Shown: piece after piece, positions 1 to 64,000 of the stretch
Layout: each line of letters opens with the position of its first letter
How positions within the stretch are numbered: the stretch's first letter is position 1
Notes under the pieces: model-generated
Told to the model about the DNA's origin: nothing
The model's database searches: none
What the model saw: only the letters and a program-made list of their open reading frames with translations
Assembly: GCA_965649825.1 (NCBI GenBank)
Contig: OZ287699.1
Span: 1,535,287-1,599,286 of the forward strand
DNA: 64,000 nt
Reading direction: 5' to 3'
Origin: Penicillus capitatus
Lineage: Eukaryota > Plantae > Chlorophyta
Translations under genes and position numbers: made by a program

Positions 1-3000
1 AGATCACAAGATTCGAGTGTCCACTTACCACAACTATAACAACGGACCTGCCAAGATGAAGTGCTCTTCGGCTTCTGTACAATGACGTTCGTCTTCGAGA
101 CACATGGCATGACGCGCATGCACTTCCGGTATGCGATCTGGCATGTTCCTCTGCGCAATGTCCAAGGCGTCTTCGTATTGACCCAAAGCCAAGGCATGAT
201 CGACAGCCCCGCCGAAGCCGTCAAATTTCTGGAGAATGGAGAAGTTCCCGTTCATGGCCATATTGTAAGCGACCTGCCAATCAAGTGCGTCACATTTGTG
301 TGACGACTGAAAGACAATACCTCGTTGAACGCAGCAGTGTCCCCATGGACCTGGGCAATTCGAACTGTCTCTTCCCACAGCTCTGCAGATCTAAACAGGT
401 AGGTTCAATAGCAAAGCAACCCTTTGTCCTTATGCACTCTCCTCACCGATACATGTCAAGAGCGGACTTCCAGTCATCACCAGACAAGAAGAATTTCTCA
501 GCCTCATTCCATCTCTTCTCTCTCCGCAGCTCTTCGCCAATGTACAGGTAGGTGTGTCGAATGTCCTCCTTGTGATGCAGTTTCACAAACCGTACCAAAG
601 GCAGGTACATCCTGTGCTTCTTGTACATATCAATCACGGCTTGGGCACCGCCATCGATGGTCAGGTAGGCTCGTTCAGCCTCGTCAAAATGCCCTTTCGT
701 CTCCAGATCTGCTCCAAGATTAAGATAATAGGACTAATAACATTGACTGGATGCAGTTTCATTCAGACAAAGTGCATGTACCGTTTGTTCGAGGGGAGGG
801 ATGTGTTCTTCCACCAGCTGTTGCACAGAAGACCAATCTCCACTCGATTGGTACATTTGCACAGCTCCCATGGGATGTTTCGCCAAAAGGTAATGAAGCT
901 CAGCTGGTTTCCATTGACCATGAGATCTGAAACTCTCCGCTAATCTCAAATGTTCATCGCGAAATTCTTCAGCGTCCTGCTCAGAAAGAGTGACTCGTAT
1001 CCACCCAAGTAATGGAAAGATTGAATTAAACAAGACTCTGAAGAAGATCTGACGCTTGTGTGAGATTGTTTGCGAGGATAGATGACTCCACTGCTCTCTT
1101 GGAGTCGCCTGCTTGCACGTAGCGATCAGCAGCTGCTTCATATTGATGCTGAGCAAACAGGGCGTCTCCCCACTGGCGTTCGACGTCAACGAGGGATGCC
1201 GGATCAATGAGACGACACATCTCACTTAGCTTTGAGTGACACTCCGCCCTGCGCATGCCGCGTCTTTACACATTTCCCGTGAATGTAGCGAACAGACCTT
1301 TCGTACATGGCCTTCGCTTCCTCATATCGCTGAAGGCATTTCAAGACGTCTCCAGCCGTCTCAAAATGTCCATCTTTGTCTAAGGATGCCAGAACGGAGA
1401 TGGCCAGATTATCATCGATGCATGCATTGCTGTGCATGACTACCTATACCAAAGCTATAAACTAATGAACAAGCAGCAGCCAAGTCGACAACATGGGCAG
1501 CTTTGGTGGAGTATCCTCCGTTGACATACATCGCAATGGCCGATGAGAAATCCTTCTCTTGTTCTTTGATGCTTGCTGCTTTTGCTTCCTTTCAGGTTAA
1601 GTCATACGTGAGAATCGTTGCTCAAGAAAAGTACCTACCTGGTTGGTCGCCAATAGCCATTCCATATAGGCACGCTTGAGTTGCTTCGTCTCCGGATGGC
1701 GTTTTTGTTCGGCAATTCTGATGAGACAACCATCAGGTGGATAACGACATGCACAACAACACCTGATGGCGTCATCCCATCGATCGAGCGCCTTGTAGAT
1801 TTCAATCAGACGCTTGGCGCCGCCTTCGTGCTTTAGCATTAGAGACTCAGCTGCTTTCCATTCCTTACTCAGCAATAGAATCATCGCCAAAGCCTCCTCA
1901 GAAGCGTACCCCTCCTCCGACACTTCGGCACATGTGATCGCCTGTTGCCATAGATGAACGCAAGGAAAGAAGTCGGATCGCACTTTTTTTAAGTAGGCGA
2001 CGCGGTAAAACTGCCCAATGGCCTCGTAGCACCGAATGGCGCACATAACAGCCGTCTCCCTCAATTCTAGCCGAGACATCGTTTCCAAACTCAACGCTTC
2101 CTGAGCGAGACGCTCCCACTGATAGATGGCATCATTGTTAAGCGTCGAAGTTTCCAATAACGCCACACATTTTTTAAATTCGCATCTCTCAAGGTATCCT
2201 GCTCAACGACACAGTTTCGATCGGAGAAAGCGTTTTTCAGAAATGACTTGAGAAATCGATTGTGGATGTGTCAAACTGAAGGCTTCGAATCCCTGATGAA
2301 TCTTTTATGGCAATATTGGTCCTACACGAGACAAAAGCGCTTTAATGACGAGAAAAAACAAAGAAAACACCACTTCATGTTCTCTCGTTCGATTCCCAGT
2401 ATTTGACTCTCTTCGAGATCAGTGGCGATTTCTTTGGCTTCTCGATCATCGGGAGTGTACCAGACGAATAGAGAGTGATCGTTTTGCGCCAGGATGACAT
2501 CACAATCCGGTATCCATTGAGCATACTGACAGTGCTCCAACAGGAGAACTACCTTTTCATCACGGCCTACCCGATTCTTCCCCTTTTCGAGTGAAGCGAG
2601 AAACAGAGCTCGGCGCTTATCGCGAAACAGCAAATGGGATGCATTGCTATTCACTTCCTAAGCCACAAGACAGCAAGAGAGAGAAATGATGCTGACTGAA
2701 TGGTCGTTTTACGAGCCAGTCGATCCGTCGGTGATGCTCCACGCATTCAAGCGCCTGGTCAGTGTGAAGGTCGTAGATCTGTATGGTCGTGGCATCGCTT
2801 AAATAAGCGAGACGCTTTGCCGTGTCCGTCACCACCAGACTCGCGGCGTAAGGACTCATGGATGCGGCAGGAAAGATGCCGCAGATTTCATGGTGACCGA
2901 ATTCGACGACGTGTATCTCGCCGCTGCAGTAAAGAATACATGCCTGAATGCAGACCATGATCATTGGAGAGTAGTGGCTGCTGGTTCTTTTACCTTATCG

Positions 3001-4566
3001 CCACTGAAACAGAACCGCTCGTGTTGTTGTGGATCGCTCCTCCATGCGATCTCGCTAAGCAAACACGTTTCTAGGTGACCAAGGAGAACCGTTTTAGGCG
3101 TGTGCGCGACAATGAATTTATCGTGGTGTATTTTCGTATCGAGAATCTCTAACCCCTTGATGGATTTCAGTATCAGCCGAGACCCAGTGACCATGCTCTT
3201 GACAATCACCTGAGCGAATGCCACACAATTACGAGATGAGTTGTCTTGACAATGAAACGACCGAGCTGTGGTTAATATGTGTAAACTCAAATGTCTTTGA
3301 ATGGATGTACTTGCGCAAATAGACGTCGAGCAGTTCCACACCTCCCGCGCCTGTGCCGATGGCGATCTTGGATCCGTCTTCTTTCCATGCAAGGCAGGTG
3401 ACTGGAGAAAGATTTTGAATCTGCAAGACGGAGCAATGGCCTCGTGTTGCACTGTCGTTTAGACAAACCGTTTGTTTGACAACTCTTGTCCACGTTTTGG
3501 ATATCTGATCGCGGCACAGAATGGACAGGGTGTCCATGCCAGTAAGAATGGCTGTATCCCCGACCGAACTGAAACAGGCAGTGTTGTACATTTCTTGTGC
3601 CTCTTTCCCGCCCATCTCCGTCAATTGACAGCCCCCGAAATCGTAAAACACTGCCTGACCAGTCACATCGTCGATCGATTTCGTGACACGTTTCACGGTG
3701 ACTGGCCTTATGATCCAAACCGATGACGACAAGACACTGACCACAGGAAGATGCTCGCGGGATGCAGTGGTGTTGCGTTATCTGCTGAAATCTATACGCC
3801 GTCGTCGTTTCGTCTCTGACTGCCTTTTCTACCGTCCCGTTCAACAAGACGACCTGAGAACGAGCGTCGTTGTTTGTTCAGCAATCGACCCTACTTACGA
3901 AAACGAGAGAAATGCCACAGTTGACGACAATGTGAATGGCCTCGACCGGTATCTCCGGCGACGATACATGGATCTGCGCACTCTTGTTTCCCGTCGTAAT
4001 CCCTGATCGAATGACGCCGTCGATCCCTCCGTAGTAAAGTGTGTCTGGCGAAGAACGCGGCCAAGTAAGTGCCGTGATCGACGAAGTGCTCTGGAACTTA
4101 TTGCAAATCGCCTTCTTCGTCCCCCAGTCCTCTCCTAGCCTAAGGAGTTCGCAAGTCCACAATCCTGCAAGCTGCCTCTGTTTACCGATAGACGAAGACG
4201 CAGTTATCGCTCTGCGCGACAGCGAGCTTTGTCGAATCCGGACTGAAAGCCAATGCCCGTATGGAATAGACGGCGGCTGCGTTTGTTCCCAGCGCCTTTG
4301 TCTTGAACTTGTCTTTCTTCTCGCCTGGACACCAAGACACTCGAAACACCGAAACCGACTCCTGACGTCGTCTGCCTTGCTCGTCAAACAGGTAGACGAT
4401 ACGGTCCGCTTTCGCCACAGCGAGTTTCAAACTGCACCCGATTGCCGATTTCATCGACAGTGGCGGACAAATTGGTGGTTGACTTGTTGGGTGACCAGGC
4501 GATTGCCCAGACGACATGCAGTTCGGTCTTCGGTGCGATGACAGTATTCAGATGCCGTAACTGCAT
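1..4566 (-). CDS. IFT172: Intraflagellar transport protein 172 (multi-exon, runs off the left edge of the window)
   Basis: Start MQLRHLNTVIAP..AIAWSPN|LKLAVAKADRIVYLFDEQG..DKFKTKA..IRALAFSPDSTKLAVAQSDNCVFVYR|LGEDWGTKKAICNKF matches the IFT172 WD40 N-terminus. TPR-like exons follow (ERQWGDALFAQHQYEAAADRYVQAG). The GT-AG introns I checked restore frame. Coordinates span exons and introns. Confidence 0.92.
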
Positions 4567-4704
4567 CGTCGACTAAAACGAAAGACGCACGCAAAGGCGA
4601 CGGTCTAAAGTCAACGTAAGGACGGTATCACTCAACGCCAAACGATTTTGCACGTGATGTAGTGTCCATCCAACAACACACGTCTAAAGGACTGCTCCTC
4701 GATG

Positions 4705-5476
4705 TCATAGTTCTACATGAGGAGCAGCGGAGCCGTCACATGCTTTTGCCAGACGCAGGCAGAGAACATCCACGAGCTCTGCAAAAGAAGACCAGGCAGT
4801 GTCCATCGACTGCTCGTATTGCCACACAACTGGAGCACCTGTCGTTTCATCAAAGCCATTCTGAATCGCCTCAACCAGGTCATCCTCGTGGTCCTCTATC
4901 AAACGGCCGCAGTAAGCACTCAGTTCCTTGTGTCTTCCTTTCTCCTCTTCTTTGCTCATCTCTATGACACACCCAGTCATTTCAGACGATGTTCTGACGG
5001 TGTTTCCTCACGAAAACTGATTTCTCTCGAAGCCTTGACATGGACCCAACCCAACTTCAATGGCGATCCGTCATTTGGATTACGGTAGCCCCAAGTGTAA
5101 CTCCGGCAAACATCACACAAATCTTCCAGAAGCTCAATCATACGCAGCTCACTCAGTCTGCAGTCCACAGGAAACAGCCATCACACTCCATACCTTACTG
5201 AGTCTTAGATATCTTGTATGGACCTGTATTCGATCACCTTTCCGTGACGTTTTCCAGATGGGTCTAGTCGGTGACGCATGTCGATATGGTTGCGCGGCCC
5301 TTCGGCCTCCAGACGTGCTATCAACTCCTTCTAGAAGGAACACCAGAATCTGTGGTGAAGACAGACAAGCTGCTTACGGCAACAATTCTGCACGCTTCGC
5401 ATTTGTCTTCGATGGAGACGACGGAGGGGCTGAGATGCAGAAGCAGCACAAGCAATGCGGCGACGGTAACACACAT
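4705..5476 (-). CDS. Canopy/CNPY-like (DUF3456, saposin-fold) ER protein, 4 exons
   Basis: Spliced product MCVTVAALLVLLLHLSPSVVSIEDKCEACRIVA|KELIARLEAEGPRNHIDMRHRLDPSGKRHGKVIEYR|LSELRMIELLEDLC...CGRLIEDHEDDL...C..PHVEL*. It has a signal peptide, the CxxC motif, the plant-type PRNHxDMRHRLD motif and an HDEL-like C-terminus. Confidence 0.85.
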
Positions 5477-6081
5477 TGGCACTGGACTCAGCCAGATTTA
5501 CATCAAAGCGCTGCTATAAATTTTGTTTGTGTGTTCGCCTTCGATGCTCAGAGAAAGGACGTCGAGACTCTTGATGAACGCATTTCGTGCGATATGCGGT
5601 ACGGTGATATGTCTTGGTCTCCCTTCTTCCGCGTTTAAAGGGATTATTATCAACCCTTTTGCGATAAAGAAGATCTTTCACGTTGGTTGGCATATCTTGC
5701 CTACGGAGACAGGAAAAATGCGCGTACACGACGACGTGTCATGGCACCGAATACACTGGTCGATGAGTACGACTGACTGCCCTCAGGAAGTTGAGCAATT
5801 CTGTCAGCTGCATAGCGAGCCGCCAGTCAAGATATTCCACTGGATCGCAGTCTGGGGATGACCAGATCTTGGACACCAAATCTGTCAACAGTGTTTCTTC
5901 GGTGGCTTCTGGGATTCCCAGAGGATGCTTCGTTGCTGTGTTGTGTAGATGAAGACTTTAAATCGTTCAGCAAATCGCAGAAATCACTGCACAGAGTGCG
6001 GAATTTTGAAGAGAAAAGTACTCGATTCGCAGACGCCGAGAGAAGGGTAAGGCAGCCACTGTGGTCGGCACGATGCGGTTA

Positions 6082-6187
6082 GTGGTGGATCAGGATCATA
6101 CGGTCCGCAGCCGCGGTGGTGGATCAGGATCATACGGTCCGCAGCCGCGGTGGTGGATCAGGATCATACGGTCTGCAGCCGCGGTGG
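6082..6187. repeat. 34-bp tandem repeat, 3.1 copies, inside imperfect inverted arms (6046-6066 / 6190-6214)
   Basis: Unit GTGGTGGATCAGGATCATACGGTCCGCAGCCGCG starts at 6082, 6116 and 6150, with one substitution in copy 3. Confidence 0.95.
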
Positions 6188-6260
6188 CCAGCACGGTGGC
6201 TGCAAACCGTACCCACTATTTATTGAGACTTCGCGTGGCATTTGTCAGACAGACATCGAA

Positions 6261-6794
6261 ATGGCAAATCGATCGACGCGTGCGCAAGACCGCATAACCC
6301 CTGAACAGTCTCACCTGTTAAACGAAGAGATCGCAGAATGCCGCGATCTCCATCGTTTTTTAACAAAACGATCCGCGAGTTCGACTTGCGCCTTTCGCAA
6401 GGCACACGCAACATCGAGGGGAGAGAAGAATTTTTTACACGACCATGTACGTGCTGACAATGCACAAGAACTCTGCTAACTTCTTTTTAGTCGTCCTTAG
6501 GTCAGAAGAACCTGCTCGAAGAGTGACGGAGACATATGTTGACAGTGTACGTTCAGCGATGAAGGCGCTTGAAGCTAGATTAGGCCGAATCAAGGCCGTT
6601 CTGGATGCCAGCCCCGCATTGGCCGATTCGATAGAGGCCAGCGCAGACCGTAAGATGTTGGAAGTTTGTTCGAAATAACGGAAGAGATAAAGATTATGGA
6701 CGCCGAAATCCAGAAGAAGACTGCCGCTGTGGATGCCCTTGTCAATAAGGCTCAAGGGGCTATGGACCATTTCTTTAAAGGCGTTGGAATGTAA
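6261..6794 (+). pseudogene. Unknown two-exon coiled-coil family member 'G' (two 1-nt homopolymer frameshifts)
   Basis: Exon 1 6261-6446, phase-1 intron 6447-6490, exon 2 6491-6794. Restoring one T (run at 6356-6361) and one A (~6673-6675) gives MANRSTR..ITPEQSHLLNEEIAECRDLHRFFNKTIREFDLRLSQGTRNIEGREEFFTRP|FVLR..RRVTETYVD..AMDHFFKGVGM*, colinear with member H. TATTTATT is at 6217 and TGTAA overlaps the stop. Confidence 0.75.
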
Positions 6795-7299
6795 GACAAT
6801 TGTGTAAGCCAAATAACATCTGCATCTCCCAATATCGCTCTGTTACCAAACGCACAGTCTCCCGATATTCGCGCTCTTAGAACACGATCTGCATTGGCAG
6901 CCGACAGATGTGACGTGACGTATACGCCCATCAAGGCAGACATCTACTCAATAAGGCAATGGAAGAAGACAACAAAAAAGAATTTGAAGAAGGGTGACAG
7001 GTATTGGCTGACATGAAATTGCAAACAGTTTGGTACATATGGACAGTGGGAGCAGCAGAAAGGTTCTCTGCATTTCAGATTGAGTACTCTGGCGCTTCAG
7101 CAATCGGCCATTTCTCCAAGGCTTCGTCATCATCTATTGTCGAATCAACCACAGAATGCTTGCACATGAAAACACAGTCACGGCGAAACAGGAAAGAACC
7201 ATATCGATGACGCACATGTCCAGACTCTTCCCTTGCAGTCATTTCCTCATCGTTCTCTTCTGTCTCAGCGCTGCCTCTTCTTTGCGACAAAGAGGGTTC

Positions 7300-8400
7300 A
7301 GAGTTTGATATTGTTTTGACGAGCCAAAAGGGTGAAGAGATTTGCAGAATCGAACGATTTGAAGCAAAAGCGATGCGACTGCAGAAGCAGACAACATCTT
7401 ATAGCCATCTTACAGAGATCGTCTATGAACCAGAGTCGCTCGTAGATGTGCCGATTTGCCAAGCAGAGTCAGAGACATGTAGTTCTGGATGGAAACGCGT
7501 CAGGAAGAGCCGTCGATGGTAGGCCACTGTCCTGGGTCTTCTGCAGACATGGAGAGTGCGATCATCTTCTGGCGGTATTCGGATGGTGTTCCCGTCTATA
7601 GATGGAGTTCCATCTTCTCTCTGGTCGGCAATGAAGAACATCAAGCAGAAATTCCGTCAAAGACCAATGAGGCATCAGCATTGCTCTGTACACCTCGCTC
7701 AGCAGAGGACGTCATGAACGATGACGTCTGCTCACATAGATGACATAAACGGTCATCGAATGGAAGAGAATCTGTCGAGATCTGCCAAACTGCGAGATGC
7801 CCCTCTGCACGATGTCCCACAACATTTGCAGCTCTTTCCTCAACTATGCGGGAACTTAAGAATTTTGTCCCGCTTCCCATTACACCTTCCTGCAAAGAAA
7901 GAGATTTGACTTTGGCTGTCAAAGCGATTGGCATCAGTTTCAGAGGCGTGCTCAATGTTGTGGGAATGTACGTACCCTAGAGATCTTAACCCTCCAAGAG
8001 GAGACAGTGCTGGGCGCATCACGCATTCAAATGATCGTTCTCACACAGGTGATGCTGTAATTGGCCTGGCTGCTGAAAGACTCGGATCTCATGTCGTCTG
8101 TCCCGGAATGACATTGGCGTCCATTTCCTCAACTATGTCCTTCGCAGAGGCAGCCATCTGTCCAACCGTCTACATCACAGTCGACATGGCACTACTCAAA
8201 TGCTCTGAGATGCAGCATGGGGAATCTTACTGGTCCACGGAGCGACAGGAGGCGTCGGGATGGCAGCTTTGCAGGTTATTCCGTCTAAACGGCAAGGGTA
8301 ATCGCCACTGCAGGATCTCCTTAGAAGAGGCACGTGCTGCGTACCATGGGAATGGACACAATGCTCAATTCACGATCCGTCGATTTCTGTGAAGGCAGAG
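7300..8400 (+). pseudogene. Type I PKS fragment (linker + enoyl-reductase domain), frameshifted
   Basis: LAVKAIGISFRGVLNVVGMY/PRDLNPPRGDSAG..GDAVIGLAAERLGSHVVC..SFAEAAICPTVYITVDMAL is a degenerate PKS ER motif set. Confidence 0.75.
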
Positions 8401-8649
8401 AATCCGTTCAGTTCTGGCAGCCAATGTGCCACTGGCTGATGCGCTAGAGACGCCACTCGGCGACTCTGTTCTTCCCTTTCGCCACCCATTGCTCTTTTCA
8501 TTGATCGCATCGTTGATGGGATCTCCTGCGTAATCCAACTACAATGCTGCAAATGAATGGTTGCATGCCGTGGTTGTGAGATCTAAGCACAGGGGATGCT
8601 GCGGTACCAGTGTTCAGTGGGGGTGCTTGGAGAGGCGCTGGTGTGGCGA

Positions 8650-8990
8650 TGCGAATGAAGAGACGTCTGGAACGCATGCGACTCTCACTCATCACACCTA
8701 CTGCTGGTCTGCCTGCCCTCGAAGGCATTCTGAATCCACAAACATCACTGTCTGCCTGCTACTGCTGCATTCCTTTATCTGGGAGAGATTCATGGCAGAG
8801 AACCGTGCGGATCCCTTCTTCTCAAACTATGTCGCACAGAAAATCGCCGATATCGAAGAAAAGAAAGAGACGGTGGATGATTCGTTGCCAGAGATCGATG
8901 CTGATTAGATTGGACCTATGGTCACAAATGTCATGGAGGGTGCCTTTGAGTAGGCTCATAATCGCAGAAAGTCCCTTGGACAGTTTTTTG
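8650..8990 (+). pseudogene. Possible degenerate member 'I' of the coiled-coil family
   Basis: DPFFSNYVAQKIADIEEKKETVDDSLPEI resembles C (DAFNKVAQRIEHLEK) and H (KEKTKTVEDSLSKI). In-frame TAG stops follow. Confidence 0.35.
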
Positions 8991-9184
8991 ATCTATTAAA
9001 CTTCACCAAGTTTAGTATTGTGAAATCGCGTCTCGGGCCCATGACGAATGACACACTCGACGCCCAGACGACTCTCGCTTACAGATGATACCCAAAACGT
9101 TTGACACAGGTAAACGCACGGACCGATTACGATACGATACAACTGTTCGGTTTCCTCCTTTATTATTTGCCGCCAATCGTCTTC

Positions 9185-9384
9185 TTATTCGCATGTTATT
9201 CTTCTTGAAATACGGTCGGGTTCACAAGTATACAAAGCATCTATAGATCCTTCGAGGAGCTCCAAACTAGAATACAAGTGCTTGTGATCGACTTCAATCT
9301 GTTGATACATTGTTTTTACAGCCTCCATTGATCGGCGGAGGCCATCAACCGCCTCTTGAATCAGCTGGGTGCAGTATTCTTTGC
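9185..9384 (-). pseudogene. C-terminal part of coiled-coil family member 'A'
   Basis: RRSMEAVKTMYQQIEVDHKHLYSSLELL aligns with C (KESLAEAEAKYEAIEAESEDLEASVRFL). It is joined to a truncated ~200-bp element. Confidence 0.45.
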
Positions 9385-9543
9385 GGCTTCCTGATGGGAC
9401 AGCGGTCCGAGGGTGCCGAGGGTACTTGACCGACCGGACTCGCCATGCAATCAGTCTTAGCTTCGACTCGACACAGTTTTCCTCCGCCTTCGCACACGCG
9501 TTGGCGCGCACGCGGCGCGCCAGAGTCAGACGAATCCCCGTCA
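9385..9543 (-). mobile_element. ~200-bp TG...CA element (probable solo LTR), copy A, one end deleted
   Basis: Starts TGACGGGG on the minus strand and is colinear with copies D/E up to CCCATCAGGAAGC, where similarity stops. Confidence 0.8.
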
Positions 9544-9779
9544 GGAACTGGCTCTCTTTCTGTTCGAACAAACAGGTAGACGTCGTCAATAAGCACACGA
9601 CTGGATTAGTCCTCGCGTCCTCTGCGACGGAAATTGTGTTTCTCTCCGTTTCGACAAACGGGTCGACGTCGTCCATAAACACACGACTGCTATGGCCTCG
9701 TCGCGTTTATACGACGGTTCCTTGCAATCTCCTACTACATTGATGAAATCATAAACGGTTTGATGCATTCAATAGACGG

Positions 9780-10400
9780 TTCGATGCATTCAATGAACCG
9801 TAGAGTATTCCGGGCGATGTCAAGGATCGGGCTCATAGGGCCACAGACTCTGAGATCTTCTGCAAAAGAGACGTCTCTTGAATTGAAGACTGAAGAGATT
9901 CCGGCCAGTCTTCGCAGATTGTGTGTTTTCTTGGGCCTTCTGCCATCGTAAATATCTTCAGTCTATTGAAACTGGCTAATTCAACAAAAGGCCTATCCCA
10001 CTCCTCCAGCTGCAGAATGCACCAACATGGCATCACCTTTGCTGAATGTCTCGACACGGTGCAGATCTGTATCGACAGTGATGAAGACAGTGGTAACCGT
10101 CGCTGCTTGGCATGGTGACATTGTAGTGCGGGAGGTGACCACATGAGATCCAAGACAGCCAGCTGCCAGTCCAAAACAGCCTCTCCACGCCTTTGCCTGT
10201 GGCACTGATCCCCGAACAGTCACCTTTAGGAGGACTTGGGTCGCCAGGGTACATCCCCGAGATTTTCAACGCATCTCTAAAATTCACACCAACGGCCTTG
10301 ATTTCCACCAGCAAAACATCCGGGTCAACAGGCGTCTGGGTGTCTAAGGCCTGAGGGAAGAGATTCTATAATGCTCCCCATGGACTGGGAAGAAGTTAAA
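9780..10400 (-). pseudogene. Type I PKS enoyl-reductase fragment, frameshifted with stops
   Basis: LVEIKAVGVNFRDALKISGMYPGDPSPPKGDCSG / CFGLAAGCLGSHVVTS..TTVFITVD..GDAMLVHSAAGGVG*. Confidence 0.85.
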
Positions 10401-10959
10401 ATGCAGATGTGGAAGGTCGAAGATCGTGGATGACAAGTCTCGGGACATAACAAACATCTGCAGCCGATTTCAGACGATAGCTATCGAAATGCACATTGTC
10501 CCGATGCTCCAAGAGAGAGATCCCCGAAGGAGTGTCGGATTTTTCAATTGCGGTCGACTGGATGGGCATCCGTGCACATTCTTAAATCACGAGTCGAAGC
10601 AATCCATCAATACCACTCTGATTCTCTCTCCCGCTGAGGACGATTCCATGTTCCTTTGTCGGACATACTTTGTGTGGGAGTTGTAGACATCGTCGTGGTT
10701 CATGAAGCGTGAAGTGCTGGAAGTTGGGCGACTGACGTCTCTCAGGAAAACTGCTGGAGACCCATTCCGCATGATACAAAAGATCTCTCGATGACCTTCC
10801 TTCTACCTTGCCTCCACGTTGACAGCTGTGGCTGTCGTCGATTTCATTCCCACACAGACCTCTGTCCTGCCATTGTGGAAGATTTCCAGATCCCTATACA
10901 GACTGCGACGCGATGGATCAGATTTCTTCAATTTTTCTGCGTGACTGTAGATCTGTGTC

Positions 10960-11960
10960 GGAGGTTCTGTTGATCCGTTCAGTGAAAACCGTCGAATCGA
11001 GTCTGCAAAATGCATACGCTTGGTTGTTCTGTTTCTGGTGAGCGTGTGGGTAACGGTTGGCTTTCAGGTTACGTAGGGGATATTCCTTCAAACCTTCCGA
11101 CTCCTGTTCTCTCATACTGCAGCCCGGAAGACCTTCAGAGAATTGAAGATAAGACAATGTTCCGTCGACTGTCTAAATGTCTTTCGGGTCTCATTCGCTG
11201 TGTCTTAGGGAAAAATCAGGCAGAGATATCCGTTGGGATACCTGGAAGATCTGGAAGCGCATGTACGTCTCGAAATATGGAAACCCCAATCCGGATGAGG
11301 TACCGTTCGTCCACAACACATCTTTCTATGGTGTGGCGACGTGACAGGTTCCCGAACTGAGGGAATTGCCAGAAAAATCGGTGGATTTAGATAACCTGCC
11401 AGAACACTTAGGTACTGCATTGCTGTTCTGCACAGTCAGCCAGATGACGGATTTGAGAGTGTAGGTGACTATCGAGCTCTGTACGAACGCAAAGTGCAAC
11501 AGACAGATGCCCAAAGGGCAAAATTGACAGAGAGACTAAGTGATGGGGGTACACCAACGGTTCTGGCCCCGCGGACCGGACACGCTGTCCGCTTCCTGAT
11601 GGGACGGCGGTCCGCGGGTGCCGACGGGTATAAAGCTGACGTCACGTCCTGCCTGTAGCATTTGCATTTGCTCAGGTTCGTCCCTCCGCTTCGCCGTGGC
11701 GCGTGCGCGCGACGCGGTGCGTCTTTCGTTTGGCATCTCCGTCACTAAGAAAACTGAAGGAAGAACAAGAGCTGTCCAGAGAAGAGACAAAAGCTAAAGT
11801 GACAGCGTCCTCCAGTGACCACAAGCTCTTCAAAACAATATCTGTTGCAGAGAATCGACAAGATCGTGCCCAAAAAGCGACGTCCGCGACGTTTTCGTCC
11901 GCAAAGTTCTACAACGCCTGCTACTAGTTGCAAGAGCTCTACTGGTAGATGCACTCCAGC
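10960..11960 (+). CDS. Elongin-A-domain protein (multi-exon), coding exon interrupted by the ~200-bp element; boundaries approximate
   Basis: YVGDIPSNLPTPVLSYCSPEDLQRIEDKT|..WDTWKIWKRMY..|GDYRALYERKVQQTDAQRAKLTERL[insertion]RKLKEEQE follows the Elongin A (SIII A3) motif pattern. Confidence 0.6.
11541..11744 (-). mobile_element. ~200-bp TG...CA element (probable solo LTR), copy B, 204 bp
   Basis: Ends TGATGGGG / CTCCGTCA are flanked by a perfect 5-bp duplication CTAAG (11536-11540, 11745-11749). Near-identical to copy C in the opposite orientation. Confidence 0.9.
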
Positions 11961-12199
11961 CATCTCGTGACAAGGAAGGTGGTTTATATATTGATGCTCT
12001 GTAGGGGTTTCCGCCAAGGAATTCTATGAGAAACTTGGTCTGTGTAAGAAGAGCAAACCAATCTTCAAACGCAGGTAAGGTGATGTTGTTAGAGAGGCGG
12101 TTGAAGTCGTGGGGTGGTGTCTTTGCAGATGAGGTATACTCGTTTTTTTGATCTGACCTTTGCGCGAACATCCATTTGCGATGTTTTAGTTTCAACCAT

Positions 12200-15100
12200 C
12201 TATTATGAACGCCGTGATCAGGCAGAACCTGCCCCTCGGTTTTGAGAGGTTGCTTGTATAAAGTGACATGGATGGTTTAAATAAAAAATGGCTAGTGCAA
12301 ACTGTTCTTCGCCAATAACGAAAGAAATGGATTTTACATCTGAAAGATAATGGATTAGGCTCGACAGAGAAGGTAAAGCATTGACACGAGCGTCAAGAAC
12401 AGAGGGCATCGCTCTTGAAGGTCCGATCCTCCCTCTTATAGAACTGCACAAACACAATTGGGCGAACTCTAAACCATCCGTAAAGAGAAGATTTCGTCGC
12501 CTACTGTATAAGCTACGGAAACCTTCTGCTGCCTCGTCGCAGACGATCTCGTGAATCTCGTAAGATGGTCCTTTTCAGTTAGCACTCATGTTGTGGCAGC
12601 TTCCAGGAACTGCTGAGACATTTAAGAGGTGGCGAGAAACTCGTCAAACCCCCTCTATTATGGACCTAATAGCGAAAGCACGCATCTAGCATTGTTGGCG
12701 TTGAGACTTCTAACAGACAAAGAGACTGACAGACTGGCCATTCTGAGAGCTGGAGGTATTCGTCCGTTAGCAAGCCTTCTCTCCTCTGGCCCAGAATAGG
12801 AAGTAAAAACCCTCTCTTCACTTTCGTGGATGCGATATTTTGGATGCTCTAGATAACCGAGTACTCAGCTGCAGCACTTGGAAACTAGGCAGCGGGTTCT
12901 CAAGAGATCAAATATACCATTCGTGAAGCAGGAGGGATTGGTCCACGCGTTGGCTTGTCGGAAGAAGACCCGAATGTGTTTGTAGCAGAACTGGCAGCTG
13001 TCGTGCTGCGAAATTTGTCACCGCAAATCCGACGAACCGTGCAGAGATCCAGGTGCCATTGCTGCTTCCCATTGTCCATCATCTCAGCTGAAGCCTGTGT
13101 ATCAGGCAGCGGATGGATTGGATCCATTGTTGCGTCTATTGTCCTCAGGACAAGAAGCTCTGCACGATCCACTACTGTGTTGTGGGACACGTGGAATGCA
13201 AACCCACTGGAACGAAAACGAAATCGCTGGAAGGCACGTGTTGCTTCGACCCACACAGGGACATCTCTGCATTGCCCCGAGAGAGAATCCGAAGTTCGGG
13301 TGTTTTGGGCCTGGTCATGAACCCGGCCCGAGGTGCATATCCGCTTTGATGGGGCTTGTGTGTCATGGATGGATGTTGTTTTTATAGAGAGCGCAATGCT
13401 GAAGGTTATTCGCTCTTGCTCAAATTGACCATCGTGGAAGCAGAGAGCAATTCTCCGGAGCTTAATTTTAGTGCAGCGGGGAGAAACATAAGCCGTCGTC
13501 CACTGCATCGCGCACTAGGTGATTCCGACTCATATGTCTTATTAGGGTGTGAGGCAAATTGACAAAGGAGAAAAGATCTAAGACCGCAAACTCCAAAGGC
13601 TTCTTTTCTCTCCATGCTCGGCACCCGAGGTCAAAGAATCGATCATGAGAATGTTGACCAGAATGCATCTCGAAAGAGAATTCCGAAACAAGCAGACGTC
13701 TACGGTACAGACCAGGCCTACATTTGCCTCTGTGTCAGACACGGAGGCCTAACCTGATGGGATCATTGAATCGAAGAACGCAGTGGATGTTCATGGATCG
13801 GTGACTGTTGGGTGAATAAGACGTTCATTCCTTCACACTGCGCGATAATGTACCATTTATGTATACTGACTTTTCAATGAGAGGTTACCGTTCACTCGTT
13901 TGTGTTCTCGATCGATGGAGGCTCGATAGGATGCTTCATTAAACATCCTTGGGGCTCAGGACAGCGAAATATACACATGTGTTGGTTTTCTGACGTGGGA
14001 GGGTACATGAGTACTGCCGATACTCCAAAGGTTGTCCATCTACTGCTGTCACATCAGCTGTCTAACGGCGGAATCTAATGTACATTCGTCCGTTAAAGCG
14101 GCGGTTCCGAGGCTTTTTGCCACTAACGTTCACTCGTCTGTTCAATGGTGAGGTAACTAAAAAGCGTTGCAAGGCCGTGTGTGTTTTCATCTCGGTGTCG
14201 CGGTCACATCCTTCAGAGATGGATTCATCTGTCTCGGAGCACAGACGTCTTCACCGAAAGGCAGCGTTGGATAATCGAGGATCAACTCATGCAACTCGTC
14301 TGGGGTCAGCGTATCCACATTCATCTCCATTTGACGGTAAATAATTAACAGCTCCGAGGGAATAAAGCCTGAATGACATAACACCGATGACGGATAGACA
14401 CTAACCTCTGTGCCTGGTGATGCGCATCGTGCATACCGTATTCTAGCGTTATCCGACGGGTAGCAATCTGAACATGTGACTGCCAGTGTGGTGTCCATAA
14501 GAGATGAGGGTTGGCTCCTGGTGAACATCGAGCAGTTTTCACAGATCCTGTGTCACCACTGCTCAGCGAGTGCACTAGGCTGAGAGAATGCGTTACCAAG
14601 TCGCGGTGGTTATGAAATCGATGCGACCCTTCTCACATGTCGTCCGTCGGATGCCTCTACATAACAATAGACACAACACATATAGCTGACGGAGCCGCCG
14701 GATTTCTATGGTTTCGAGAAAACCCTGCGCGATGCTATTGAAACGGCGATGCCGCGACCATCATCCTACAGCGAAATCGGATCACTACCGACTCCGGCTG
14801 CGATATTGGCGCCAACGAGAAGTCGCACCAACATCGTTAGAAATGCTCCGCTTCTCCGACGCGATTATGGACGACAAAAGGCACAGTGTCTCACTTCGCA
14901 CAACGGTATCCCGCACGTGGTGCTTTCCGAAAACCGTCAGTCATTGGCGGTGTTACGATCCACCATCTCAACGAAATGCGCGCTAAGGAAAGAAGAAAGG
15001 ATGGGTTGGACGACTGACTGGAGGATTCGATTCGGGCTGGTCGGGTGAGAGATGCAGAAACAAAAGTGGATCGCAGATAGATGCCGATTGAAAGACCAGA

Positions 15101-16650
15101 GCATTGGATGTGGGGTCAACATCCATCTTGCAGGCAGCATCTAACATAGGCAGCGGATTTTCATCCATAAGAAAAAACTGTAGGAAGGCTGTCCCCTTGT
15201 AGAGAGCCAAAATCATAGAAGATATTATCAAACTGATGTAAAGAAGCGGTGTCAGGTGATGACTGCCTCGTTTCAGTCATCACGGTGTCTTCTATGACAG
15301 TTGGTACCTGTACCGCCTCTTCACCCGAAGCTCATCTATGATGGATTCGAGAGTGGTCTCCAGTTGCAGCTCTGTGCCTTTGAGCACTCGGATTGTTTCG
15401 GGATAGACTTGGACAAGTCTGGTGTCTTTGAAGAGACTGTCGGCAAAGACGGTCTTTGTTCCGATATTGAAATCCGACCTGGATGATAAGAGGTTAATCA
15501 GAGTTTAGGAAGATCGTGATTGGCTCTGCTGCTCACTTGTCGGAAACCTCTTCCAATCTTTGTCCGGATTACAGCACCATGGTTCTTGTGGCTGTCGAGA
15601 TCACATGATAGGCGCCTGTGGCATAGGGTGTGACGGTGCTGGTGCATGCGTTCTGTGTCAGCACGAAACTTCAGGGCCCAAATATCCTCGATGTCCGGAA
15701 CAGGCACCTCGATGAGCACTTCAGCCACGATACCGTTTCTAAGAACGGCCAACTATCCAGAACAGCCAGAACCGACACATGTCACGAGATGAGGCGATTG
15801 ACTAACGATCGGTGCACCACCAACCATATGTTCGTTGGACAAGGCTGGTGATCAAACAAGTGCATGCCTGGTATGTTGCGTTCCCGATTCGAGTTCTGTA
15901 GGTGTCCCCGAGACAACATCCCGGATGGGACCGATGCAGAGCAGCGAGTCGATGACAGAGAAGGTAAACTGATGTTGTGAGATGGACGATTGCTTCGGCT
16001 TTTCTCCACTGAAAACAACTGTCATTAGCCAAACGCATCTTATTGCCACTCTTGTCGTTATGTCAGGTGGGTGGTACCATGTCATCATCGTGGAGCTCTT
16101 CAGAAGGCGCATCCATCACAGTATGATACGCTATCATCTCCTTCGTCTCTATGGGCGTGAATTTCACAAGGAATGAATCGCATTGCCAGATACCTATGAA
16201 TAGCAGATCTTCGCCGATGACGTTCAGGCACGATGCGATAGGGGCGGCGCCTCCAGACTTGGTGATCTGTGCGTGTTACAGTTTGTCAGTGGCTGAGCTT
16301 AGACTGAAGGCTGGAGTGTTTATAACAATGTCATGGACTGTGTCCCTGTCGAGCTTCGACTGAACAACCAGAAGTTGTCCCGTTTTCAAGGCCAATAAAA
16401 GGGTGACGGTGTTTAACCAACACCACACGACTGCATCGAGTTCTGCATCTGGCATCCCTCTCCCTTTGTCATCGTCGAGGCGACCGCGGCATCGAATCCT
16501 GCACCAGGGCACCATCATCAAAAGAGACACCATACACCCAATGTGTGTTCTTACTGGATGCACAGAAGTGGCATACTTCTGCACCATCTGTGTGATCGAT
16601 GCCACTTCTCCCATGTCAGAAATCTCTGGTTTCTTTGGGATCTCCACAGG
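12200..16650 (-). pseudogene. CPSF1: CPSF160/CPSF1-like beta-propeller gene, 5'-truncated, increasingly degenerate 3'-ward
   Basis: ASCLNVIGEDLLFIG..DSFLVKF; FSVIDSLLCIGPIRDVVSG; AVLRNGIVAEVLIEVPVPDIEDIWAL; ADSLFKDTRLVQVYPETIRVLKG; SASICDPLLFL match successive CPSF1 blocks. Similarity below ~14.9 kb is weak. Confidence 0.65.
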
Positions 16651-16739
16651 ACAACGTGTCCATTGACTCCCACAGGCAAACTCTGACTCTGAGACATGGA
16701 CATGCCATCACCTGTTATCGAGATTCTGTCCGAAATACA

Positions 16740-17190
16740 AGCAGTACCTGATTGTAAAAGGAAATGAAGATCAGACTGAGGTCAAGAGCGCCTCCAAGAG
16801 GTACATAGATCAGCACGCATCGCTCGGCGGATGCTTCACGGACCAAATCACTGGATAGACACACGCCTGGATGGAATTAAGAAATCATTGGGAGCTGAAA
16901 AGCGTTCCCTACGACTGGAACTTGGACCACGCGACATGCAGGAGGGAGTTTGTGTTTTGGTCCGGAGAGATACGTCGCAGAAGACATTTGATGTGCCATG
17001 GACGGATGTGCCAATGACTGTGACAACGATGCCAGAGACAATGCAATCGGGCATGTTTCAGAGGCAACGGCCAAAATGGATGCGTGTGTTGATGTGGCAC
17101 GAACGTGGAAGGAATTCATGGATGCACTGAATCGCAAACACATGGTTCTGGTACCATGGTGCAACGAGACGGAAGTGGAGGAGAAGGTCA
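16740..17190 (+). pseudogene. Prolyl-tRNA synthetase anticodon-binding/C-terminal fragment, frameshifted
   Basis: NHWELKS(V)P/LRLELGPRDMQEGVCVLVRRDT../TAKMDACVDVARTWKEFMDALNRKHMVLVPWCNETEVEEKV. Confidence 0.85.
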
Positions 17191-17300
17191 CATCCACCAT
17201 CTTGCACAGCGTCTTATGCAACGAGAGCACGAAGCAATCGACTGACTAACCACCGTGTTCCCGTCCAACATCCATCGCTTGTATACAGGTTGTGGCGCTG

Positions 17301-17516
17301 GCGACGGATGGCAAGTGATCGGAGGATCAGCGACGGATGGCAAGTGATCGGAGGATCAGCGACGGATGGCAAGTGATCGGAGGATCAGCGACGGATGGCA
17401 AGTGATCGGAGGATCAGCGACGGATGGCAAGTGATCGGAGGATCAGCGACGGATGGCAAGTGATCGGAGGATCAGCGACGGATGGCAAGTGATCGGAGGA
17501 TCAGCGACGGATGGCA
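17301..17516. repeat. 29-bp perfect minisatellite, 7 full copies plus 13 bp
   Basis: GCGACGGATGGCAAGTGATCGGAGGATCA at 17301+29n, with no spacers. It ends 2 bp before TATTTATT (17519). Confidence 0.97.
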
Positions 17517-17575
17517 GGTATTTATTCGCGAGCGTAGTCGACGTAAGCGTTTTCCTTTGATGTCATCGATAAGGT

Positions 17576-18272
17576 ATGACGTCGTATCGCATGACGAAAT
17601 ATATGAAGAAGCAGCTCGTGCGTGACATTCGAGCTTGCGAGGACTTGAAGCTGCTCGTAAAGAAATACAAAGGCGAATTTGGTGATCTGCGTAATACGCA
17701 GATTACCAATACGATTGCTGACGAGGAGGACTTTCTAAGTGCGTAGAATTGTTTATACCATCATCTTACTTCTCACTTCCCTTCGCCTGTAGGTAACTGA
17801 CGGGGATGCCAAACGAAAGACGCACCGCGTCGCGCGCACGCGCCACGGCGAAGCGGAGGGACGAACCTGAGCAAATGCTACAGCAGGGCGTGACATCAGC
17901 TTTATACCCGTCGGCACCCGCGGACCGCCGTCCCATCAGGAAGCGGACAGCGTGTCCGGTCCGCGGGGCCAGAACCGTTGGTGTACCCCCATCAGTAACG
18001 AAGACGGACAAAGTTCTTCGCAACTGCGCATGACAATTAATTACGTTGACGCTTGCACTGACGCGTTTAATAAAGTGGCACAGAGAATAGAACACCTCGA
18101 GAAAAATCTACAGTCGGGGTTTAAACAAGACATCCAGCGCCGCATGTTGCATGCTGCCAAAGAATCTCTGGCGGAAGCTGAGGCGAAATACGAGGCCATC
18201 GAAGCGGAATCAGAAGATTTGGAAGCTTCCGTGCGTTTCCTTCTTGAGACGTTGAGCAGTTTCACAGCGTGA
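17576..18272 (+). CDS. Unknown two-exon coiled-coil family member 'C' (~146 aa if the 197-bp insertion is removed)
   Basis: Exon 1 17576-17738 MTSYRMTKYMKKQLVRDIRACEDL..LRNTQITNTIADEEDFL, phase-1 intron 17739-17792. Exon 2 SN[insertion]EDG..RMTINYVDACTDAFNKVAQRIEHLEKNL..SFTA* is open once the element plus one TSD copy is removed. Confidence 0.75.
17798..17994 (+). mobile_element. ~200-bp TG...CA element (probable solo LTR), copy C, 197 bp
   Basis: Termini TGACGGGG...CCCCATCA with a perfect 5-bp TSD GTAAC (17793-17797, 17995-17999). Confidence 0.9.
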
Positions 18273-18289
18273 GAAACGTTTCGGCCACG

Positions 18290-19400
18290 AACATTTTGAA
18301 AGACAATGTGTGTCTTCTGTTATCCAATTTAGCTGCGCTGCGAACTCTCCTATCCGTCACCGACGTTATCGCGATTTGAAAGATGACCGAAACGAATCGC
18401 ATAAAGCCTCTTGTGTACTTCACTGTCTTCCCACTCTGTAACCTGCACGGAGACAAACAGCGACAGAATCATGCAGCGTCTGTCCATGATGATGTCACGG
18501 ACGATAACCTTTCGAAGATCAATCGCCAGATGTTGGACTGATAGGTCGTTAACGCAGGCAGAGGAATGCTTCGAAAGATTTCTTCCAGAATGAGCAGTCC
18601 ACACTCATCGACTGTCTTCAGCGAATTAAGCCGTTGGAAGATGCCAAGAAAAGGCTCCAAATGCTGCTGCTGCACAATGACATCCGGCGTTTTCCGAACA
18701 TACGCCTAGGGACCAAACAGTCGATGCCTCGCTGAACCGTGTGCGTCGGGTCACTCGGATGAGCTTCGTCAATGCCGGTACATTTCCGTGCTGCTCGCTC
18801 CCATAGGAAAGGCGTCAGTCAACACAGGCCGCAGTAATAAAAGATAGACCTCGGGCAACGGAGCCGATCGCATATCGATGAATGCCGCAAGAATGTGATG
18901 TCACATCATCTCACTCTTTTGAACACACAAGGATGGCGCTCACTTGCAACACATTTGGATGAAATTCCTGAACGTCTTTCTGAAACACGACGTCGTAGGC
19001 AGGAAACAACCTTGCTTGCATGTTGTCCATAATCATCGAGTCTTGAGCATGTACATTTCGAACCAGAGCAGCAACGGATTCGAATGATAGTGATTGAAAG
19101 CGGGCTGGAAATTTTGACACACTTGCAAGAGCTTCCGAGCCAAGGCCTAACGAACAAGCCATGGATATCCAACTCAGGGGATGGACGGACGAATCACACT
19201 TGCACACAGCCTTGAGCAACGGGACGAATATGAAGTCCTGTGCAATTCCACCACACGCATCGCACATTTCATGAGATGCGGATTCTCTGCAGAATCTGGA
19301 AACTCAAATGCGCCAAGGAGATTTTCCGGAAGGACGTGCAAATGTGTCGTCAGTTCTTGTGGAGACAGTCTAGAAATGCATCCAGATATCCAACAATCAT
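18290..19400 (-). pseudogene. CSE1: Exportin-2 (CSE1/CAS) C-terminal fragment, frameshifted
   Basis: NLLGAFEFPDSAENPHLMKCAMRV; FESVAALVR..RLFPAYDVVFQKDVQEFHPNVLQ; GNVPALTKL; FLGIFQRLNSLKTVDECGLLILEEIF; GKTVKYTRGFM. Confidence 0.85.
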
Positions 19401-19569
19401 CCATGATGAGCAATACATGGATCCTTAGTGCTCTGCCCGAATCACCAGACTCTCGATGAGGGTCTCCGCATAGGAATGCATGACAAAATTTCCTGTTCGG
19501 AGCAGAAGAATGATCTTCGGCATAACCGTCCACAGAATCTCTGCAGGAACATGCATCCTGGAGAGTGCC

Positions 19570-20770
19570 TACTCATGCACTGCAGTTTGGCCATTCTTGA
19601 AAGTTCAGCAGTTCGGAAGCTTCATGTTTCAACCAGACTTTGAACACCTGGAAATCTCCGGCAATGGGATCGCAGTCATCGATTTCATCTTCCAGCTTTA
19701 GATTCAAATAGTCAATGCCGTACTGTGCAAGGATACACGCAAAAATAAGAAACGTCATGACATTTAGCACAAGACATACAATAGAAGCCGCTGGCCGCTT
19801 ACCATCTTCTGGAAAGCTCTCATTCTGCAGCGTGCTGCAATAAGTATTGTCAACACGGACACAAATGAAGAGCACAGCTCAATTTTGTCAAGCACATGAA
19901 AATCCTTGCGATAAGGCATTGCGCAGATCTGCGCGCCCATGACAATCAAGATGAAAAAAGTAGCACCAATGATCGGCCAATGAATGTCAAAGCGATGAGC
20001 CAGAACGCTACAAAGGTAACAATGATCTTTCTTACAACGACGATATCCTTCCAGTAGCGTCAATGACCAAACGTCTAACCACGACAGAGAAATCCGACAG
20101 TCTCATATGACCAGCTGGATTGATTCTTCAGATGTCCTTTCAAAGAGCTCAGTATCATTGCGAATAGAATGAGTAAACTACCGTAGACAATGGCCACAAA
20201 AGACAAGATCAGAGTCACCAGAGTTCGATGTGTACCCGCGAGGCACTCCAGATTGATGTCCACCGCCCAACGGCTCGTCACATGATCATCTTTTGGGTCC
20301 AAAGGCTCGTGAATGTCGACAAAAGTTGCGCACCAAGAGCCGCTTTCATCACAGGGACGGATGTGATGTACCAAAGGACCATGACTGGCAGAACAGTTCT
20401 CTTCCTGCCATAGTGAAATCTCTTCTTCATCTCATCTGATAGAAGAACACAATAGCAGTCCAGAAGAACGCCAATAACACGAATGCCAAGAGCGGAATGA
20501 TGCGCACACTGATGACCAGGCTTGCAGCCGTTCGATGAAAGATCTGGCTGTTTGAGCTCAGTCAGACATATAACGGCAAGCTGAATCCGAACCGCGGCCA
20601 AATGTCCAAGGAACTCTGTCAAAACACAAAGATAGGTTGCAACATTGTCTGACGATGTCGGAAGCCCACCTGCCACTGTCGCCGTGATGAGAACAGGGAT
20701 ATCCCATCCAACGTCCAAAGAGGCTATCAACACCGTCATTCGTATGTCGTTTAGTGTGATCTGCCATGTC
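19570..20770 (-). pseudogene. Multi-pass membrane domain of an algal/protist adhesion-like large protein (fragment)
   Basis: RWAVDINLECLAGTHRTLVTLILSFVAIVYG..ETVGFLCRGY and PYRK..LDKIELCSSFVS resemble the W-x-D..C..G-x-H..GFLY C-terminal TM module. Frame breaks are present. Confidence 0.4.
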
Positions 20771-23299
20771 ATGCGGTAAGCGTAGAGCGTTCGATGAGTT
20801 GTGTAACCTTGAGCATTTTACTTGCCTTACATTTTGCAAGAATTGACAAAGAGGCTTCGATTCCTCCAGATTCAAGACTTCTTTCGGAGCCTCGATTTCC
20901 GTTGTTGAACATTCTCGCTTTTATCGCATCTGTACTCTGCTGTGGTTGATGCGCAGTAGGTCCAACAAATTGATTCAGCCTGCTTCGGCAAGAGAGTATA
21001 AAGTTTTTTACTGCCAAAACAGTCAGCGTCCCTTTGATGGTTATGCCTGAAAGGATGTGCGATCGATCTTCCTTCTACAAATCATTTAACTGGACGATCA
21101 GCGATAAACGTCCGAGACTTCAAAATCTGCAACCTGTGAAACTGCTGTTAGTGCAGCAGACCGGACAAGCTAGAGAGTGACCAACCGCATGACTGAAGAC
21201 CAAATAACTGTTCAGTCCCTTTTGCGGCAAGTCATTTTGGATCTCTATCCAGGAGGCTGCCCAATCTCTTCTAGGGATCATCTCTTCATCTCTCACAACG
21301 GATTTTTGGACTTTCGAGCGCTGCGTCGTAGAAGAAGCTGTGGGAAGAGGTTATGTCGTGTGCGCGTTCATCGCACAGCACTCCCAGATCCGAGCTCTCC
21401 TCCAAATTAGTTCCCACTTTCGCTGTCTGGACATTACCATACCATGGCTCAACACGCCGAAGATTTGAAGGAGCCTATGCATTTCAGATAAAGCGATGGG
21501 AGCTTCAACTGTCCAATCCACAATTGAACTGCTAGAGATTATGTCAGTCTTTGTCTGAATCCCTGACCGACAGAATCGAATCCGTCAAAGGCAGCGTGAT
21601 CAAACACGTTAGAACACGCTGAAGAAGACTCGCATCAGCACTATTCCAGATGCAAACCCGTGAATTCATTACATATCCAATGGAATTGATGACTGTCCAG
21701 GTTCGCTGATAACAACATGCTCGAAACACTTAAAGACGCGCATTCGGCGTGTAGTGGGATAGAATGTGGAAAAAGGAAAGCTATGGAATTACAGATGTAA
21801 TAAATACTTTGAGGATGTGACGTAACAACTGTGGTGGAAGATCAGATGTAAAAATTCTTGTCGTCTCACGGCGAAACCTTCAAAGAGAGCAAAAGAAACT
21901 GATTAACTGGTAGAGTTCGACACAATAACAGATATCGTTCAGTCCGATTCGATGGTTAGCACAGATGCGAGTGGATTTCATGTGTGCCCAAATGCCTGCC
22001 TCTCTGTGAAGTGCTTCTTGGAATCCTCTCATTCTACCATTGGGCTCCGAAGATTTGATTGGGCTTACACAATTTAGAAGAGAGAACACCGCATTTCTGC
22101 AGATCGCTCGTCGGAGAACGGTGGTGAAGACGATGGAAACGACATCGCAAATCGCTCAACAATAATTCTCTGTTGCTAAAAATCCTGATCCGCGTCTTTT
22201 TCGCCAGCGCGACCGCTACAGTTCATGATTATCTCATCCGAAGGATCTCGACGACAAGATTTTACATTCGTAGTCTCTGCGAAAACAGCAGTGTCTACCA
22301 ATCCAGTGTATATATGTCATAATACTACTTCACTAACAAGGTTTGTTTCGAACGGCAATGAAACTTGCAAAGCAGAAGCCAGACTTCACATCGAATCACC
22401 CATCCGGTAAACAACAAAGCAACTGTCTGAAGTTAGCAAACTCGTAATGACATAGAAGTCTGCCGACGGCTGTTCAATTGGCCAGGAATCAGCTAGCCGT
22501 CCAGAAATTCCAAAACATGGAATAATCTCTCGCTCAATCACCAGACAAGTGCAGCGTCGCGTCCTGGAGCGACGCTAGACGAATGGCCGACGGAATCTAT
22601 CCATTCTTTGGTTTGTGTTCTTCGTTGTCTCTTTTACCTCTTCTCCAGCACAGCTGCCGACTCTACAAGCACAATGGACGACGGACGGCTAACCTCGCGC
22701 TCTCGGTCGTCTAAACCGTCGTCCTCGGCCGATCCTGTATCAAGGCGTCTCTGCAAGTCGATAGCTCTTTGCGTCGAATCGGACTGAATCTAAGTGATTG
22801 GGGCATATTCGCACTATCTTCGACGGCAGTTTGGATGGAGGTGTGTTTGTTCATCCGAACTGTAGACTGACCCCAAGGCGCTGTCCCGTCGGACTTGATG
22901 ACCAAACGGAGTGCACTCTCTCGGATAGTGCAGAATTCCGTCCTTGTTGTCAAGCGTCACCGACTCGGTTTTATTGTGGATTGATGCAACGTGGATCTCT
23001 TTTTTGAGCACTGTTCACGAATGATCGCTTCAAGTCTTGCGGACGAGGACAGACATTGGGTAGAAGGTGATCATCTTTTTTATCCAATGAGAATCCACGA
23101 TTGTCGGACATCTACAGGAGAAGATCTGTCGCTTGTTACAAGCCAGTGACGAGTTATGAAATGTTATGTGCATTCAGGAGTGTTGAATGAGAATGCGTGG
23201 CGAATGATGAAAGCTCGTTTATGGATGGAATTCATCACATTAGTCGACGAGGGACGATGAGCGTTTTGGAGTGTCCGAGAATTCTGATCGGATGACGTC

Positions 23300-24200
23300 T
23301 GCACTCTGTGGAAGCTCCCTTCAGTTGATGGATGGAAGCACGTCAAGACCTGTTTGTAACGATCGATCGATTTCCTGAGAGTGGTCGGAGGCAAGATCTC
23401 CGCGAGGAGTTGGCGGGAGAGGAGTTTCGCACGGGTCCGCGATCTCGACTTAAACGTCACCACAGCTTCAAACTGCAGAAAATCCTTTCCCGATATTCGT
23501 ATGATGTTTGTAAGGAATTACATAGCTATGCAGTGACGTCGCATGGGCAGAAGCCATACCGATACATTCCCACTTGAATAGATTTGAGGCGCAATGTTGT
23601 CTTGAAGTGACCCTGGCCGGACGGTTGTCGTAAGTCTGCTGATGGGCGAGCTCTCTTGCCTGGCACAGTTTATGCAAGCTTGGTCAGATTTGGCATATGC
23701 GTCAGAGAGTGGCATGCGGGGAAATCTGGTGACGGTTGCTATCATGCAAAACTAGTGTCTGTCGCCGGCGCAATCTGAAAATGGTCCATGCAGAGACGAA
23801 TGGTTTTCAACAGCTTTGAGGATGTCACACGGAGCTAGCTCACTGTACACCTGTGAACATCTCACTCGGCATCACCTCATCCGAATTGTCTTTACGCGAC
23901 AGACATATGAGAACAGATGGGGGTCCAATGCAACTGGTGTTTCCATTCTCCTCGACTTCTTCCTTCCTTGCACGAACCAAACTAGCAACAGCTGCTGCTG
24001 TAGGACACATCTGACATGATACAGGATATCATCATGACAGACGAGATACCATGTCAGGCTTTGAGTTCTTTGAAAGCTGGGAAAATAGTGCCTGCACACG
24101 AAGCTGACATTCTCATCCGGCTTTCGGGTCTGGAAGCCCCGAAAACGTGAGCAGAGAATACACACCGCTGCTGTCCTGTGCTTTCGACGTCACGGAAACA
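23300..24200 (-). pseudogene. Possible OSCA/CSC1 (DUF221) C-terminal remnant
   Basis: Only weak by-eye similarity (..QQTYDNRP..G..; WLLP..FLTNIIRISGKDF..). Many stops. Confidence 0.25.
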
Positions 24201-24509
24201 AGTAAGTGATGCCGGCGGCAATGGAGATGGGTCCGCGACCATCCCAAGGCTTCGTCTAACCGTTGTGATCCTCCATTCTGCATGCACCGCTAAGCAGCCA
24301 GAAGTATCGCGAGCTGCACGATGACTTCTAAGATGCGGGACTGCTGACTGGCAATGTGACCGTCCGGGAAAATCCGTCGTGTCTCGTGGTGACGACAGAG
24401 GTGTCCCATTCCATGCTCTACGAGAATCGGAGCATCATCCGGTGCCGTTGCAGCACTATATCTTTTCGGTAGGAGCTGATGGAATGAATGTACATGACGA
24501 TCGACGAAA

Positions 24510-24740
24510 AGGGTACGGTCCTCCAGCACGAATAAATACACGCTGCGGTCCGTATTCACCGCGTTTGGGCACGATGCGGTTAGCATGGATCCTACAGTGC
24601 GGTCCGTATCCACCGCGTTTGGGCACGATGCGGTTAGCATAGATCGAGATCTAGATCAGGATCCATGCTAACCGCATCGTGCCCAACACGGTGAATACGG
24701 ACCGCAGCGTGTATTTATTAGTGCTGGAGGACCGTACCCT
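24510..24740. repeat. 231-bp imperfect palindrome (arms 24510-24593 / 24658-24740) whose spacer holds a direct copy of part of one arm and a GATC x3 centre
   Basis: AGGGTACGGTCCTCCAGCACGAATAAATACACGCTGCGGTCCGTATTCACC...GGATCCT is the reverse complement of 24658-24740 with ~3 differences. 24544-24586 recurs at 24598-24640 (54-bp period). Confidence 0.95.
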
Positions 24741-24768
24741 GCATTCATTTGTGCTCGAGAGACGAGAG

Positions 24769-25297
24769 ATGGCGAATCGGTTGAATACGAGAAACGCTAA
24801 CGAAGGCATCACACAAGATCAAAGCAATGCTTTGAACGACGAGATTGCGAGGAACAAAGAACTGCATTCGTTTTTCCACCGGATGATACACCAAGAAAAT
24901 TTACGCGTGCCGCAGATAACATATCATATCGCCCAGCGAGAAAAGTTCTTCGAGGAACCTTGTGAGTACTTCATATCTGGTCTATCTGTTTGCAGTTTTT
25001 TCTGTATTTGATGAAAGCCGGCAAGTCAACGTACCAAGGCTCACGCAGACGTACGTTGAAGCGACGATGCCGACAATCGAAGGCCTAAGCGCGAGAATCC
25101 TTCGCATAGATGCCGAGCTGCGGAACAGCAATCATGAACTCATGATATTTCGTTCAGTCCTGGATAGCATGAAAGACATAATGAAAACTGTGAGAGAAAC
25201 GGATATTATCGTCAAGGAAAAAACAAAAACAGTAGAGGACAGTCTGTCCAAGATTCAAACAACAATTAACCTTTTCTTTGAAAATATTGGCCTCTAA
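24769..25297 (+). CDS. Unknown two-exon coiled-coil family member 'H' (~164 aa, apparently intact)
   Basis: Exon 1 24769-24961, phase-1 intron 24962-24995 (GTGAGT...TTGCAG, 34 nt), exon 2 24996-25297: MANRLNTR..ITQDQSNALNDEIARNKELHSFF..LRVPQITYHIAQREKFFEEP|FFSV..PRLTQTYVEA..INLFFENIGL*. TATTTATT is at 24712. Confidence 0.75.
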
Positions 25298-25649
25298 AGT
25301 GACACCAGGCTTGTGAAGCAATGACATCCCTTTTAATCAGATCTTGTGCGTTACGTGTTTTGTCTCGAAACTCTTGCTGTTCTGTCGACAGACGACTATT
25401 ACCGAGTCGCGGTTCCGGAAGGGAATACCGGCAAACCAGGTCGCTGTGCCTCTGTCGTTCGTACTTGGCGATGCAGTTCGAGAGGCCGCTGTACGGCCAC
25501 GGATATGACTTTAGAACCGCCTTCTGTCCATTCACCACGTCTCCCGCGTGGAACTGCAGCGGCTTCTTCGACGTCCTTCCTCGTATAAGGTATCTGAGAT
25601 CGAAGAGCATACGAGATAGAGGTGTCCTTCGAGTGGCGTCTAACCAGGA

Positions 25650-26070
25650 CTTCCGGCGAAGACCTCTCCCTCGTGTCTAAAACAATTTGTGTGATAAGAC
25701 GAAACGAGACATCGAAACCAGACCCTTGATCAAGAAGTTCAACCGTTGTGGAGAGACCAGCCAGTCCAGCATCAATGATGGCGACTCGAGCTTCGGACTG
25801 TTGGGTGAAGGAGGGGAGGGTTCATCTGGGAACAGTGATCGCAAAGGGGCGTATTTGGGAGAAGCGTCCTGCATTAGAGATTCCTGTACGGGCGTCGCGG
25901 ACGATCGACGCGGCCATATACGACGCGACGATGCCGAAGCGCCTCGACACCTTGACACACCTGTCAGAGCCGTTCGATGCCGAGCGCGATCGTCGATCGC
26001 ATATCGGTTCGCTCTTCTGGCTTCTGGCCACCTGAACGGCTTGCATGACGATCTGCGATCCGATTTCAAA
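25650..26070 (-). pseudogene. ZDS: Zeta-carotene desaturase N-terminal fragment
   Basis: SPKYAPLRSLFPDEPSPPSPNSPKL/RVAIIDAGLAGLSTTVELLDQG|HEGEVF has a frameshift and GxGxxG mutated to DAGLAG. No further ZDS sequence follows. Confidence 0.75.
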
Positions 26071-26149
26071 TGACACGCACAGGCAAAAAAACCTTTAAGC
26101 GTAAAATAACATCACTACAAACAACATGAGACGCAGAAAGTGTCCCCAC

Positions 26150-26420
26150 TGCAAAGGGACATGGAGATTCGGGTTCGAGAATTAAAGATCAAACCGGATG
26201 ATGAATTCTGGATGAGTGGCTTTTTCGCATATGTTTTCCCTTGCTGTGTGTGCGGTGTTCGGCGAACCATATCTGATTCATAACGAGTACTTTCAGCTTT
26301 GGAAACTGGGCCACATCAAGGAAACAGGACACTGAGATTTTGACACATTGTTTGATGTTCAGCTCCTCCAACTTGTACGACGTCGCGCAACAGAACGTCC
26401 ACTAGGTATCTGAAAATCGA
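26150..26420 (-). pseudogene. Leucine-rich-repeat (FBXL-like) remnant
   Basis: LEELNIKQCVKISVSCFLDVAQFPKLKVLVMN fits the LxxLxLxxC repeat pattern. Confidence 0.4.
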
Positions 26421-27178
26421 ATCCAACAAGTCAAGTTATCGAGGCCGTCGCTTATCTGATTCCTTCGAGATTCACGTCACACAAGCTCCATGCCGTCTCC
26501 CCACGCTCTGGAAGAGTGCATCGCAAGTAGGTGAAGCTGCTGGTGCGTGTTCGCGTTCTGTTGGGTGCCCGTATCGAAGAGAGAACGATCTGGATTGGAC
26601 TGTTTACTGAAAGATCGTGCATCCGCGGGCTCGACTGCTCCGTGGCAAGATGCTTGGAAAGTTTCAGCGTCGAGATCTGCACAACAGCAGCACATGAACA
26701 GTAACTATAAACAACCAGACGCATTTCTAAGTTTCTTGTCTCGCATGCCACTGAGTGCTAATTATGCTCAACGGATGACTGGACCTTTTCTTCTCTTTCC
26801 TGCAAACGGTAGTTTCTCGCGATTGCTGTCCTTGAGTTTTTTTTGTTTGTCGAGGTCGTGGTCACATTGACTACCAAACATAATAGTTTCAGCTTTAATG
26901 AAAAAAGCCCGGGGATTGCTATTCCTCTAAACAGACGTGGAAGGAAGCCTTCTTGCAACTCTGGTGATGATCATGCAAGCGAGAAAGCCGTCTCACTCGA
27001 TGGAGGTCCACGATTCAGCTCCTGTCATTGTTCTGAACACACTTTCACGCTTTTCCAGAGTATCTCCGAAGTTCGCCTGAAGGCCTGGGGACACGCAGGA
27101 CTACGCCTGAGTGCCTATGAAGAACAGTATACCGAAAAGTACCATTGCAGTATGGACAGCAACAGACACTTACCTTTT

Positions 27179-28178
27179 CGCATGGACATTCATTGGACAT
27201 CTCAAGGACAAGAAAACCATCTGTCAACGACGAATAGCCCAGATACGTCGTCTCAGTCATAGTCACTGGGGTTCCTCTCCGTGGGTAGCAAAGAGACTGA
27301 TGGATGCATGCATCCTACCCGTATGTCCATACGGCTCTCCGATCTATAACCCACTTTCTCGAGGTCGCTCATCACGCCTCCAAATCCTTCGCTCCAGCTA
27401 TAGGACCGGATGCATTTACATCACTGGAGCACATCGCACAACGCCCACGTGTTCGGTACTGCCGCTTGCTGGACTCCATCCACCAGAGGCCGACATCTTA
27501 GACCGTCTCACAAGCTCCAAACATCTATGGCACGCACCTACCTACAAGGCCTACAGGGAACAAACCGCGCTACATCTCACCAACGGAACACCAAGAAACG
27601 ATCTTGAAACGCATTGCTGCTAAGGACTGGATACCAGAGGACGTGCAACGTCTACTTCGAAAAGACATCAAACAAAGAAGACGCAGTCAACTATTTCAAG
27701 CCGCCCGCAAAGCTTACCTCACGACGCTCGTTTGCGACATCTGGAATAAAGACCCCAATGGACAAGCACTGAAAAAGACGAGATGGATTACAATGGCAAG
27801 TCTAGAGCAATCTTGGTTGAAACAGTTTTCAAGACCCAGTGTCACAAGGCTCGCACGCTTCCTCTCAGGACACTTTCCCATGAAGACATGCCTAGCACGA
27901 TTTCACAGCCTCGAGGAAGACACATCGTTATGCTGTCGATTTGGATGCGATCAAGAAGAAACGCGAGAACATCTTCTTAGCTGCCCGCAGCTAGCCAACC
28001 TCAGAGACAAGACAATCGGGTCTGAAAATTTTCCCCAAACATTGTCACGTAACTACCTTTTGCAACTCGACAATTTTCTGGAAAAAGCCAAAGTTACCCG
28101 AGTTTCCTTTTATTGGTAGTCTTACGAACCATGGGATATATCTCAGTGTGAACCCCATGTAAAATCACAATTAGAGAG
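27179..28178 (+). mobile_element. 5'-truncated copy of the LINE at 43821-48861 (3' 1.0 kb)
   Basis: Colinear with 47867-48861, with a 4-bp ACCT duplication frameshift near 27535. Flanked by a 15-bp TSD AGACACTTACCTTTT (27164-27178, 28179-28193). Confidence 0.95.
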
Positions 28179-29676
28179 AGACACTTACCTTTTGCCATAC
28201 CTGTTTAACGACAAGATGCTATCTATTATAGATGGCATCAGTGTGACTTTACAGTCGAATGAAACCAACTCATTATGAAAACGTACTTTATGTACAGCAA
28301 ACAAAGATTGGTGAATATGCTGACAGATCACTTACTGTAATCAAGGATCAAAGGCTCACCTGTGCGTTTGTTTCTTGTTCGTGCGGCAATACGGCGACAA
28401 TTGTCTGAGCGAATGGCGCTCAGCGCTGTGGTCTTAGTTGCCACATTGCTCGTCCTTTCATGAATGGTAACGTACGGGACACAGGAACAAAAAACGAATT
28501 GGCACCTGAAGAGCTCCAGACACATTCTCGAATAAAGTTCACTGTCCTGTCGTCTCTCAAGAAACCTCGACGAGAATTAGAACGCGAGTACAAATCGACA
28601 ATGGCGACATCTGCTGTTTGGCAGCTACAACGGTCATGTTAACGCGTCCAGAAAGCTGGCCAGTACCGTACGACAACGCACATGTCGCGTCAAAGCGCAA
28701 CTTAAGAACGATGCATGGGACAGTGAAGAGGGGGATTGAGCTTTCTTTCTCAATGTTGCGCGCATGCATCCCTAGACGTACGAGCAATCTCGGGTGAGAT
28801 CAGCTGAGACGTCGAGTCGTCTCACAATTCCCTCTAACATGTTTTACGTAGCCACGACGTCACCTAGATAATGAATATTGCTGTCGAATAGATTGCCCTG
28901 AATGCTTTGTTCACTGTCCATTGTTCAAAAAAACAAAGCATACAAGAAGAACATTGTCAGCAAGTGATACCTGCGCCGTATTCTCTTAGCAAATACGGTA
29001 AATCAAAGATCAATCAATATCTGCCGACGGGCAAACAATTCTGCTAGTCAAGGAACTATCGTCGGCGCTTGAATTGAAACTGCATATAAAAGCAAGTCGC
29101 AAACTTCAAAGAACTTTGGTCGGTCGATGGCCATACGACCAGGTCGCTAATCGAAGAATAGAAAAACTTGCAGTGGCGACTAAAACCAGAAACGGATACG
29201 GTACACTGATGCTTAACGGTTCTCTCTGAAAGCGGAGATCCCGCTGAAGAACGACAGCTTCTTCGGAAGACGCTTGAACTGAAGATGGGCGTCCCGAACT
29301 AGTGGGACCTCGTCCGCGTACGCGCCGACAGTGCGCCGACCGGCGACAAACTTGTCTATGGGTCAGCAAGAAACACTTCTAAAACTGTCTATGATGCCGA
29401 ACGCGAGTCGCTTGCCCGACTTTCGGGACTTCCCGTTGCGCGTCCGTGCTCAAGCATTCCACATCACATTCGTCGTATCGGCGCCAAGATAGTCCATCAA
29501 GATGGCTAAAATGCGACCTTCAGAGTGTTGGTTGTGTTGGATCAGGAAACGTCACTGTCGAATGACGAGACGTTATCCTATATAACGACGTACTGAGCAC
29601 CTGTAAAGAATACCCGTCCGACTCTCCTCGCATCGCAGCCTCGACGCGCTCGGACCAATCGCCGACCCTATCGGTC

Positions 29677-29922
29677 CTAACAGTTGTACATGGCATCGGA
29701 TACGACAGCAAGACATCTAGGATTCAGATTTGCTGGGCGAAATTCGCAAGCAGAGTCGCAGTCAATCTCCAGCGGCTTCAGATTTGCGAGGCGACTCAGC
29801 TGTTGACAGATGAGGTGATGGTCTACTTGTTCATGGCGATCACCACCGAGGCGCAGCTCCGTGAGGCCGGTCGGAGCTTTAAAAGCGTCCAAAGAAGTGT
29901 GTTCCAGACAGACATTGAACAA
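29677..29922 (-). pseudogene. LRR-like remnant
   Basis: APTGLTELRLGG..QQLSRLANLKPLEIDC. Confidence 0.35.
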
Positions 29923-29939
29923 TTCTAGCGCCTTCTCCG

Positions 29940-31760
29940 CAAGAGTATTCAGTACTTAAGGCATGAAATCCGCGAAGTGACTCACACACCAGCTCCTTCC
30001 TTGAGTGAGAAGCACACCCAGCTTGGACCCATCAACAATCGGAAGTCCTTGGAGAGGGCTATCGGTATTTTTTCCCTTTGTGCGCGCTCATGTACCGCAC
30101 CTTGTGAAACTCTTAATGCCACTACGCAAAAGACTCACTTAGGCCACATGCAACGTCAAGGATGAAGATTGGTGGGCGGAAACACAACGTATAACCTTTG
30201 AGACTTTCTCAAAGGCAATAAGTCGGCGCGAGAAGGTGGCACTCACCAGTCGAGAGTTCGTACGGTACGAACTCTACTCAGACTGGTCGGGTTCTCACAT
30301 TGGTTACGTACTTTTCGGAATTCCGTCATCGGGGCATAGCGAGAAACAACTGCTCGACATAGGTTCGAGCAAACTCGAGGATCAGAAATCAAGCAGCTAC
30401 CTCGGGGAACTCAGAGGGTTGGTGTATGCACTAAGAAGACGAAGCCTTTGTGTGGCACCTTCCCCGCAGCCGTCTACGACGACAGCCGTGCACTCGTGGA
30501 ACAGTTAGTTACAAAGGGGCGAATTGGTCACACACATGATGTGCGTGTGGCTAGATTGATCACCTACCTCCTCGCGAATGAGGAAAATATCGAGTTTGCC
30601 TTTGTCCCCGGCGAGGGCAATCAAGGAGCCGACTTGCTGTCACGTGGAACTGAAACAACGAGAGCGACGGACAGAATACAATTAGTGCAGCCAATCCCCT
30701 GAGAGAGACCCGATGTCCACCACAGGGAAATGGTCATCCGTCGAGGGTATCAAGGACACTGGGGTTTCGAGAAGACAAAGAATGAATGTTGAGCTCGACT
30801 ACGGGACGTGGCCAAGATTGGCAGAGGATGTCCGTTCGTTCGTGGAATAGTGTGAGCAGTGCTAGTTTCACGCACCTCGACAGTACAGAGATGCTCCCGG
30901 AGAAGAGATCATAGACAATTTCGCAGACAAGATGTACATGGACACATCTGGTCCATTCCGCGATGGGAAGTACCTTCTGGTCTTGGTCGACGCCGCAACG
31001 CGATGTTGCGAGGCTGGAGTACATAGCAAACCTGGTATGGCTCACATTCTCCCTTCTTGAGTGTTGGACGCACCAGTTTCCCAGACAGCCCAAAATAATC
31101 GCAGTTGTTCATGGACAAGTATGACAGAGCGCGAAGTTTCGACGCTGGGCACTCAGGTGCAGAATAGAACTCAGGCGCTCTCCAAGTTACTACCCCAGGG
31201 AATCGGTCTCGCCGAAAGAGTGATCGGAACATTATTCAATGGCTTGCGTCGAACAGTCGATGAAGTCATAGAGGAATGGCCAGACAAACTGCAGGAAGTG
31301 GTAGATGCCTACAACAAGAGTTGACATCGAGACATTGATTCGACGCCTGTTACACTTGCATATGGACTCAGCCAAGTCGTCAGCGACTGCCTTGGAATGC
31401 AGTCCGATCAGAACGGGAATATGCCATCGACGTTCAAAGACACGCAAAGGAATACATGAAGGCCCTGTACGAGCGGAAACACCATCGATTGTTAAAGCCA
31501 TTGCAAGTGGGCGATGAAGTGTTAGTCTACGATTCAACAGAACGAGCGAATCAAGGAAAACTGACGCGTTCATGGTATGGTCCTCTCAAAATACTGGCGC
31601 GTCATTCAAAATCGACATGGATCGTGGCTAATCCGGTGGAGGCTGGAGGACAATTCTTGGCGCATTCGTCTCAGCTTCGGAAATATTACGCGCATGAAGG
31701 TGAATGGGCCCATGCTGAAGCAGATGTTCTCGGCGGTTGCAGCATATTCAGCAGATGATC
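29940..31760 (+). mobile_element. Decayed Ty3/Gypsy pol (RT C-terminus, RNase H, integrase)
   Basis: IQYLRHEI..RKSLERAIGIF; LYSDWSGSHIGYVLF..SSYLGELRGLVYAL; VPGEGNQGADLLSR; WPRLAEDVRSFVE*CEQC; YMDTSGPFRDGKYLLVLVDAATR; LAERVIGTL; LQVGDEVLVY..KLTRSWYGP. The order RT-RH-IN is Gypsy. Many frameshifts, no LTRs seen. Confidence 0.9.
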
Positions 31761-32080
31761 TCGAATGGCTGGCTGCAGATAAAACCTTAGAACCGTCGTT
31801 ACGTTAAAAAGGACTTTCTCCGTTGTAAAGATACCTGTTTTTTTAGAAGTGTCTCTTTCTTTTTATCTCCGTTCTCACCACATTTGGCATCGGACTCGAT
31901 CGGATTCGGTATCGATTGCGTACTTATCTTCGAAGTGTTCTTCTTCACTGACGATGTTCGTCGTCAACGAGGTGGACGTGGAGGCAGAGGAGGCGAATTA
32001 AGTCACGCTCTAATGATGCATAGCATTACTTTTCTGAAAGAACTGTTAAGGCACAGCTTTTAATTAACTTTGTTGCTTCT

Positions 32081-35000
32081 ATGCCAACCGTCTACCTCAC
32101 AGCAGATATGGCCTTCCATCATGCCGTCGACATACAAAAAGGAGATACTCTGCTGGTCCATGCTGCAACAGGAGGTGTCGCCATTGCAGCATTACATATT
32201 TTGAAGAATCTACAAGTAGAGATCTGCACCACAGTCGGCATCCCCTTCAAGAGAACACTCCTGAGATCGACGCACGGCGTCGCACGTGCTGTATCATCCA
32301 GAGATCTTCATTTTGTGGAGGACGTGACGTTGACGTCTCTGAATGGAATCAAGGCCGTAATGGATTCCTTAATGTCGCCAGGAATGGTGGCAGGCAGCTG
32401 CAGTTTACTGCAAAGAGGCGGTCACTTCATAGAGATCCCCAAAAGAGATATTTGGAGTGCTGGTCAGATGGAATATGAGAGATCAGATGTATACATTTCC
32501 ACACAGTTGCTGTCGGTTTCCTCCATCCCTATCTCCTCCAGCATTCTCTCCAACGCATTCAGAGAAATCTCAGTCGGCAACGCGTCCAGTCATTGCCAAG
32601 CGTAACGTACAGACTCAATGCTGTGTGTAGTATCTGCCTTCCGTGCCATGCCTCTGTCGAAACACATCGGAAAAATCGTGACAAGCAGGCGAGATGCATC
32701 TCTGATGTATGGAAACGTCAAGATCACCGGCGGATGCGGCAGTTTGGGATCTCTCATTGTAAGGTGGCTCATGACTAAAGGCGTCCACCACATTGTCCTT
32801 TTGGTCGGTTCGTTCACGCAACCAACAATTCTGTTGTCCAAGATATAGTCCAGATTGACAGTTCTCATAAGATCGTATCTTCTGTGCTGAGAGATCGTGC
32901 CGTAAGAGAAGACTTGTCGACGACGATCTGTCAAGAAACCAAGAGATCGATACCGTGATACATGCATCAGGGGGTACTTGTCGATGGAATGCTGCATCAT
33001 CAGTCCAAGAAGAATATTGCTTTGAGTTTTGGGGCCAAGTTGGGCTTTCTTGCAACGACAGCCGCCGTCCTGGAACGCGTGCCACTCAGGAAACATTTCT
33101 TGTTCTCATCTGTCGCATCGGTGCTCGGATCTGCCGGACAGAGAAACTACTGCATGGCGAAATATGCCCTCGATCATGCAGCTGTGCAATATACTAAGCA
33201 GGGAAGGCCACTCTCCAGCGTTTGGTGGGGAGCCTGGGCAGGAGCTGGAATGGCAGCACAGGAACGCAGCACCGTTGCCCGAGTCGAACGCATGGGAATG
33301 CACTTGATTCAACCAGAAATGGGCCTGATGACGCTGTCAGCTATACTGAGAGACTCCGTCTGCGACCACACAGCAATTGTTCCCCTCAACTGGCCCAGAT
33401 TGACATCGGCCAATCGAAATTCGGCAGCTGTTATCTTCTCTGAGAATGTCACGCTAGTCGACACACTACAGCAAGTATTGTTACACTCCCAGAATGCCGT
33501 TCCAACTGGAATCCAGGCTGACATAGTGATGACCACGGTGATGGAGGCCGTCCACAGCATTTTGAGAGTGTACGTGAGGACGATCCGCTCATGGATGCCG
33601 GACTCGATTCTCTCGGAGGCGTGGAACTATGCTCCGATCTGGAATCGAAAATCTGGCATAACGTTACCGAGCCGAGCACGCTCGTTTCTGACGATCCGAC
33701 TATCTCTGCCACTTCTCATTTCATCATATTTCTTCTTCGTCCCTCGTGTTCCGTCGATGTCCCTTTGCATCTCAAGGCAGATATCTCTAGAGAGGAGGCG
33801 ATGGCGATCGTGGCCATGGATGCACGTTTGGCTTCAGCGCGTGCTGCAGATGATGCCAGTCGTCCGGTGCTTCTCAATGGTTGTAACGTGGATTGGCAAC
33901 AGATCTACTACGGAGACCCGAAGCCGCAATTCGATGTCTTTCTGGAAGGCGTTAAGCAGTTTGATACGACTGCTTTTGGTTTTTCACACAAGGAGGCATC
34001 GACAATGGATCCTCAGCAACGAATGCTCCTACAATCCACAGGCTGCATTCTGTCCACCACCTCGACTGATTCTCTGGATCGCAGCCGTGTATTTGTCGGT
34101 GTCTCGTCACTGGACGATGATAGACTTCAACTCAAATACAACGGAAGGCAGATCTCGGACTATCGTGCCATCAGTGGGGCCATAAGTGTGACATCTGGGC
34201 GATTGTCTTATACATATAGACTAAGGGGGCCAGCCTGTACCGGAGATGTCGCATGCTCTTCTTTTCACATGGCCATGCTGTCATCAACGACACAGAGATG
34301 TCCGGCAGCTGTCAATGCAGGCATCAATATAGTATTGTAGCCTCACCCGCCTGTTACATTTCACAAAGCGGGACTGCTGTCGCGCGAAGGCCCACTGCAA
34401 GACACTGGATGCAGCTGCAGATGGGTATGTTCGTGCAGAAGGTTGTGCGTCATTCCTTCCGGTACTGGATTCCTATGAAGCAGATAAAGAAGTACTGGGC
34501 TATCTAAGAGGCATCGCTGTTCATTAAGATGACAGATCGAGTTCCTTGGCGGCACCCAATGGGCCTTCTCAACAGTCCGTGGCCAGAGAGGCACTCCAGA
34601 CTGCCAATCTCATGGATGATGATGTGACAGGCGTGTCTCTTCGTGGAACTGGAACCGGGTAGGGCGACTCTATTGAATTTGGAGCCATTTCCGGCGTCCT
34701 CTCTGATGCTGTGCACACTTCAGAAGGCGTCACACTGATCAGCAGCAAATCCTCGTCTGGTACATGCAGAAGCTGACGCTGGTGTTGTGGGATGTGTGGC
34801 TGCCTTGGACTTCCTCTCTTCACACGCAGTGCCAAGGATCTCACATTTGAGAACGCCGAATCCACATCTGGAGGACTTCAGAAGCATACCGATTCGATGG
34901 AACATCCCTCGAATGGCACAAGGACGCTGTTCTCAACAGCAGCATCGAATCTGTGACGTCTCCACTTTTGCATTCCAAGGCACCAATGCCCATGCCCTTC

Positions 35001-35330
35001 TGCAAAGTGGCCCCATAAGAGTGACGCCTTCGGCTTCGGTCATATAGAAGACAGAAAGGTGCTGGGTCCATCCCAAGTTCATTGGATCGGCCGACACAGA
35101 GCATTGTGACGGTGAGAGCATTACTTTCTCCATTAAGCTGCACACGGTAATACTAAGCTCCCTTCTCGATCACCTGGTAGATGGTCGTTGTCTCACACCA
35201 GGTGCTGGCTTTATCGACTTTGCTACGTCCTCTTTGACACAGATGACTACGGATCTCAACCGCCAACCTACACTGCAGTCGATTAGAACACCGGCACCAT
35301 CATTGGTACTAGATCAAAATATGACACGAG
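32081..35330 (+). pseudogene. Modular type I PKS segment ER-KR-ACP-KS-DH, frameshifted with stops
   Basis: GDTLLVHAATGGVA (ER); ITGGCGSLG, FSSVASVLGSAGQRNY, WWGAWAGAGMA (KR); MDAGLDSLGGVEL (ACP); MDPQQRMLL, GDVACSS, APNGPSQQ, FAFQGTNAH (KS); LLDHLVDGRCLTPGAGFID (DH). Confidence 0.92.
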
Positions 35331-35420
35331 AGATGCATTGCACTCGGTGGAAGAAATCCAGCAAGATCGAACTTTGGTCCACAAATCTCTCTGCCAGAAC
35401 GGCACATCTCAAAGCACACG

Positions 35421-35636
35421 TCAGTTTTGTGGGTCTGCTAACATCTCGAAGATCAGGATGTGGTTCTCGGTGTCTTGGCCGAGCTCAAATACCAAACACG
35501 GCGGATAACCTTCCCGACTGCAAATAACATCCAACATTCTAGAGAAGGGTGTTGTTACCTGGATGCATGGGGAGATATTGTACTTTGCTTGCTTGTAAAC
35601 ATGATCGCAGTGTTTTAGTTTGAGATGGATGTTCAA
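35421..35636 (-). other. Possible SUMO/Rad60-like fragment
   Basis: NIHLKLK..VTTPFSRMLDVICSREG loosely matches SUMO (INLKV..T.L.KLM.AYC.RQG). Confidence 0.3.
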
Positions 35637-35810
35637 GGAATTCTCATAAGAGAGCCGATTGGTGTAGAACTTTTCAAGTTCGTGAAAGACTAGAACTAGA
35701 TCTGCAACGTCTATGCAATGTCGTCGACAAGGGACAGTATCTTATAGGGTGGTCGATCCTTGACGTCGCGAACGATACCGACGAGACGATCGCGGCGTGG
35801 TTACATTTTT

Positions 35811-35975
35811 TCAGCAAGACACCCTCCAGGCTTTCAGTCCAATGTTGCCGAAGTACTCCTCTATTGTGTGCACAGTTTTTAAGATTCTCGCTTCTATAAT
35901 CTTCGTATCCCTCTTTATTTCGTCATCAATATTCTTAATCAAGCCTATTTTCTTGAACAACACTTCGAGTATGGT
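35811..35975 (-). pseudogene. C-terminal remnant of coiled-coil family member 'F'
   Basis: IKNIDDEIKRDTKIIEARILKTVHTIEEYFGNIGL aligns with H (..IQTTINLFFENIGL) and G (..AMDHFFKGVGM). TGTAA follows the stop. Confidence 0.65.
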
Positions 35976-36129
35976 GTGACGGTGCGCCCGCCATCGCCTC
36001 GGGTCTCCTGGCGAGAAGACGCTGCCGTTGCGGCATCCGTCCCTGTGGCGACACGTCAGCGGAGGATCACTGGAAAAACGCGTGACGAGAGACTCGCGAG
36101 CTTCCAAGCAAACTCCGTCATGCATCAAA

Positions 36130-36260
36130 TGACATAAGATGGTGTCGTCACATTTCCGTGCGTGATGCCTTGAGAGTGGAGATACCCGAGGGCTTCCAGC
36201 ACCTAGCGACCAGTACGTTGTCGGAACGACGAGGAAAGGATCTATCTGATAAAGGTAACC
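36130..36260 (-). pseudogene. Protein kinase subdomain VI remnant
   Basis: VLEALGYLHSQGITHGNV. Confidence 0.45.
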
Positions 36261-36982
36261 CGCTGTTCCGTAGAGGACATCAATCCCGCCGCCGTTCTTT
36301 CGGAGAGCTTACGATTCCCCCTCTCTAGCGCGAGACACGACGCAAAGTCATCGACTTTTTCGATGGCATCGATCATCCTGCGAGCCATGCAAGGTATTGG
36401 ACCGTGATGATGTCTGGAGCAGAAAATACCTGCAGAAGTATCAATGCCTCCTCCTCATGATCAGAGTTCGGCCAGGTGGATCCGCCATCTGCGTCTCCCT
36501 ACGGCGAACAGACGTCGTCAACTTGAACTGCCTTCTTGGACATGAACGGCAGGTGCGCAGTGAACGGCGAAAGCGTTTCCATATCTCTCGCGTTGGACAG
36601 ATCGACACATGGCGACCGAAATCTGTCTCAACCATCGGCTCTGAGGTAAGAAGTGCTTGAATATCTGGTTTCAGCCACCCTCGGGCGTAGACCGGCCGAC
36701 GAAAGAAGAGTCATGCATTGTTCGGCAGCTGCATGGATGTCCCGTCTGCCTAACTGGTCCCTCGAAAAATGGAGCTCATTATACGTCTACGTGGACAGGA
36801 CCCCTTACTCTTCCCTCGGCACTCTAGATCCCGTGCTTATTCGAGTCGTTGCGCGAACGGATGAGTATCATCTGCGCCGTGAGAACCAGACAAAGAAATC
36901 CGAGCTTTTAGAGCCTTTTGTTATTGTTCTCCTTCTGTTCTTTTTCTTCGGTCCACCACTCCATAGACCAAAGCCGTGAGCC

Positions 36983-37795
36983 GTGAATACCGTTGCTGCT
37001 GAGCATCTTCTCTCTAAAGTCATCTCTCAAATTTTTCCATTCCCTGAGATAAGGATGTCCTCGGGTGCGGCTCTCGCGAGAGCCCTTCGCGTTTTCTCTG
37101 CCAAAGACTCCGAGATTACTCAGTGGACGAGCAGAGCGCATCTGCTGCGTGTCATGGAATACGTAAGATCGAATGGCCGTGCCTTTGGTGTAAAGCTGGT
37201 TAGAGGAGCCTATCTCAAACACGAGACAGAGCAGGCAATGAAGCACAGCAGACCATCAAGGGTTTGCGACACGCAACAAGACGCCGACAACTCTTACAAT
37301 GCGTACGTGTTGTCTTATCGACCACCTTGTGTTCAGAAACGCATGCACACTTGTGGTTAGATGCATGAGAATTCTGATAGATGACATCCACTCTGGCCGA
37401 TCCCTCTCTCTTTGCCTCGCCACACACCATCAGCATTCGGTTGAGACAGCCCTCCGACACATGGATGCGTTAAGCATAAAGGGAAAGGATGTCCCCGTCT
37501 GTTTTGCCCAGTTGTGTGACATGCGAGATGACTTGACGTACACTCTGGGTCATCATCATCACCAAGCAAGCACTAGAGACCGTTGAACACACGACAGAGG
37601 CAAACGGCTTCGGTGCAGGCATTGAAACGCCTCGTCTTTGGCGATGTCTACCATGTGATTCCGTACCTGATGCGTCGCGCTCAGGAGAATGCCGATGTCT
37701 TGGGCGGCAGTCGGAGAGACACCGATGCCGTGAAGCGTGGTGTCCTACTGACGCGCGTGTCAAGACGGCCGACGTCCCATCGAGATGCAACGTGA
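36983..37795 (+). pseudogene. PRODH: Proline dehydrogenase C-terminal half, degenerate
   Basis: AFGVKLVRGAYLKHE..YNA|CMRIL..LCLATHH..VCFAQLCDMRDDLTYTLG..FGDVYHVIPYLMRRAQEN. The conserved ATHN and QLxGM motifs are altered. Confidence 0.85.
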
Positions 37796-38852
37796 TCGGT
37801 GTTCTTGTATCCATTCCACGTACCGAGAGACGGACGATCGGATTGGTACCATCTCTGCAGTGGAGTCTCCCTTGTAAGATATACATTCTTGTATGCGTCG
37901 TTTCTCTTGCCGCTGGACGAACCACAGAAACAAAAGGATCGTCACCGTGCTTGGTAAATGCAGGATATATGTGAAGCGATGAGAGCAAGGTTCTGTGTTT
38001 ACTAAGTCATGATGCATGATGTGTTTCCCGATGAAAGGAAGTGCACAGGATGAAACATTCGCACATTCTTTCAGATTCTTTCCGATGCGATGCCGTTCAA
38101 AGCTTTGAGTCGTTTTCTCGTGGTATCCAACAGCAGTCCGACTCTGGGCAGCGCATCCGGGGGAGGAAAGTTGGCCCCTTTATCTTTGGATCCCTTCATC
38201 CACATCCACATTCAGCTCGCATCGAGACATGACGCATCTTACGGGTAGGGTTTTCCTTTTACAGTCATCTGGACGTACTTCGTCCGGCCAGAGCCATCTA
38301 TTGAGAGCGGAGATGAAGATGTCGGGATGCGGTTCAAGAATAGCCTCCCAGTCCAGTTGATAGTCCTTTGGAATGCTCACAGTGATCGGCATACCTACCG
38401 CCCAAAACAACGATAGTATCGTGGTGTACCCACACGCCGCCGTGCCTCTTGCCGACGGCATGCAATTGTATTAGTGGTATGTATAGGTCAGAATACGTCT
38501 GGCAATGTCATCCTTCTTCCTAGCGCTGACATCTCATCGATGGGCATGGGGCACGAACAGGTACCCGTCTGTAAGGCTTCCATGTATGTCTGAAATGTCG
38601 ACGGCAGATCTTTCTCGAATTAATCCCATCGGGTTGGCGTCACGGGTGTCCGGATGGAAAACTCGAATCCATCTTTCTGGTCCGGAACCTTGACCAGCGT
38701 CAATCTGGTGCCTTCTGTTGAGCGCAAAGACGTCGTCGCATCGTCGGTCGAGCATCGTGAGCGTCGACGGCTGCGTGACTGCAGGTATTTATTCGGCGCA
38801 GTTCACTACCTGCCATTACTGAATTCGACTACACGTTTTAGAAAAAAAAAAC

Positions 38853-48782: not shown

Positions 48783-50741
48783 ATTCCCCTTTCTCTGTAG
48801 TCAGTAAGAACCATGGGATATACCTCAGTGTGAACCCCATGTAAAAATCACAATTAGAGAGAGACAGATGGCTTGGCAGATCGGAGCGGCAGAGACATGG
48901 CGTCGTCATGCGAATGATTGTCCCATTAAATCTGACTCTTCGATCTGTCGCAGACGATGGACTGGTCCTTGAGAGAATGACGGAGACACCGTGAAAGAGC
49001 GACGTCGTTCCGCTTTCCACTCTTTGCTAAAGAAGTCCGTTAACTCGTTCCGTCGCTTGCGTCTGACAGAGACGGCGCAGCACGTCGAGAGATCTGTTCT
49101 TAGAGAGATCGGTATCTTCGGCTGGCAGAGGAGCGAAAAGTCGAGACGTGTGTTTTGTTTCTTCTACCAAGGTTCTCTTTCTTGCAGTCCCGCAACATGG
49201 TAGTTAGGTGAGATGCGCAGAACTCGGATGGCAGTGCGAGTCACCGTTGACTAGATGCATGCTTCGCAGAAAACCTGATAAGCAAAGAACGCGACGTCGA
49301 GGACGACAACAGGAGATTTGAAAAACATATCTGCCGGCCGAGAAAGTGGCAAAACACAGAGAATGAAAATCCGTGGCCCTCGGGAAACGAATTCCTCTAT
49401 GCTGTACGTGTGGTTTGGACTTCAGATGGCCTATGTGACCTTTGACGGATGTCGTATCTTGTGTGGATTCTTCTGCACGAAACAGACTTGTCTACAGAAT
49501 GAGCGATCCTCTGCCGCGTACCGGCCAATTCCCTCAGACACAACACATAACCTTCGCATTCGTGAACGTTTTCCGACACTTACTGTTATTTACCTCTTTT
49601 CGCTGCCGCCTCATTCGCTTGCACCACCGAAGAGCATTCACGCATCAAGAAAATGTTCTCATTCGACGAGCAGTTCGTGTGAGCAGCAGGTTTGTTGGAT
49701 GATTATTGAAGTGATCATAGTTTCTGCGAAGAACAGTCGACAAAGGATCCCTTTCTACTTGAATTATGACGTCGAGACATGACGTCTGTCCAGCACCTCT
49801 ACACGTCATTCATTGGAACTGGTTGAAAAGTGGTCGTTCTACAGCCAGCAAACGGGAACAATAATCGTTTTTCGGAAGCGCCTTTCTGAAGCATGAAAGC
49901 GATGGCAGATGGAAGACACCGAAATATCCTTCGCACGTTCATCAAGCGTGTGGCATTTTGCCGCAAAGGCAACAAACACTCTTGTTGTTGTTTAATGGCG
50001 ACTGTCGTAGTTGCCGTGAGGCGTCGTGCTTTCGTGGAAGACAGACACTGTAAGGTACCAGGTATCGATATGTGTCATACGTCACATCGACCACAAATAC
50101 ACATCCACGATCTCCAGCGATTCTATGTGAGCAACCTAATACGCGTCAGGATTTGTGCTTGCGACATTGTTCAATTGCTTCAGAGATGAAGCGTCTCAGG
50201 AAATCTCCATAGAGGAACTGGATGTCCGCACGCAGTGTATCACTCAGTTGGCCCGGCTTCTTGATTAGGACGTATGGACGACGGCCAAGGACAAAATCGA
50301 AGTCATGAATCTGGGCTTTCTAGGAGACAAGCTGCAGGCTGTCAAGGAGCTTGGCCTTCGCCGAGTGATATTCTCTGCCTCAGCTACTGCTCAATGCGTT
50401 TCCCGTCAGTTTATTTCAAAGTACCACCGTATACCCCATTCATTGATTTCTCAACCCGGTGAAAACTAATGGATCGTGTCAGAGATGATAAAAAAGACAA
50501 GTGAGGCTGTCGCCAAGATATTCTCACACTCGGTCCCCTACACGTCACATGTGACCTCCATCACAACATCTGGTCATTCGTCTCCACTCCCTGCCGACGA
50601 TGACATCCTCGCCTTCCTGGACGCCACACTTTCGCAATGCATCGCTAATCCCCGAACGATCCAAAACCCGTTGAAAACTGCAACACTAAACTCAGATCCA
50701 TCATCATCACCGAGAGACACAACGCACCATCGATAGGCTTC

Positions 50742-51900
50742 TTAGTACGTCCAGTTGGTCATGAAGGTGGAGAGCTCGATCACCTCGCCGGCAACCGCGT
50801 GCTGACGACGGATGACATCTTTCTGAACGCGGACCACGAAGTCTTCAATCTGCGGTTTTCTGCCGGATCGAATGGGTCTCTGCAGATTTCTGGCATTCGT
50901 TTCTGTCGCTGTATTCTCCGGAAGATCCTTCAGCACCTGCCTTACGGAATGGACAACGGACTCGGTATTCGCCGCAGAAGTGGCGCTGATTGCAAAGATC
51001 CGATCCTCCGCAACGCCCTGCGCACGACAAAGACCACGACTCGTCGCATCACCAAAGAGCGAGTGACCTTGTCCAACAGAAGCGACTTCTTGGGATCCCA
51101 CGCATCCCAGACTTCGGGGATGTCTTTCTTGTTGTATGTAGCGGACGACCTGTGGCTTAGACGCGACGTCTGGACTGAGAAAACGCGACTCTAACTGCAT
51201 TGCCTAGAATCGTCAGTCGCTTGCTGCTTTGAGTACGATACGAGGTTCTGTTCGACCTCGTAGTCTACGACAGGATGTGGGCTGGACCCTTCAACGATAC
51301 GAACCAAGACGCGACATCGCATGTCGTGTCTCAGATGCTCATGACACAATCCAATCCATGTTGCACCAAAATCACACTTAAGTACTAGAACTAGCCGCCC
51401 CTGACAGCATAACTTTGGAAGCGCCCTCCAAGAGACCGGGAACATCTGCGAAGACTGTCATGCGGTAGTTCAACTCGCAGACATCGAGATTAGGCTTCAA
51501 CGTTGTGAACGGATAGTTCGCAATCTGCACCAGATATCTCATTGGAAAAGAGTGAGATACATAGGCGACGTCCCGCTTTGGGTTTGGCAGCGCTGATGGA
51601 AGCCAAGAACGTACTCTTTCCTGCATTGGGTACGCCAATGATGCCGACATCGGCAACCAGTTTCAACTCCAATTCCGGCCACTTTTCCTCTTCCCGGGCG
51701 CCGTTCTCCGCTATTGTCGGGGCATTATTGCGCGCCGTCTTAAAGGCAAGATTCCCACGACCACCCTTGCCGCCCAATACTGGCAGTGCCTTGTCACCTG
51801 ATAAAACCCAATCCAAGACTCTCACCTTATTCTCGCCAAAAGTGTGATCGGCCTTGTTGGAAGAGTTCTGCCAGAGGAGGCGTCTCCACTTCGGTGTCAT
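50742..51900 (-). pseudogene. Obg/CgtA GTPase (organellar type), 5'-truncated, partly degenerate
   Basis: [45 protein letters not shown]|[31 protein letters not shown]. Confidence 0.85.
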
Positions 51901-52076
51901 ACAGAGCTGGCGACTACACGAGGGCAGTGTTTTTATGACAAGTCGTTTGTTTCCGTCACGATGTTGCGATTTCTATTTTGTCTTCTCGTGTCTTTCTGCT
52001 GGATACGCTGCTTGGCGACACCCCATCGGTTTTGTGGCATTACACTGAGTCGTGGAAAGCGAGATCAGCTACCGCC

Positions 52077-52700
52077 TTAAGCGAACACGGCTAAAGCTAA
52101 CGGTTTCACATGCAGGACCGAACCCTCAGCATATGTCATGTTTTGAATGACGACGCCTACCCTTTGATATGATAGAAAGCGGTCGAGGCCCGATTCTTCG
52201 AAGCCAGACGAGTGGCTTGCAGTTTTCTGGCGGTTTATGACGAACACGAAGGCAGTGATGTGAGTCAGTACTTGGCTAATCATCCGCACCCACATATTCA
52301 ACGGAACATCTCTTCTCCGATACAAGCAACGGACGGCTTCCGTCTACTGCGACTGTGTTTTCTCTCAAGCCAAGTGATGTTTCCCCTCGCTCTGTTGAAT
52401 CTGTCGTGCTACAAGATTGTTCGAAAAAGGAATGAAGTTAAGAAGAAGCCCAAAGTGCAGTCGAGTACATCGAGGAATATGTATCGGTCGATGAACAGAC
52501 TGATACCCATTTCAAGAAAGAGGCATCGCATTGCACACAGCACCTTATTAAGTGGACAATTGAAACCCTTGTACAGTTCTCGCGTTCTCAGATAGTCCAA
52601 GAGTATTCTGATTGTAGATACAGCAAAGACGATGTACAAGGACAGTGCGGGCTCAAGGATAAAGTGAATGCCACAGAGCATTCTCTCATACTCCCTGACT
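52077..52700 (-). pseudogene. Possible OSCA/CSC1 (DUF221) N-terminal remnant
   Basis: LSLYIVFAVSTIRILLDYLRTRELY..; ESGLDRFLSYQRVGVVI is a weak by-eye match. Confidence 0.25.
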
Positions 52701-53370
52701 TTTTGCCTTGCAGATCTAATCCCCACATGCAGCCTCCATAGAGAGAAGAGAAGGTCACTCTCATCCACAATCTTGATTTCCCTCGTATTACGTGGAAACC
52801 GTTGATTGCATATCCTCCGAGCTATTGGATCTCTGCTTCGGTCAGATGCACTTTCTCCGCCTAATCCACAGGACCATTCATCGACCAAGATTCGGCAGCT
52901 TTTCTGGAGCGTCAGTCGCGTTATAAGTCCGGCAAGAAATTCACTAGAGGCGGATTTCGGTGAAATTTGGAGAGCGGTTCTTTACCCCACAGGTTTCAAA
53001 TAACATCTGACTGACCTTGTTGAAAATGAGCATGGTTGTCTGGAGCAGAATCACAAGACGAGGCCGAGAAATGTGTGCTCGAGCATATTCGAATCAAAGA
53101 CAGAAATGAGACACCGCTTTTGAGCATGCACAGAGCGTCGGTCAGATCCATTGTTTAAAACAAGCTCTTTAAAGGGAATCATTAGGGGTTTTAGGAAGCG
53201 CAAAGAATCAGCCAGCTCCACAGTTAAGGCAAACTTCTGTAAAGGGGTTTGATAGAGGATTCGAGAAGGCCCAGAGTCTCACTTAGCTCCCTTGTTTGCT
53301 GTTCTAAATCCTTTGGATCCTTTTTCATGTCTATCAATGTCGACCGCATGCCTTTAACCGCTTTCGACAA

Positions 53371-53576
53371 TGACGGGGATGCGACAGACTCTGGCGCGCC
53401 GCGAACGCGCCGACGCGTGTGCGAAGGCGGAGGAACACTGTCGAGTCGAAGCTAAGACTAATTACATGGCGCATCCCGTCGATTAAACACCCTCGGCGCC
53501 CGCGGACCGCTGTCATGTCAGGAAGCGGACAGCATGTCCGGTCCGCGGGGCCGCAACCGTTGTCCTCTACCCGTCA
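53371..53576 (+). mobile_element. ~200-bp TG...CA element (probable solo LTR), copy E, 206 bp
   Basis: TGACGGGG...TACCCGTCA, colinear with D and A. No TSD (GACAA vs GCTTT). Confidence 0.85.
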
Positions 53577-53589
53577 GCTTTTGTGCATT

Positions 53590-56170
53590 TAAGAACTGGA
53601 TGAGAAGAGCATTGACGAACATCCAGTATCTCATGGACGAGCATACGATCCTGGAAAAACTCTCCAAGATCTGCATGAAAGATACCAAAGAGATGCCGTG
53701 CGTCGATCCGAACACCGTCGACATCGACATCGTTCCACAGGTTGTGTGTGTTCCGAGAGCCGATCGGGTTCATTTTCACATCTGCAGATCTGCCACATCA
53801 CGAAAGTGCTGACGTAGCGAATAGAAGACTGTGACGATGTCAACCTTAAATAGGTGCACGAACAGGCACAGTTGAACATTTTGTCTCTACAGAAGTTATG
53901 TGCATGCAGGTTGTCCTGGACTTTACCGAATCTGTGTGCCGCATCGTGGTATCTTTGGCCCGAGCGGATTCCGATTTGAAGCGCATTCTACCTATTCTGG
54001 ATTGTACATTTGAAGCGGCAGAATCGTTGCTGCTTTCTCGAAAGTAAAGATTTGCGCGTTCTTTCAATGTCTCACATATTCATGTGTCCTTAGTTGGCTG
54101 AATTCTGTGTCACTGAACGAGCATGAAGACCTGTTCAAACATTTCGCGACAGTGGTCGTCAAACTGTCTGAAATTATTCTTCAAGGACGCGCGACAGAGA
54201 AAACTGCAAGCACCGTCTGCCATCATCTGACTGGACTCGGTCTTGATGATTTTCATCCACGGCTGAAAATCATTATGGTTTGTGTTCAGGAAAGAAGTGT
54301 TTCTCAGAAGCCATGCACCAAGCCGACGACGGACGTGTGTTTCGTGGCTACTCTTTGATAAGCTCCTGTTTTCTGAATTGCATGAAGATCGCATCAGCGA
54401 AAGAATTCAGATTCCAAGGTACACCAACCGAACCACTCTGCTGCGTTAACCTTCCATTCTCTGTAGAGTTTCATGTTATCGACCATATCTTTGATGTGAT
54501 GACATGTGTTCTGAACGCCGTTGAACGCATACTCAAACGAAGAAAGAATGATAAGATCATTAAAGTGAGGCCGCCACAGATATCTCTTTCCCTGTAGTTA
54601 ATCTGTTCGCAGCTTGCAAAAATGTTGACGCAACAGTTGAAAAACACAGTGCAGCATCATTTGAAAGATTTGGCTGGAGTCTGTGAGGAATTCAGATACC
54701 GAGTGATAGAGATCTGCTGCTTTTGGGTTCCCGAACAGTGAGAGCGTCATTTAACGAACAGCTAGCTGATGATTATTGTTCTTGTGGAAAAGGGGAGACA
54801 GTTCGGAGACCAAGCAGTTGAAGAAGGAATGCAACAAGTCCATTCTAAAAGGCATGACGCTCTACCTAATACTTACCCACGACAGAATACCGGCCATGCA
54901 CAAAAAAGTACAGAGATGATGATGATGAAGTCCAATGAGCCCTCTCTGTTCTAGATGGTGTGGGAGAATATGATGGACGACGCCAAGACAGAAGCACAGA
55001 AGAAATCGTTGGTCGTGTTGCTTTCGTCCCTCATGAGCCACGTGGATCAGATGGATATCGACACGTCTACTGTGTTGAGTTCAACAATCCCGGCATGGAT
55101 GACGACCACCTTGGCAAAAATTAAATGTTCAACAGAGGTAGTCAAGTCCTTAATACTCATGTACGACGTTTTCTTTCCCTCATAGGTATCTGTGTTCGAA
55201 GAACTGGAAAGGTGCGTCTTCGATGCCATCGGCGGGACCCTTTCCCGAGTGATCGCCAGAGATCATTTTTCGTGCCTATGCGAACACTGGACGAATCCTC
55301 TTCGCAGATTGGGTGAGAAATGCCTTACCTTAGTTTGACTGATCCTTTTTTCTCTAGTCCTTGATGCCGATCGTTTCGTCAGCGGATTGGCCGAAGACCA
55401 CTGGCGTCAAATCCTAATAAACGCGTCTTCTTCCTTCGTTCTGCATTACGTGTCTCTGTTCTTCGAGGAGATAGTAGATACTACCCGACAGTTGAACTCG
55501 ATGCTTTTGGTGAAGAGAATGGATACACAGTCATGGAGAATAATGATTTCTCTGCAGAATCTTTGCGTTGTCATCAAAACGCAACTGGAGGTCAGTATTA
55601 GTCACATTCGTGAAAATGATTCACTTTTTGCCCGTAGGACACGCTGATTCCCATGAGAAAGCAGATGCTGTTGAAGTCATTCATATCCGAGCATGCGTTG
55701 GACAATCTATCGATTCTAGCTGGATTGGCGTTTGTATTCGAATCGTCCAAGAGTCATATCGATGTACTGACGCTATCATTTCTGACAAAACAGACAAAAA
55801 AATGTGTGAGGTAATATACATCATCATCAGTTTCTTGACTGGACAGGTGGGAACGAAATTGCTGAATTCAAATGAAGAAGAAGATCAGATGACTCTGTGC
55901 ATTCTACGCGTCTACTGGCATCTGAGGATTTTCTCTGCCCTGAGCGAACAACTGAAAAGCACAGCAACAGGTACAACAGGAGCATCTGCAGATCATCACA
56001 TTGAACTTACTCTAGGAACCGAGGAAGTAAAGGATGTTCTGGAGACGTGCGATAAACTCGTGAAAGCTGGCAGTCGATGGAGTCTCGGAACACGATGTTG
56101 ATCTGCGACGTGTCGAAGTAGTCTTCCGAGGTTGTGAGGTAATCGTAAGAGTAACTCTTCGGGGACACAG
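53590..56170 (+). CDS. Helical-rod multi-exon gene, possibly exocyst Sec6-like; integrity unresolved
   Basis: Exon-like blocks with GT-AG introns. EDHWRQILINASSSFVLHYVSLFF and EEVKDVLETC resemble Sec6 C-terminal helices. Confidence 0.35.
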
Positions 56171-57599
56171 ACTCACTCAAATCGAGCCCCTGTTCGAATG
56201 AAATCGCGTAGTAGATGCCAAACGAAGTCTACTAGTGTAGCGAACACGTTCTCTAAAATTCAGATTATAAGACGACAACGTCGAGAATGTTTGACAACTC
56301 ATCAGAACAATCCAGCGGCCGAACAGCAAAAATGCGCACCTTGGACAACAACCGCTAGACGGATGCTCAATGCAGCGAGAGGTAAATTTGTTATCTATCT
56401 GGGAATCCTTGGGAATAGTCAGACAAAACGCAACAATCGACCATTGTACTTGTTACACCGCATGCATCCTGAAAGTTGCGGGTTCGCTCAGAAAAAGGAG
56501 AGAAATGACTCACCGTATCCTTCGCGGCAGAGCTTCATGCAATGCGCTGCAGACGGATGACTGGCATGCTCCAAAGGAATCTCTCCGATCCACTGCCCGA
56601 TATCATGCCCTTGATCTGCAACGCAGAACGGCATTAAGGGATTGGCCATTTCCTGCTGTGTTTGGCAATACGGAGATTGGTCGGCGGTGCATCTGCCACG
56701 AAACGGCTCTCAGTGACACGTATCGGCAAGAAGAAGCATCTTACGAGGATAGCGGCGAAACCTGCTGCCAGTCTTGTCTGTCGTCGGTTCTACGTCCCCA
56801 ACAGACAATGGAGTCTCGATAAGAGATGGAACATATCGCTTACTTTCATCGATCTCATAGGCGCTTGCCTGTTCCGAACATCAAGGAATGCGTCGTGTCA
56901 TAAGGGTAAGCGAATGTCAGAAGACAGCGACTGCGTTTGTTGTTGTTCGCTCAGGTAACGAAAACCGCTCGCCATCTACCCGCCTATTATTGTCGCTGTC
57001 ACTGGAACGGGCGACAACTGTCGGGATTCGCCTCAGCAGACGCGTTACGACTGCCATGATGTCTCTTTCGAGCACATTCCGCACCGAAACACTACAACGG
57101 AAAAGTCGAAGATTATTGCGCCTCGAATTGCTTTACGTGGACAACCTCTTACCGTGCGTCATTTGGCCGTTAGTCACATCACCAGTCAGCGTTCGTCTGC
57201 CATACTCAATTCAGCTTTTTTAGTGAACGCGGGACATTTTTTAGCGAGACACGCGCTCCCAAGATGAAAGAGCACAAAGATAATGCTTCTCAGTGTCCAC
57301 CGTCTTCTGCAATGTCACATCCGTCCCGTCCAGAGTCTAGGATTCTTCAGCGTCGTCGTTTTCCCGTCATTACAAATACATGCCATAATTGCAACCAGCG
57401 TCTCGTCAATTTCGCCTTCAGGTTTGCAGTCGACGACCGTTTCCCACACCCCAGCAGACACTTCTTTCTGTAGGCCGCGCTCGGAATCTCTCTCAGCGCG
57501 ACCGGTCTCGCCGTCAACACCTTCGAGAGCACAGCTCGACGCTGCGGCACGCGAGACCACAGGTGTCGCAGCGTCGAGTCGAAGACGCAAGGAAGCGCC

Positions 57600-59230
57600 A
57601 TGACTGAGACCGCAATAACGATCCCCTTTGTTGGCGTCGCCCTCAGGAGAACAGGCGACGTCGTCGTCCTTCAGCCTTTCCATTCGACAGGGGAATGTGT
57701 CGAGACGCTGGAGATCGACCTCCGAACCGGCACAGCCGAGGCGTCGACGCAGCCGCGTTTCCTTCGTAACTGCATCGTGTTCCCTAGACTTCTGGGAATG
57801 CTGTGCCTTGCCAAAGCAATGGTCCTCGTTACTATCAAAGAAGCAAAACAAGTGCACTCGCCTACTCATGCAGAGCGGACAGCGACAGCCTTTGTCCTGC
57901 AGGTCGCAACGGTGCTTGGCTCTCCAGTTTACCTAGTGGTTCAGACAGAACTGCATCTTCCCAGGGGACGTTTATCATCAGAAGATGCCAAGTGCGTGCA
58001 TAGATGTATGGACGCGTGATTTGTGCGAGCCCGTGTGTAGCTACATCGAATTGGTGAAATCGGCAGTGGATCCCAAACAAGCCGGAAGAGGACTGTGCTT
58101 CAGCAGCGGAATCCGACTGACACTGACCACTGAGCGACAGGCGGCCGTCAGCAATGAAAGAGGAGAAGGGTCGCGGGAACTGGAAGACACCCGTTTCTTC
58201 TGGAATCGCCATCTGATGGAACCCATCACACGTAATGCACATCCTTTTCCGCGAGAATGTCCAGATGTCGGCGGTGTAGAGCTGAAAGCACATGGATTTG
58301 TGTTACCTGTCATTCAAGGCTTCGTACAGGAGCTGACAGATTTGGAATTTTCGCACCGAGTAACCGGGAAGTTGACCATTGTGGCACGTCGTTCAGTGAA
58401 ACGCCTGGGCACACGCAGCTGGAGAAGGAACACCGATCTCCAAGTGATTCTTCGCGTCTACGCCTCACGAACCTGTATATGTTGATGTCAGGGATCTGTG
58501 GCAAATTTTGTCGAGACAGAACAGCTTATGTGTCTGTCGAATGGACATATGTGTTCGTTCGTTCAGCTACGAGGATCGATCCCCGTGTTGTGGACAAGCA
58601 TTCCGAATGTCAAGTACAAACCATCCACGCGTCTTGGGAGAGAGATTGACTACACACATGCCTTCGATGTTCACGTTAATGACCTTCTCCGTACGCACAG
58701 TGAGCAAGACCTATGTCGTGGGGGATGGGATACAGAGATGTTGTTGGATAGGAATGCGTTGCGGTGAATTTGGCACACGCCACCGGATCTGAGGGTTCCT
58801 TGACAAGTGCATCCGACAATGCCACTCGGCGTTTCGCAAGGACGAAAGACGGCTTCCGTCTCATCAATTTTGATTTCCATAAAGAATGTGGAACGACTCG
58901 ATATCATCGTCTCTCCATCCTCTTCGACAGAATCCGAGCAGATCTGGATCGCTTTGGCCAGTTCGTTATCGTATCTATATCATAGTCCGATTTCCTGTGC
59001 GAACACAAGTGCATGACAGGAGGGTCGAGCAACATGTGTTACATGTGTTCAAGACGGCTTCGTTCGCACCAATTGTGTCGATTGCCTTGATCGCACCAAC
59101 GTCGTGCAAACCGTGTTTGGCCGTTATGCTTTGGAGTCTTTTCTCAAGAAAGCGCATCTACTTGGGGTCCAAGCATCTCTGCCAGCATCTTTCCCTCATG
59201 TCAGATACAGCGCCATCTCCTGTCATCTCG
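57600..59230 (+). pseudogene. SAC1: SAC1-family phosphoinositide phosphatase, C-terminus missing
   Basis: RFFWNRHL; LPVIQGFV; ARRSVKRLGTRSWRR; VANFVETEQ; SFVQLRGSIPVLW; FDFHKEC; GFVRTNCVDCLDRTNVVQ (catalytic CX5RT). Confidence 0.88.
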
Positions 59231-59329
59231 TCCATAGCTCCGCAACAAACGACGCCCTAGGCGTGATTCCGCTCTGCCTGCTGCGGACCCTGACAGGTCG
59301 TTTTGCAACCTGTCTGAACAAAGGGGGGC

Positions 59330-60110
59330 TTCGACCGAAGACCTGGAGAAAGACGTCTTCAAGAAGCTAGAAGACAACAAGGAATCCGTTGCCATTCCCT
59401 TGGACAACGGAGGAGAGCCTCATCTGCCCATGGTAAACAAACAAAATAGTCAAACTTGGATCTCGAAAGAAGATTGTACCACGACAGGAAAGAGGAGGAC
59501 GAGGCAATATCATAGTGGATATGCGAAAAGTGCCAGCCTCACTTCTAGCGGCGATCGACAGGGCAGATTTTAAGACTGATCTTCACACCATCAAGGCAAG
59601 ACAATGACAACTAGTAACAAATCCGTACAAACTGATTGTGTGACAGGTAGGCGATTACATCCCGACCCCCGACATTGCCATCGAGCGGAAGACAGTGGCA
59701 GATTTTCACGCTTCCGACATCAAGAGGAGGGTCTTCTACCAAGCTGCAAAGATGATAAGACACTTTAAGGTGGCAATGCTGCTAATCGAGTCAGACGGGG
59801 GTCAGGCTCATTTGAGACATGATGAGAAGATCGCCCTGTCGATCGAATCTAAAGACATCATTTCTCGCCTCGTCCTCCTCATCCATCACTTTACAACACT
59901 CGGGTACTTAGTAATGCTTGTATGTTCTACAGACAGATGGTTTTTCTGTTCTACAGGGTGGTTTGGTCGTCATCTCCGGATGCGACCTGTCAACTCCTTG
60001 ACAAGCTTAAGCAGAATCGCCCAGATCCGGACATTAAAGAGATCGAGAGACGAACCGAAAGGGCGACAGATGACTTGACAGACTGGAAGACAGTTGACAT
60101 CTGCAGGTGT
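59330..60110 (+). pseudogene. XPF/RAD1 (ERCC4) nuclease C-terminal fragment, degenerate
   Basis: EKDVFKKLEDNKESVAIPLD; NIIVDMRK; VGDYIPTPDIAIERKTVADF..QAAKMIRHFKVAMLLIE; WSSSPDATCQLLDKLKQNRPDPD. Confidence 0.8.
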
Positions 60111-60340
60111 GCCATTCCTTTAGTCTATCTGGCATGTTTGATCATCGTCGTCCTTGACATGTGTTTAGAAATTTGCCCGGAAAAACAACAATCATTCGCC
60201 GGAAGCTGCCAGAAGCTTTAACAACATTCAATAATTCTTCTAAATAGTATTTTGTACTGTTTTTCAACTTGTAATAGAAGACACATAAAGTGTGACATCA
60301 TATTGTCTCCGGTTGTGACCACAGTTCTGCGACAGAAGCA

Positions 60341-60505
60341 TGGCTGGCTGTGAGTGTGAGTGTGAGTGAGAGTGGCTGGCTGGCTGTGAGTGAGAGTGAG
60401 AGTGGCTGGCTGGCTGTGAGTGTGAGTGAGAGTGAGCATGGCTGGCTGTGAGTGTGAGTGAGCATGGCTGGCTGTCAGTAAGAGTGAGCATGGCTGTGAG
60501 CACAG
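60341..60505. repeat. Compound (GTGA[GT])n/(GGCT)n low-complexity tandem repeat
   Basis: Repeated TGGCTGGCTGTGAGTGTGAGTGAGAG units of variable length. Confidence 0.9.
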
Positions 60506-60943
60506 CAGGTTCCGTCGGATATATTGAGCGCAACATCTATGTTCGATATTGCATATCGGCTGCATGTTGTGAATTCTCGATCGTCAGTACCTGTTCAATT
60601 TCTGCCGAGACGATGAGACATAATTGTTCGGTTAAGGGAGTATCAGAACACACAAAGTCATTACAATGGCAGAGTTCAGATATGACGGATTGAACGTTGA
60701 ATACGTAGGCGGCTTGTTCTTGGCACGACGATGCCAGTGTGTCGACGAACGTCGACGCATGGATCAACGAACAAAATCACCTCGGTCGTTATCGTTTATC
60801 ATTCATCATTGTTTATGTCTCCCATACCACATGCAATAAAAAACACTCATGGCAAAACACAACAGAGCGAACGCACTGACTCGCAAAAGGAACACAACAA
60901 CAAAGAATAACAAGATGCGCCCCCAATGATATCTGTACATTCA

Positions 60944-61480
60944 TCAGGGCTGTGCTGCTCCTTTCTGCAAATCCTTAGCATCTTTATTCGGTTCCTCGGG
61001 GGAGGACGGAGGTCCAATCAGGGACAGGATGGTCGGTAGGAGGAGCAGGCCCGTAAACATGCCGGCGATAGTGGAAATGGAATACTGAACGAACAAACGA
61101 TTGCTATTGACTGGATAATCTGAAAGAGCAGAGGCAGAATTCCGAGAAAAGTTGTCACGCCGCCATTGAATACTGCAATGCCCATAGTCTGAAGCGCGTG
61201 TATAGAACGTGTGAGACGATCCCCTTCGGCCAACATGAAATCTCGAGCAATGTGCGCACAGAACTCCACGAACAACCCAATCGTCACAATGAAAGCAACG
61301 TAGGCAGAGTAACCCATATCGATAACAGTCCAACTGCTCATTCCAACCGTCAGCAAAACAGAGAGCAGCACGCAGACAGACACGATGAGCGCGGCAAAGA
61401 TGTTGACGATGAGGGGCAGCATGACGACCGTCGCGACAGCCATGGAGATGCCTATCGCCTCTACCGTTGTTGGGCGATTA
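60944..61480 (-). pseudogene. Patched/NPC1-family C-terminal transmembrane fragment, frameshifted
   Basis: IVTIGLFVEFCAHIARDF..RSIHALQTMGIAVFNGGVTTFLGILPL..GMFTGLLLLPTILSLIGP. Confidence 0.85.
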
Positions 61481-61543
61481 ATGGACCGAATGATGCACGA
61501 TCCCTGTAATATTTTGTCTGGCCGTTCAGGACTCGTCACAAAT

Positions 61544-61555
61544 TGGTTTCGGAGC
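61544..61555 (+). promoter_or_regulatory. Putative primer-binding site (tRNA-iMet-like)
   Basis: TGGTTTCGGAGC matches the canonical TGGTATCAGAGC at 10/12. It lies 3 nt after ...TCACA and 5 nt before the gag ATG. Confidence 0.5.
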
Positions 61556-61560
61556 GATTC

Positions 61561-62601
61561 ATGGAACAACGGATCCGAGTTATTGAAGAATGGATAAAGA
61601 CGGTAGAGCTGTTGAACAACGAAAAGCTACCGGCGCTCGAGAGGCAAGTCGAAGACAACCGTAGCAAGCTACGCGGTCGGCAGAAAGAAATCGAAAAAGC
61701 CGTGGAAACGCACATGAGAGGAGCCGATGAACAGAGCTCGGAGCTGAAAAGGCTAAGGGAAGAGCTAGAAGAACTCAAAAAGGGCAGCGTCGAGCGTCAG
61801 CAGGAAATGATGACCATCGGCAGCGACGTGTCCCATATGAGATCTACGCTCGAGTGCATGGATGAAGGTGCCAAACGCGACGGACAAAGGGTAGGCGCCG
61901 TTGAGACGGAGGTGGAGAACCTCAAGAAACGCGTCGTGGCGATGGCATCGTCAACGCCCAGTAGCACGCCAATCGCTCGCACAGCGACGACATCGACGCA
62001 TTCGAGGTCGAGCCACTCGACTGGCAGCGGTACCGTGGGTCCAAAACTACACTGGACTCAGAAACTAAGCAAAATGTCGTTCGAGGACATAAACGTGTTC
62101 GGAAAACTTTTTAAGGACTATTGCTCAGTGACAGGGCTTTCGCCCCCAGAAGAGAGGCTGATCTTAATGCAGTCACTTGAAGGAGCAGTCCTGAAGCATG
62201 CTGCGGCATTACCAGCCAACCTGACAGCAAAGGAGATACTAGAACGCCTCCTCGATCGTCTGAAGCCGACACAGGCCGGTGCCTGGCAAAAACTGTTAAA
62301 GATTCGACAGAGAAATGGGGAGAATCTGAATGACTGCATCGTGCGATTTATGGCAGCTGCCGATCTACTCCAGTCGGCATGGTTGAACGAGGAACAGAAG
62401 ATTGAGATCTTCTTGGAGAGTCTCGTCCGACATTGGTGCGTAACAGCAAAGGGATTGAAACGCACAATGCCCGGAACTTCCTTCGAGGATTTTGTCATTA
62501 CTTCAGACGTTGTAAACAAACGATTGCTTACAAAAGAAAGAGAGTGTCTTCCGTTGTTCACGCCCCTCCTTAAGTACCTCCCGATCAAGAGGGGCGACTA
62601 A
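61561..62601 (+). CDS. Retrotransposon Gag-like protein (N-terminal coiled coil + retrotrans_gag core)
   Basis: Open frame. LMQSLEGAVLKHA..AWQKLLKIRQRNGENLNDCIVRF..FLESL is the typical gag capsid pattern. No zinc knuckle. Confidence 0.8.
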   Translation: MEQRIRVIEEWIKTVELLNNEKLPALERQVEDNRSKLRGRQKEIEKAVETHMRGADEQSSELKRLREELEELKKGSVERQQEMMTIGSDVSHMRSTLECMDEGAKRDGQRVGAVETEVENLKKRVVAMASSTPSSTPIARTATTSTHSRSSHSTGSGTVGPKLHWTQKLSKMSFEDINVFGKLFKDYCSVTGLSPPEERLILMQSLEGAVLKHAAALPANLTAKEILERLLDRLKPTQAGAWQKLLKIRQRNGENLNDCIVRFMAAADLLQSAWLNEEQKIEIFLESLVRHWCVTAKGLKRTMPGTSFEDFVITSDVVNKRLLTKERECLPLFTPLLKYLPIKRGD

Positions 62602-62726
62602 TACGTCGTTGATGCGATGACTACAAGTGCCATGATGAGTCATCGCTTAATACTGTAGGAGTCCACATACGCTTCGGCTGCAAACTTCGAAAACAACAAA
62701 AAAACCATCATTCTTCGCTTCGCACT

Positions 62727-64000
62727 TCAATCATAGTATTCTTTAATTCGGCTCGAGTGAACTGGATTCCTCACTGGCCCATGAATACGCCATCTGCATC
62801 TTCCTACCCTCTCTGCTAACGTATATGGACCTCTCCATGTTGCAGGTTTGCCAGCTTCTGGGTAAAAGACTAGCACTCTTCTTCCAGTTCTTAAGGGTGG
62901 TGACGAGGCTGCGATTTTTCTGTGGCTTCGCTTCGTAGTGGCTTCTCTTGATTTTCTGCAATTTTGGATCGCCTTTGCCCTCCATGTCTTCAGTCTCTCG
63001 TTGTCGATTTGTTCTCCATTGCGTGTCACGCACCAAAAGAGCTCATTAGGCGTATATTTCGTTACGCCATGAACGGCATCATTGATTACGTCCTCGAGGC
63101 GCTTACTGTCGATCGGAAGCTCTTGGTTCGCGGTCATCTTTTCCACTCTCGTCTTGATGTTCCCGACAAGGCGCTCCACACGGCCATTAGTATGTGCGGT
63201 ATAGGTGGGAGAATAGTAATGTGTGATCTGCCGATCGGTGCAAAAGGCACGCAATAGACGACCACAAAATGCTTGGCCTTGATCTGAAAATATAGCTTCT
63301 ATGCCTCCATGTCTTGCCACGGTGGCATTCCACCATCTCGTGAGGGCCTTGATCACGGTTTCTTCGTTTGGGTACGTCGTTATCGTCAACTGGCAGAACC
63401 TGGTTAGCCCGTCGACGATTGCTAAGACGTGCTTGTTCTTCTTTTGATATCTTCCCAGCTTGATTGGTCCTAGGAAGTCGAGGAACAACATGTGGTTTGC
63501 CACGGGGCATTCGATGCCTCTCCATTCGTCTCTAAGACGGGGTCTGGCTCCTCTTTGACAACCCTCGCAGCTTCGCACGAACTCTTCAACATCCGTTCGG
63601 GCCGATGGCCATATGCTTCCGTCCCTTTTGAGGTGCTCCCATGTTCGTCAAGAGCTCCTGCAACGCCGCAGTTCTTCGGCTCAGTTCTGGAATGAAGTGT
63701 CGGGCCGCGTTGAGAGTCCCCAATAAACTCTGGAGCTCTCTCTTTGTCTCGATCGCGCCGCCCACCTTCCTTCTGCGTTCCCGCAGGTACCTCTCCGCAC
63801 TCACGCTTCCGCCGGATCTTAGTTCGTACCCCAGGAACTCCACCTCCGATTTCCCGGATTCGATCTTCTTCGACTGCACCTGCAGGCCATAGCTCTCCGA
63901 CGTTGTCAGCAAGCCTGCCGTTCGTACATCCAGTTCCCTTAGAGTCCGGCCCCCACAATCGCATCATCAAGATAATGTAAAACGGGATGGCCCGCGCAAG
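62727..64000 (-). mobile_element. Ty3/Gypsy pol: RT C-terminus joined directly to integrase (RNase H deleted); continues beyond the window
   Basis: YLDD at 63963-63974 (frameshift after it), VEFLGY, KRELQSLLGTLN; then WP..DVEEFVRSCEGCQ, LFLDFLGP, SDQG, NGRVER, WRGPY (integrase core open for 283 aa). Confidence 0.9.

Follow-up and report, generated by a model that had tools for sequence, protein, structure and literature searches.

Upstream activating sequences are exemplified by the CGG-type inverted half-sites of fungal zinc-cluster factors and by the G-box CACGTG. The ups classes upstream of Plasmodium var genes are conserved 5' flanks of a fast-evolving multigene family. Tandem repeats in yeast promoters reportedly change their unit number and tune expression, as Vinces et al. 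are said to have found in 2009. Tandem repeats in human promoters likewise vary in unit number and tune expression (PMC3566118).

The window analyzed here, a stretch of 64,000 nucleotides, comes from a 1.58-Mb contig (ENA metagenome assembly ERZ25074695), one end of which is 59-123 kb away. It proved to be eukaryotic, with short, broken open reading frames (ORFs) that 34-44-nt GT..AG introns restore to frame, a GC content of about 50%, CpG at expectation, and TpA depleted. Dynein heavy-chain genes were found at related loci, and the organism is therefore probably flagellated. A LINE at 43834-48782 contained two long ORFs, of which the second encodes endonuclease and reverse-transcriptase domains, and a 1-kb copy of part of it (27180-28183, 89% identity) was found just downstream of gene H. 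Further ORFs carried a ketoreductase (KR) domain of a polyketide or fatty-acid synthase (32962-34185, + strand) and an integrase core domain (62727-63578, - strand). Minisatellites were located at 17301-17516 (29 nt x7.4), 39561-39679 together with 39827-39862 (32 nt x3.7), 9740-9798 (21 nt x2.9), and 60341-60496 (26-36 nt), the first three adjoining members of the gene family described below other than G and H. Scans of the window against Rfam (gathering score) and for tRNAs gave no match and thus did not support a reading of the region as a structured RNA gene.

Genes G and H are two-exon genes encoding coiled-coil proteins of about 165 amino acids; the distance between them is 18 kb, and both belong to a cluster in which a profile of the coiled-coil exon detected at least seven family members within the window. 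When H was used as the sole query, a protein search returned only the self-match. Among 1.84 billion protein representatives, a profile of this kind retrieved nine proteins at E <= 0.001, all of them small ORFs, and the traceable members of these nine came from two ENA assemblies. Pfam and PDB profile searches of the family yielded no relative, only weak coiled-coil noise. Tracing protein matches back to their contigs enlarged the subfamily by three genes (K, M, and N), which share exon 1, the phase-1 intron, and exon 2 of G and H.

6261-6794, + strand: gene G; two exons, 44-nt phase-1 intron, two frameshifts relative to H, K, and M
24769-25297, + strand: gene H; exon 1 (24769-24961), 34-nt phase-1 intron (24962-24995), exon 2 (24996-25297); open, 164 aa
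L036 5937-6459: gene K; intact
L038 4437-5219: gene M; nearest relative of G, exon 2 interrupted
L039 from 4791: gene N; second assembly (ERZ26696514), one in-frame stop ahead of the conserved C-terminus

The five proteins are true paralogues, and the phase-1 intron is conserved among them. In the H protein, an N-terminal region leads into a coiled coil whose last residues are FFENIGL. Gene G carries one frameshift in each exon and is therefore probably a pseudogene. Base composition was equal in the two assemblies, and N may therefore be a paralogue from the same species and not an orthologue. Another family member, on the minus strand of L034 (3183-4305), is preceded by a palindrome (4148-4305) with 67-nt arms, 97% identical, and a 24-nt spacer, followed by TATAAAG and then a CT-rich array (23 nt x19); its exon 1 is interrupted by an in-frame stop, which only the assumption of an 18-nt intron would remove. 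On either side of family remnants at 8.5-9.7 kb of the window, segments 7876-8227 and 10332-10029 showed inverted translated similarity (41-57% over about 70 aa), which may reflect a larger inverted duplication.

A first-pass annotation of this DNA had considered 6046-6224, upstream of G, to be a rearranged version of the palindrome upstream of H, non-coding DNA that looked better conserved than the gene itself. It proposed a slippage-prone, conserved cis element (an element terminus, a replication or excision origin, or a promoter) that travels with the gene. In our judgment, the two regions are probably rearranged versions of one promoter module belonging to the subfamily of G, H, K, M, and N. 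This judgment is based on what was observed of their homology, position, orientation, and copy number, on their occurrence at these genes alone, and on the lack of features typical of transposons.

Both regions contain the 16-mer GGCACGATGCGGTTAG. The identity noted between 6067-6082, 24568-24583, and 24622-24637 was reproduced, all three on the + strand, and a fourth copy was added at 24668-24683(-), giving one copy upstream of G and three upstream of H. Four exact matches in the window compare with 0.01 expected and with none in 100 shuffles. When 187.6 kb of the genome was scanned allowing at most one mismatch, eight copies were obtained, every one of them upstream of G, H, M, or N. Within this sample, the proposal of a cis element travelling with the gene was thus borne out, with the element 5' of four G/H-type genes and nowhere else; the sharp shared boundary and target-site duplication that might have accompanied such a distribution were not found.

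G: one copy, + orientation; nearest motif edge 179 nt before the ATG
H: three copies, two + and one -; nearest edges 186, 132, and 86 nt before the ATG
M: three copies, all -; nearest edges 177, 123, and 69 nt before the ATG
N: one copy, + orientation; nearest edge 65 nt before the ATG

The distal copies occupy similar positions in G, H, and M (179, 186, and 177 nt), and H, M, and N have their gene-proximal copy at 65-86 nt from the ATG. An alignment of the eight units from the four genes showed 15 of 16 core columns to be invariant, with variable flanks. The center of the 16-mer, GCAC(G/A)(G/T)GC, is nearly self-complementary, and the form present in M and N, GCACGGTGC, is self-complementary at 8/9 positions, which would account for the tolerance of either orientation. 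Both orientations and a variable copy number (1, 3, 3, and 1 in G, H, M, and N) are tolerated, a statement about tolerance and not about activity. The near-self-complementary core fits a site for a dimeric binding protein, and we infer that the 16-mer may bind a transcription factor; to our knowledge, it matches no nameable factor site. Gene K does not carry the 16-mer, and the motif is therefore not obligatory for the subfamily. As N may belong to the same species, the conservation of the 16-mer is one between paralogues; moreover, G, M, and N may each have been damaged, in which case an argument from purifying selection would lose force.

Each of the five genes has a second element, TATTTAT(T/A), that starts 40-57 nt ahead of the ATG. 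We infer that TATTTAT would serve as a TATA box, with transcription starting downstream of it. Among the functions proposed for the region, a promoter is the only one that appears to fit, as the motif occurs at a constant distance from the ATG and in either orientation, upstream of the conserved TATTTAT. A third sequence, the TGACGATCGACGAA box, is common to the left arm of the H palindrome and the region upstream of K (L036 5764-5787) in the form of exact 11- and 12-mers; this box and TATTTAT are all that the K upstream region shares with H. The TGACGATCGACGAA box also resembles the first 20 nt of the G coding sequence.

The region upstream of G contains the following features.

6045-6071, + strand: left imperfect arm (GGGTAAGG plus GCAGCCACTGTGGTC...), 80% complementarity to the right arm
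6067-6082, + strand: the single 16-mer copy
6082-6187, + strand: tandem array, 34-nt period, 3.1 copies, 98% identity
6184-6214, + strand: right imperfect arm, ending in CCGTACCC, complementary to the left arm
6217-6224, + strand: TATA-like box TATTTATT, 44 nt before the ATG

The amplification of a 34-bp unit about three times, as described in the first-pass annotation, was recovered in this array, and the correspondence of the unit to the right arm of H with its middle removed also held: AGATCAGGATC (24653-24663) and ATACGGACCGCAGC (24694-24707) are 30 nt apart in H and adjacent in G. Relative to the 54-nt unit of the family, the 34-nt unit lacks the 20 nt that carry the 16-mer. Imperfect inverted arms do bracket the array, with 6052-6071 and 6184-6203 being 80% complementary and GGGTAAGG (6045-6052) opposing CCGTACCC (6207-6214) across it; the region folds weakly (z -2.95). 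When compared with the array of M, the G block 6058-6198 matched only in reverse orientation (69% over 141 nt, 86% over 43 nt), and 6201-6541 was collinear with M at 73%. Of the motif copies, G retains just the distal one, and the loss of both proximal copies would fit a decaying gene.

The region upstream of H is organized as follows.

24483-24760, + strand: upstream palindrome, read as an inverted duplication of the promoter module; left copy with two 54-nt units, right copy with one
24495-24508, + strand: TGACGATCGACGAA box, confined to the left arm
24544-24651, + strand: two 54-nt units in inverted orientation (left arm), with the 16-mers 24568-24583 and 24622-24637
24653-24710, + strand: one unit in gene-proximal orientation (right arm), with the 16-mer 24668-24683(-), 86 nt before the ATG
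24699-24759, + strand: 30-nt x2 tandem duplication (right arm), first copy with TATTTATT, second with the degenerate CATTCATT
24712-24719, + strand: TATTTATT, 57 nt before the ATG, in the first copy of the 30-nt x2 duplication

The palindrome measures 231-278 nt, with weaker pairing reaching about 24483-24750. Its outer arms (24510-24568 and 24682-24740) span 59 nt at 95% identity, its inner arms span 29 nt (100%) and 34 nt (91%), and its DNA fold was calculated at -118.5 kcal/mol (z -20). The left arm contains a 54-nt direct duplication, and the three 16-mers keep the 54-nt spacing observed in M, two of them being inverted. Read outward from the center, the left arm presents two units and then the TATTTATT-containing proximal sequence of the right arm, apart from an 18-nt insert difference. 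As the same proximal sequence is present in both arms, the palindrome would therefore be an inverted duplication of the whole promoter and no separate element. A divergent gene was searched for to the left of the palindromic regions of G and H and was not found.

The long arms of H would also suit a foldback or MITE-type element, or the terminus of a larger element carrying the gene, that was inserted or transposed with each gene copy. The H palindrome is near-perfect over 231 nt with sub-repeats in its arms, as in foldback elements; homologous units of about 0.8 kb, each comprising the module and the gene, are scattered across at least four contigs in non-homologous surroundings; and the genome holds short mobile elements that land beside family genes, as illustrated by a repeat designated element B. 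Terminal inverted repeats give a mixed picture, with arms in H and, weakly, in G and none in M and K. This explanation nevertheless appears rather unlikely to us. No target-site duplication was found at G, H, or M. Between members, homology does not reach beyond the outer edge of the module on one side or the stop codon on the other, 400-nt flanks scored at the level of shuffled sequence, and the outer limits vary from copy to copy. M contains direct repeats only, and K has neither palindrome nor 16-mer. The distance from motif to ATG is fixed in either orientation, and every copy in the 187.6 kb, a small sample, is associated with a family gene. Retrocopies are excluded in turn, since the gene copies retain their intron. 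An element terminus, one of the three functions initially considered, is accordingly unsupported in view of the absent target-site duplication, the absent flank homology, the lack of a common outer boundary, and the state of K. A replication or excision origin fared no better, as no replication or transposition gene is adjacent and K is without 16-mer and palindrome.

Element B, by contrast, has sharp ends and 5-bp duplications. It is 197-206 nt long, with TG..CA ends and a 7-8-nt terminal inverted repeat, and was located at the following positions.

17798-17994, + strand: full copy, window
11541-11744, - strand: full copy, window
38959-39164, + strand: full copy, window
53371-53576, + strand: full copy, window
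9398-9543, - strand: truncated copy, window
L032 10002-10207 and L035 1856-2061: copies elsewhere
L033 10241-10322, L034 10124-10270, L035 3002-3101, and L035 3371-3485: partial copies

Perfect 5-bp target duplications (GTAAC, CTTAG, GAACA, and GTTTT) flank 4/6 full copies. Given these duplications and its TG..CA ends, element B is therefore a mobile element and could be a solo LTR or a MITE; on the same grounds, this approximately 200-nt repeat was rejected as a second type of family promoter. It often abuts genes of the coiled-coil family, in either orientation. L034 10265-12309 is 91-95% identical to 35982-34093 of the window, both with a family gene and polyketide-synthase exons, and a partial element B at the 5' edge of the gene is present in L034 and absent from the window segment. 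In 9191-9543 and 53200-53526 of the window, the coiled-coil parts of two family members have the same orientation and the adjoining element B is inverted, a configuration that indicates either inversion or independent insertions at the same edge. The motif CGGWCCG / GACCGCWG is common to element B and the G/H module; with GACCGCWG counted 5 times overall against 4.7 expected, a link between the two through this motif is suggestive at most.

A hairpin origin or inverted terminal repeat of a linear virus-like element was likewise rejected, as the gene beside it encodes a coiled-coil protein of 164 aa for which Pfam and PDB gave no relative. A scan of viral contigs with the 16-mer gave 7 matches, none extending past 16-18 nt, which told against the terminus of a virus-like element as well; these 7 and the 23 viral matches of the element-B core, none longer than 16-24 nt, were attributed to chance. 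Metagenome contigs yielded 0 matches in a scan with the 16-mer plus CGGWCCG and 0 in a scan with the element-B core.

Comparison of the upstream regions between members qualified the first-pass statement that non-coding DNA is better conserved than the gene. G and H share 17 8-mers upstream (shuffle mean 0.7, maximum 4), as against 2 in exon 1 and 1 in exon 2, which is chance level. The statement therefore stands for exact blocks, with the reservation that the exon 1 proteins still align at 42-58% identity. The reading of the G region as a rearranged H palindrome was also upheld in part: the two regions are homologous and rearranged, but the polarity was not supported, as a direct array such as the one in M appears ancestral to both. 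In M, a direct 54-nt unit is repeated in 3.3 copies (L038 4219-4399) and carries three 16-mers. H has 54 nt x2 plus one inverted unit, G has 34 nt x3.1, and K has an array of 21 nt x4.3 at the same upstream place with no palindrome. This variation in copy number and unit length agrees with the predicted proneness to slippage.

Shared blocks of this kind might be functionless, as leftovers of duplicated 5' flanks kept alike by gene conversion between arms and between paralogues, in a repeat-rich, perhaps subtelomeric cluster. The clustering of G and H among at least seven members at 59-123 kb from the contig end would suit such a history, as would the 95-100% likeness of the H arms, which fits conversion within the palindrome, and the abundance of minisatellites in the genome. 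We nonetheless regard it as unlikely. Identity is confined to the 16-nt core and a few short blocks with divergent flanks, and no long conversion tracts are seen; recent gene conversion is therefore improbable as the sole cause. In addition, the core persists in M and N, which come from other contigs or from another assembly, though the proteins have drifted to 27-44% identity, and its position relative to the ATG is conserved.

The palindrome could, alternatively, be functional in itself, as a hairpin or cruciform yielding small RNAs that silence the family, or as a recombination or inversion hot spot that diversifies the cluster. Inverted repeats occur at H (231 nt), at N (arms of 18 and 19 nt, nested about the motif and the TATA-like box), and, as a remnant, at G; an unrelated palindrome precedes the family member of L034; and array blocks are inverted between G and M. 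Such a role seems quite improbable, however, given that no inverted repeat was found upstream of M and K, that the arm sequences of L034 and H are without clear homology, that the G fold is weak, and that Rfam provided no match.

Returning to the promoter module as the preferred reading, it would consist of one to three units of about 54 nt with the invariant 16-mer core, a candidate site for a dimeric factor, and of the TATTTAT box 40-57 nt before the ATG. Replication slippage and inversion would keep altering the number, length, and orientation of the units, because these are tandem and contain small internal palindromes. M would have retained the direct 3.3-copy array; in H, an inverted duplicate of the whole promoter would have produced the palindrome; and in G, a broken gene, the distal motif would have been retained next to an amplified unit already without the motif. 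A plain binding-site model needs no inverted repeats, yet these recur at the promoters of H, N, and the L034 family member. That these palindromes, together with the flips between direct and inverted arrays, represent a recurrent or regulated inversion or hairpin mechanism is a conjecture we consider very improbable; if true, such a mechanism would switch or diversify the expression of a clustered, fast-evolving eukaryotic gene family.

The conserved signal is real; its kind is ordinary, its shape unusual, and it is attached to an orphan gene family. For this family of an uncultured eukaryote, the analysis provides a clean, testable candidate cis-regulatory motif and a putative promoter layout. 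It would also illustrate the remodelling of a promoter into a long palindrome through slippage and inversion, and it serves genome scans as an instructive negative, in which a striking palindrome beside a gene was apparently not the end of a mobile element, the true short element B looking quite different.

Set beside foldback elements and MITEs, the H region is alike in its long inverted arms, internal sub-repeats, and almost absent loop; the G/H module differs in having no target-site duplication, no solitary copies in the 187.6 kb scanned, and no common termini, and other members carry the same sequence as direct repeats. The ups flanks of Plasmodium var genes resemble it in that the upstream blocks are more recognizable than the coding DNA and that the family is clustered near a contig end. 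Here, however, the family is tiny and made up of short coiled coils, apparently no surface antigens, with no sign of switching. Variable promoter tandem repeats offer a parallel in the placement of the array between the distal promoter and a TATA-like box, with 54x3.3, 34x3.1, and 21x4.3 among paralogues; in this subfamily the units are long (21-54 nt) and carry the conserved motif, and blocks are inverted, up to the 231-nt palindrome of H. With upstream activating sequences and repeated sites for dimeric factors, the module shares a short, near-self-complementary core in 1-3 copies and either orientation, placed at a fixed 65-190 nt from the ATG, ahead of a TATA-like box, and common to genes of one family. 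It differs from them in that its candidate site corresponds to no nameable factor.
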